From assembly GCA_951406725.2 (NCBI GenBank), contig OX597820.1, forward strand, positions 124,434,001 through 124,498,000: DNA of 64,000 nucleotides, given 5' to 3'. This DNA is from Octopus vulgaris (taxonomy: Eukaryota). This document shows positions 1-64,000 of this stretch, piece after piece. The notes below the pieces were generated by a model, which worked only from the letters and a program-made list of their open reading frames with translations, did not search any database and was not told the origin of the DNA. The position numbers and the translations under genes were made by a program. Positions within the stretch are counted from its first letter, which is position 1, and each line of letters opens with the position of its first letter.

Positions 1-88
1 TTTCACTTAATGTATATTTAGTATCTTATATATATATATATTAAATATATATTTATTAATTAATTATTTTATTATTCTAGTTTATTTT

Positions 89-192
89 TAACCTGATGAG
101 TGGCTATATTTATATCGAAGTGATTTTACTACTACTATTAACTTTTTTACTATAATCATTTCTTAAATATAGCCACGAAACACGTGTCGTTA
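89..192 (+). ncRNA. Type I hammerhead ribozyme motif
   Basis: taac-CTGATGA-gtggctatattta...taaatatagccac-GAAAC-ACGT-GTC-gtta. Stem I is 4 bp, stem II is a perfect 13 bp, stem III is the palindrome ACACGTGT, and the cleavage triplet is GUC. Confidence 0.85.
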
Positions 193-445
193 TTCTACCT
201 ATTATATACGTTTTTATCATTGTTTTGCAATTTACTTATTCATCGGTATATTATTGTTATTTAAATTTTAATATTTCTATTATATGTAATTTTCTAGGTA
301 GTGTAATTAATTGTTCATTTTGAATTGATAAAAGGTGGGTTTTTTCTAATTTTTACATATACATATATTATATTGTGTGAAATTTATTTAGTATTTCTAA
401 ATTGAATTTTTCCCTGTAAGTTAGGATTAATATTCCCTCAAATAA

Positions 446-500
<55 letters not shown>

Positions 501-506
<6 letters not shown>

Positions 507-620
507 ACCCAAACATAAACAAAGAGAAAACACAACAACACGAGGGCTTGGAACAAATATAGTGCTATTAGACGTTCCGGAAAGGAGATACGAAGAGGTA
601 CTCGGAAAAGTTCTCTATGG
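501..620 (-). repeat. Fragment of a (TA)n-abutting dispersed repeat
   Basis: tagttaacccaaac...cacaacaacacgagggcttggaacaaatatag is homologous to the copies at 36680 and 60088. All three start immediately after a TA run. Confidence 0.7.
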
Positions 621-705
621 GACAAACATATTGCAGTTCAAGCTTCTGCCGCTAGAAGCCTCGTGATTCGAACCTAGGGCGTCAGTCAAGTGAAGTAGTA
701 CTGCC

Positions 706-1453
706 ATGCTGTGTGTCTTTGTTTTTGCATTGAGTCTTTCTTATTCGTCGATTTTTGCAGTGATTGAAATGAAGGAAAGGTGTGCTTCCGTGAAATTCTG
801 TTTACTGCTGAGGAAAACAGCGGCTGAAACAGTTGTCAGGCTTCAAACGACTTATAAGAGCGCTGCGACGAGCAAAACACAAGTTTACAATTGGTTATCC
901 CTCTTTGGGATTGATCGGTTGTCGTTTGAAAGCCAAACTTATTCAGGGTTATTGTCGACCTCCCGACCGAATAAAAACATCATGAATATTCAGGAACTGC
1001 TCTTGGAGGGACGCCACAAATTAACTGATGTGCTAGTTGGTATGACAGTCGTGATCTGGAGCTCCTGCCAACGAATTTTGAGCTAGGAATAGCGAATGAA
1101 AAGAGCTGCAGCAAAGTTTGTACCTCGCTTGCTCACAGAAGATCAAAAGCTGTCACGACTGAATGCGTGTCGTGAACTGAAAGAAGAGTTGGAAGTTGAT
1201 CCGAATCTTTTTGCCGAATGCCATCACTGGTAACGAAAGCTGGTGCTAGGGTATTTGCAGCTGTGGAAAAGTTTGAGAAGAGAAACAACGGAGGCATCAC
1301 TTCACAAGAGGTGTAGCTCTGTTTTGAACAATGTAAAAAGCGTCTGGAATGATGCATTACTTCAAATGGAGAATACGTTGAAGGCGATAAAGGTGTAAAC
1401 ATCTAAAACTAAGTGAATAAAATAATATTGCAAAAGTCCAGTTTCATTTGGGT
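706..1453 (+). mobile_element. Internally deleted mariner transposon fossil
   Basis: Translation gives a mariner HTH region (VKFCLLLRKTAAETVVRLQTTY...SKTQVYNW), then MKRAAAKFVPRLLTEDQK and ITGNESWC (degenerate TGDESW). It then jumps to a C-terminal CITSNGEYVEGDK. Stops and frameshifts are present. Confidence 0.85.
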
Positions 1454-2764
1454 AGACGAAGAGACGAGAGCGCAGTCCGCAAACGGGTGAGATAGCCTGA
1501 ATTGAGTTATGTAACCATTCAGATATTTGTAAGGAGTGTAGTCACCGTTCAGATATATTTAAAGTTTGTGAAGTGGATATGTCTTTGGGTCAGACCGAAA
1601 TTAGTCATGGATAATAAAATATCGCGGATTATTGCTCTGCTAAACTTAATTTCTTCCATGACATTAAATACAAATTTCCTATCTCTATTTCAAAACCAAT
1701 TATGATGAAAGTATAAGAAGGAAGTATATATGCTATGAGATTTCAAATTCTCCTAAACGAGTTACCTGTTCCTGGGCAATATTAACTGCAATAAGACGCA
1801 TTCCAACAGGAAGAAAAAACTGCAGGTGATCTCAGCCATCCACTTCAAGCTACTACTATCAAACAGTCTGCCAATCGAAATGATCCTACGTTTAAAAGCA
1901 ATGCACTGTAATGGGAATTTCAATGCACACAGTGATATCTTATGCTAAATTTTACTGTTTATCAATATTGAGAAATGTGTTTCGTTCAATGTTGCTATAT
2001 GTATAATTGGGATATTTTTGCCATTATCACTGACGAATTTAATATCTGCATCATTTCTAAATTTAACTTTTTTGTTTTGACCCGTCTTAATTCACTTAAT
2101 CTGTTTAAAAGGTTATAAAAATTTATAGTTGTTGAAATATCTCACAAATTTTCACCGTAATTTCTTCATTCATTCTTATTTCAACAATAATCAATCCTAC
2201 GCCTTTAAATATTAAAATTCAGCGCACCTATAATCTCATCACGTAGTATGTGTGATAAGAGTAATTGGATAAATATACCAAAGGTATTATTCCTATAAGA
2301 ATATATAAACAGAAGTGCTGTCCGAAAACAGAACGGAAGTGTTTTCCGATGACCCGAATTGAAAAGTGTTAAAAACGTGATTTAGACTCATGCGATTTCA
2401 GTTGTTTTATTTCTACTCATTTTATTACATCCCTTAAGCAAATCTAGATACGCCAATGCAAACTTTATCGCTAATTCACTGATTTTCCAATGGTTTCTAT
2501 AAGGCAGGGTGTATACCGATAGCAATAAAGGATTTGTTTTTCAAACATTAGTAACCTAATTTTGATATTGCCTACATGTGTCACAAAAGTGTAAATCATC
2601 ACTACATGAAACTATGAAATGTATATAAAATAATTCATCTAATGAGTGTTCGAATCTCTAGTTTTATATTAATTAATCATTGACTATAAGGAAATTCATA
2701 TGATTATTGTAGATTGCGAAATTAAATTATTATAATACGGGGAAATACCACGTATTATAATAAT

Positions 2765-2860
2765 TCCTCGGCGGAATTTAAACTCAGAACGTAGAATCAG
2801 ACGAAATGCCGCTGCGCATTTCGCATGGCATGATAAAGTTTCTGCCAGGTCGCCGCCATT
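2765..2860 (-). mobile_element. tRNA-derived SINE (family B) 5' fragment
   Basis: The reverse complement matches the head of the copy at 16889 (ggcggcgacctggcagaaac...ttctgagtttaaattccgccgagg). Confidence 0.7.
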
Positions 2861-3200
2861 TTATTGTGAAGATATCGATGTATTTCCATTTCAACGACGC
2901 TTCAATCATATTAGTGAACTCTATCATTATATATCATTTAAACATTAATTTTCTTTCTATATTTCACATTCACTAAAAATATGCATTTTCCTAGTATATA
3001 ATGTTCTATTTAATATACATATAGTCATATACTTCTCATTTATTTAGCTTTTATTTAATTTACCCCTCCTTCTCCTATAGGTTTAATCTCACGTTATATC
3101 ATATAACGTTTTTTCAAATAATATTAATAGCGTTCAGTTAATCTCTATATATATCCATCATTTTCTGTTAAAATGCCTTATTGACGAGTTTCATTTCTTC

Positions 3201-3289
3201 ACTTCCCTGAAGAGAAGATTTCATTGTTTTACACCATTTTATTCCTTTGGAATAATATCAGTGATATCTTCGAAACATATATCGGAAGT
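3201..3289 (+). ncRNA. Type I hammerhead motif, one stem III mismatch
   Basis: acttcc-CTGAAGA-gaagat...atcttc-GAAAC-ATAT-ATC-ggaagt. Stems I and II are 6 bp each. ATC replaces the GTC seen in the paralogs at 7751 and 50645. Confidence 0.75.
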
Positions 3290-3378
3290 AAAAGAATTTG
3301 AATTACACTTGCGTTAAACTCCATTTATTTATTTGTATATAAATATACATGTATTTGTATATATGTATATATTTATAC

Positions 3379-3527
<149 letters not shown>

Positions 3528-4623
3528 AGTGTGATATTATTTGTTGTCATTGTTTATTGGTGGATATTCTACAATACGCTCTCATTTCTAATGAAAAAAA
3601 CGTGAATAACTATGAAATGCCCGCTAACTTGTAGCAAGGTACTTCTAATATTACAAATCATTCGCAACGTTCTTAACAGTGCCTACCATTATTTTCTCTA
3701 TAAAAAAAAATTAGCTGCATTTTGGGAAATGGTGTCATAAAACAGTGCAGAAATATAATAAAAGATGATGTTATAGAATATGCAAAATGAAACAGTTCCC
3801 ATTTTCCATCGATCCAGAAATGGCCTTCGGATACAATGCAATAATTCTCTGGCAGGAATCAGTGAGATGTATATGACATTTCTTCGTTTGTATGTCCATA
3901 TCAAAATATAACCTGTTTCCTTATGCGGCAAACATTCTTGATTATTACCTAAACATACGTAAATCATCCTCCTTAGGAATATATCATTATATCTCATATA
4001 TACATGCATACATACATACAAACATATATATATCTGTGTGAGTGTGTATACATACACCCCCCATATATATATATATATGTGTGTGTGTGTGTATGCATGT
4101 ATATATAAAATGTTCAATATATGTCATGTATACATGTATGCAAGTAAATAAAGCAGATAGAAAACAAAAAAAAGATATGATGCAAAGGTTTATTCTTAAC
4201 GATAATGGAGTCTTGTGTCAATGTTTGTTGGGTAGTTTCTCTGAAATATGTCGTTATTCGTTATGAACAAACATGCATATGTATGAAAAGCTTCTGAATA
4301 TCATGCAATGTGCAGCAAATAAATATATAGTTAGCTTCTAATGTTCTCGAAAATGCTTCTTATTTTGTTTATAGAAAAACAACATATTAAAAACCATATA
4401 CTAAAACAGTATATAAATGATAACGATATGGAATATTTCATAAGAAATGTGCTTTGTTTTTCATATATTCATTATCCAGAATTGGTTTGTGGTTGAAGTA
4501 CCGTATTTCTCAACGTCGCTCACTGGGGGATTTCTAGTCTTAGTTTTTTCTTTCGCTCTCCTAAGCCGTAAATATTCTTCCTCTCCTTTACTTATATTCC
4601 TCATAATCCATATAAATACAACT

Positions 4624-4702
<79 letters not shown>

Positions 4703-4892
4703 ATATGTTACAATTACTCAATAGTCAAGATAATAATTATAATATATACATACCTATAATGTAGGTATATATAAAGATCCAATAGAGTAAAAGCTATATA
4801 AAAAAGAAATAGGACACCAAATATTAAATAAGGTAAAGGAGAAATGTTGGCAGAAGTGTATTGAGAGCTACAAATATATACAATATAATACG

Positions 4893-4995
4893 ATATAATA
4901 ATAATAATGATAATAATAATAATAATAATAATTATAATAATAATAATATTAATAATAAAATAATAATAACAATAGTAATAATAATAATAATAATG

Positions 4996-5067
<72 letters not shown>

Positions 5068-5095
5068 TAAATAACAACAGCACCAATAATAATAA
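4893..5095. repeat. (TAA)n microsatellite
   Basis: Read directly from the sequence. Confidence 0.95.
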
Positions 5096-5640
5096 CTTCC
5101 ACCCCAAATAGAATTGGTGGGAACGTAAATCCCCAATTTTCCTGCAGTATTCTGAAGTTACTATATTTGTTGATTCCATTGCTCAGACTGAACGGAAATC
5201 TGAGACTAACCGATCAGATAACATTATAAAAAATCATGTGAAAAGTCGACATTCTATGCGTGTTGCTGTCCCAGTTGACAAAAATATATTTCTGAAAGCG
5301 TTTGAGAACCAGAGCAAATATAAAAAAATTGGAGATAGAAATTCGAAGAACGTGGCATCTGAAAGCAATAATAATAATAACTATTTTTATTGATGCACGT
5401 GGAAATATATCAGAAGCTCCAAACTAATATGTAGACCAAATAACTAGCAGCGGGCGACAGGCGCAGGCCTGCCGCTTACGGCCCCGCGGGGCGTGGAGGA
5501 ACGGGAGAAAGCGAGGCGGCGCGAAGGCGGCGGCGGCCCGCCGGGCTGACGGCGTCGTAGGCTGACGTCTCTGGCATCCTAGACCAAATAACTAGCAGCC
5601 ACAGAAATAAGTAAATTGTAAATTTCCCAAGCGGATCAGG
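5096..5640 (+). mobile_element. Degraded 3' fragment of an R4/Dong-like retrotransposon (restriction-like endonuclease region)
   Basis: Nucleotide similarity to 21125-21480 (aaccgatcagataacattat; gagcaaatataaaaaaattggagatagaaattcgaagaacgtggcatctgaaagc, roughly SKYKDLEIEI..W.LK). It follows a TAA run. Confidence 0.65.
5432..5599. other. 128 bp GC-rich insertion (5452-5579) flanked by a perfect 20 bp direct repeat
   Basis: tagaccaaataactagcagc occurs at 5432-5451 and 5580-5599. The insert has 98/128 G+C. Confidence 0.9.
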
Positions 5641-6462
5641 ATAAAGCATTGATAGTATAAGACTTCATTTCCCAGTGCAGAATGAATATTTCTTGCCTCT
5701 TCTAATGCTGAGGAGCGTCATTTAGATTCATACAACATGCATTTTCTGATATGGATCTTCACTACTCTTATTTTTAAAGAAGTTATTATCAATACGATTT
5801 TGAACACAACTGCATGAAAATAACAAAGTATGTAAGATGAATAATAATATGAACGTATAAATTATTGCTTATTTAACTGTGATTATTAAGAACGTACGCC
5901 CTCAGTGTCGTATCAAAGAGACAACAAGACGTGTGTATATGTGTGTGTGTTTAGGAAAAGTTTCACCGTTACTAATTGTCACTAAGGTTGCCAAATCCCT
6001 TATATTGCAAGACATAATAGGGTTAAAAACAGAACTTAATGCTGTATGGAATGCACAGTGTAATAGATATACAGTGACATGATAATAAACATGTCTATCA
6101 CAATCATGAACATATCGGACAAACTGATTAGCAGCATTAATTAGGACGTTTTCCCGTACCGATCACACTGTCAACGATGTGAACACTGATTAGTTAATGT
6201 AACAATCAATTTCTCGGTTCGATATTAGTGCCTTGCTCTCTCTTTTTAAAATTTCTATAACCCGATATTCTGCTCTTATGTCTCTAAAAATAATATTATT
6301 TAGGAGATTGTTGCTATGAATAACTGAAGTAAAGTGTAACTTTTCTAAACGTTTTAGATTATCATGAAAAATAATAGTAACAGATAAAGTAATACTTAAC
6401 CAATCAAAAATTATTCCTATACCAAATGAAGGGTAATGTTATCTAGACACATGTATATATAT

Positions 6463-6505
<43 letters not shown>

Positions 6506-6545
6506 TATGTATATACATACATATGTATGTATATATATGTATATG

Positions 6546-6601
<56 letters not shown>

Positions 6602-7504
6602 CATGTTTAGGTATAATACCGTAATATTAAAAAAAATATTAGTTGGCTATATCTGGAAAAACGTGTAAATAAAACTATTGTTATCTGAATATAGAATATG
6701 AAATATTTAGTATTCATTTTATAAAATGTGTTCATAAGTAATTATATTACCTTGAACGTACCATGCAATATAGTAGCAGTGATAAGGGGGGTGTGAGAGA
6801 GATAAACACATTATTTGAATTTCGAATATACATAATTTCCCGCATGAACACAGGTATTACTCTTCTCATTTCTAAGATTGGGTAAGGTAATTTTAGACGA
6901 AAGAATAAAGAATACTTTAGTTATAAAGACATTTTTATTATTGACATTATAAGATAGTACCGAAGCAATTATATCTCATTTAAGAACTAAATTAATATCA
7001 TTATCCTTTAATTGTCAGATAAATTTACTTAATCCTGTAGAATTAAATCTCTGTTTATACCTGAAAGTGGGTCGTGACGCATTTTGTAATTGCATTTTCT
7101 GTTCAACCTATATAAATATGATTTTTACCTTGGGTTATAACTGTACATGTGCGTATTACATATTTACTTCTACATGAATTCTTAAAGAGACAGTTATTCT
7201 AAACCCTGCAATCACAATTATTATAAGTGTTATGTTTGTGTATGGAACATTCTATCTAGATCCTTCGCATACGATAAAGATAATTCTTTTTGCCTGATCT
7301 GTAGCGAAGGACAATTACACATCCTTTTCGCGGAGAACCTCTTGTATACATGTATAAAGGGCGCGTTTATCGTTCTAAGCATTGGCAAAACATACTTTTA
7401 GGTGCTATAAATAATGTCTACCAATCTTTAAATATCGACCTTTAACTGTCTTCTTGTCTTTCATTTCCACTATATATATATATACATATGTGTACGTGTG
7501 TATG

Positions 7505-7561
<57 letters not shown>

Positions 7562-7750
7562 ACGCTTTCAAGCTTTATTCCTATTCATCTATCACACTAT
7601 TTTTCCACTCTTAATTTTCTGTTAATTTCTTTCTTTCTTCTCTTCTCTTTCACTAAATTACATTTGACGTTCTATCTATTAACGGTTATCTAAAAAATAA
7701 CTCGCCAGCGTTCATCAGTGGCTTATTGATGTGTTTTGTTTCTCTTTTTC

Positions 7751-7834
7751 TCCCTGACGAGATGATTGCATTGTCATACATCATATTTTTCCCTCCGGAA
7801 CAATATCAATGTTTTCTTCGAAACATATGTCGGA
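7751..7834 (+). ncRNA. Type I hammerhead motif (same family as 3201 and 50645)
   Basis: tcc-CTGACGA-gatga...tcttc-GAAAC-ATAT-GTC-gga. There is one mismatch in stem II, and the downstream tail is shared with 3290 and 50726. Confidence 0.75.
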
Positions 7835-8118
7835 AGTATAAAGATTTGAATAACACCTACATTTGACTCCCTTTCCTAATTTATCTATGTTATGGAAAAA
7901 CTTTTCACTTAACCCTGGAATTTCTACTTTTGCAAGTAGGTTGTAATATCCTTGCCACTTATATGAATGCTTGCTACTCTATAACCTTATTTAGTTTTTC
8001 CCTGTTATTTGTACACATTGAAAAATACACATACATTTATACATGTATATGTATGTATATATATATATAGATATATATATATAAGCATGCCTCTCATTCT
8101 CACTCTCTCTCTCTCTCC

Positions 8119-8171
<53 letters not shown>

Positions 8172-9239
8172 CGCGTGTGTGTGTTTGTGTGTGTGTGTGT
8201 GTGCATATGTGTGTACAGGGAGAGAGTGAGACAGAAAGCCAGAGAGAAAGATAAAGAGAGAGAATTAGATAGGGAGAGGTAAACGCAAATGTAGAAACAC
8301 CTTTATTAAAAACTTGAACACTGCATTCCAAGAATGCATGATATGAATAGATATTTTGCAGATGATCATAAACTACAAAAAAGATCTATTTTCAGACATG
8401 TAAAGAAATACTCACTTACTAGAATGATTTCCTCAAGCATAAATTGTTTTTGTTACTTTTCACCCTTTCTCTGTTGCATTATTCTTTATTAATATTTGTA
8501 ATTTTTTTCCATGCAGATTTTAGTTGACTGTCAAATTGTTGTCTTAAAATTTAAAAAAAAATATTAATATAATGATTTATATTCCTTTAAACATACAACC
8601 CGTCAGTGATTTTTTATTTTCATCATTTTGCGAGATATATATAATAAAGGAATCTATATTCTTTACCTCAGAAATTTCCTAAAATTAATATTCAAAATAA
8701 TATTCCTCGAGTGACAATTTCAACACCAGTCTATCCCATAATTCCCTTTCCATTTCTTTTCATTTACAAAGCATGTCTTTCTTTCATATCTTTCAATTTC
8801 TTGTTTTAGAATGCATTCGTTAACACTTCGGTTTGCTTTATTGAATTCACAGCTTCCATTATTGATATGTTCGTTTTCTGATTTATGAAAATCATACTTG
8901 GAAAATTTCATCTTAAGTGTTATTCAGAAGAATGTGGATTATTTTGCATGTTGAAATTAAACATACTAAACAATATACTTTTTAAACTAAGCACTAACAA
9001 CTATATAACGGAAGATAATAGTTTGACACTGTCCTTGTATATTTGTTGTATGTATTTAACCAGACACATGAAACTTTATACAAAGACTTGTCTTTTAATG
9101 TTCCTCAAATGCTTTGTTGATTGTCTAAACGAATCATATGTAGCAAAATGTAATTAAGTTGATTACGAGGTCTGATGATTGTACTTGCTTTATCACTAAT
9201 GTTGTTCCCCTCCGAGGTTTAAAATACGCTCCTGAAATA

Positions 9240-9497
9240 CTTATTTCAAATTTGGCAGAAGACCATCAATTTCAAGAATGAGGCTACGTCGATTACAACG
9301 ATCCGAGTGCTCCAGGACGCTAGTGCTCAGCTGCTACATATCCATCGGCTCTGAATTGATGAAATGCAATTTCGAACCAGAAACGATGATTGCCAAATTC
9401 GATCGCAGCCGCATTTGAACTCAGAAGGTAAATACAGACGAATTTCCGCTAAGCATTTTCCACGGAGCGCTAATAATCCTGCCTCCTTGCCACTTCA
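9240..9497 (-). mobile_element. Degenerate SINE family B copy
   Basis: Contains atttgaactcagaaggta...ccgctaagcatttt...ctgcctccttgcc, the reverse of the family B head. Confidence 0.6.
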
Positions 9498-10536
9498 GGA
9501 TGCTAAAATATTGCGCTCAAATACAAATTAAACAGCTAAGATATGCGTATATTCATGAAGGCGCAGACGGAGTTTGTGTTCGTACACACCACCCTGACCA
9601 ACATAACACACACAAACATGCTCATGCACATACAGACTTACAAACACACGAACAAACAGATACACGCAAACACATACACACACACGCACACACACATCAC
9701 CCTGACAAATACAAATCACATACATACACACGCACACACAAACGTGCACACATATACACACATAACCTGCTAAATATAAAACACATACATAAGAGAGACC
9801 CATACGCACACAACACAGTGGACACTAAGACCAGTCACAAATAGAACCGCACACACACTGACAAGCACACACACACTAACAGCATCCTGAACACTAAGAC
9901 CAGTCCAAAAACCGCTGAACCATGACAGACTAACCCAGAAACAAAAAATCATTTTGATTCCACAAAAAATATTCGAAGTCAGGTCATCTGAATTCTTTGC
10001 CGCACCAACAAGCCTTCAACACTACTTCTAAAAATAGCAACCATCGTTGCCAAACACATATACAAGACTGAAGATGAAGGAAAACGTTAGCCATTCCCCT
10101 AAAATTCTGTACAAATACTTAAATATCTCTGATAAAGTTTTGACTAAGGAATACATGCTTGCTTCTGTCAAATACAATCTCCAATTTTTTTCTGTGTGTG
10201 TATATATTTATATACTTATATACAATAATGATTTTTGGTGAACTTATAAATAATAATGAATTTATTTCACTACCTATTTTGAACATTTTTATGTTAACTG
10301 TTTAAACATAGGGCCCCTATTAACACTTTCTTTTTATTGTCAGAGATTCTATTTCTTAACATTTTCTCATCAATGTCAGAGACCCTATCGCTATTTTAAT
10401 ACATCTAAAGTTTACCATTTTTCAACACCACAAAGGCTATTCAAATCCTTACATTTTACTATTGAAAATCTTTTTGAAATGAAACCGGTTAAGTCAGTAA
10501 ACATCTATAAAAGACCTGTGCATTTTAAAATTCACT

Positions 10537-10608
<72 letters not shown>

Positions 10609-11269
10609 TACAAACGTACATACATACTTACATAATATATATTTATACATATCTCTATACATGATATGTATGTATATATTTTAACTATCTGAGATAAAAT
10701 TATGTTTTGTTAGAGATATAATGAACTTATTCAAAACTATCATGCTACACAGCAGCCCACACACAGGCATAGACACACGCAAGAAGCAATTTTTCATACA
10801 ATTTAACACCATGAAAAATACCATGAAGCATTGCATGGTAGTCATTATCAAAAACGTTATGAAGCGGATTGTAAACAACGTAACTAATTATCATTCTCTA
10901 TCAGTAATATAATCAATAAATGCTGTTCGGTAATTAACCACTGTACATAGATCTCTGAAGTTCTCACATTAATATATGTTCGACTATAAAAGATGGCAAT
11001 TAAATGTTAAATTTGAAGAATTTGTCGTTATTAGGAAATATGAATCGAAATAGTGTATATAGCTCAAACAGTTGAATGCCTCTCACATAAAAAATATATT
11101 GAATCTAATTAAGAATTATATTAGTGAAATTTATATAGGAAACATAATCACATGGAAAATGAAATCTTATTTGAATTTTTACTAATATTATTTTATTCAG
11201 TATAATAATGCATTTTAACTCGAGTGAATTACTACGGATACAGAAATTCCGAAACCTAGTGCTGAGATT

Positions 11270-11571
11270 GTTAGTTCCTTCTCGAGCCATGTCTGGCGCA
11301 TAAGGGCCGGTTTCCCGGTTTCCTTGGCGTATAGGTTCCCCCACCTGGATGGAACGCTGGTCCGTCGCAGGTGAGCTGCAAGATGCAGGAGGAAAGAATG
11401 AGAAAGTTGTGGTGCGAGAGAGTCAGCAGAAATTCGCCATTACCTTTTGCTGGAGCCGCGTAGAGCTTAGGCGTTTCGCTCATAAACACACACATCACCC
11501 GGTCTTAGATTCGAAACCGCGATCCCTTGACCACGAGTCCGCTGCTCTAACCACTAGGCCATGTGCCTCCA
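11270..11571 (-). mobile_element. tRNA-derived SINE (family D)
   Basis: The reverse complement starts tggaggcacatggcctagtggttagagcagcggactcgtggtcaagggatcgcggtttcgaatc (A and B boxes). The head is shared with 62940-63115. Confidence 0.8.
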
Positions 11572-13649
11572 AAGTGCTGAGAATGGAAACGGCCTGAAAC
11601 TTCATAAGAACATAGACACTTCAGGAGCATTTGGTTACTTCACAGATGCGATTTATTTTGATCGATGTCGCTGCTGTTCGTTAGGTGTTTCTAAGAATAC
11701 TCCTTTGGATAAGTTCAAGTTTCTGTTGAAAATACATATTAAATTTCTTCGTTTTCTTTAATATATATGAGATAAGTTGTTAAAGCCAAATGTAAATTTA
11801 CAACAATAAAACCTTAACTATCTTATTTTAGTTGCAGAAACACAATGACATAACAACATTTATAATCCACATGCATAACTGAAGGCTCAAAACTTCATTC
11901 ATATTTCTGAGCATCTATCTCTATGAAACACAATGTTATAAATCAGTATTGTTCTTATTTGATAAAGGTATGAAAAAGTTACTGCTGTTCTGACAGAAAG
12001 CGATGTTTAATGTACTGTGTGATTAGTTACCTTGTATTTTGGTCGTAATATTCTCTTTGTGTATACAAAAAAAAAAATGATTACATTGCTTTTTGAAACA
12101 AGCGTTTATCTGCTGGTTGATCATGAATTATCAGTCTCTAGTGATTTTTGTTCATTAAGTTTTATTTGATCTAGAAAGATTAAGTTAAGTAATTAAATGT
12201 TTTATTATCTGGCACGTTTCATCACTGTCTACATTTATTAAGTCATAGTTTTCCAATCCAAACATGTAGACATTTTCAGTGTTATACTCAACCACCTCTC
12301 ACGAACCTACACTCATAGATTTTATTCACTTATAAAGCTCAAACGAAGTAGAATTAACGATAGGTCAAAGGAATATTTTCCAGCTGTCTGAGGTGATATA
12401 TGTGATAAGGAAGCAAATTTGGAATTCATCCAAATTCGAATCAAGTTCAGCAAGTGGTATGCATCCTATCACAATCACACTGTTCAAAACGCATACAGTC
12501 ATTTACCCAAATAAATAAATAAATAAATGTAAATTCCCTATGCATATCAATATAACTTTACACATATAATACGGAAGGCGTGCTTGCACTTGTATGGGGT
12601 GATTGTGTGTGTATTAACGTACGTATTTTTCTATGTAGAGGTTTATATGCATGCGTGCACATTCACCTCTACGTGGCTTGCAAAATTGAATTGAATCATA
12701 GAGAAAACGAAACGTGATCGAATTAGTACATAGAAAACATCGAATAAACATATTGATTTATTGAAGGAACGTTCAGTATACACAAACGAATAGACAGCCA
12801 CAAATATGCAGGCTTCAACACCCATATACACGTGTATGACATATGACATTAGAGCTGATACTGTCATATAAAACTTTATAAGACTTACCTTTGATCACTG
12901 TCTATATCATGAATATAGGAATCAATAATGGACAAATCGTTAACTGGATGTAGATTTGCTCGATACATACACGCCCATAGATATATACATCCACAAGTGT
13001 GATCACATATACACAACTCACGCACACACGTATATATACATGTATAAATATATATATATAAATATACATAGACACAAATATATACATACACAAACACATA
13101 CATTGTACATACATATGCATATATGTATGTGTGTATGTTTATAAAGATGTGTATAAATATATATATATATATATATATATACATAGATACATGTATGTAT
13201 GTATGTATGACCGTATATCTGTGTGTTTCTGCATGCGTGTGCAAATATTTTTGTGTGTGGGTGTACAAGTTTCGCTTTTACAAATACGAGCAAGAAACCG
13301 CAATATATAATTGGTTGAATCAGTTACTGTAACTTTTTTTTCAATAACTGACAAAACAGCAGAAGACACTTGAAGGTTTTTAGTTTCAATATTTTTTTGA
13401 TATATGAATTAATTAGCATATTTAACTATTATGGTGAATATTACGTACTAGATTTCAGAACATATATTTGAAAACTGACGTGTGTATCTCATAGTGAATG
13501 AGTCAAAGACTATATATGTGCAAAAGTATATTTATAAGTCAATTAAATTACAAAATATAGAGTTATATCTTGAGATCGTTAGTGACAACAAGCCTCAAGA
13601 CGTTCTTGTAGTGTTCTTGTAGTTGCTGCTCGTATTGTGTCCCCTCGGA

Positions 13650-14195
13650 TTAAAAAAATTATAAATCAAAACATCCGGATAGACGATACAAGGGTGGAAA
13701 TGGAAAACAAAAAAATAGAGGGACTGGGAAAAAAAGAACGGTTCATTCGGGGCCTTCTTTCGTCAGTCTTGTTACCAGATGTCCTTACAGTTTCGGCAGT
13801 CACACTTGAGATTGTTCCATCTGGTTACCCCCAAAAATGCTAAGCTAAGAGAATTAGATTTTTTGTAAGACAGCTACCGACTACATACGACAACAAATAC
13901 AAAAAACGGAGAACATTGTACACAATTACAAATGCAAACAACAAGGATATAAGAACAGGTGCTTTTCGACTAAGGACGAATCAAACTGTATTACATGAAA
14001 GCTTTGAGGCAGGAATATTGGAGATAGACATAAAAGGTGTTGGCGGTCGGCGGTCAGGCCAAGAAAGAAAGATCATGGATAGCCGAACACCGATCACGTG
14101 GAAGGAGGAGAGAAGAGTGGGGGACAGCGGGATTAATGGATTAGAAAAAAATCAAAGAGACAAAGGGTAATGTACAGGGGAGATAAACGATATAT
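13650..14195. repeat. Unclassified dispersed repeat
   Basis: The reverse complement of 13737-13797 aligns with 27073-27135. Confidence 0.5.
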
Positions 14196-14935
14196 TTATA
14201 TATATATACGTTTAAATATTTGTTGGGCAAGATTTTTTATGTGAAGTCGTGTGTTGAAACAGATATTGTTATATTTCGGAATGGTCATATTGCCAGTTTA
14301 GCCAATTAAAAACACACGCACTATATATTTGGTGTTATTTTGCTTCAGTGATATTTATTTTTTACATTAATCTTAATCTTATTTCGGCCAGAGTTCTTTC
14401 ATCACACTCCTGTGACCGCATTAGTGGTCCTTTGTTTTCTTCTTTCTTATTTGTTTGTGGCTCTCCTTACTAACCGTCAGCCATTTTGTATTTCTATTGT
14501 ATGTCTTCATTTGCGCATGCTTATATCTCTATGTGCGTCTATGTTTCTTTAGTGTGCGTGTGTGTGGGGAAGGCTGTAATATTTGTATCCTCTGTTTATA
14601 TACATTCATGTAACTTGTATTTTGTTTTTGTTGTTGTTGCTTTTGTTCTAATTGTGTTCATGTGTTTACATCCACCCATTATTATCATTACATATGCTTG
14701 TATGTATGTATGTATGTATAACAACAATATTAGTAATAATAATAATAAATCTAATCGTTTCACCTGTTAATGTTTACGTATATAGATATATTTCCATTCG
14801 TTTTGCTTATTTTACACTTTGTTTTTTTTTTGCTGAGTTTTTTCTTGCGAACACATTCTTCGTGGAAAATACCGATTTTGACGTCTATATCTACCATATA
14901 GACTCTATACATTCAGTGGTCAGTCCTATAGATTT

Positions 14936-14977
<42 letters not shown>

Positions 14978-14978
<1 letters not shown>

Positions 14979-15525
14979 ATAAGATCGTTAATTTAAAATA
15001 AAATAAGTGTTCAGCATGGAAAAAAATAACCTTCAAAAGTAATAATTATTAAACTTACAAATTAGGCTGTCTGCGAGATACCACCATGCTGAAAATAGCA
15101 GCCACGATCTGACTCCAAAACCACCTTAATTGTCCATATCGCAAACACTGAGAGAAAACAAAAAGACAAGATGAAGCTAGTAAAAAATTACTGGATAATT
15201 CTAGATCCCGGATTTCTGACTTTGCATTTAGGAATGCTTGTCTCGTCAGTAGAATACACACAGAAAAGAAATATAAATACATATATATATATAAACACAA
15301 CATACGAATACTTACAATACGAACGTATACATACACATATATGCACGTATGCATCATGGCCAGTTCAAAATGCCCGCCATTTAATTCCATGTGTGATATG
15401 GTTAAAATATCACCGCAGTAAATACAGTGACGAAATAGATTTTAATTTATAGAAATAAGGATAAGATCGTTAATTAAAAAAAAAATAACGATTTTTCAAG
15501 TGGCCAGCATGGAAAAAATAACTTT
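14978..15525 (-). mobile_element. About 1.1 units of a (TA)n-abutting HHR-bearing repeat
   Basis: ggataagatcgttaatt...cagcatggaaaaaataac is repeated at ~14978 and ~15459. It contains the HHR at 15198 and a ttcagcatg/catgctgaa hairpin plus aaatagcagc, as in the 52.6 kb unit. Confidence 0.6.
15198..15255 (-). ncRNA. Type I hammerhead motif (near-canonical)
   Basis: Reverse complement: attcta-CTGACGA-gac aa gcatt...aatgc aaa gtc a-GAAAT-CCGGG-ATC-tagaat. Stem I is 6 bp, there is one extra A before GAAA, and the triplet is AUC. Confidence 0.65.
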
Positions 15526-15559
15526 GCATTTTCTAGGCCTGCTTTGTTTCGTGCCACCA

Positions 15560-15910
15560 AAAGGTTTCCATTTAGAGGAGCAGTAATTTACCAGCGTGGC
15601 TTCTTGTTTGCACGATGTTGGAGTCGAGTTCGCTTAAAATTTTGAAGTGAGAAGCAGGAGTGGCGCCAGGTCCTGCGTTCTGATGCCTGATTTTCTCGGG
15701 AAGAAAAGGGAATGTTGCATCTTTTTGGATTGTATTTTACTTTATCTTTCAAGCGCAAGCATAGACTTCCAACTCTTGTGAATTGGCCAAAGAGAAGTTG
15801 CTTTGGAATTCTGACATTACTCATACATGCTAGATGACTTGGCCATCGAAGTTGTAGTTTTATAAGAATGGCTTCAATACCTGATATCTTGTATTTTGTG
15901 AGTACCTTTT
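15560..15910 (-). mobile_element. RTE-clade LINE ORF2 C-terminal fragment
   Basis: Minus-strand translation SGIEAILIKLQLRWPSHLACMSNVRIPKQLLFGQ...RLKDKVK...ASERRTWR matches the RTE pattern LRW.GH..RM...R.PKQLLYG...DR..WR. Confidence 0.75.
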
Positions 15911-16019
15911 AGTTATGAATGTTTCCTCGGTTTTATGTTGGAGATATCATTCAAGAATCGCATATGAAAAGCGAAACTACCTACTTAGATTGCCTTCTGC
16001 TTCTTACTGTAGTACAGTA

Positions 16020-16066
<47 letters not shown>

Positions 16067-16888
16067 CACAGAGACAGAAAACAGAATTCGTGAGATTCTT
16101 TATTAATCACAATTATCGCTTCCACACAGCGTGCTTCGGTATGGTAATGCTAAAAGTATAATAAATATTTGCTGTTTGAGTCTGTGTTAATTGGGTTCAT
16201 TGGGACCAGATAGTTGATACACTTACTCCGATATATCTGAAGAATATATTCTGTCAATTATATTGATAAAACATATACAAGTCACATACTTTTCTAGATG
16301 AACTACCCCTTGTTTACATGGAAAACAAATCATCCCATTTTCGTCAGAATACCGAAGTTCGATTTATGAACAATTATAGAATGTTTGATAGGCACTCACA
16401 AGCATAGTGATACATCAAATATTGATTTTTGTGTACATGAAAAAGTAAATTATTTATGACTGTAAATGAGTAATCTATAAAATCAACTCAAATTCTGCTG
16501 GTATATTTACTAATACATAATTTCTCAACAGAGAACGAATGTAGGAGAATGTTTATGCTACTCTGTTACAAATATTTAAGCTACTTATCATTTCCGACAG
16601 CCCACTAACACACACATATACACTACATACACACACACACACGCACTCAAAAAATATACATACATATATGACGAAATTTCCGTATTTAGGTAGGTAGTTT
16701 CGCAAATATTATATTATATTATATTTCAATGTGTGTGGCTAACAACAGTGTAATAGTGGTGTATCTAAAATAGATTAACTTAATATGAACAATTTTATTC
16801 GTCACAAACAAATTTTCATGACAGTTTATGCTCCACAGTTAATATATAAGGGCACTTCCAAACCAATGTTATTACAGCGAGACTATAA

Positions 16889-17119
16889 GGCGGTGAGCTG
16901 GCAGAAACGTTAGCACGCCGGGCGAAATACGTAGCCGTATATCTTTTGTCGCTACGTTCTGAGTTCAAATTCCGCCGAGGTCGACTTTGCCTTTCATCAT
17001 TTCGGGGTCAATAAATTAAGTACCTGTTACGCACTGGGGTCGATGTAATCGGCTTAATACCTATGTCTGTCCTTCTTTGTCCGCTCAACGTTTTGCCCTT
17101 TGTGTGTAATAAAGAAATA
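16889..17119 (+). mobile_element. tRNA-derived SINE (family B, Meta-domain-like) with 18 bp TSD
   Basis: A tRNA-like head with B box gagttcaaattcc is followed by the central ggtcgactttgcctttcatc.tttcggggtc.ataaattaagtacc. The TSD gttatta(c/t)agcgagacta lies at 16868-16885 and 17120-17137. Confidence 0.85.
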
Positions 17120-17421
17120 GTTATTATAGCGAGACTAAACAATGTTCCTCGATATATTTTCCCTGAAGCTTATTTTGATATTCCCAATCATCTTCTCCCA
17201 AATGTGCAGTATCAGAAAAGACGTCTTATTTCGTACCGTATATAAGCTTCTATTTCTTTCCTCTTACTCTTTTTGTTTTCTAAATTTTCTTCTTCTGCTT
17301 TAATAAATGAGTTTTTCCTGTTGCGCACTCTCCATTGTTGATTTTATTAGCTTCGTATTCCTACGCTTTTCTAGCGCGTGCTTTAGCCAATCGCTCCCAG
17401 AATGTATTCTGTCTTAATTTA

Positions 17422-17988
17422 CGAGGGTAATCCCAAAAGTAAGGTCTCCAAAGCGCTGAGGACTGTGCGTGCGGCTATTGGCAACACTTTTGTGTTTGTT
17501 GTGCACACGCATGCGCCTTCCCCCTGCACGTGCCTCGCCACCACGCTCATTCTTGGCTTGGCAGTCGAATTGGATGTAGCTCCCGATTGACGCTACCGCG
17601 CAGTTATTCGATTTTTGAACGCAAAAGACATTGAAACGATTGAAATTCATCGCTAATTAACGGAAGTGTATGGCTAGTTGTGCATGGATGTCAAAAACGT
17701 CCGCAGGTGGTGTTGGGAATTTGCAGCTGGTCGTACTGAAATTCAATTTCCAACGAGACATTCGCGAAGGTTGAGCAAATCCTGCACGAAAACCGGCGAA
17801 TCACTCTGGATGAGCCGAGGCATATAAAAAGTGCCTCCAGCGCCTACAAAAATGCATCGACCGAAATGGCGATTATGTAGAAAGATAGATAAATGTTCAA
17901 ACTTTAACATGATGTAAACATCATTGACAATAAACGTTTCTGTGATTTCTAAATATTCTTGGAGTCATTACTTTTGGGATTATCCTTG
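17422..17988 (+). mobile_element. Internally deleted mariner with TIRs and TA TSD
   Basis: TIRs are TA-cgagggtaatcccaaaagtaag and cattacttttgggattatccttg-TA. The interior encodes VIRFLNAK...EIHR*LTEVYG...VRRWC and a C-terminal KCIDRNGDYVER. Confidence 0.9.
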
Positions 17989-18831
17989 TATTTCCTTATT
18001 TCTTCAAATTCTACATTGCTGTATGATTTTTAATCTACGTATACACACATGGAAACGTAAGCACACGCATAATATTATACTCAGTCAGACACACAATCAC
18101 ACACGCATGCATATTTATATATTATGAATATTTCTAATGGAAGATCTCGGGCACACATTTTGTTATTGAATCACCTCTGACCCTCTTTGTTCAATGAAAC
18201 TTATAAGCTGATGCGTTCTACACATGACCGATTCTTTCATATATTTCCATAGCTTTATCTCCCAAGTCAGGGTGAACTGACATCTGACATCTACATACAA
18301 GAAATTGAACAACTCCTGAATGTTTCGCCTTAGTTTAGATTACCTATTAATAACTGAAAATAGACATGAAGACATGACGTTTATGCCTCAGATATTAACT
18401 TACTAAACTAAGAGAATTATGGAGGTGTGTGCAGCTAGGAAATATTTGTAACAGTCTTATAACAATATGGCAGATGAGACTATCTGCCTCGATCAATTTC
18501 TTAAGGCAGGACATAAGATATTCATAAGTAAGTTTGCTCAGATAATAAGATATTCAAGATTCCGGACGATATTTTCTTGTTCTAGAAGAGAAAATGCTTA
18601 CAAATATCAATAAAATATACAGTGTACAGACTATAACATCAGTCGGCCACTGGAATGTATTACATGTAAATCACAATAATGAAACCAAACATAAAGCGCA
18701 TTCCCACCGGAATCCTTAACCATGAACAATAAATCTCTAAGTCGTAAAGGAATTAACTGGATGCTTAAACGCTATGGCCATGCTCATTGATCTACACACA
18801 GAATGATCGATTTGTCATGTCTTTTCACGAA

Positions 18832-18880
<49 letters not shown>

Positions 18881-18882
<2 letters not shown>

Positions 18883-19045
18883 CGCAGGAGTGGCTGTGTG
18901 GTAAGTAGCTTCTTTACCAGCCACATGGTTCCCGGTTCAGTCCCACTGCGTGGCATCTTGGGCAAGTGTCTTCTGCTATAGCCTCGGGCCTACCAAAGCC
19001 TTGTGCGTGGATTTGGTAGACGGAAACTGAATGAAGCCCGTCGTA

Positions 19046-19115
<70 letters not shown>

Positions 19116-19279
19116 TGTGTGTGTTTGTGTGTCTGTGTCCCACTAGCATTGCTTGACAACCGATAGAATAAGTACTGGGCTTACAAAGAAAAAGTGCCGT
19201 TGTCGAGTTGCTCGATTAAAGACGGTGCTCCAGCATGGCCGCAGGCAAAGGACTGCAACAAGTAAAAGAGATAAAAGAG
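18881..19279 (+). mobile_element. tRNA-derived SINE (family A) with internal microsatellite
   Basis: ggcgcaggagtggctgtgtggtaag...ggttcagtcccactgcgtggcatcttgggcaagtg. Homologous copies lie at 22355, 30233, 51771 and 60672. Confidence 0.9.
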
Positions 19280-19544
19280 ATATATACGTGTTCGAATGAT
19301 ACAATCGTGATCGAATGAAATAGTCAAAATCAACCAGTATATTCTTATTCACATCTCAGAAATTTCAAGAATATGCAGAAATTTTCCGAACTAAAGATCA
19401 TTAAAGAAAAATAGACTCAGTAATTATCGGGGATTATATTGCGTAGAATGCTTTAATAAGACAAAACAACAAACTCTACGATCCTGTAAACCTGCTGCGT
19501 TTTTCTGTGCAATCATACGTATAATAATATTATTAACTAACCTT

Positions 19545-19755
19545 TGTACTATAGGCACAAAAGCTGAAATTTTGGGGGAGGTGGTAAGTCGATGACAGCG
19601 ACCCCAGTGTTTGACTGTTACCTCTTTTATCGACCCCAAACTGATGAAATGCAAAGTCGACCTCGAGAGAATTTCATCACCGAAAGCAAAGTCGGAAGAA
19701 ATGTAGCTAAGCATTTAGTCTTGCTCAGTAGTGACTCTGCCACCTCACCGTCTTA
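19545..19755 (-). mobile_element. SINE family B copy
   Basis: Reverse of the Meta-like core (tttatcgacccc...gatgaaatgcaaagtcgacctcg). Confidence 0.7.
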
Positions 19756-19821
19756 ATCACAATTAGGAAGATGATAAAATTGTAAATGGTAATAATAATG
19801 ATAATAATAATAATAATGACA

Positions 19822-21765
19822 ATGAATCCCTAAATGCTGGTGATGTAAAAATTTCGTGTGGCATTTTCCAGGGTGACTCACTGTCACCACTCCTCTTTTG
19901 TTTATCCTTAATACCTCTCTCAAAGCTGCTCAATGACGCGCAGTACGGGTATAAAATGTTTGATAAAAATATAAATCATCTCATTTACATGGATGATTTA
20001 AAGCTTTTTGCAAAAAATGACCAACAACTCAAGGGCTTACTAGCGATAGTCAAACAATTCAGTGACGACATCAGAATGCAATTCGGCCTCGATAAATGTG
20101 CAAAAGCTACCTTTATCAAAGGAAAAATGACAGAAACATCTAACGTTAACCTTGACCAGCAGAATGTCATAAAAGAACTAGACCCAGCGGAGAGCTACAA
20201 GTACCTAGGGGTAATTGAAGGGAACGGAATAAGGCATTCAGAGATGAAGGAAAGGATCAGGAGAGAATGCTATCGAAGAGTGAGAGCAATACTCAAAACA
20301 GAGCTGAATGCAAGAAACAGGATCGAAGCGATCAATGCATTAGCCATACCAGTCGTGACCTACAGTTTCAATATTGTTAACCGGTCAATTACTGAAATAT
20401 GTCAGCTCGACAGAAAAATAAGGAAACCGTTGACAATGCATAGAATGCACCACCCTAAGGCAGATACAGAACGACTCTATCTGCCAAGAAAAGAGGGAGG
20501 CCGTGGTCTTTTGCAACTGGCAATAACAATAAAGATTGCTACAATTGGCCTAGACACCTACCTGAAAAACTCTGAGGACTGGATGTTAAACTTGTCTCAA
20601 AACATGAAAACAAGAAAGCATCATACTCAGTAAGAAAACAGGCAAAGGAATATCTAAGTGAATTCCGAATACAACCAATTTCGGAATTAGAGATAGACAT
20701 ACAAGAAACAAGCACACAAAAAGCTAGGCGCGTGAAAACCCGTGCCAAAACTGCGGCTTTAGATATTCTGAATAATAAATGGCAAGAAAAAACTCTCTAT
20801 GGCAAATACCCAAAGCGAGCGAATAATGCAGATATCGACAAAGCCCTGACCCATCAATGGCTAATGGCCTCTAGCTTAAACTCTGAAACAGAGGGGTTTA
20901 TCATAGCAGCTCAAGATCAATGCCTACCAACAAGAAACTACCAGGCCAACATATTAAAGAACGGCAGTAGCCCAACATGTCGTGTATGCCGACAACAAAA
21001 TGAAACCATTGATAATGTTGTCTCCAAATGCAGTCTTCTAGCGCCTACAGAGTACCTCAACAGGCATGATAGAGCTGCACAATATATTCACTGGGTAATT
21101 TGCTAAAACCTGGATTTGCCCCATGAAAAAAACTGGTGGGAACACAATCCACCTCCAGTGCTTGAAAATGACCACATCTCACTCCTCTGGAACTTCACCA
21201 TTCAAACTGACAGGAAGATAGATGCAAATAGGCCAGACATCATATTGAAAGACTTCAGACAAAGAACATGCCTCCTCATTGATATGACTGTCCCAATCGA
21301 TATAAACGTATCTATCAAGACCTACCAAAAACTGAGCAAATATAAAGATCTTGAAATAGAAATCAGCAAGATGTGGAAGCTGAAGACTAAAACAATACCT
21401 GTTATCATAGGTGCCCTGGGAATGATAGCGAAGGGGACTGATTGCTACCTAACTCAGATACCAGGAAACCCCAAGATGGCAGAGATTCAAAAGATAGTGC
21501 TCATTGGAACTGCTCATATCCTACGCAAAATACTCTCTATGTAATCCCAAGGTTTAAAACAAACTTTTATTTATTTATTTTTTATTTATTTATTTATCTA
21601 TTTATTTTTTTTTAAATGTTATTCTTATGTATTATACATTCACTAGCACAAGACCAAAAAAAAACCCAAATATATGGCACAGAACTTCCAACCTGTTGTC
21701 TCTTGAGGTCTCTGGGTGAGACTTGGAGCCAACTTGTACAGACATAAAGCAAAAGTCAAACATAG
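19822..21765 (+). mobile_element. 5'-truncated R4/Dong-clade non-LTR retrotransposon (RT + CCHC-like + restriction-like endonuclease) in (TAA)n
   Basis: Motifs are GIFQGDSLSPLLF, HLIYMDDLKL, YKYLG, RLYLPRKEGGRGL, CRVC..ETIDNVVSKC, RHD and NRPDIIL..CLLIDMTVP..KLSKYKDL. There is one frameshift (~20588) and one stop (21104-21106). The 3' UTR runs into (TAA)n, and TAA repeats also lie 5'. Confidence 0.92.
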
Positions 21766-21808
21766 AATAATAATAATAATAATCATAGTAATCATAGTAA
21801 TAATAATG

Positions 21809-21865
<57 letters not shown>

Positions 21866-21901
21866 GTAATAATAATAATAATAATAATAACAATAATACT
21901 A

Positions 21902-21981
<80 letters not shown>

Positions 21982-22160
21982 AAGAAGAAATGAAGAAGAA
22001 GAAGAAGAAGAAGAAAGAAGAAGAAGAAGAAGAAGAAGAAGAAGAAGAAGAAGAAAGAAGAAGAAGAATGGGGAGAACAGTCGGATGAGGAAAAAGAGAT
22101 AGAAGAAAAAGAAGGGGAAGAAAAAGAATAAGAAGAAAAAGAAGAAGATGAAGAAGAAGA
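21766..22160. repeat. Compound (TAA)n then (GAA)n microsatellite
   Basis: Read directly from the sequence. Confidence 0.95.
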
Positions 22161-22354
22161 ACACAACAGCAACAATGACAAAGTGATGGTGATAATGATG
22201 GGGAAGAAATAGCGATAAAAAGAGGGTTGGAGGAAAAAGAAACTCGTACCTATGCTCACATGTCCTTCATGTGTTAACCCAAACTGAATCTTCTAAGGTA
22301 AACAGTATACCTTGCAGCATTCTCCTCTAGTAACCACTTACTTTTTATCTGTTA

Positions 22355-22576
22355 TACTCTTTTCTCTTTTAGTCTTTTACTAGTTTCAGTCATTTGACTG
22401 TGGCCATGCTGGAGCACCGCCTTTAGTCGAGCAAATCGACCCCGGAACTTATTCTTTGTAAGCCCAGTATTTATTCTATCGCTCTCTTTTGCCGAACCGC
22501 TAGGTGACGGGGGCGTAAACACACCAGCATCGGTTGTCAAGCAATGCTAGGGGAACAAACACAGGCACACAAACAT

Positions 22577-22609
<33 letters not shown>

Positions 22610-22762
22610 CGACAGGCTTCTTTCAGTTTCCGTCTAACAAATCCACTCACAAAGCATTTGTCGACCCGGGGCTATAGCAGAAGACACTTGCCCAAGATGC
22701 CACGCAGTGGGAATGAACCCGGAACCATGTGGCTGGTTAGCAAGCTACTTACCACACAGCCA
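22355..22762 (-). mobile_element. SINE family A
   Basis: Nearly full reverse-complement match to the 51771 copy. Confidence 0.9.
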
Positions 22763-23301
22763 TTTTCTAAAATGTTTCTATTAATTTTGCAGAGAACCAT
22801 CATCGCTTGTTAATGATTGCCCTCGTTAGCCTCTGCCTAACTTGGAATTTATCCCGTCGGAAACATCATAACAATTACTACTAAACCGAATCCTTGTCTA
22901 TCATTCTTATGTAAGCTAACTCTCTACATTCCAAATTAGCAGTCTTTGGTGCACGTTGTCTTTCTGTGCAATACCTATACGTTAACCAGGTAATTTGATA
23001 AAAGCCATATCTAGATATATGTGGATGATTTGAGTTTATATTTTACATTCAGGAATTTCTGTGAAATTTCGCAAGCGCTGTTCACCCACTCCTTTTTCAA
23101 TCGCATACTCCACGTAGTAAAATGTATTGGTGAACACACAAAATAAAACACAGCTTTAACATGTAATATAACTGGGGTGTCCAGAAATTAACAATAATTT
23201 GATTTGATGCAATATCACAAATAATATTCAAATTAAGGTAAAATGATTTAAAAACCGGCCTGTTTTCGTAAAGATCTATTGATAAACCCGGAGAGATAAT
23301 T

Positions 23302-23445
23302 ATTATGTTGTCCTAAAAGTTCGTAAGTACTTGCCAAAAATTGAATTTTTACTCGCCAAGTACTAACAAAAACAACAAAAATTATTCCTCAAAATAAAGA
23401 CCATTATTTTCCAAGACTTTCTACGAACTTTTGGGACAACCTTAT
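23302..23445. mobile_element. Mariner-type MITE (~145 bp)
   Basis: Inverted termini gttgtcctaaaagttcgta / tacgaacttttgggacaac, flanked by TA. Confidence 0.7.
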
Positions 23446-25750
23446 ATTATATAATGTGACAGAATGATTAAGTTAGTTAACATATATATTTTCAGCATAT
23501 TTCAGGAGTATAATAATTAGCGATATGCATGTACATATTTATGAAAGATATCGGAGGCTATTTTAATGAGAAAGAGAAAACCGATATTTGTTACCCGATA
23601 TTCCGTGAGAAAATATTGATTGTGAAATCATAAGCACGTATCTAAAAATGAAATGTTTAAATTGAAATAAGTTGGAAGATATATGAGTGCAAAATGATAA
23701 TATAGTAATTGATTAAAATATAAGGGAAAAGGTCATGAACGAAATATGCGAACGATGTAAATACATAGCATTTTTCACACCTTAGAAAATAGATCCAATT
23801 TATTGAGTTGTACACTAAATACAGAATATGTTCAATATAATTAATAATTTGCGTTGCACTACGAAACAATAACGAAAACTGATTTGTTTAAATAATCGCG
23901 TAAGAAACAAAAATATTGAAAGATAATAGTAATGAGAGCACTGATAATATAACAATACTCCATTGACTATCAAGAGTATTAAAATCTCCCCAGTGTTGCA
24001 GTTATATAACTGTTGTATCATTCTGTATGAAATAAGCGAGATAATATAACAATAAAAGTTCGATCATGATAATATTGATCTTATATTGATTTCTGATAGA
24101 AACATAATGCCAGAAATTTGTGGAGGAAGGTATATTCATTTTAATTGATTCAGGACATGGTTAGTATTTATTGTACTAACAAGATAGAGTGGAAGATTAT
24201 AGTCGACAATGTCAGTTTTTTAATTCAAAATACAAGGGAATAGGATAATGTAACCAGGCGTGTAGTTTGCCTCAGTGTAGATGGTGCAACTTACCAGTCT
24301 GTATTAGACTTCAGTACAGCAAGAAGGATAACTGCATGTAGAAAAACCAAAAATCAAAATTGCAGGAATGATTTGTATTCTAAGATAAAAAAAGGGTATC
24401 CTGTAGAAATATCAATATTTCTACAGCATAATGCTTTACTAACACAAATCCATTTCAATACTTTTTAGATTTGGTCTATAGGGATGGTTACGAACGAACT
24501 GTAATAGTTTATGTTTGCCCTGTGTGACCAATCGTCTGAGCCGTGAATATTCTTACACAAATGTAATTCAACAACTTCAGGAAAGGTATGGGATAAGAAA
24601 TAATTCAAGAGGTAAGGTGCCTTGGTGAGGTAGGACAAGGTATATGAATTAATCCGAGATTGTGGGACAGAAATATAACAAGAGGCAAAAAGTAGTGTGA
24701 AGAATGAATTGGATGATCCTTAGTGGAAACGAATCGATAAAAGTCAGCTTCGAGGAGCAGAAAGTATTTGTCATAAAATGGCTGAGTAAAGCGGAATCTT
24801 TAAATTCAGCCAACTGACATTGTTTCGCTTATGTCCGTGTGAGCACTAGCATCACCAGATATCAGAGTCGGTGTGGGGGTAGGGGGAATAGAATAATTTC
24901 TGAGTTTCAGTTGTATCTTGTAGCCATTTAACAGCTCACTGGAAGTTCTGACATTTTTTTTCTATTGTGCAATTCTGAAGAAGATAATTTTTTACTGTAT
25001 ATCTTATTGCAAAACAGATTTCCAGTGAGACATTCATGACTGCGAGCGTCCGTAGAGATTCTATCTGAATTAGTTACAATATTGACTGACGAGGTAAAGG
25101 AATGTTTCCTTGATATATGCAGTGATTATATTTTTGAACTGCTGCGACAATAATGTATTACCTGATTCGAGAAGATTTTTAATCTATCTTTTCAATAAGG
25201 TTTTGTATTTTGGTTAGGAGGCAAATGAATATCATGTGGACGAGGATTGCTGTGAGCGTGCGATATAGGAGTGCAATGCTTTGTAGCATGTTTAGAACAG
25301 GGTGATGATAGACGTGATACAAATAGAACCAATGGTCTGATATAACAAAAAAAAACTAATGATTTTACTGACATAAGCAAACGACAGTGAGATCCCAGTT
25401 CGCAAATACTGTGATAGTGCAATATGCATCAAAGCTTAGTTTCAATAGAAGGGGGACAAATGGAACCTGTCGGTAGTTTGTGAGATTGTGTAATTACGTG
25501 AAGGTAACAATGACACAGACCATTGGTGAGTAACATAGGAAAGCACGAGGCATCTATATCTACGTCTAAGAAAGTTACACTCGCCAACATTTAAGACTGA
25601 TGAGTATTAAAAGCTTTGTAGCAGATGATATTTAGAAGCTGGCTGAAACAGCATCGAAATATTGGAAGTGAGTGCAGTGGATGTTTAAGACGCGTATGTG
25701 AGGGTAAAAATCGGGATAATGCTTTAGTAGGGCTATAGAGAGAGAACAGA

Positions 25751-25800
<50 letters not shown>

Positions 25801-26344
25801 GAGAAACTGTAAAGTGTGTTGCTAATAAGCCTAATATAAGTTCACAGTAATATGTACGAAATGGTCGCTGGGAAATATTTCTCACTTGCCGCCTGTGTGT
25901 ACATAGTGTTCCTAGCGAGCAGAAATTTCGGTGATGTTTAAGTTTGGACGTACATATTATAGTTAAATACAGTACAAGAAAGGGTTGCGAAAGACTTGCT
26001 ACCGGATGCTGCTGGCAATGTAATCAAAAGCGAACTATAAATAGTACGACATCAACTCATATAGATTTCATATTGACTACGGATCTGAAAAATCAACGTT
26101 CATATAAGGTTCCTGCGAGAATTTCAGCAGTCGATAAAAATAGTACATTTTACACTTTTATAAATATCTTCTGGATATAAATATATACGGTAAATTTTGC
26201 GCAAGTAAACTGCCTCATAGATAATGCAATGTCTGTAATTTCATCTTAATGTACATATATTTGTTGCACATAATATGTCGGTACCTTCAGAGTCATGCTT
26301 TGCATTCGCAGAAGAAGCGTCTTTTAATATTTTTGATTGTTTTA

Positions 26345-26382
<38 letters not shown>

Positions 26383-27224
26383 TAAAGTGATATTTTTATT
26401 TATATTTGTATAATTTGAAGTTATATTGGACATCACTTAAAGTGATATTTCAATATATTCATGCCTAAATAAACTATACTGCATTGCCAATAAATTGTGT
26501 ACACATACAAATATGATAATACTATATACACACAAAAAAAGAAAACAAAATTACTTATCGTCATAGATTACAGAACATGCTGTAAAGAAAAGAAACAATT
26601 TACCAAAATAATATATCTGCAGAGTCGCTTAGATAATCCAGCGTATCCCCATTTTGGTCTTTATTAAGTAAACGCTCGCTTATTGCCGCTCTATATTTTT
26701 TATGTGATGTAGAAATTCTGCTCTAAGAATGTATTGCTTAATTAATACATCGTTTCTTGTACTATTCTTTTCAAAGATGGCCAAACATTTCTAGAAAATT
26801 GCCTTTCCATATTACTAAAAGGCATTGCATGATTTTAAATATTTTATGAGGTACGTAATGCATGTATGAAAGGTGTAACTAAAACTACTCACCAATATAT
26901 TTGACATAAAGAAAAATTGTCAGCAATTATATATGCCGAACTTACGAGACTGCAGGATAATTGCTAGCGGTCTGTTTAGCCACAGCGAATTAACAAGAAA
27001 TAAATACACGGACATTTCAACATAGCCTTCCATCACATGTTAACATATCTGTGTGTGTATGTTATATATCAGCCGAAATTGCTAAGATGATCTGGTTCTT
27101 GACTGATGACTGAGGGCTTCGAATGTCCCGTCCTGTGGTTCTTGTGTCGTCTCTGTGGCGTTTCATGTTCTTGTCCATGTCTATTATTTTTACTGTTTAC
27201 CTATATATATATATATATATATAT

Positions 27225-27405
27225 TTTTTCATCCGCCATGATTGACCGCTAAAGCCAAATTTTTTTACTCTCTCTCTGTGCTTATTTCCGGGTATTCCTT
27301 TCTATTGAAGAGCGTAGGCTCGAAGCGAAAAATCTTCCTCACCTTCCCGAGCGCCAAACTAATACACCAGCTCTTCGTCTTTTAGTTTTCTTTAAATTTC
27401 AACTA
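27225..27405 (+). repeat. (TA)n-embedded repeat with decayed minimal HHR (related to 36680 and 60088, opposite orientation)
   Basis: Contains ttgaagagcgtaggctcgaagcg (gagc/gctc stem II) and ends ttcaactatata. Confidence 0.5.
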
Positions 27406-27461
27406 TATATATATACATATATATGTACATAGATACATACATACATACATACATACATACA

Positions 27462-27523
<62 letters not shown>

Positions 27524-27529
27524 TATATA

Positions 27530-30394
27530 GTTAATTCAAAGAACATTTATCTTCATTTGTGATTATATAATTCGAGGTATTCAATTTGTTTGTCCCTGTC
27601 ATATAATTCCAATGTTATTGGTATATATTAGGAATTGTTAAAAATTTATAATAGCAATTTTGGGGGAAGAAAATAAATGAAGAAATAATGGATGCATACA
27701 TTTCTTTTTAAAACACGACAGTACAAATAAATTGATTATAATTTGTATAGCAGCTCAAACATTTTAAATAAAGGAACCCACATATATGTTTCAATCTTAT
27801 CAGCTAGTTGGCTAGACTTTCCAAGTGTCTGGATAAATGTTAAGGAAGGTATCATCTTCTAATTAAGTTCGATAACAAACTATGGGCAGGTAATAATATA
27901 CCTAAATGCTTTGATGTGGTAATGGCCTCTTCCGATTCAGCTGAGGCCACTGATTTAGTCCATTCGTATATTTCTACACAAATTTAGTAGGGAATTTCCT
28001 GAAATAGGTGGTGGTTTATATAGGGACGACGCACTGGTCATCATTAAAAACCCTTCAAATATAAGCTATAATTAGACAAGAAAAAACTCCAGGAATTCAT
28101 AAAACGTTTTGGATATAAAATTTCTCTTGATGCAGAGCCCAACTCAGTAAGTTTTTTAGGCGTGAATTTTAATCTTATCTCAGGCAAATATGCATCTTCC
28201 CATAAACCCAACTCTAAAATCACCTATATTAACAAAAAAAAGTATTTATATTCAGCTTAATACAAATTGTTTAGGTAATATCATTGAAAGAAGAATACAT
28301 TTTCTCTCATGCAATGAAGATATCATTAATGATAGCAAGGAAATATATAATATTGCACTGGAAAAGGCTAGATTTACACAAAAAATTAGATATATTGTGC
28401 AGGATTTAAATACAGTTAATAATAAACACAAACATGTCTATATATCAAAGCTACAACTTAAGTACTAATAACCTAACGACCGAATCGTTGAATAACGCTA
28501 TAAATATCAATAACACAGTTAATAGATCACGCAATAAATATATATCGAACAGAGGCAAAAGACATAAATATACCGTAACAGAATCCAAAAAGAAATACAC
28601 CTGCAGATCAAAGCCAATTCTTATACTGACAATAATGAAAGAAGCATACACATCATACACCCTAATAATGCTAAACACAAAGTTATGGCAATAATCACAT
28701 GGATATAAATGATATATCAACCTCTGCTGAGGCAGCAAGAGCATATGTCCGCCCATAAATTATTGCAGCTTATTCAACAATACACACAATGTAAAAAAGA
28801 AATAAAAATTGCATACCTTATATTAAATCTAAAATGGAAAACTATCATAATCCAACTTCTAGTAATAATAGAATAAAGAAAAATATATCCTGGTTAATTT
28901 AACCCTTCGCCACACAAGTAAAATCTAATTTGATTACTATAATACACAGGTTGATAAATAAACAGTTTTATATTGATAACAAATATAGGGAATTATTCCA
29001 CAGCAGTTATTTTTCGGTATGCCTTTTCAGTTACTCGTAAATTATTTAGATACATATCATCTCTAAATTCTCCTAAACTACATAAATGTTACGCCAAGCG
29101 TATACCCAATCTACACCCAAAATAAAGAACATTCAAATGCTCCATTCTCACATGACAATCAATGGGAGATTACTCGCCCCAAACAATCTGTCATTTCCAA
29201 AGGCTATATGAGTGATTGTAGAGTTAAAGATCAATGTAAATTTAAGAATTACTGCAAAAGAAAGAATTTAGTATACCAAGCTATAGTTGAAACTGGCGGT
29301 TAACACTTCTTCTATATAGGTTCCTCGAAAAGTTTTATGAAAGCCAGAATCACGAACCATGTATATTCTTTCTGAAATACTAATAAACGTACTTCGACTA
29401 ATGTTAGTAAATCCATCTAGTGAAAAATATAAGGATATATGTTTTAGAATTAGATAGACAATTTTATCTCATGCCAAAACATTTCATCCCCCAGATAAAT
29501 AATGTCAACTCTGTACATCCGAACGTTTTAACATTACTTTTCTTCTTAAAGTTATTAAACGACAGGGTCGAAAATTTCTTCCCATGCTTATACAATTATA
29601 AATATCTATTCTATAAATACAATTAATCATTCTAAAATTACTAATATCACTTAGAGTGTTTGATCTGACATGCACTATTAATAATATACTTAATATGCAA
29701 CCCAATTAATTAGACATCTATTAGGTTCAGAGTTTAAATCTATAAATTTTGTATTTACATATCAAATACGGTATGCATATTAAATAGTTCCATTGTATTT
29801 TAGTATATTCATAAATAACTATTCCATAAATACCATTAACTCTTCTATAATCAGTTATATCACTTATATATTTTTTGATCTAATATTTGCCATTAATAAT
29901 TTACTTAAAATGAGGCCCAATTAGTTAGATACCTGTTAGATCCAGAGTTTATACCAATAAGTTTTATATTTCTTTATCAAACCCGGTGCATATGTCAAAT
30001 AGTTCCATTGTATTTTAGGATCCTATCGACAATAGTTCATAAATATATATATATAGAAAGCAAACTATTGTATATATCATTTTCATTTTTTCTTTCTCAC
30101 TTCCGTTATTTTCGAATTTAACACCCGGTGCACATATCAAATTATTAAATATTCTTATAGTAAATAATCTTTAAATGAGAACGTTGATATATTGCCTCAT
30201 TACATACAAACTCCTTAGAATTATTAATATCAGGCGTAGGAGTGGCTGTGTGGTAAATAGCTTGCTTACGAACGACATGGTTCGGGGTTCAGTCCCACTG
30301 CGTGGCACCTTGAGTAAGTGTCTTCTGCTATAGTCTCGGGCCGACCAAAGCCTTGTGAGTGGATTTGGTAGACGGAAACTGAAAGAAGCCCGTC

Positions 30395-30444
<50 letters not shown>

Positions 30445-31724
30445 ATGTCTGTGTGCCCGTGTTTCTCCCCAACATCGCTTGACAACCGATGTTGGTGTGT
30501 TTACGTCCTGTAACTTAGCGGTTCGGCAAAAGAGACCGATAGTACTCGGCTTACAAAGAATAAGTCCTGAGGTCGATTCGTTCGATTAAAGGCGGTGCTC
30601 CAACATGGCCACAATGAAATGACTGAAACAAGTGAAAGAGTAAAAGAGAGTAAAGAGTATCACTTGTATTTTGTTTTTAATATTTACCATTAATAATTTA
30701 CTAAATTACTAAGCTTGAAACTCTACCAATTAGATACGTATTAGAACCTGAATTTATATCCATCACCTTATCCGCTATTATTTTACTACTTTCCTCACTA
30801 AAGTCAACAAGCGTATAATCTCATTACCGCTTTAGTTATTTTTGTATTGATATATTAAACCCAGTGCACATATGAAATAGTTCCAAAGTATTTCAGTAAC
30901 CTATCAATAATAATTCTTAAGTATAAATATAAAAGGTAAATTATCCTCTATCTAATCTTCTAAATATCATGCACATATCATTTATTATCGTATGTGTCAT
31001 TTTCGCTTTCGTTATTTCTGTTCTTTTTTTACTTTCGGTATTTTGAATCTAAATATCAAAACCGGTGCACATAAATATTAAACATTTTATGGTAAATAAT
31101 CTTTAAACGAGAACGTCGATATATTTACCTCCACATTCCTTACAATTATTAATATCACTTATATTTTGGTTTAATATCTACCATCAATAATTTACTAAAC
31201 TCCATTAATCAAATACTTGTTAGAACCCGAGAAATATATAAATAACACCCACTTGCCTATAATTTTCTCTATATCCGTTATCTTTATTACATTACCACAC
31301 CCTAGTACACAATCGTATAATTCATAAGAGATCCTATCCAATACTATATATTTGTTTTATTATACATATATATATATATATATAACCTAAACATTTTTTA
31401 TTATCCCGCTAATACTCTGTATGCATCCTTCAAAAGAAAAATGATTACCTAAGCACGATGAGCTCCGAATTAACTCTACAGTAGTTCTACAAGCATATAG
31501 TTAGAACATGATATTCTCCTTACCATTTGACCAAACACTTGGAAAATCTGATGAAATAGGTGATAGGACTGAAACATATATATAAGTTCTTTTCTTTAAG
31601 CTTTTGAGCTTTACAACTAATAAACAATTTATTTATACTGTTATGCTTTTTAAAAGAAATTTACATCAGTTTATAACAAACAAAATAATCATTCCTTCAC
31701 CCATTATTTCCCCATCATTATTGC

Positions 31725-31728
<4 letters not shown>
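27530..31728 (+). mobile_element. Decayed Penelope-like element (C-terminal GIY-YIG, Hydra-clade-like RT) with inverted 5' copy of its 3' end
   Basis: RT motifs FDVVMASSDSAEATDLV and GLYRDDAL at 27910-28040, then VSFLGVNFNL. The endonuclease DCRVKDQCKFKNYCKRKNLVYQAIV...FYIGSSKSFMKARITNH lies at 29214-29360. 27660-27865 is the reverse complement of ~31500-31715, and the element is flanked by TA/TACA tracts. Confidence 0.8.
30233..30658 (+). mobile_element. SINE family A nested in the PLE 3' region
   Basis: Full match to family A. It interrupts the subrepeat aattattaatatca|cttgtatttt (compare 31144). Confidence 0.9.
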
Positions 31729-31798
<70 letters not shown>

Positions 31799-31859
31799 AT
31801 ATGTATAAAAATATATATATATTCTGCGATTAATTATATATATATATATTGCCATATAT

Positions 31860-31901
<42 letters not shown>

Positions 31902-31922
31902 CATATATATGTATGTATGTAT

Positions 31923-32366
31923 ATTGATATGACTGTCCCAATCGACATAAATGTATCTGTCAAGACCTTCCACAAAACTGAGCAAGTATAAAGATCCTGT
32001 AACTGTGAAACATCAAGACTAAAACAATACCTGTTGTCATAGATGACTTAGGAATGATAGCATAAGGGGCTGGTTCCTACCTAGCGCATATACCAGGAAA
32101 CCTCAAAATGGTAGAACTTCAAAAGATATTGCTAACGAGAACTGCCCCTATCCTACGTAAAATACTGTCTACCTAATGTGAAATTTTAAAACAAGATCAT
32201 AATGTTCTGGTGTTTTAAACGTTCTCCAGAACAACACTACGTGCAAAACCAAATGTATGATGCCCTAGGCATAACACCAACATGAATTTCCATCTTGTTG
32301 TCACTTGAGGTGTCTGGGTAAGACTTGGAGTCAACTTGTACTAATACAAAGCAAAATTCAAACATA
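31923..32366 (+). mobile_element. 3' fragment of an R4/Dong-like element
   Basis: Homologous to 21278-21765, including the terminus aaagcaaaattcaaacata. It is followed by (CAA)n/(TAA)n. Confidence 0.85.
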
Positions 32367-32430
32367 TAATAGCAGCAGCAACAACAACAGAAACAACAAC
32401 AACAGCAACAACAACAACCACAACAACAGC

Positions 32431-32465
<35 letters not shown>

Positions 32466-32471
32466 CAACAA

Positions 32472-32559
<88 letters not shown>

Positions 32560-32560
<1 letters not shown>

Positions 32561-33135
32561 GCCCTGATGCAGTACATAAATGCCCTGATGCAGTACCAGG
32601 CAGTGGCTTTCATGGCTTCTGATCTTAACTGGTTGGAAGTGTTATCATGTACATTGTTTTGTCTTGGTATAAAAGATGGGCCACAGCAAATATTCTGCTC
32701 AATACCGCAGATTTGCTTGTCAGTTGTTTGACCGTAACCAGTTGAGCATGTCCCTTATTGGCTGACGATATGTGCATCTCTGATCATGAGCAGAAGTAGT
32801 GGGGGAGCATCATAGCCATGTGTTGAGAGGGATTCTTTGGGGTTTGAATAATTCACCTCTGGAAGCATGGGTGGTTCTTTCAACATCCTTAAACAACCCT
32901 TATTCAGGGACCTTTTGAGCGGGATGGGCTACTCAACCTGAAGAAAATTCTAACTGGGCCCCACCTGCAAGGTCATGTGCTGTTCATCTTGATATGAGAT
33001 CACCATGTGGTGCACATATGGTTGTGATGCATGTGCCTGGTGTACCTTTATCAGACGGGTAATCATGATGGGTATATTGGGCTTCGTATATTTTACCCCA
33101 GTGTCACTTTGATGGCATGCACTGCTCTCTCACTC
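32560..33135. mobile_element. About 575 bp non-coding element embedded in (TAA)n
   Basis: Higher-GC unique block bounded on both sides by long TAA runs, with a 21 nt tandem duplication at the left end. Confidence 0.6.
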
Positions 33136-33142
33136 AATAATG

Positions 33143-33213
<71 letters not shown>

Positions 33214-33954
33214 GAGTCAAATTTAAAACAGCTATGCAATGTGAAAGCGAAAAATAAGGAATGATATAAAAAAATGGAAAAATATATATGGTGAGAAATA
33301 TTGGGCGTGCAAGCAAATTTGGGTGTGGTTAGTTTATATTTCGTATTGAAATTATATTGTATTGATTTATCATTTACAATCAAGGATAATTAGATATGTT
33401 TCCTGTTTGTAAACTGGGCTGGTACCGATCTATAATGGTTATAATTAAAACAGTCATGTCGTATTGCTTCAAATAGCTGCGTTTGGGGACATAGACGCAT
33501 AATCATTTAAAATTGTAATGACGTTTGATTTTCTGGCAGATTTTTTTTTAATTTCAGAGGTGTTGATTATATAAGTAGTTATATAATCAGTTACGTGTCT
33601 GTCACTAATGTGCTATGTTAATCTATATTTTCTTCTGATTTTTTGAGTTGTTCTATTTTGTTTATAACATATTTTAGGAATAGCTTTTATCTTAATGTTT
33701 AAATTAAATTATGTGTCGTTAGGTGCGCCTGCAAAAGGGAAGGAGCGTGATTATTAATTGCTAAATCTGTTGCAGTTTTGGTCAATTAACAATTCCTAAG
33801 TGGTTCCGGTTACTGGTCCATCAAAGCAACTATTACTGGATAAAGATTTAATGTACAATTTGATACCTTTTATACAAACATTAATATAGTTTCGCCAAAA
33901 TATAGTGACAGTTATCTGGAATAAATGTAATATGGAATACAAGAGACCTAGGTA

Positions 33955-34168
33955 TCTTTTCTGCTCTAGGCACGAAGCCACAAATTTTGGAGGACGGTCC
34001 CAGTCAGTTAGATCGACTTCAGTACGCAACTGGTACTTAATTTATCGACTCCGAAAGGATGAAAGGCAAAGTCGACCTCGGCGGAATTTGAACTCAGAAC
34101 ATAGACAGACGAAATACCGCTAAACATTTCGCCCGGAAATACGAACCTTTCTGCCAGCTCGCTGCCTT
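33955..34168 (-). mobile_element. SINE family B copy
   Basis: gatgaaaggcaaagtcgacctcggcggaatttgaactcagaac...ctgccagctcgctgcc. Confidence 0.85.
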
Positions 34169-34552
34169 ACGATAGAATTAGGTATGCGAAACCAATAATA
34201 TACACATAAAGGGAAAGAGAAAAACATTTCTGAAAACCGAATTAAAAACCAAAAACAAACACAAGAACCAGGCAAATCAATTGGTGTATAATTACTGGTA
34301 TTTTTACAATCGTACGCTCATCTATACATATCCGACTAATCATTATTCCGGCTGGCCTTTGTTTAGTTTTCTTATATGTTAGTTAGTTAGTTAGTTAATT
34401 TGGCTCAAAAGCAAATAGCAAGGCCATGTAGGGGGACATGGAGTTAAGTACATGGTGGTGTTCATGTAAAGAGTTCAGGCCACTTGAGGTCCAGGGAGGC
34501 TTTATATTTATGGGTATAGTTGTCAGGCATATATGCATATTTGTATACCTAT

Positions 34553-34610
<58 letters not shown>

Positions 34611-34721
34611 TAGAGTAGTGTAGTTATCTGGAAGCAGTGTGTATTGTTTGTAAAATATAATGTATATTGATTGGCACAACAACGCACTATTATAACAACA
34701 ATGGACTTGAGTAACTGATAT

Positions 34722-35946
34722 AATTTAATCATCCATAGTCGTATATAATATTTCGGAAAACAAAAATTCCTTCTTCAGATATCCTAAGGAATTGATTGAG
34801 TCACTGCTATAATAGGTTTTCCAACGGTTGTTTCTGGAAGTTTCTCTGCAGTGGTCTGACGAAGCTACTTCCGGAATTCCTCATTAGGAGTGCGTAAGGG
34901 CGGCTATGCCTCAAGCTCGTGTGTGCTGGGACATCAGTAGCGCTGCTTTTAAGTTATGTATTATACGTGCTGTCTCCTCTTTTGTTACTTTTTTTATAAA
35001 TAATACTTGATCATATTATCAAAAAATGAACTTACACGCATCCAGATGTAGCTAAATAATATATTGACTGACAACCCCCAGCCTGTTGTTAATTTCGGGC
35101 CCTATTCTGTTTATGATGTTAGCTTCCTTACTACCTGGATTACCTAAATTTCTTTCATTGGCTTCAGTTTTGACTGTTACTCTTTTGTCAGTGTTCCGGC
35201 ATCTGTCTAGATGCTTTCTGAAGGAGTAACCACATAGAACTTGCTGTATTTGTTACATTGCATTCTATACACAACAGTTACCCGTTGGTATAAATCTGTG
35301 TCACGGATGGGGCAGCTTGCTAGTGTGCATCGATTGCTGTCCCTTACTCGTTTCTTCTCGAGGTGTTTTCTCAGAGAGGGGCCAGAGTAGGCTAGTTGTA
35401 TGTCTAGTCCTTCTCTTTTTATAGTTCTTCGGATGGCTGTTGTTCTCCTCCCGTTAAAATGGAGGTATTTCAAGGAAGCATGTGTTGCTGTTTTCTGTGT
35501 GTTCGGCGTGTTTGTATTTCCACCGAGTGGAAGTGATGAACTGTACTTAACAGAACAAGACAGAGTAGGGCCAGAAATTAACAACAAGCTCCAGGTTGTC
35601 AGTCAATATGTTATTTCGTTACATCTGGATGCGTGTAAGTTCATTTTTGATAACATGTTCATGTATTAACTATAAAAAAGTAACAAATATGGAAACTGCA
35701 CCTATAATACACAACTTAGAAGCAGCGCTACGGATGTTCCAGCACACAAAAGCTTGAGGCATAGCCACCCTCGCGCAATTCTCATAAGAAATTCGGGAAG
35801 GCACTTCGTGAAAGTACTGCAGGGGCGCTCCTAGCAAACAAACTTTGTAAAACCGATTATAGTAGTGACTCAATCAATTTCTACGAATATATGGAGAAGT
35901 AATTTTTGTTTTCCGAAATATTATATCAGATAATGGATGATTAAAT
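34722..35946 (-). mobile_element. Penelope-like element 3' fragment (GIY-YIG) with inverted terminal duplication
   Basis: Minus-strand CTLASCPI...VVYRMQCNKYSKFYVV and the terminal EANIINRIGPEINNR. 34722-35110 and 35561-35946 are diverged inverted copies. Confidence 0.8.
34743..34782 (-). ncRNA. Minimal type I hammerhead motif
   Basis: Reverse complement: atat-CTGAAGA-A-ggaa tttttgtt ttcc-GAAAT-ATT-atat. Stem III is the loopless palindrome AATATT. The inverted copy (~35887-35926) has a degenerate core. Confidence 0.6.
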
Positions 35947-36024
35947 GACAACAGCTAGTAAAGTGCATTGTTGTGCCATTCAAGACACATTATATCATAC
36001 ACAGACACACACAGACACACACGC

Positions 36025-36097
<73 letters not shown>

Positions 36098-36679
36098 CAT
36101 ACATACATGCGTACATATATATATATAAGCAACAAAGATATCCAAAGTTAGTAAAGTACGATTGTTTCATGCAAGTCCATTTAATTGAGCAATGCAGTCA
36201 TTACATCAATTTAACAAGCACACCAATCCTCAGTTGTACAAAGACATAGAATATAATTAAATTAGAACTGATGGACACATTAATATAATTATACCTAAAA
36301 GCTCCAAGACATTAAGGAGATAGACAACGAAGTAACTTCTATGCTGAAGTGGAAACAACATATTCTTAGTGTATCTCCTTAACCTCTTGGAGATTTTAGG
36401 TATAATTATACTAATATGCCCATCTGTTCTAATTTCTTTGTACAGCTGATGATTGCTCTGCATTTTAAATTCATGTAATGATTGCATTGTTCTATTAAAT
36501 GGAGTTACATGAAACGATCACACTGCATTACCTCTGGTTATCCTTCTTGCTTACTTCGACTTTAATCACCTTATTTGAAATTGTATGTATGATACCGTAC
36601 TAAATTCGGGTGCCTCAACGTAAGTACCATATTCATCTGAATCTCTCTCTATCTCTCTTTCTGTATATATATATATATA

Positions 36680-37015
<336 letters not shown>

Positions 37016-37016
37016 G

Positions 37017-37355
37017 GCGCATGGCTCAGTGGTTAGAGCGTCGAGCTTACGATCGTGAGGTTGTGAGCTCGAATCCCGGACCGGGCTGCGTGTTGTGTTC
37101 TCGAGCAAGGCACTTTATTTCACGTTGCTCCAGTTCACTCAGCTGTAGAGATGAGTTGCGACGTCACTGGTGCCAAGCTGTATCGACCTTTGTCTTTCCC
37201 TTGGATAACACTGGTGGCGTGGAGAGGGGAGGCTGGTATGCATGGGCGACTGCTGGCCTTCCATAAAAACAACCTTGTCCAGACTTGTGTCTAGGAGGGT
37301 AACTTTCTAGGTGCAATCCCATGGTCATTCATGACCGAAGGGGGTCTTTACCCCC
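37017..37355 (+). mobile_element. tRNA-derived SINE (family C), full length
   Basis: A box tggctcagtggttagagc and B box gagctcgaatccc. The 3' half is homologous to 62625-62810. Confidence 0.85.
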
Positions 37356-37401
<46 letters not shown>

Positions 37402-38485
37402 CATATACATGTATACATATACATATATACATATACATACGCATGTGCACACATACACACACCACACACACACGCACATCACACACATGTCCGCATCTTA
37501 CATATATATTTATGTTAAACTTTTACCAGTATTTATACTCCGATTGCTTTACTTAAAAGATTTTTTTTTCTTAAAATTTACTTTTCACAAATAACTTTCT
37601 CTTTCCCTTTCTGTGTATAGCGTTTGTTTCGCATACCGAGGTTCATTGTATTTTACATTACATGCAATCCGTTGTGTATTATATGAAGTTATACTTCAAT
37701 ATTCCAAATCCATAACAGTATTTAGAGAAGCATACCAATTTTCTGGTCGTAGGATTTCAATTATTGTAACGTCGATGGGTATGATTGACTTTGGGTATTT
37801 ATGGCTATAGTAAGAACGTGCTAGCGAAATCGACAAGTAACATTCTCTCTCACCAAATGAGGTGGGGTGGACCGTTTTCGTCTTGGTTGGAAGTAATGCA
37901 ATGTATCACGTAACTGGTATAACCCACGAGAAGATTTAATATTTCTTTCATTTTGGTATTATAAGGATATGAACGCATAATCCCAAAGTCACTTTAGGAA
38001 ATAATGTTAATTCTAGTTGGTAGGAAATGGGGAATACACATATATGGTCCTTTAAAGTGAAATATTAATCTTGAATATTTAAGACAGTTTTGTGTTTAAA
38101 TTGGCGGAAATGATTCTCGCAGAAATATGAACAGTACTTAGATCTGCATGTAACATGTAATACATATTCAAAATTGAATTATAATATTTCACTTCAGGCT
38201 GCGTTTAAAAGGCTTTAATTGAATTCCTGCGTTATATGATTAATTACATAGAAAGAAACAAATGGTTTCCAAATTGTGAAGGAAGAACATTGGGTAGTGT
38301 ACCTAGAATTGGATTGTTTTGATTAGATAAAATATCTCAGTGGAAAATTCACGGTAACTGAATGTACATTAGAAAGATTTTCTGGCTATATTCACAACCA
38401 GCCACATATAGAAATCCGCAGACATAGCTTTATGTTCGGTATGACAATCACAAGCGCGTTTTATTGTTTTATGTGTGTGTGTGTC

Positions 38486-38516
<31 letters not shown>

Positions 38517-38688
38517 AGGTACATGTGCGTTCCTGTGTGTGTGTACACAACACACGTCACTACACTTATCTAATGAGAGTGGGCGGTTATTTAAGCCCAC
38601 ATGCACTTCAGCACACACACACACATACACACACTCACACACGCGCACACACACACACACACACACCCACACACACACACACACACAC

Positions 38689-38729
<41 letters not shown>

Positions 38730-40060
38730 TTACCAGCAACTATCGTCCACCGAGAGTTTTTCTGCTAGCCCCTAGATAATATTCTGACATTTGATTACCA
38801 ATTCTAATAATTTTTATGATATTTTAGGTCTAATTATTTCTTTGTATAATAGTGTTCACTTGCTTAGTCAATATTACTTTCGTTATTGCATCACAATCAT
38901 AACTCTCATTTTTAAACAAACATCACTGTAGTCCAACAACAAAGGGAGAAGCGTTTTGTCAAGTTTTACCTTACCCTCAAAGCAACATAGAGAGTTCAAT
39001 TTACCAGCCCATCTGTAAGTTTTTTTGCAGTGGATGTATATATGAGAGAGGGAGAGAGAGAGAGAACATTACAAACATTGAAAGAAATAAACATGAAATG
39101 AAAAAATTGTACAAATAAAAGGGCTTTAGTACAGATGCATACGCCACCGACTTTGTTGCTTCATAACATCCAGAAAAATGGATACTTTTTAATAAAATTT
39201 TCTACAAATACCGCTTTGATATTATGGTTTCAGAGTATATAGGGAATTATGGGAAAGAATTATTCCGAGGGGGAGGAGAGTAGAGTTTCAGAAAATTCAA
39301 CCGATCGGCCTCTTTTCCCTCATAACTTTCAGGAAAATGGGCATCTTATAATGAAAGTTACCTACTTGGTAACACTATTAAACCGTTAAAGATTTTTACT
39401 ATAAATATCACTTTGGATTATGTCCAAATCCAAAACGTCAGATTTAAAATTGATGGGACTATCGTAATAACATTGGCCTACAGTAACCACTTTGGTGTGT
39501 GAAAACTCCAACCTTCAAATCAGAGATGGCAGCAAGCTTTGAGTAGAGCTGTACTCTTTTCATCAACAAGCCATCAAACAAAACAACAATTAAAGCATAA
39601 ATCAGTTTAAAACATACTTTCTTGATGTTGTCTGTGATTGATGAAGCTTCCAATTTTAAGACATTGGATATCTAAAAACTGAAAGTTTCATTGTAAAAAT
39701 GTTGCAAAGAGTCAGCGAAGCTCATCTGACATTTACCGAAAGCTTGTAGAAATTAAAATCACATATGACAGACTTGCTTCTCAAGTACTGATAAAAGCTG
39801 TTTACCTTTTAACACTTGATAACAAGTTTGCAAAGTCGACGTTGAGAGGGAAATTTACGTGAGTGTCAGGAAACGTGTTTCATAGAAATATATGTTCATA
39901 TTCAGAACATTAGGTTATATAGGAATATAGTTTTAAGAGCAAAAACTAATTTTCCCCCAAGAAACCTCAGAGAAAAAACGCTATTGCTAACCTGATTATG
40001 CGACCGATCATTGATTCAATGAGGATTTATAAAAAAATTCTCAACATTGAGTTTCCTAAA

Positions 40061-40245
40061 GGCCGGAAGCTGGCATAATCTTTAGCATCACTTGGCAAAA
40101 TGCATTTCGTCCGTCTTCACCTTCTGAGTTCAAATCCTACCGATGTCTACTTTGCCTTTCGGGAACGATAAAGAAAGTACCTGTTGATCGCTGGGATCGT
40201 CCATCTTCCGAAATTGTTGGCCTAGTGACAAAATTTGAAACTAAT
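40061..40245 (+). mobile_element. Degenerate SINE family B
   Basis: ggccggaagctggcataatc...ttctgagttcaaatcctaccgatgtctactttgccttt. Confidence 0.65.
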
Positions 40246-41148
40246 ATTGGGATTCTTAGACACTAACACAAAATCATATGTTTATAAGGAATGCTTACAG
40301 AAAAAACCCCATATAAAGAGACATATTATCACGCACATATATATTGACAAATCTCAGGTATTTTGTTAGCTCAAAAAATGCCATTTGGTTCTTTACTAGC
40401 GACCTCCTTAAGTTCTGTGTAGATCTAAGTGTACTTATTTCGGTGAAATACCTAACCACATGTTCTGTCGAACTTTTATTTATTTGAATAAGGGAATGCT
40501 CATCGTCGACAGCGATGTAGTAGTGAGTGTGTATATGCTTATATTTGTTTATGAGGAGACAAATGTGTGCCTCTACACACCATTAATCGTCATTCACACA
40601 AAGCGTAATGCCAATAAGTAGATTTCGTCCCCCACTCCTGTAAAAGCAAAAAGCAATTAAATAATAAACAAACCCAGACTATTTTTATTTTCAGCGTCGA
40701 CCAAGAAAACAAGCCATAAATAAAACATACTCACATAAAATCTTTACACTCCAATAAACACAATTGTATTTGACTTATAAGGCCACAATTTCAAAAATAT
40801 TAACGACAGAAAATTCTTTTTTCTACAACATTCAATGAACTGAATCCTACTCTTTCTCCATTCCTCTCCCTTCTGCTCCTCCAGTACTCTTACTCAACTT
40901 ATTCTCTGCCAGTCATCTTTCTCGTGATCATCACATTCATCATATCCTACCTATTGTATTTCTGTCTCTTTGCCTTCTTTTTCAATTTACTCCTCATTAT
41001 CATTATGTTTTGTTATTATTTCTTGTTGCCTAAGTGTCGCACTTTCTTCCACTCTACTACAACTTACTCTTTCATTCCTGGCTATTCTCGTTACCTCCTG
41101 TAATTCCCCTTTACGTATACTTCTTTCCAATCAAATTTACTTGTACAA

Positions 41149-41783
41149 CTAGCTTAATGTGACCCGCTCTACGCGCGGGTGATGGTGTGGTTGTTACTTT
41201 CTGTTGTTTTCTTTCTGTTTCTTATCGCCACTTTCTCCCTCTTTGTTTCTCTCTCCATTCTTTCTCGCTTTCCCACTCTCTTACTCTTTCTTTCTCTCGG
41301 ACACTTCCTCGCTCTCTCTTACTCTCTATATTTCTCTATCTATCTATCTCCCATTTATAAGAAGTTGAGAAAGGAATTTTTTGAAAGATCAATCATAAAT
41401 ATAAGGCAGTGACAACGGAAAGCACACTTGTTTTTTGTACGTGCCACTATTTGATTGCTTTGTTAAATTTAGTACTTTTTTGGGGAATTTTACGACGGCT
41501 GAACATGCAAATGAAAGCTCTAATCACGGGCTACATGCAGCTGTAAATTTCTTTCAGAAAAAATGAAAACTGTCAACAACAAAATATAAAAGGCAACGAT
41601 ACGTAAAAATTAGAAATATTTTCAACTTCAAAAATCTTGTCTGAATTTTCAAAATTTCGAATCCATTTTCCGCGCTTAAATTACAAATCCCCTTCCACTT
41701 TACCATGTTGAAAATTTGATTGAAATCGGGCAAAATGTATCCAATTTAGTCCCCTAAGTGTCCCCCAAAAATCAAAATATTCC

Positions 41784-41790
<7 letters not shown>
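41149..41790 (-). mobile_element. Non-autonomous Helitron-like element (3' end at left)
   Basis: The reverse complement ends acccgcgcgtagagcgggtcacattaagCTAG-t, a GC hairpin followed by CTAG. The right boundary is uncertain. Confidence 0.55.
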
Positions 41791-41824
<34 letters not shown>

Positions 41825-41926
41825 TCGGGGTGAGTACTTGATAATTGTAAGCACCTGTATATACCGTTTGGTGGTGTAGGTGGAGGAGTAAATTGATCAA
41901 AATAAAAGCATGATGCCAAGGATTCA

Positions 41927-42004
41927 GCGGTACATATGTTTCGGGCCTTTATTAGACAGATTTATAACAATGCATAATGTATGTCTGTGGCCTTCTTCAG
42001 CCGC
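41927..42004 (-). ncRNA. Type I hammerhead motif
   Basis: Reverse complement: gcgg-CTGAAGA-a-ggcc acaga...tctgt...ggcc c-GAAAC-ATAT-GTA-ccgc. Stem III is the palindrome ACATATGT, and the triplet is GUA. Confidence 0.75.
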
Positions 42005-42281
42005 GCACAACAACTTCCACAAGGACATGTGTTACATCAAAAATTCTTGGTTGGGGATGCAAATCCTCTCATTCGAGTACGACATAATGCGGCAGTAGCA
42101 TAGAATTGAAGCGTCCATCTCGTTCTTCTCTCAATGCAGAATGATTTTACATTGAGAGAAGAACGAGATGGACGCTTCAATTCTATGCTGCTGCCGCATT
42201 ATGTCGTACGCGAATGAGAGGATTTGCATCCCCAACCAAGAATTTTTGATGTAACACATGTCCATGTGGAAGTTGTTGTGC

Positions 42282-42359
42282 GCGGCTGAAGTAGGCCACA
42301 GACATACATTATGCATTGTTATAAATCTGTCTAATAAAGGCCCGAAACATATGTACCGC
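42282..42359 (+). ncRNA. Inverted HHR copy with core substitution (CTGAAGT)
   Basis: Mirror of 41927-42004, with A9 changed to T. Confidence 0.6.
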
Positions 42360-42392
42360 TGAATCCTTGGCATCATGTTTTTATTTTGATCA

Positions 42393-42433
<41 letters not shown>

Positions 42434-42583
42434 TAGGGAATAAATCCAAACTTACAGGGAAAAATCAGATTTAGGATTAAATCCAATTTTGTAGTATAAA
42501 TATATTATATTATATTATATATATTAAATAAGAGATAAAACCACTATTAGGCAAATCAAACAATGAAAAACATAAGCCAATAC

Positions 42584-42632
<49 letters not shown>

Positions 42633-43103
42633 TATACATATGTATGAATGTATGTAAGTATGTGTGTGCGTTGCCACACTTTCACTTTAAATAATTCTCC
42701 ATTTATGTCTGTTTGTCATCTTTTCGAGAGCAACAAATAACATACCTGTCTAGGATAGCGGATTGCAGTAACTCCCAGGGCTTTCATATTTTGCGGTATG
42801 TACTCCATGCTCTTTACTTACTGTTTTCATATGCGCCTGCTATACCTAACTTGCAATTTAATAATTGACTGATCGGACTTCACGAATGGTGTCATTGTAT
42901 TATTCGTCCAATTGGTGCCACTTCCCCGTAACCAGAAAACTGCCCATTTCCATAACCGAAACAGAAAGAACATTACAGCAGAAATCACTCCTTCTCTCTC
43001 TCTTTGTGTCTCTGTCTCTTTCCAACTTTCTCTCTCTCTCTCGCTCTATCTACCTTTCTATTTATCTGTTTGTCTATCTATTTATCTATCATCTATCAAC
43101 TAC

Positions 43104-43173
<70 letters not shown>

Positions 43174-43205
43174 TTTATTTTAAGCAGCAGAAAATTCAAC
43201 AAAAT

Positions 43206-43243
43206 CTGTTACTCTGAGTTTCTCGTTGCCGTTCATCAGACAG
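43206..43243 (-). ncRNA. Minimal type I hammerhead motif in an ~85 bp island between (TA)n tracts
   Basis: Reverse complement: ctgt-CTGATGA-acg gcaa cga-GAAAC-TCAGA-GTA-acag. Stem II is GNRA-capped, with a mismatched closing pair. Confidence 0.65.
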
Positions 43244-43252
43244 TTTTTGCTA

Positions 43253-43366
<114 letters not shown>

Positions 43367-43367
43367 A

Positions 43368-43870
<503 letters not shown>

Positions 43871-46804
43871 CATACATACATACATATATACATACATACG
43901 TGCGGATGGCTGGTGTACGCAAAAAGAGATATATATAATATATATTTTATCTATCAATTTGTATCTGTCCATATATGCATATGCACGTAATTGTGTCAGT
44001 ATATGTGTGTATATGAATGCTTATACCTATATGCATGCACAAACACACAAACCGTCGTACACACACACGCGCAAAAGCATGACTGCGCGCGCACAGACAC
44101 ATATATGTACACCTGGAAATATGTCGAATTAGTGTATTTATTGCAGATTATATTTGATGACAGAACAACCCAATTCAACATGAAAGTCCTTAGATACATA
44201 CTTCATAATCTGAAATGGACGTCCCAGAGTGATTTTCAGAAAATATATTGTATAGTTTAACCAACCACATTGATTGCACTTAGCTTCCGTACACAAAATT
44301 GAACCCGCACTTCTTTGGGTTGCTGTGAGGTTATGGAAATGGACAGTTTTATGGAAAAGGACAGCTCGGTATACGAAACACGTGTGATAAATATTCGCTT
44401 ATTCGTGCACCATGAATCAATTCTACCACATTAATCACAAACACAGTAATCACAGCACTACGAATAGTAATCGATATAACTTGACAAACGGCTCAAAGAA
44501 TGAGTTGCAGTTTTGATAGTTGAATCAAATCATTAATCCTCGTGATATGAGAAGAAATATATATTAGAAAGCAAATGAAAAAGAAAGAAAAGAAAAATGA
44601 GGTTCGTAAGGCAAGAAGTGGTAGGAAAATCCATGAGGGAATAGTCAAGACTGATTAAGAAATATTGCTTGCGCACTTTTTCGTCTCACCAGACATTCCA
44701 AACGTGTATGATTACTAATTGTAGAAGAATTAATATATGAGAGCAACTGTGAGGATATCATTATTCTTTCTTTCTCACTTTTTTTACTTTCGTCTTTTTT
44801 TCTTTTTCGTGAGACGGGATATTTTGACAAAGATTAAATACACAAGCGAGTATAACAAATAAGGAATGAATAGAACACGGGCACGGGCGGAGATAAATGC
44901 GCGTAAAGAGAAGAAAAAGCGGAATGACAGGAAAAATGGAGTATATAGACAAACAAGATTCAGAACAATGGAAGCTGAGAAGAATAGAAACTATATAAAA
45001 TGAGTGTAGGAGGAAGAAAGCAGTGTCAGTGAAGGAAGAGCAGGGATAGCAGAAAATGTTTATAAGAAGGACTATAAAAATATGGCAGAATAAGAAAAAG
45101 AAGAGAGTGGAGAGTAAGAAGAGAATGCCATTATGTGTTTGCATGTTCAGTGGGTGTTGCAGAGGATAATGTTCGATATCGGAAGGGAATAAGTGCAGCA
45201 GATTGAAAAAATTAAGATCGATATGAAAATGAAGCGTGGAGAAAGAGAAAATAAAATCCTCAGTTGTGATAGAAAGATTGAATATGTGAAATGCTGGATG
45301 CACATGCACGCAAAGAGCAAAGTGAGACGGAGTCTGGTAAATTATATAACAGCTAATTCATAAACTAATATAAAGTAAAAAATAAATTCATTACGCACAT
45401 TGTAAATAATTGAAACTGAAGTTGTAAAATATAATGCATATTAAAATCTAAACAATGTATCGTAAATTCAATTTAGAAATGAATTGATCCGATTTATCTG
45501 AATTAAGTGGAATTAGAATTACTTTTTTTTAATGCATATTTGAACGATTTACTCTATCGATAGCGTGTAGCACTGAAATTTTCGCTATAGCTCCACGAAT
45601 CGTGTTTTAAAACGAAGCCTGGTTGTCTCTAAACCATATGCGTTAAGCATTTATAATGCAACTAGTGCGTACGACACTAAAAATACTCAATGGGAAGACC
45701 ATTACTGAATGTGATAAACACTCATAATAACACTTGTGGAGTGCATTTCTAAAAATTGAAACCAGGCGAATAATTTAATGCCACATTTTGTTACCAAGGA
45801 GTACTATTTAAAAAAAATATCCACTGCAATTCATTGACGAATATTGTATTTCATATATAGGCAAGAATGATATACGACACTTTGATGTTGATTATTAATA
45901 TAAATTTTATATACACGGCTATAATGTTTGGTCATGTAGCTTATAAGGAAAGCTTCCGGCCAGTATAAAATCATAATTGTTTGGTTGGCAGTAACATTAG
46001 GTGGACGGTAAAATGCGTAACAGTGTCTTCATGTGTTCTAACTCAAATATAAGTGTGTCTCTAAAGTAAAGTACTACTCAAGTATTGGAGTCGAGGCTAT
46101 TATCAAATCATCTAACCCTCGAATTTGGTGGTGAGTGAAATGTGCAATTTGTTTCTTGAACTAACGTTTTCCCTCCGTTACTTAGCCCGTCTGAAACGTT
46201 TCCGCATGTATTACTGAAAGGAAAGGTGGAGAGCGTCCGAAAAAGAGGGATGAAGACAAAGAAGAGAGAAAAGGAGGGTAAGCCGAAGAATGAGAGAAAA
46301 TGGGGGAGTGATGTGTATTAAGTCTATAAAATTGTGCATAAAGTGTATATATAAAGTGCAATAAGTAATCATCATATAGCATATTTCATTCACTTTTCAA
46401 TTGTTAGCAGATGCGTGACTATCTTTTGATACAGACACAACACAGGCTATTTGTTCAGATTTTGGGGAGAAAAAATTCAGAAACAACTCAGTAAATTTAC
46501 CATTTATTCCGTGAAATATTTACGGGTCACGCTAGATTTTGAGAACTCTGTGAAGGTTTCGTCCAGTTCCAAGTAACACAAATTCTGTAGAGAGTCTATT
46601 TTCACAGGTGGAGAGGAATATGAAGATGAAGAGAAAAGTACTGCTTTCCAGCATATTTATTGATGGGTAAGCGAGAGTTGTAAACATGGTACGTGTTAAA
46701 AGGCTTATGTCAATCGATTGAACGAAAACAAGCAAGGAAGTTTACTTGTCAGGGGTCAGGCTGGCCATGATTTTTTTTAATTTGTACTTAATCCTCTTTT
46801 TCGA

Positions 46805-47640
46805 TGATAATAATAATAATAATGAATTCTTTATCAACCACAAGGGTTTACATTAAGAAAGTCATTATGGACGGCACAGGACAAGACAAAGAATGTGAGT
46901 GCGTCTTGCTGTGAATGTTTTGCGAGTAAACATGACTATCAAAATAAAAAAAAGAAGAGAGAAATCAAATATGTCTAATCTTCAATATAGAGGAGACGTT
47001 CGGGGGCTGCTCATAGAAAACACCCATAAAATACCATGGGTAACCTGACTTTCGAGGAAAGTGCATTTTTCCTTGACTTTTTCCCAACTACAGGCCCGTT
47101 CACTCGCACCATTCTCGCCACTTTCATCCAACTTTCAGAGAACTGGCTAGAAGAAACCATTTCCTTCTCTACCCTTATTTTACTTTTCAAGTGAAACATA
47201 AAGTAGTTCTTCCGGGATTGGCCAAAGAGAAAAATATTTGTCTTCAGACACGTCAATCTCGTCCACCATACAAGCTCTTCCGCCATGCCACCGAGAGGCT
47301 AGCCATTGGGTCCCACATTTGAAACACTCAGACGTTGTTTTAACGAAGGTCTGAGAGATCTTTCTCGAAAAAGTGGCCCTGTTGTACTTTTCGTTCGTTT
47401 TTTTCAACAAAAATACTGCTTTCATCTGTTCTCTTTTTCAGCGCGAAGTCGCTTCTCACACTCTCTTTTATTGACGTTTAGGGACGGTCCTCACTCTCGC
47501 CCCCTCTCTCACATATGAGCGTCACCATGTTATTTTGTGTGTTTTCCATGTTGGTGGGGAAAACGCAAACAACTATGGCTGAAAAACAATATCAGTTGAT
47601 CTTTTTCCCCAAACTAGGGGACAAAACAGGGTCAGGTCCA
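46805..47640 (-). mobile_element. Deleted LINE (L1/Tx1-like ORF2 C-terminus, 3' UTR, (ATT)n tail)
   Basis: The peptide EELVWWTRL...FMFHLKSKIRVEK...F.E.W resembles Tx1/L1 ORF2 ends. The minus strand terminates gataaagaattcattattatt. The clade call is tentative. Confidence 0.5.
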
Positions 47641-48210
47641 GGTTTTTGCAAATTACCCAGTGAATATATTGTGCAGTTCTATCATCCCTGTTGAAATATT
47701 TTGTAGGGACAAGACGACTGCACATAGAGACAGCATGATCAACGGTTTCATTTTGTTGTTGATATATACGACATGTGCTACTGCCATTCTATATTATATT
47801 GGCCTGATAGTTTCTTGGAGGTAGGCATTGATCTTAAGCTGCTATGATAAACGCTTCCGTTCCTGATTTTATGCCAGAAGCCATTAACCATCATCGGTAA
47901 GGGCTTTGTCCGTATCAGCATTATCAGCTCTCTTGGAGTACTTGCCATTGTGAGGTTTACTAAGGCAGCACGTTAAGCTTTTTCTGTGATTATTTCTAGT
48001 ACGTCTAAATCTGAAATTTATTGTATTTGGAATTCACTTATATATTATTTTGCCTGTTTTGTTACTGGGTATGATGCTTTCTTCTTTTCATGTTTCAGAA
48101 TTTTTTTCAGGCAGGTGTGGAGGCCAATTGTGGCAATCGTCATTGTTAATTTTAATTTTAACGTTAGATGTTTCTGTCATTTTCCTTTGATAAAGGTAGC
48201 TTTTGCACAT
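47640..48210 (-). mobile_element. Deleted fragments of an R4/Dong-like element adjoining (TAA)n
   Basis: Reverse-complement matches to 20097-20148, 20540-20700, 20800-20925 and 20975-21110. Confidence 0.85.
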
Positions 48211-48259
48211 TAACTTATTATTATTCTTATTGTTGTTGTTGCTGTCATTATAATGATAA

Positions 48260-48312
<53 letters not shown>

Positions 48313-48336
48313 TTATAATAATAATATAATATTATA

Positions 48337-48370
<34 letters not shown>

Positions 48371-48373
48371 GTA

Positions 48374-48429
<56 letters not shown>

Positions 48430-48733
48430 TATATCTTCATCATCGCCATCATCATTATCATCATCCTCACAATTATCACAAGTGGCTTATTTTCAAGAAA
48501 CTTTGTATTATACATGGAAATGTCCATTTCCCGAACATTCAAAGTAATGACATTTATTACATACCAGTCTCTATCAAACTTTCTAACTGCGTCGTTAAAC
48601 AATATGCATATAAATAATTCTTGGCTTTCTTTAACATACACAATGTAAGATACTACGTTTCACGAAAACAAAATGATGTTTGAATTTCCGTAGCAGCTAT
48701 TGTTATATGAAGCTTACAATGTATATACATAAA

Positions 48734-48899
<166 letters not shown>

Positions 48900-49883
48900 T
48901 TGCATACAAATATATTTATATAGAAATAATGTTAGTGTGGGTTTTGCCATTATATCATTTGCAATAGTTTGTATGCATTTATATTCTCATAAGATTATGT
49001 AAAGCAGATTGAACCACCCGTTCATCCATCAATCGGTGCATGTATACACCTACACAATGTATGTGTTTGTGTGTTTGTGTGTGTATACATATATGCATAA
49101 ATGCGTACTTACAAACATACATAAATACATACATTGACACATGCATAGATACACACCCGCACACAGACAAACGCACAAGCACATATATATTTACAAAGAT
49201 ATACATATATATTTATGCCCAAAATGAAGTCTTACTCTTTCGTGATGTATACAGATCTATAATTTAAACGGTGATAATAAAAACGATTATAGGACCAGTT
49301 ACAGGATATGCGACCTTCTATATTTGTTGAGTATGAATGTGTAATCTTTATTTCTCCGTTTTCTGTGATTTGCAGAAGTTTGAAACATGTTTGTGGCATG
49401 TAAAACAAATCATCTGAAATCATGTATATTTTCAAACATTTCCGTCGATATTTATTGCACTATTTCCATCTATTAAGTGGGAAGCACAAGTTATTTCCTA
49501 CAAAATGGAATTTCCACAATCTGAATAATGGTCCTATATTTTGGAATTATTCATTTGTACGTTCATATTAACACTTCGGGCACAAGACAAGGTTTCGGGT
49601 CAATGGTGTTTTTTTATTAATTAAAAAATGCCTTACTAAACTGAAGAAAATGTTTATCCTTTTGCTTTTGCTCAGGAATAGACCATTAGGCATTTCGTAA
49701 ATGAGATCCAGTGTCTATGTTGTGAAACAAACCCATCATATGCATTTCCTTCAATATTGAAAGGTTTAAAATATTTCAGTTTTGCAATCTAATATTTTTA
49801 AGATTTAGTTGGCAACAGAGCACGTATGCAGCATATTTAAAATGTGCAGTATTCGGCATCAATTTGAGGGGAATGTGCCTAAA

Positions 49884-49943
<60 letters not shown>

Positions 49944-49946
<3 letters not shown>

Positions 49947-50772
49947 TAAGTAGCTGAATGAATTATCCTAGTATGGATAATTCGGTTAACCGATACCCGG
50001 GTATCGAATTTACATCAGAAAGCACTGCACTGGCAGAAACACACCTTCCACTCATATGAATGATGATTAATATAGATAACCTCCTTGAATTTAATAATTT
50101 GGTTCCACATCTACAACAACACCATAGATAAATTTTTTTATACTCCGTTACTTGAAGGCCTACTACCAAATTCGTTGGGGTATGTTCAACCTTTGTCTCT
50201 CTACCTCTCCCCCCTCTCTCTCTCTCTCTCCCTCTCTCTATCATGAGCACAATCGAACACACAGACACAAACCTGTCACTTCACCACTAGATATATTTAG
50301 CATTATCCCCCACACAAACAATCACGCACACATATACACACACATAGACACGAATGCAGTTATATACATATACACACATAGGCACTCAATCTCATTGGCA
50401 AAGCAAACAACAATGCATCACCATACATACGACTTGCACTCTGTCACCCCCCTATTCTTAGAACCTGCCCCTTCCAACCATTTTTGAACTCTTGAACTTT
50501 TTAGAATCTTATCCATCCAACTAATTTTGACGTCACTGCTTATAACGGAATATTTTAAAGAAACACTCATTATCACTATGGACTCCGTGTAGGCAGTCAT
50601 CTAAAAGTTTTTGTTCGTCATGATGCTGACATAAGTTCCTTGTCTTTCCTGATGAGAAGACGGCATAATGCACCCTTTATTCCTTCGGAATTAAGAATAT
50701 GCAGTCTTCGAAACACATGTCGAGAACAAAGGAATTTTGTTAAATCGTCGTTGGACTCCATTCTTTCATTTA

Positions 50773-50807
<35 letters not shown>

Positions 50808-51662
50808 TACATATATATATATATATGTTTAAGTAGCTGAATGAATTATCCTAGTATGGATAATTCGGTTAACCGATACCCGGGTATCAAATTTACATCA
50901 GAAAGCACTGCACTTTCGGCCTCACTTTTCAAAGAATACTGAAGGAGTGGCTCTCTAGACAGGACATTTTCCACTCATATGAATGATGATTAATATAGAT
51001 AACCTCCTTGAATTTAATAATTTGGTTCCACATCTACAACAACACCATAGACACATTTTTTTATACTCCGTTACTTGAAGGCCTACTACCAAATTCGTTG
51101 GGGTATGTTCTACCTTTGTCTCTCTACCTCCGCCCTCTCTCTCTCTCCCTCTCTCTATCATAAGCACAATCGAACACACAGACACAAACCTATCACTTCA
51201 CCACTAGATATATTTAGCATTATCCCCCACAAAAACAATCACGCACACATATACACACACAGTCACGAATGCAGTTATATAGATATACACACATAGGCAC
51301 TCAATCTCATTGGCAAAAGCAAACAACAACGCATCACCATACATACGACTTGCACCCTGTCACCCCACTATTCTCAGAACCTGCCCCTTCCAACCATTTT
51401 TGAACTCTTCAACTTTTTAGAATCTTATCCATCCAACTAATTTTGACGTCACTGCTTATAACGTAATATTTTAAAGAAACACTCATTATCACTATGGACA
51501 CCGTGTAGGCAGTCATCTAAACGTTTTTGTTCGTCATGATGCTGACATGAGTTCCTTGTCCGCTTTATTCCTTCGGAATTAAGAATATGCAGTCTTCGAA
51601 ACATATGTCGAGAACAAAGGAATTTTGTTAAATCGTCGTTAGACTCCATTCTTTCATTTATC
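49944..51662 (+). mobile_element. Two direct copies (~830 bp) of an HHR-bearing element, each bounded by (TA)n
   Basis: 49944-50774 and 50827-51662 align end to end with scattered substitutions and indels. Confidence 0.9.
50645..50725 (+). ncRNA. Type I hammerhead ribozyme motif, intact core
   Basis: tttc-CTGATGA-gaagac g gcata...tatgc a gtcttc-GAAAC-ACAT-GTC-gaga. Predicted cleavage is after C50721. Confidence 0.85.
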
Positions 51663-51680
51663 TATATATATATATATCCC

Positions 51681-51769
<89 letters not shown>

Positions 51770-51770
51770 A

Positions 51771-52178
51771 GGCGCAGGAGTGCCTGTGTGGTAAGTAGCT
51801 TGTTTACCAACCACATGGTGCCGGGTTCAGTCCCACTGCGTGGCACCTTGGGCAAGTGTCTTCTACTATAGCCTCTGGCCGACCAAAGCCTTGTGAGTGG
51901 ATTTGGTAGACAGAAACTGAAAGAAGCCCGTCGTATATATGTATATATGTATATGTATATGCGTGTGTGTGTTTGTGTGTCTATGTTTGTCCTCCTAGCA
52001 TTGCTAGACAACCGATGCTGGTGTGTTTATGTCCCCGTCACCTAGCGGTTCAGCAAAAAATACTGATAAAATAAGTACTGGGCTTACAAAAGAATAAGTC
52101 CCGGGGTCGAGTTGCTCGATTAAAGGCGGTGCTCCAGCATGGCCGCAGTCAAATGACTGAATCAAGTAAAAGAATAAA

Positions 52179-52179
<1 letters not shown>
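51771..52179 (+). mobile_element. SINE family A, full length
   Basis: tRNA-like head, gcaccttgggcaagtg, internal TA/TG tract and 3' tail gactgaatcaagtaaaagaat. Confidence 0.9.
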
Positions 52180-52219
<40 letters not shown>

Positions 52220-52571
52220 TGTATGTGTGTGTATGCATATACGCACGTGCCTGCACGCTTGTGTGTGTATAGACACATGCATACTTGTAAAATTACATAG
52301 ATTTTTTTTTGTTTCTTAGATCCGATCAATTGTGCACACTTTAGAAAGCTCATTTGAATCATATAAAAAAACATTCTTTATCTACACCATATTCAGAAAT
52401 TTAATATATGCTTAACTGCAGCAACTTCTTCAGTTTAAATTGAACTGAATGACCTGATATTAAGTCTGACATTTTTTCAAAACTAAAATATTCGTGTTTG
52501 AAGAGAAAGACATATTTTTTGACTTGCAAATAGAAATGGGAAATTACCCACAGGAAAAAAACCGGAATGGC

Positions 52572-52616
<45 letters not shown>

Positions 52617-52898
52617 CAACAATTGAGGGTAAAATTAATTAATTATTAATCAATTTCACCAAGTGTTCAGTATGCAAAGGGACCATTTAAGGCGAATTAA
52701 AATTATTACATTATATAAAAGGGCTTAGTAAAATAAATTACTTTGCCGCATACTGAACTCATTAGAAATAGCAGCTAAAAAACTTTTTTAAAACTATTTC
52801 TAATACTTAAAGAAAACCTCTCTCATATAGTGTTTGCTCAACTCAACTCACGAAAGTTTGGGGGTAAAGACATCAAAAAATCAAATGCAAAGGTTATT

Positions 52899-52950
52899 TG
52901 AGAACGTACGTTTCAAGATTAGTCAACACGACACTTCTATCATCAGCTCA
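52899..52950 (-). ncRNA. Hammerhead-like motif, unit 1
   Basis: Reverse complement: tgag-CTGATGA-taga agt gtc gtgtt gac taa tctt-GAAAC-GTAC-GTT-ctca. Stem III is the palindrome AACGTACGTT. The U10.1/U11.1 pair and GUU triplet are non-canonical. Confidence 0.65.
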
Positions 52951-53458
52951 GAAACTCCTTGGTTTGGATTTGAAAACACTGAAAGTGAGAGCATACCCTT
53001 TCGGCTTCTCATCGCTTTCGAAGATCTGCTCGTAACTAACAGTGCCAACAAACTCAAATATGCAAGCGAAGAATTTCTGTTCTCCCCTTTCCACCAGCGT
53101 GGGTTAAAATCAGCAAACACTATGCTTATTTCGGTAAAATCCGAAGCATTAATTAGAGGGAGATTAATTATAATTTCAACAATTGAGGGTAAAATTAATT
53201 AATTATTAATCAATTTCACCAAGTGTTCAGTATGCAAAGGGACCATTTAAGGCGAATTCAAATTATTACATTATATAAAAGGGCTTAGTAAAATAAATTA
53301 CTTTGCCGCATACTGAACTCATTAGAAATAGCAGCTAAAAAACTTTTTTAAAACTATTTCTAATACTTAAAGAAAACCTCTCTCATATAGTGTTTGCTCA
53401 ACTCAACTCACGAAAGTTTGGGGGTAAAGACATCAAAAAATCAAATGCAAAGGTTATT

Positions 53459-53510
53459 TGAGAACGTACGTTTCAAGATTAGTCAACACGACACTTCTAT
53501 CATCAGCTCA
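53459..53510 (-). ncRNA. Hammerhead-like motif, unit 2
   Basis: Identical to 52899-52950. Confidence 0.65.
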
Positions 53511-54016
53511 GAAACTCCTTGGTTTGGATTTGAAAACACTGAAAGTGAGAGCATACCCTTTCGGCTTCTCATCGCTTTCGAAGATCTGCTCGTAACTAAC
53601 AGTGCCAACGAACTCAAATATGCAAGCGAAGAATCTCTGTTCTCCCCTTTCCACCAGCGTGGGTTAAAATCAGCAAACACTATGCTTATTTCGGTAAAAT
53701 CCGAAGCATTAATTAGAGGGAGATTAATTATAATTTCAACAATTGAGGGTAAAATTAATTAATTATTAATCAATTTCACCAAGTGTTCAGTATGCAAAGG
53801 GACCATTTAAGGCGAATTCAAATTATTACATTATATAAAAGGGCTTAGTAAAATAAATTACTTTGCCGCATACTGAACTCATTAGAAATAGCAGCTAAAA
53901 AACTTTTTTAAAACTATTTCTAATACTTAAAAAAACCTCTCTCATATAGTGTTTGCTCAACTCAACTCACGAAAGTTTGGGGTAAAGACATCAAAAACTC
54001 AAATGCAAAGGTTATT

Positions 54017-54068
54017 TGAGAACGTACGTTTCAAGATTAGTCAACACGACACTTCTATCATCAGCTCA
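54017..54068 (-). ncRNA. Hammerhead-like motif, unit 3
   Basis: Identical to 52899-52950. Confidence 0.65.
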
Positions 54069-54330
54069 GAAACTCCTTGGTTTGGATTTGAAAACACTGA
54101 AAGTGAGAGCATACCCTTTCGGCTTCTCATCGCTTTCGAAGATCTGCTCGTAACTAACAGTGCCAACAAACTCAAATATGCAAGCGAAGAATTTCTGTTC
54201 TCCCTTTCCACCAGCGTGCATATTTGAGTTTGTTGGCACTGTTAGTTACGAGCAGATCTTCGAAAGCGATGAGAAGCCGAAAGGGTATGCTCTCACTTTC
54301 AGTGTTTTCAAATCCAAACCAAGGAGTTTC

Positions 54331-54382
54331 TGAGCTGATGATAGAAGTGTCGTGTTGACTAATCTTGAAACGTACGTTCTCA
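54331..54382 (+). ncRNA. Hammerhead-like motif, inverted copy
   Basis: tgagCTGATGAtagaagtgtcgtgttgactaatcttGAAACgtacGTTctca, read directly on the plus strand. Confidence 0.65.
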
Positions 54383-54459
54383 AATAACCTTTGCATTTGA
54401 TTTTTTGATGTCTTTACCCCCAAACTTTCCTTCTTCAAATCCAACACATATATATATAT

Positions 54460-54570
<111 letters not shown>

Positions 54571-54726
54571 AGAAGATAAATTTTACATGTATATGCATAC
54601 TCATAGGCAAGCATTTATACCGAATATATTTTCCATTCCATACCTGGCCTATAGAAGTTGCATATTTTCCTTCCTATTCATTTCAGAAAATACTTTCCCA
54701 TTGAACTAAACCATTTGTAGAAGTGT

Positions 54727-54819
<93 letters not shown>

Positions 54820-57800
54820 ATATATACATATATCTATATATACATGTGTTTGTGTGTGTGTATGTATGTATGTGTGTGTGTATAAACATATGCTAATTCT
54901 GTGAGTGTATTTATTTTTACTTGGCAAATCTTCATAAAAAAATGTATAATATATTTTCCATAGAGTTCGGTTTTTAAACCGACAATTGAAAGAAATATAC
55001 ACCAGTAAAATTCTTTCACCTTTCATGCTTCGTTCATACTTTGGTACGTTTCATAGAAGTATCAGTTCTTCACTCAGGCTTTTAGATTAGTTTTATTCTG
55101 TTTTTAAAAAATGGCGGTGGTGGATTCTCATCTTTACTATATGAACTTGAATTTCGCATTTATCAGAGGACTCCTTATCAGAATGCAATCAATCATGAAT
55201 ATTTGTCCAAAGTGTTCATGATTAAGACATTCATATTTTTTCCTTTAGTCTTCCTTATCTTCTTTTGGTCACAGGTTTTCCTCCAAATCATATCGGGAAA
55301 TGTATTTATCTTCTTTCCAAGTATCGTTGATAATTTATTGGTTGCATACTTTTAAAGGTTCAATAATTGTTTGACGGACTAACGTTTCACATTAGCCTTT
55401 ATAAGTGTGAATTTCAAAGATATCTTCAAAACCAACAGGATTTTCTTATCGATATACTATAGCAATGTAGTTCTGTTTCCTGGAACGAAAGCTTCAATTG
55501 GTGTTACGTTTGAAGTATAACAAGATTCACTTATCTGAATGAAAATATACGTTGGTCTCTAAGCCATTCTTCTAGATGAAATGGGTAATAGTAAGAGAGA
55601 CATTTTGAACGAAGCATTCATATCGCCGGTAAAAAGAGTCGAACTTTGTACCTTTAGATTTCTATATAACCTGCAGACGACATTTCATGATTAAAAAACC
55701 AATTTTGGTTTTATATTCTCATAAAAACGCATAAGCAATGGATTATGTTCCAATTTTCTGTTATTTGACCATGTCATGGATATGAAGCATTCGCTTGTTG
55801 CTTTATGCGCTAATCCGCTTTTCTCCTTTAGAATAATTATTAGAGGATAAATCCAAAATAGCCCACCTTTGCCTATTTTAAAATCTAAGTTTAATGCATT
55901 TCAAATATGCTAGAAATTTTTATGAAGTTTGCATGTCATCACAGGCTAATATATCTGTTACAAGAATGCTATGAAAATTGGAATAGTTACTGAACGTATC
56001 AGGCAATCCATGACAAAATCAGACGCTTGATTGATTCATTTGATTCCTTGTTTCGGCTGCTTGAATAAATGAAAAAAGACTTTTGCAAGATAATGAATAG
56101 GGTGAATGATGACTGACGCAGTGACATATCGTCATGTCAAGCACTTAACATTTTTACTACATATTTTCCGTTATATCGCTTTATGACCGTATTTAGAAAC
56201 GCTGTAAATCACTTGACTTTTGCGTGGTAAATATCGTTTTGTGAGAGTGATTTATTGTGGAATTTTTAAAGCTTAAAGATCAAATACTATTGTCTTCGCA
56301 TAGACACATTTCGTATCCAACATTTTGTATAATTTTTTAACTGAATTTCTATTAGTGTGTATTTACGCTTTGTGTGGCGTGACAGGTGTCCTGAATGATT
56401 TATATATTTTTTTCACACCGTATTAAAAACGAAGACATCGTAGCAAATATTTTACATTAGAGCATGCCGGAATGCATGAGCGTGACAAGTGTAAGTGATT
56501 GAATGCATTTTTTGTGAGCGTTGATATAGCAGCAAGATGGATATTATAACGAAGTTCGAATTAAAAAAAAACTGGAATGACTCATGCAACGAAAACTGTT
56601 ATTTATTTCGTGATGTTGACTGTTAAATTGCTGCAGTCACGATTCGTTACACGGTTTCCTTCATAAAAACTAAGTAATTTTCTTTCACTATTTCCTTCTC
56701 TCTATACTGGACAAAGGCGCTTATCAGTGTTATGTATAAATACAGACTTGTTACCGGTTCAATTACACTTGAAGCTTATTCGAACTCGCGGAAAAGTCTT
56801 GCACCGTACTTGTCGCATTGAAAATTGTTTTACTCTAGACAGATAAATGTAAACACACTGACTACTTCGCAAGCGACCCTAACGAAAATGTAGGATGCAT
56901 GTAGTTCGGAGTTGTTATCTCTTCTTCAACAACAGAAATTGAAAATGCATATTAACATTTCACAAGGTATATCTGAGAGAGCCGTCTCGTATTACAATAT
57001 AATACAGAACGGGTTTATGTTAGAACCCCTTTCATGCAAGAACAAACATGGCAAAAGACACAGAAGAGTCGTATTTCTCAACTCCTAATATAGTCTAAAT
57101 GTCTATATAAACATATCTAGACGCTTTTTGACTCTGATCATTACTTATTTCTTACCACAATGAACTTTACTAAGATTTACAATTAGAGTATATTTAAGGA
57201 TTGTTGTAGCTGTCTGTGAAACATGGGTAACAATTTTTAAAATCAAAAATAGCTAAACTCACCATACCTACCAACCTCAAATGCAAGTTCACTGACAGGT
57301 GTAACTGCCCTCTCAACAACAATTTATATCAGAAGGTGAATTTCGATTCACATAGCATATGTACACGTGCGAACATGCTTGGATATGCAGGACAAAGGGA
57401 TAAAGAATACCCTCAAAATATAGAGTATAGCGGTGAACGCTATGATGTATCACGAACATGGCATTAAACATATTATTTGTATTATACAGAAAATAAACTA
57501 CTTATCTTTCCAGTTACCATCCTGAATGTGAGAAGAATCACTTTTTGCCTATTCGCAGCAATGAAATTCTAGCCGTTCCCGTTTAAGCACCAACGCCTCT
57601 ATCCCGTAGGAATTTATTTCTGAGACCAAATAATTTCAGATGATCTGGATTGGTAGAATTCTCAACATATACTATCACTTCCTTTTATTCAACTATTCAT
57701 TTAAATACTCACTCTGTTATTGAGATGGTATTTCATGATTAGAATCCTAAGGCTGCCACAGTTTGAAAGTTAACATGCAACAACAGTAGGTGTTGGAGAT

Positions 57801-59032
57801 TTTCACTCGTCAAAACTTCACAGGTCGATCATCCAATCACAAAAGTGATACGAACTGGAAATTTTTACACAAATATACGCTAACCAGACTATCTATACAG
57901 TATTTTCCAGGGAGAAGAATAAAAGTGTCCAGTTTTTTTTTAGAAAATCCTCTTGCCATTTATCGGATAGGAATACTTACCAATAAACTCCAGAGTAGTA
58001 GATAATTATAAACAGAGGTGCAATAATCAATGCAATCCCTGGATGATCCGTTCCATTTAACACATCTCTGCGTGAATAAGTGCACCAATGACATTAAAAT
58101 CTTGTGCTTTCCTTAGCATGTATATATATTTTCATCAACTGTAATGTCATAGTGTCATTTCTGATTTGAAATCCCAGCTCAATAACTGCTGATATTCCAT
58201 CATGTAAACCTGGGATTCCGAAAGACAATAAGCATCTCTATATGTGCATGTGTATTCACTTGTGGGCGTGTGTATATGTGTGTGTGTGTCTTGCTATATG
58301 TGTAGATTTTTCAGTGAATAGTATTTAGATAAATGTGTGTATATCTAACGTTATTTTTCTATGTTGTATATGAAAAATGTACATCCTTGAAAGTGGACAC
58401 AAGTGATCCTGATGTTATCCATTAGAATGCAGCTATGACTAAGACAGGCAAATCAATATATCCCCCAAATCTTCATGAAATATCGGGAAGCTAAATTCGC
58501 TTGAATAGTCAAACAATGAATAAATCAAAAGTCCACAGAAAGATCTTCCAAGGGAAAGAAAAACAAAAAAAAGAAAAAAACATTATATATAAATGAATAG
58601 ACAGCCAAAAAAAAGCCAAATAAAAATACAGATGGAAAAATATCCGAAAGCATCTGAAATTTCTCTTTTCCATTGGCAGAGTTTATAGATTAGGCTGGGA
58701 ATTAAACAGCAAAATGATGTTATTCGACAAATGCATGGTGTTTGGATTGAGAATATTGATTATTTTTCTCAATCGTATTAAGATGTTGAGAACCTAAAAC
58801 ACTAAGCTGAGATCGCATTGTGCCCTTGATTCCATATATAGTTTCCATGAGACAAGGTATCACGAGTAAATGAATATCCATCCTTTTTGCCAGCTCCTGT
58901 AAATCACAACGCAAAATTATGAATAATTGCGCGTGAAGTACTGTCGCTAGACACACACGCTCGCACATGTAGTTAAAGCGCGCGCGCTCACACAAAATCA
59001 TGCACTCACTCATCCATTGATACATTCATACA

Positions 59033-59101
<69 letters not shown>

Positions 59102-59931
59102 TGAGTACATTTAAACACATAAGAGATGGCCATAACAGGACATCTTACTCGCTAGAAAGAGTAGTGTAATTTCGTAAGAGAATGAAAAAATTTTTAAATC
59201 CCTATATTTTCTGGACTATGCATAATTTTAAGCAATCTTTTGTAAATAAAATAATTTACAATTGGCGAAGCTCCCATCACCAGGAAAGCCAAGATTAACA
59301 CATAAAAACGAGGCGATAAAGAACATGCTTCGTGTTTATATGATATAGATTTTCAAAATCCACGGCGCACGGTCGGTTTTTATCGGCAGCAATTACAGAG
59401 AGTGCCGATTTTCTTTCAAAATTTTATCATTAATTAATAAACCTTAGAGTAAAGGTATTTATTATTTTCCTTCCCTTTCGAAATTACATCTAACTGTGGT
59501 TTGTAGCTTAACTACTCTTTCTAGCGAGTCAGATGTCCCATTATGACCAACTCTTATGTGTTCAAATGTACACTGTATTTTTATATGAATAATATGTAGT
59601 CTTTCGACTATTTGTATTCTCGCTAGACCACTGGTTGCAAATAATTTTTTCTAAATCGTTTTGCTACCCGAAGATTTATTAATATATATATATATATTTC
59701 TGTCAGCCTTTTTTCGAGTAGCGTGCGTATTGTGAAAAAATTATATGGTTAATGGACAATATGTCCAATTTTTCGGCATATTTGGCATTCGAATTTTTTT
59801 CGTTTGCCCTCATTTATGAAGTGTTTATAAATTTAACCGTTAAAGGTATTTTTTAATATGCTGGCCATTGATAACATTTTTTCCGAGAAAATATTTTTTT
59901 CGAAAAGAATTTTATCCTCACATTTGATATA

Positions 59932-59978
<47 letters not shown>

Positions 59979-60087
59979 CACCAGGTGGTGCTATTAAGTT
60001 AGACATGGCCTGGGCCAATAATGGCCGAAACCTATCAAAGTATCAAAGTATCAAAGTATATATATATATACATATATATGTATATAT

Positions 60088-60297
60088 AGTTAACCCAAAC
60101 AAGAAAGCACAGAAAAACACAACAAAACGAGGACGTGGAACAAATATAATATTATTGGACGCTCAGGAAAGAAGGAAAGAAGGAGGGTTTAACGTTTCGA
60201 GCGGAGCTCTTCCTCGGAAACATAGGAGAAGGAAAGATCCAGAGAAGTGAAGACAGAGGGAAAAAAATCGCCAACGGTACACACGCGGTCACATTTA
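60088..60297 (-). repeat. (TA)n-abutting repeat with minimal HHR-like motif (core substituted)
   Basis: Reverse complement ttt-CCGAGGA-A-gagc tcc gctc-GAAAC-GTT-aaa (about 60188-60220), with loopless stem III AACGTT. Confidence 0.65.
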
Positions 60298-60333
60298 CAC
60301 ACACATACATACAAACGTATGTATAAATATATA

Positions 60334-61158
60334 GCAAGTCGTAACTAGTCGATCCTACGACTACCTACCGCGAGTGCGCGTATGCATTAATTGTTTGCGC
60401 GTATGCAAAAAAAACAGGGTTCGTTTTTAAAGCAAAATAAATAATTTTTTATACAAAGTAAATATTTTTACACTAAGTAAATATTTTAAACAAAGTAAAT
60501 AATTTTTTTTTAAAACAAAGTAAATATTTTTTTCTTCTCAACAAAATAAATATTTTTTTAAAATAAATTAAATAAAATACCTGCTTTTGGTCCCCCCACA
60601 CCATCATAGTCTTAAAACCTCGTTTTACGTTCTTCTAATAACTTTCAACCGAATTTCTATGAACATTTGCTTTTTACTCTTTTCCTTGTTTCAGTCATTT
60701 GAGTGTGACCATGCTGGAGCACCGCATTTAGTCGAGCAAATCGATTCCAGGACTTCTTCCTTGTAAACCTAGTACTTATTCTATCGGTCTCTTTTGCCGA
60801 ACCGCGAAATTACGGGGACGTAAACACACCGGCATCGGTTGTCAAGCGATGTTTGGGGGACAAACAGACACACAAACATGTACACACGCATACATATATA
60901 CGACGGCTTTTTTCAGTTACCGCCTACCAAATCCACTCATAAGGCTTTGGTTTGCCCGAGGCTATATTAGAAGACACTTGCCCAAGGAGCAGCGCATTGG
61001 GACTGAGCCCGGAACCATGAGATTCGTAAGTTTGTTTAGAAAAAATAATTTACTTTGTTTAAACAATTACTTTTGTTTAGAAAAAAAACCCATCCATTAA
61101 TTTGCATACGCGCACTAGCGCTCGGTAGTCGTTGTAGAATCGTCTAGTCACGACTAGC
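60334..61158. mobile_element. MITE with long imperfect TIRs and TA TSD, interrupted by a SINE
   Basis: Left gcaagtcgtaactagtcgatcctacgactacc...gtgcgcgtatgca versus right tgcatacgcgcac...ggtagtcg..tagaatcgtctagtcacgactagc. TA occurs on both sides. Confidence 0.75.
60672..61030 (-). mobile_element. SINE family A (5'-truncated) nested in the MITE
   Basis: Reverse match to the 51771 copy. Confidence 0.85.
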
Positions 61159-61341
61159 TAGTCCGGTTGCGCGAGTACGCGAGTGCGCGCATCAGGACTA
61201 CTCTTCTACTATAAATCTACTATAATCTACTATAAATGAAAATTGTCGAAAATATTGTGACATATATCATTTGAGATGATTATTTTGTTGTTGCTTTTGT
61301 TTTTGTTCTGATTTGTTTTTGTTCTGATTCGGTGCCGATAT

Positions 61342-61459
61342 ATGGTCAGACATCACGGAGTTTCGGTTTTAGTTGTGTTTAATATATTCCTTCTTTCAAC
61401 CTCTTTCGGCCTCACTTTTCAAAGAATACTGAAGGAGTGGCTCTCTAGACAGGACAAGT
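61342..61459 (+). CDS. Possible first coding exon of a secreted protein (unverified)
   Basis: MVRHHGVSVLVVFNIFLLSTSFG-LTFQRILKEWLSRQDK has a signal-peptide-like profile and is followed by a GTATGT donor at 61460. TATAAA occurs at 61210 and 61231. No downstream exon was found. Confidence 0.3.
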
Positions 61460-61465
61460 GTATGT

Positions 61466-61575
<110 letters not shown>

Positions 61576-62005
61576 AGAAACATCAGGAGCAGTTGTTATT
61601 GTGGGAGTAATAGTCGAGGTGGTGAGAGCAGTAATAGTAATGACAATTGTTTTATTCGTGGTGGTGGCGGCAGCGGTAGTAGCAGTAAAGGCAAAGGTGG
61701 GTGGCAGTGGTAGTAGTAGCAATGTTGGTATTAAAATAGTGTGTATTTGCACGAAATAATACAAGTAGCTATTATGGTATTCGCAATCATAGAGATTATA
61801 AAGGCATTTTTAATATCATTAATAAAATATTTAAGTTATTAACTAAAAAGAAAAGAAGTGAGGAGAAAAGTTAACGGAAAACCGGGAAATAAGAGGAATT
61901 ATTAAAAAAATATAATAGTGTGCAAATAAATAAAACCAAATAAAGATAAATTAACATTAACAAATACATAAGCCTAAAAGAGCCGATAAAAGAAAATATA
62001 GTATA

Positions 62006-62210
62006 TTCTTTTACTTGTTTCAGACATCTGATTGCAGTCATGCTGGACCTTTAGTCAGATAAATTGACCCGGGACTTATTCTTTGTAAGCCTAATACTTA
62101 TTTTATCGGTCTCTTTGCCGAACCGCTAAGTTTAGGGGACGTAAACACATCGACGTCGGTTGCCAAGCGATGTGGGAGACAAATACAGTCACACACCAAA
62201 TCCACTTACA
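62006..62210 (-). mobile_element. SINE family A 3' fragment
   Basis: ttgacccgggacttattctttgtaagcc...ctttgccgaaccgctaag. Confidence 0.8.
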
Positions 62211-62624
62211 ATAACTTTTGGTTTTTGCATAATCGTATGAATTCCCAAGTATAGAAGACAAATTCGTTAAACAATTCTAAAATTTTCAAAAAATAAAAGA
62301 AAGGTATGAAGGATTATATGTCGTTCATAAAGGAACATTTTTCCAGTATTTAATTTGTTTGCAAATGTCAGCTTCCAAATCTTATTTTCTGACTGGGTAA
62401 CAATGATCAAATTTGAAACCTCTGTAACCTTTTTAAACGTTGTTCTGGAATGAGTTAAAATATCCGCTGAGATTCAGTGTGGAAACTTGCATCAATACAT
62501 CACATTTTAAAATGTTCACTAATCTTTAAAATTTCCACAGTTGCAGGCAAATAGAAATGGTCTAGGAAAAATCTTTAAAATTTTAAAATTAAAAAAGGAT
62601 AGAGAGATGCATGGTTTAAAGGCA

Positions 62625-62810
62625 TGTTACCTCCTTCGGTCATGAATGACCACAGGATTGCACTTAGAAAATTACCCTTCTAGGTACAAGTCCGGGCAAG
62701 GTTGTTTATGGAAGACCAGCATACCAGCCTCCCATCTCCACGCCACCGATGTTATCCAAAGGAAAGACAAAGGCCTATACAGCTTGGCATCAGTGACGTC
62801 GTAGCTCATT
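62625..62810 (-). mobile_element. SINE family C 3' fragment
   Basis: Reverse match to 37150-37345. Confidence 0.8.
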
Positions 62811-62814
62811 TATT

Positions 62815-63116
62815 AACGTGCAAGTGGCTGAACATCCCACAGACACGTTTACATTTAACGTACTTCTCGGGGAGATTCAGCGTGACGCAGAGTGTGACAA
62901 GGCTGGCCCTTTGAAATACAGGTACAACAGAAACAGGAAGAAAGAGTGAGAGAAAGTTGTGATGAATGAGTACAGCAGGGTTCACCACCACCCCCTGCCG
63001 GATACTCGTGGAGCTTTAGGTGTTTTCACTCAATAAACACTCACAATGCTCGGTCTGGGAATCGAAACCGTGATCCTACGACCGCGAGTCCGCTGCTCTA
63101 ACCACTGGGCCTCCAC
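62815..63116 (-). mobile_element. tRNA-derived SINE sharing the family D head, with a different 3' half
   Basis: gggaatcgaaaccgtgatcctacgaccgcgagtccgctgctctaaccactgggcc matches 11505-11560. The body diverges left of ~62940. Confidence 0.75.
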
Positions 63117-64000
63117 AGGCGTACTTTAAAGGCGTACATGGTGTGAGAATGATGGATGTTATTCTATTCTCACCGTTGAGGCTGGGTTTATACTTCTGCA
63201 TAGAAATAGACTCGGTAATTTGTTTCAACATAGTATCAGAGGCATGTATAAACAAGATGTCTAGTCTCAGTCTACCTAAAGAACCATTGTGACAATCTAC
63301 AGCCTGCTAGCAGAAAACAGAGACAGGTCATTTCCCAGCAAGATTACTCCAATGTTCTTTGAACCTTTCACCGCTACTCGTGCAATTTCTTACCGACACT
63401 TTACCCGATATACACACTTCTTAGTCTTTCAGTTGTTATGTCGCTTTTTAGCACATTTTGCACAATTGCTTTGATAAGTGTCATTGTTAAATGCGTATAA
63501 GTTACACAGACTGCATTTCATAGTTATACCTGTCGTTTCTGTAACCTGAATCTTAAGAGTTTATGTTCGGAAGTCATTCTGAAATTCTCTAGCTAGTCTT
63601 GTCATGACCGTGGTGCCTTTAAAAGGAACCCTATCAGAACTCTTGTTGCCATACCAAGTACTATTTTTAGTCCACTTATCCACGTTTCTGTCTAAACTAT
63701 TCCCGTCATCATCATTTAGGATGCTCGAGTCGTTTCTTCGCTTCTTTATGCACCATATCATATTGTGTAAAGATATCCTTTTGAACAACTTAGAGCCAGG
63801 CAAAAAAACCTAGTTCAACATTGTTGAATAACTTTTTACTCTGATAAATCAACTCAAAGCATATTTCGATTGCGAAGTCTACATCAATTGATGGTTACAA
63901 CATGTATACTCTTATATATATATATTCATATATATGTACACACACACACACACTCACATACATACACACACATAAATATATCATCGTTCAATGATGATGA

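What the first reader, a model, noticed from the sequence alone, without database searches (positions are those of the whole stretch)
50913..50966. 54 bp templated insertion identical to a site 10.5 kb downstream
Seen: in the second repeat copy, the segment ggcagaaacacacc of copy 1 (50032-50045) is replaced by ctttcggcctcacttttcaaagaatactgaaggagtggctctctagacaggaca. This is a perfect 54/54 match to 61403-61456 in the same orientation, with ct and aca microhomologies at the junctions. The donor lies in the candidate exon and ends 3 nt before its putative splice donor. Inference: a recent break repaired by template switching (Pol theta/MMBIR-type) to a nearby locus, or possibly to its RNA.
Basis: partly seen in the sequence, partly recalled or inferred. 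Interest (0 to 1): 0.7.

Follow-up and report, generated by a model that had tools for sequence, protein, structure and literature searches.

The report
Short local DNA patch in repeat
A 54-base stretch inside one copy of a decayed tandem repeat is identical to a site 10.5 kb away, and is most likely an ordinary scar left when a DNA break was patched by copying nearby DNA.

Summary
The match is real in the assembly: 50913-50966 equals 61403-61456 at 54 of 54 bases, same strand, 10,490 bp apart, and occurs nowhere else in the window. It replaces 14 bases of the sister copy. 'Recent' is not shown: the tandem copies differ at 23 of 778 sites, so a perfect match has probability 0.2-0.45 even at the duplication's age. 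The acceptor is a hammerhead-bearing, Penelope/retrozyme-like unit between TA tracts. The donor 'exon' reads like a signal peptide but has no relative in any protein search and no expression evidence. No reads were laid and no genome is held, so assembly error, polymorphism and genome-wide uniqueness stay open. Best reading (0.6): a class-2-type templated insertion, primed at microhomology on a nearby DNA template and closed by end joining. RNA templating is possible but unsupported. Known kind of event; low interest.

The parts
50913..50968 (+). Inserted patch: CT overlap (50913-50914), 52 donor-derived bases (50915-50966), 2 added bases TT (50967-50968); replaces the equivalent of 50032-50045
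61403..61456 (+). Donor: 54 of 54 identical, intact, 10 bp before a (GTA)n tract starting at 61466
49944..50777 (+). Tandem copy 1 (uninserted state); hammerhead-bearing, Penelope/retrozyme-like unit between TA tracts
50827..51665 (+). Tandem copy 2 (carries the patch 86 bp from its start; hammerhead core removed by a 28-bp deletion near 51560); 23 of 778 aligned sites differ from copy 1
50030..50046 (+). Equivalent empty site in copy 1: CT, the 14 bases lost in copy 2, and the rejoin point
50636..50734 (+). Type I hammerhead motif: core at 50649, G-C closing pair of a long helix II, GAAA at 50710, palindromic minimal helix III, GUC triplet at 50719-50721, helix I pairing
   Evidence: features from PMC4209133 passages; no Rfam hit
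61342..61459 (+). Candidate first coding exon around the donor (39 codons, signal-peptide-like, GTATGT at 61460); unproven
   Evidence: blank searches
60332..61160 (.). Inverted arms (60332-60465 and 61046-61160) around a SINE-like repeat: likely a MITE/foldback element, so the CpG-rich stretch upstream of the candidate exon may be element DNA rather than a promoter
   Evidence: the class name is inference

Best explanation
Copy 2 of the tandem carries a 52-base copy of a site 10.5 kb downstream in place of 14 of its own bases, likely made when a germline break was repaired by copying nearby DNA in cis. Inferred steps: a break formed in copy 2, about 90 bp from a TA tract, after the unit had been duplicated; 14 bases were lost; the left 3' end paired by CT (CACT against CTCT, 3 of 4) with the donor; a polymerase copied 52 bases and let go; two T were added by slippage or error; the end was joined back to the right flank. 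The donor stayed intact. The patch sits in a dead element and is predicted to have no function. Shown: identity, junction bases, divergence of the copies, intact donor. Inferred: break, direction, template type, enzyme.
For: 54 of 54 identity at 10,490 bp, same strand, one other site in 64 kb. Deletion plus 2-nt overlap at one end and added bases at the other, no target duplication and no poly(A): these are the class 2 TSIP features (PMC5110952, parts 1-2 of 4). One overlap end plus one blunt end was 59% of insertions in a human assay, read there as microhomology invasion finished by NHEJ (bioRxiv 10.1101/2022.09.30.509517, passages). Germline templated insertions of this type number about 100 in each of two people (103 and 99; PMC8421209, passages). 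Polymerase errors cluster where templated synthesis stops (PMC5068794, passages), which fits the TT. Both copies start at the same base and are followed by TA tracts with the same embedded CTACA, which suggests DNA-level duplication first and the patch later (inference). No GATC, GANTC, AAGCTT, CATG, TTAA or CTNAG site at either locus junction, so a Hi-C ligation chimera at those sites is not indicated.
Against: No reads support the junctions here and no genome is held, so uniqueness of the donor beyond 64 kb is untested. An overlap of 2 nt or more arises by chance with probability about 0.19. With only two copies the ancestral state is not polarised by a third; no other copy of the unit's 5' part was found in the window. 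A window scan can only see near donors, so nearness is partly an ascertainment effect. The donor falls in one of only 2 signal-peptide-like ATG-to-GT stretches in the window, which would favour a transcribed template if the exon is real. In the human TSI work, reverse-transcriptase inhibitors cut such insertions more than three-fold.
Confidence: 0.6

Rival explanations
1. The patch was copied from RNA (or cDNA, or an R-loop) of a gene whose first coding exon holds the donor, by a LINE or Penelope reverse transcriptase acting at the break.
For: Insert is sense to the candidate exon and to the hammerhead strand. The 39-codon frame is signal-peptide-like: best 10-residue hydropathy 3.06; 0.03% of 20,000 local shuffles pass the same filter (the filter was tuned on this candidate). 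Human TSIs are enriched in transcribed sequence and RT-inhibitor sensitive; over 70% of donors were promoters or gene bodies in Indel-Seq. A Penelope protein cuts both strands of its own element DNA and extends on RNA in vitro (PMC11167929, main text part 1 of 2).
Against: Insert stops 3 nt short of the putative splice site, so it has no RNA-only mark; no edited base. No relative of the peptide (weak blanks). The same filter fires 0.9 times per shuffled window against 2 observed. Upstream CpG-rich stretch is an inverted-repeat arm. The Penelope protein above needed the first 172 nt of its own ORF in the RNA and preferred an ATT motif; the patch is about 640 bp from the hammerhead and not at a unit junction. 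A donor 10.5 kb away needs no diffusible template.
Confidence: 0.17
2. The 54-mer belongs to a dispersed repeat; the true template lies elsewhere and the 10.5-kb neighbour is a sibling copy.
For: The window is dense in elements and the donor lies between a likely MITE arm and a (GTA)n tract.
Against: No third copy or diverged relative in 64 kb at E up to 10 or by nhmmer, whereas the common SINE-like repeat has several diverged copies in the window. Perfect identity to a neighbour would be a coincidence for an old family. No Rfam match, no Pfam match in the three minus frames or the plus frame of the exon.
Confidence: 0.1
3. Assembly or polishing artefact: a chimeric read or a local misassembly put the 54-mer into copy 2.
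For: No read-level support was obtained. Perfect identity is what an artefact gives. The site lies in a two-copy repeat.
Against: The window has no N and resolves 99%-identical 560-bp units, which suggests long reads (inference). A chimera gives one junction, this needs two plus a 14-nt loss and 2 added bases. No common Hi-C enzyme site at the junctions.
Confidence: 0.08
4. Direction reversed: the 54-mer is ancestral in the element, copy 1 lost it with a 14-nt filler, and 61403 is the recipient.
For: The 14-mer of copy 1 shares CAGAAA with its left flank 17 bp upstream, as a local filler would.
Against: A 6-mer repeat nearby is not rare by chance (estimate, not computed). Copy 1 keeps a frame running through the site, and the reading frame at 61342 runs unbroken into the 54-mer. 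It needs two events instead of one.
Confidence: 0.05

Closest known systems
Class 2 templated sequence insertion polymorphisms (Onozawa and Aplan 2016, PMC5110952; parts 1-2 of 4 read)
   Same: Copy of another locus with donor intact, micro-deletion, microhomology, non-templated bases, no target duplication, no poly(A).
   Different: Those donors are mostly distant and experimental inserts were 73-414 bp; this one is 52-54 bp, 10.5 kb away in cis, in an invertebrate; polymorphism is untested.
MMBIR-type templated insertions, MMB-TI (PMC8421209; passages)
   Same: Switch to a nearby template at micro(hom)eology and return; accumulate as harmless germline variants.
   Different: Only 2 nt overlap on the left, none clean on the right; no copy-number change or further switch seen.
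Indel-Seq insertions at human DSBs (bioRxiv 10.1101/2022.09.30.509517; passages)
   Same: One microhomology end and one blunt end; 2-3 nt overlaps; donors often transcribed.
   Different: Induced breaks in cultured cells; their 100-kb enrichment is around donor-side breaks, not around the acceptor.
POLQ templated inserts in C. elegans (PMC5068794; passages)
   Same: Deletion with templated insert, 1-2 nt priming, errors near the end of synthesis.
   Different: Typically under 25 bp and from the immediate flank; about 3% from distant sites.
Penelope pseudo-LTRs and non-LTR retrozymes (PMC4209133 passages; bioRxiv 10.64898/2026.07.22.740005 part 1 of 5)
   Same: Describes the acceptor: tandem unit with a type I hammerhead and palindromic short helix III.
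   Different: Units are about 880 bp apart and separated by TA tracts; copy 2 has lost the core, so it fails that preprint's definition of an active retrozyme (two consecutive complete motifs).

Membership tests
Class 2 TSIP | Insert copied from another locus, donor not excised | tested here: met
   54 of 54, donor context continuous
Class 2 TSIP | No target-site duplication, no poly(A) | tested here: met
   junctions
Class 2 TSIP | Micro-deletion, microhomology and/or non-templated bases | tested here: met
   14-nt loss, CT overlap, TT added
Class 2 TSIP | Donor maps to a single genomic locus | tested here: inconclusive
   single in 64 kb; no genome held
Class 2 TSIP | Polymorphic and heritable | not tested
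   no reads were laid on the locus
Class 1 TSIP / LINE-mediated retrocopy | Target duplication of 5 bp or more, poly(A), TTTT/A site | tested here: not met
POLQ (TMEJ) templated insert | Short insert templated from the immediate flank | tested here: not met
   52 nt from 10,490 bp away against PMC5068794; minority distant class not excluded
POLQ (TMEJ) templated insert | Genetic dependence on POLQ | not testable with these tools
   needs mutants
MMBIR-type templated insertion | Microhomology or microhomeology at both switches | tested here: inconclusive
   left 2 nt (chance 0.19); right ACA only with CC to TT
RNA-templated insertion | Splice junction, editing or poly(A) in the insert | tested here: not met
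   identical to genomic DNA, ends before the putative donor site; absence does not exclude RNA
RNA-templated insertion | Donor transcribed in germ line | not tested
   no RNA reads laid
Type I hammerhead of PLE/retrozyme (acceptor unit) | Core, G-C closing pair, GAAA, palindromic short helix III, NUH, helix I | tested here: met
   descriptor hits at 93, 50649 and a weak one at 34778(-); shuffle mean 0.02, max 1 in 100; fold z -1.73, 10 of 200 shuffles as good; no Rfam hammerhead hit
Penelope-like element (acceptor unit) | RT and GIY-YIG coding homology | tested here: inconclusive
   a 57-codon read-through resembles PLE RT by recall only; no hit
Active non-LTR retrozyme | Two consecutive units with complete hammerheads | tested here: not met
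   28-bp deletion removes the core in copy 2

The most novel reading that the evidence does not exclude
A Penelope-like enzyme cut a resident copy of its own element and healed it with a fragment of the neighbouring gene's first-exon RNA: a natural, germline, RNA-templated patch made by a PLE reverse transcriptase, and a route for host-exon capture into hammerhead retroelements.
Probability: 0.06. Interest if true: 0.6.

Novelty: new member of a known kind. Interest (0 to 1): 0.2.

Why it matters
As it stands it is one tidy example of a known mutation class, useful because the sister copy preserves the empty site and so shows the junctions exactly. It has no predicted function. It would matter more if a genome-wide census in this animal showed many such patches with donors biased to sense-strand exons, or biased to Penelope-type acceptors, since that would test whether germline breaks are patched from RNA; a single case cannot decide that.

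Tried and rejected
Whole genome: none held. Sequencing runs for 50870-51010: 8 sampled words; 5 of 24 listed rows, in 3 studies, hold 2 to 4 words, none holds all 8; no RNA holder listed. No read-level data were obtained. Donor as a structured RNA: no Rfam match at E up to 10 over 60900-61700; 61342-61460 folds worse than 196 of 200 shuffles; H/ACA or hammerhead readings dropped. Donor as decayed element protein: three minus frames read through and the plus frame gave 0 Pfam families. Candidate exon peptide: 0 hits among longer proteins (2 candidates, none scored), 0 among 22-72 aa proteins, 0 in 1.84 billion representatives, no usable Atlas hit with low recognition; all weak blanks. Unit's RT-like read-through: 0 hits. 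The 54-mer: 0 exact matches in metagenome contigs; 61342-61466: no match in plasmids; neither collection is expected to hold this animal. A second 55-bp, 98% match (48158-48211 against 20095-20149) was considered as a sister event and rejected: it is collinear with an old deleted copy of the same LINE. Earlier-findings look-ups by sequence and place were empty. Literature searches were made; none looked for this locus by name and I make no claim that it is unpublished; no supplements were opened.

Full report
Observation. The 54 bases at 50913-50966 are identical to 61403-61456, same strand, 10,490 bp apart, with no extension on either side and no third copy in the window. Chance expectation is about 10^-23. 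The first site lies in the second unit of a tandem pair (49944-50777, 50827-51665). Alignment shows that CT is shared by the flank and the donor, 52 bases are donor-only, TT is in neither donor nor copy 1, and copy 2 rejoins copy 1 at 50969 = 50046. Fourteen bases were lost. An overlap of 2 or more bases has probability about 0.19 by chance.

Age. Outside indels the two units differ at 23 of 778 sites, 3.0%. A perfect 54-mer therefore has probability 0.20 (both sides drifting) to 0.45 (donor frozen) even if the patch is as old as the duplication, and under a flat prior only 0.14-0.18 of the posterior falls in the youngest tenth. It is younger than or as old as the duplication; 'recent' cannot be read from identity.

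The acceptor. The unit ends in a type I hammerhead motif (core at 50649, G-C closing pair, long helix II, GAAA, palindromic short helix III, GUC at 50719-50721, helix I). A strict descriptor finds 3 hits in the window (93, 50649, and a weak one at 34778 minus) against a mean of 0.02 in 100 shuffles; diverged relatives at 3207 and about 7750 change helix II on both sides. These are the features of metazoan type I and Penelope hammerheads (PMC4209133, passages), and tandem units with them are called non-LTR retrozymes, argued to derive from Penelope-like elements (bioRxiv 10.64898/2026.07.22.740005, part 1 of 5). Against: Rfam gives no hammerhead hit, the fold is only mildly better than shuffles (z -1.73), and the RT-like look of the unit's 5' part is recalled and was not backed. 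Copy 2 lost the core by a 28-bp deletion. Both units begin at the same base and are followed by TA tracts with the same embedded CTACA, so I infer a DNA-level duplication of a resident relic, with the patch arriving afterwards in copy 2, 86 bp from its start. The repeats look like those of an octopus (recalled, from no call); Penelope-like elements are among the recently active families in Octopus vulgaris (PMC13282606, passages), which is context only.

The donor. It lies in a 39-codon frame from ATG 61342 to a GTATGT at 61460 that reads like a signal peptide. A simple filter, tuned on this candidate, passes 2 stretches in the window against 0.9 in block-shuffled windows, and 0.03% of local shuffles. 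So the window could hold such a stretch by chance, though it is notable that the donor falls in it. No protein relative was found (weak blanks), GTATGT is common here (105 copies), and the CpG-rich stretch upstream is one arm of an inverted repeat with 60332-60465. I put the exon at about even odds. It is not a recognisable RNA family and is poorly structured. A (GTA)n tract starts 10 bp after the donor.

Mechanism. Best reading (0.6): a germline break in copy 2, loss of 14 bases, priming by CT on the nearby donor DNA, 52 bases of synthesis, release with two added T, and end joining. This matches class 2 TSIPs (PMC5110952, parts 1-2 of 4), the one-overlap-one-blunt pattern of 59% of insertions in a human assay (bioRxiv 10.1101/2022.09.30.509517, passages) and germline MMB-TIs (PMC8421209, passages). 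It is longer and more distant than typical POLQ inserts (PMC5068794, passages), so the enzyme is not named. RNA templating (0.17) is allowed by orientation and by the literature on TSIs, and a Penelope protein can cut both strands of its own DNA and extend on RNA (PMC11167929, passages and main text part 1 of 2), but that protein needed its own ORF RNA, the patch is not at a unit junction, and the insert carries no RNA-only mark. A repeat-derived donor (0.10), an assembly artefact (0.08) and reversed direction (0.05) remain because no genome is held and no reads were laid. No common Hi-C enzyme site lies at the junctions.

Verdict. Real in the assembly, an ordinary templated repair scar of a known kind, inside a dead hammerhead retroelement. 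Interest 0.2.

Noticed in passing
window 5432-5599: A 128-bp, 77% G+C segment between two copies of a perfect 20-bp direct repeat (5432, 5580): looks like a second foreign or templated insertion, with a target duplication; no Rfam match and no match listed in the window self-search.
   Followed up: partly
window 52609-54429: Three 560-bp head-to-tail units at 99% identity followed by a 216-bp inverted tail: the layout of a young Penelope-type insertion (class is inference).
   Followed up: no
window 41889-42397: A 509-bp near-perfect inverted repeat (97%), a fold-back.
   Followed up: no
window 93, 3207, about 7750: Further type I hammerhead motifs with long helix II; those at 3207 and 7750 are diverged relatives of the one at 50649.
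   Followed up: partly
window 19767-21544 and 47629-48211: A LINE with an RVT_1 match (E 3.9e-13) in three broken frames, and an older deleted copy on the minus strand whose 55-bp piece is 98% identical.
   Followed up: partly
window 60332-61160: Inverted arms with AT-rich internal repeats around a SINE-like repeat, TA at both ends; likely a MITE.
   Followed up: partly
window 28166-28468 and 35207-35602: Frames that resemble Penelope-like element protein pieces by recall; no Pfam match above cut-off; 34695-35110 and 35560-35974 are inverted copies.
   Followed up: no

Follow-up and report, generated by a model that had tools for sequence, protein, structure and literature searches.

Dimer-dependent hammerhead ribozymes (HHRs), RNA circles in mussel, coral and axolotl, and an ancestry in Penelope-like elements (PLEs) have been described for animal retrozymes (PMC7229834, PMC4209133, bioRxiv 10.64898/2026.07.22.740005). 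Animal HHRs in general have a palindromic helix III and fold as dimers (PMC4209133). In the axolotl HHR_Amex2, helix II has a U.U at its base and helix III comprises 2 bp capped by a tetraloop; alone, 22% of it was cleaved in an hour, whereas the dimer performed much better (PMC7229834). Li, Clavereau and Pollet, who sampled vertebrates, three insects and a coral, defined PLE-derived retrozymes as arrays of at least two successive units that contain a complete type I HHR, and linked them to the pseudo-LTRs of PLEs (bioRxiv 10.64898/2026.07.22.740005). Insertions of PLEs themselves are recognized by a partial tandem, an adjacent inverted 5′-truncated copy and (TA)n targets (PMC8557442), and their reverse transcription begins on AT-rich DNA, at an internal site of the RNA that lies downstream of the HHR (PMC11167929). 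A model in which a circle gives rise to cDNA of more than unit length has been in print since 2014 (PMC4209133), and whether the tandems of PLEs and retrozymes derive from circular RNA or from uncut multimers is a question for the field.

The 2026 repeat annotation of Octopus vulgaris lists 31 recently active Penelope-like families, and ribozymes are unmentioned in the accessible part of that paper (PMC13282606) and likewise in that of PMC8967140. Literature searches, which covered papers available outside subscription, returned no report of the 560-bp family described below or of cephalopod hammerhead retrozymes; Repbase or Dfam may list the repeat. Publications thus already exist on the class of this element, on its link to PLEs, on its variant of the HHR and on the circle model.

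Architecture of the array and its flanks

The window, that is, the whole 64,000-nucleotide stretch of O. vulgaris DNA analysed, contains 560-bp units arranged head-to-tail, with starts at 52611, 53171 and 53731, a spacing of exactly 560 bp and a total of 2.88 units. The array and its flanks comprise the following features.

52573 to 52612, no strand: left (TA)n tract, (TA)20; adjoins the element; likely target and primer
52611 to 53170, minus strand: unit 1; 560 bp, 34% GC, non-coding; the minus strand is the predicted RNA sense
52665 to 52758, minus strand: long-range stem, in every unit; arms 52665-52675 and 52748-52758
52761 to 52804, minus strand: hairpin with 11-bp outer arms, in every unit; predicted fold
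53171 to 53730, minus strand: unit 2; 3 differences in 560 compared with unit 1
53731 to 54218, minus strand: unit 3, partial; 488 bp, unit positions 1-491
54217 to 54429, plus strand: inverted copy of 213 bp, running from unit position 454 to 242; identical to unit 1
54430 to 54447, no strand: spacer of 18 nt; 11 nt of it match the element exactly
54448 to 54567, no strand: right (AT)n tract, 18 nt beyond the inverted copy

An earlier note on this DNA had described a 560-bp head-to-tail spacing with about three differences between units 1 and 2, two extra hairpins per unit and a 213-bp inverted copy behind the array. Sequence comparison found the spacing and the number of differences (at unit positions 89, 440 and 465) to be exact, the inverted copy was a perfect reverse complement of unit 1 positions 242-454, and both hairpins were present in the predicted fold. 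When extended, the inverted copy reached 216 bp with one mismatch to unit 1. Its inner junction showed a 2-nt microhomology (four of five nucleotides when extended), and 28 nt separated the two arms. The partial third unit carried three 1-nt deletions and one private substitution. Across the ∼1830 bp of the array, seven differences (0.4%) were identified, all of them singletons, and no derived change was common to any two units. Given that the differences are few and all singletons, the insert is young, and some of the differences may represent sequence errors.

The element had also been placed between TA tracts. This holds for the left tract, which abuts the element and whose last TATA matches the element end (unit positions 560 and 1-3), but not for the right tract, which lies 18 nt away. 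The 11-nt element match within this spacer was equalled by 90 of 19388 random 18-mers from the window, and the spacer may be templated junction filler. Target-site duplications of non-LTR retrozymes, where they occur, exceed 4 bp; any such duplication here would be masked by the flanking TA tracts.

The hammerhead motif and its predicted folding

Using our own relaxed type I descriptor, an identical 52-nt HHR motif was identified in the three units and in the inverted copy, four altogether; in the control, the descriptor matched 3 of 5000 dinucleotide-shuffled units. The single minus-strand HHR-like motif per unit that had been proposed previously was recovered in all three units; the motif of the inverted copy is an addition to that earlier account.

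52899 to 52950, minus strand: HHR motif 1; CUGAUGA and GAAA cores, U10.1.U11.1, palindromic helix III, GUU; predicted cut after 52903
53459 to 53510, minus strand: HHR motif 2; identical; predicted cut after 53463
54017 to 54068, minus strand: HHR motif 3; identical; predicted cut after 54021
54331 to 54382, plus strand: HHR motif 4, in the inverted copy; identical; predicted cut after 54378

Judged against the consensus stated in PMC3088659, the type I core of the motif was complete (C3 U4 G5 A6 N7 G8 A9, G12 A13 A14, A15.1-U16.1, H17). Positions 10.1 and 11.1 at the base of helix II were unpaired (U.U), which is the majority form of the family, and helix III consisted of 2 bp and a tetraloop inside a perfect 10-nt palindrome. 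The U.U and the GUU triplet had been thought to make this an unusual HHR variant. That view could not be upheld, as a natural U10.1-U11.1 has been reported and U at position 17 lies within the consensus (Perreault 2011, PMC3088659), and the HHR of the 560-bp unit is thus no new variant. Rfam gave no HHR match in the element, either at the gathering score or at E values up to 10, and the Rfam miRNA matches in the element were rejected as products of the fold-back hairpin.

On either strand, the unit folded better than every one of 100 shuffles (z of −5.7 for minus and −5.1 for plus), and folding therefore does not pick a strand. Helix III was predicted at +2.4 kcal/mol as a monomer hairpin and at −9.8 kcal/mol as a dimer duplex, and in a two-unit RNA the predicted probability of the inter-unit helix III was 0.98 to 1.0, with that of the monomeric helix at 0. 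Constrained predictions for the two-unit RNA placed a double hammerhead 12.5 kcal/mol better than two monomeric ones and 11.8 kcal/mol above the free ensemble, with the inner stem I unpopulated. For a circular monomer, a single hammerhead was predicted to cost +8.9 kcal/mol. The isolated motif was predicted to fold at −6.6 kcal/mol, though outside the active fold. In these energies, which leave out tertiary contacts, predicted folding favors the dimer over the monomer and neither over the free ensemble. Due to the 10-nt palindromic helix III, cleavage is predicted in the dimer only, and it is expected from the modelling to be weak as well as dimer-dependent.

Further HHR-bearing repeats were identified in the window. 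A fold-back insert (41820-42397) lies between two (TA)n tracts and has 509-bp arms that are 97% alike; it carries a type I HHR on the minus strand (41927-42004) with a GUA triplet, a palindromic helix III and a long helix II, while its plus-strand HHR copy is changed at core position 9. A direct duplication of ∼0.9 kb (49890-51720, 88.5% overall), each copy of which ends in a TA tract, has a type I HHR on the plus strand (50645-50725) with a GUC triplet; the second copy is without the 5′ core, and related fragments were found at 3194-3377. Both sequences are unrelated to the 560-bp family. With two further HHR-bearing, TA-anchored repeats in one window, the pattern is nothing exceptional for this genome, in which hammerhead inserts of PLE type are common. 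A seventh descriptor match (34718-34782) looks like chance, and the descriptor found no HHR in a two-copy 215-bp tandem at 29598-30018 (78% alike).

Other repeats in the window include a SINE-like sequence (∼51771-52170) that follows a TA tract and is presumably the abundant octopus tRNA-derived SINE. The Pfam scan took 136 of the 141 filtered window frames, the other five being copies of the element's own two frames, which were scanned separately. One of the 136 had a match, a LINE-type reverse transcriptase (RT) at 19767-20630, 32 kb from the element, within a stretch of broken non-LTR RT frames (19767-21106, Pfam RVT_1). A protein search with this RT returned distant relatives only (best, 68% identical). 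Neither a PLE open reading frame (ORF) nor a host exon was identified in the Pfam scan of the window frames.

The 560-bp family in public sequencing runs

Unit sequence was present in 20 of the 24 listed public runs, which cover four coded organisms and 10 studies; none of the runs containing it is labelled as RNA. For a survey of the family, one permuted unit (53050-53609) was compared with the contigs of runs X1, X4, X10 and X14 (organisms A, A, B and D, respectively). Matching contigs numbered 4989 in X1, 108 in X4, 1888 in X10 and 2020 in X14, and the unit was covered in 30 of 30 bins in each of these runs. These three coded organisms all contain the 560-bp unit as a highly repeated family, although summed contig depth cannot be equated with copy number. 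The run data are contig sets, which carry no information on strand, RNA ends or circles, and X4, classed as RNA by guess, is no evidence of expression.

In all four runs, summed depth stepped up at unit position 1 by a factor of about 2.5 to 8, and one X4 contig had a TA tract at its unit position 1 end. The depth step and the TA-joined contig together point to a fixed end common to many copies. Among the 18 of 276 loose ends shown, none clearly entered sequence other than variants or TA-rich flanks. A local depth peak was seen in all four runs at unit positions 459-496 (53069-53106), where unit 3 stops and folds back; it may mark a preferred stop or a stretch common to another repeat.

Contigs in all four runs crossed the junction between unit positions 560 and 1, with short sides of 11 to 25 letters; none of the 32 listed pieces, of 9095, had 31 letters on both sides, the best having 25. 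These crossings argue against the length of the array or its fold-back being an artefact of assembly or long reads. An artefact would account for the three 1-nt deletions in the unit 3 arm, all in or beside homopolymer runs, next to an inverted arm that is perfect with respect to unit 1. However, beyond the inversion the sequence enters a different flank and does not retrace the array, and in the other fold-back insert of the window the arms have diverged to 97%, which indicates that such structures are real here. An artefactual origin is accordingly improbable.

Helitron- and Helentron-type elements form tandem arrays and have terminal hairpins, and the Helitron end motif is TC...CTRR. The strong hairpins near the fixed end of the unit would also suit a non-autonomous repeat of this type, propagated by rolling circle at the DNA level and carrying the HHR-like motif incidentally. 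This is very unlikely, as no TC...CTRR ends were found at the unit junction, the HHR is complete, with a palindromic helix III and a rate of 3/5000 in shuffles, and a truncated copy in inverse orientation and a TA target are as expected of PLEs.

Across the family, 47 variable sites were found, of which 40 were listed. None of the listed sites fell on the 29 core, stem I and stem III positions or on positions 10.1, 11.1 and 17. By our own arithmetic, the chance of no variant in the HHR core is ∼0.12, with about two expected, which is not significant alone. The lack of any listed variant at 10.1, 11.1 and 17 indicates that the U.U and the GUU are family traits. Inspection by eye of the loose ends, of which 18 out of 276 were shown, identified four diverged X14 contigs with a Watson-Crick A10.1-U11.1 pair together with C at the free core position 7, and these A10.1 and C7 changes are those that a real HHR would allow. 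By contrast, four diverged X10 contigs had G at 10.1, but their core C3 was apparently changed (agreement of 0.77, by eye). Diverged copies also contain a plus-strand string that resembles a hammerhead; it has no cleavable triplet and was discarded. Predicted pairs on the minus strand were broken by 7 variants compared with 10.6 expected (P of 0.08), and on the plus strand P was 0.015; this test, which used 33 of the 40 listed variants after 7 rare ones were dropped, is weak and picks no strand. An 89-nt stretch at unit positions 94-182 (53264-53352) had no listed family substitution and high depth, and spans two strong hairpins near the fixed end; it is a candidate binding site for a PLE protein.

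The segments of the array agreed at all 40 listed variable sites that they cover, and at seven of these they carried the X1 minority letter. None of the six checkable within-array differences was a listed family variant. The array segments, being alike at all listed sites, therefore derive from one template haplotype and not from a mix of family transcripts.

The family variants also bear on coding potential. Stop-free frames of 123 codons (plus strand) and 91 codons (minus strand) run across the unit junction, and the previous statement that there is no credible ORF stands in the sense that both frames exist but neither looks coding by Pfam, protein searches or variants. That one of them encodes a small protein might be proposed from the rarity of such a frame (at least 123 codons in 26 of 2000 shuffles) and from the fact that no listed substitution creates a stop in either. 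Against this, Pfam gave nothing above cut-off for the two frames, and the only match to the plus frame among 1.84 billion proteins, a summed score over a PYRIN-repeat protein, was rejected as an artefact. The minus frame had no relatives among longer proteins. Silent and replacing variants stood at 11:24 (plus) and 6:22 (minus) with no third-position excess, and a 1-nt deletion inside both frames made up 4-17% of the depth in the genome-sized runs X1, X10 and X14. The 560-bp unit is non-coding, and a protein product is scarcely credible.

Insertion, template and comparison with known systems

The insert combines a partial tandem and an adjacent inverted 5′-truncated copy with a (TA)n target and a fixed internal cDNA start; unit position 1 adjoins TA sequence in this insert as well as in an X4 contig, and the depth step lies there in 4 of 4 runs. 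The tandem, the inversion and the target match the published PLE signature and fit a non-autonomous non-LTR retrozyme mobilised by a PLE. The features of non-LTR retrozymes were also found, namely a low-GC tandem, a complete HHR in consecutive units, a lack of coding capacity and a multi-copy family. With considerable confidence, the insert can be classed as a PLE-mobilised retrozyme. No ORF with RT and GIY-YIG domains was identified in the element or the window, and exact-pattern scans of two metagenome collections, a viral and a prokaryote collection did not find the unit. An autonomous PLE sharing the 560-bp unit was likewise absent from the window frames and from the metagenome, viral and prokaryote collections. 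It is probable that the 2.88-unit array of a non-LTR retrozyme was inserted in (TA)n by the RT-endonuclease of an autonomous PLE acting in trans.

In the proposed mechanism, a tandem source copy would be transcribed on the minus strand, and two units would pair through the 10-nt palindromic helix III, a lone hammerhead being predicted to fold poorly. Paired in this way, the hammerheads would release a 560-nt monomer for closure into a circle by a host ligase. A PLE enzyme would nick the TA tract and, with priming by a 4-nt TATA match, begin cDNA at a fixed internal site, unit position 1, which lies about 290 nt downstream of the cut. This cDNA would pass the predicted cut site three times, and a fourth time in the inverted copy, all without a scar. 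Synthesis would stop at position 491 of the third unit, where fold-back or a second priming would add the inverted 213 bp, to be followed by repair. The inversion can be accounted for by the cDNA folding back on itself as well as by a second priming event from the right flank. The PLE enzyme, cleavage, ligation and circle are putative components taken from the literature on related systems.

Passage of the cut site without a scar implies that the template was either uncut or religated. An RNA circle is narrowly preferred as the template over an uncut multimer, though we would put it somewhat short of an even chance. Tentatively, the insert could be read as the fresh footprint of rolling reverse transcription around a covalently closed 560-nt RNA, left by a recently active and massively amplified family whose hammerhead cuts multimers only and leaves the circle intact. 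The earlier note had proposed a multimeric cDNA from a 560-nt circle inserted by a PLE enzyme. Of this, the non-coding tandem, the type I HHR and the PLE-type insertion were borne out; the circle is not distinguishable here from an uncut multimeric transcript, as both would give the same product.

The same element and enzyme could have used as template a linear multimer, transcribed at a tandem source locus and left uncut, with a hammerhead that is slow, protein-dependent or idle, and this too is held tentatively. For PAc, the only PLE to have been reconstituted in vitro, unprocessed RNA was the main substrate and HHR mutants were inserted normally, and no RNA-seq ends fell at the cut site (PMC11167929). 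Eight of nine Xenopus retrozyme dimers were uncleaved in vitro (bioRxiv 10.64898/2026.07.22.740005), the HHR here appears weak (U.U, GUU and a double form predicted at +11.8 kcal/mol), and the seven private differences could come from a source array. On the other hand, the units are homogeneous at all listed family-variable sites, and uniform units are what a circle template would yield. In mussel the circular form predominates, and in axolotl it accounts for about half (PMC7229834); the monomer here is strongly self-paired and, as a circle, predicted to keep the HHR unfolded (+8.9 kcal/mol).

The number of units would reveal little about the RNA template if a shorter retro-insertion of about 1.9 units had gained a unit in place by unequal crossing-over or slippage, and such later gain could be combined with either a circle or a multimer template. 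A partial tandem provides 491-bp direct repeats 560 bp apart, which we infer to be a substrate for unequal exchange; local amplification has been proposed for retrozyme arrays (bioRxiv 10.64898/2026.07.22.740005), and the older 0.9-kb HHR-bearing duplication lies 1 kb upstream. However, all seven differences are singletons, with no derived change common to two units, and even 1.9 units need two passes of the cut site. In-place gain is considered unlikely.

If the circle footprint is true, dozens of polymorphic sites and many young insertions would make the 2014 circle-template model testable from genome data alone. Being young, very abundant and polymorphic, and with insertions that retain both a fixed start and an inversion of PLE type, the family is well suited to a test of circles against uncut multimers.

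Compared with known systems, the element is unlike plant LTR retrozymes, which have a type III HHR in LTRs, PBS/PPT and a GC content over 55%, whereas a type I HHR in a tandem of 34% GC was found here. EN+ PLEs, whose hammerheads lie in pseudo-LTRs, likewise combine a partial tandem with a neighboring truncated copy in inverse orientation and a target that is AT-rich or (TA)n, and have the same internal RT start downstream of the HHR and a palindromic helix III suited to dimers (PMC4209133, PMC8557442, PMC11167929). They differ in carrying an RT and GIY-YIG ORF; the 560-bp element has neither. The minimal HHRs of metazoan PLEs usually have an extra base between positions 9 and 10.1 and a G10.1-C11.1 pair, both absent here. 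The core ATG is followed by a stop after six codons in this element, whereas in PAc the ORF starts nearby.

The metazoan non-LTR retrozymes of Cervera and de la Pena 2020 (PMC7229834) are alike in having non-coding head-to-tail units with one type I HHR each, and have a GC content under 45% and, as here, a monomer with strong self-pairing. The U.U and the 2-bp helix III with a tetraloop seen in the 560-bp unit recur in axolotl HHR_Amex2. Units of the retrozymes in that study measure 170-400 nt compared with 560 nt here, and its main text contains no “GUU,” the triplet of this element. The PLE-type inverted 5′ copy and TA target also set the octopus element apart from those retrozymes. For the PLE-derived animal retrozymes of Li, Clavereau and Pollet 2026 (bioRxiv 10.64898/2026.07.22.740005), the working definition applies to this array. 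Their energy cut-off of −5 compares with −6.6 kcal/mol for the isolated motif here, which is predicted outside the active fold. The 560-bp unit lies within their range of 51-972 bp, and most of their families have at most seven units.
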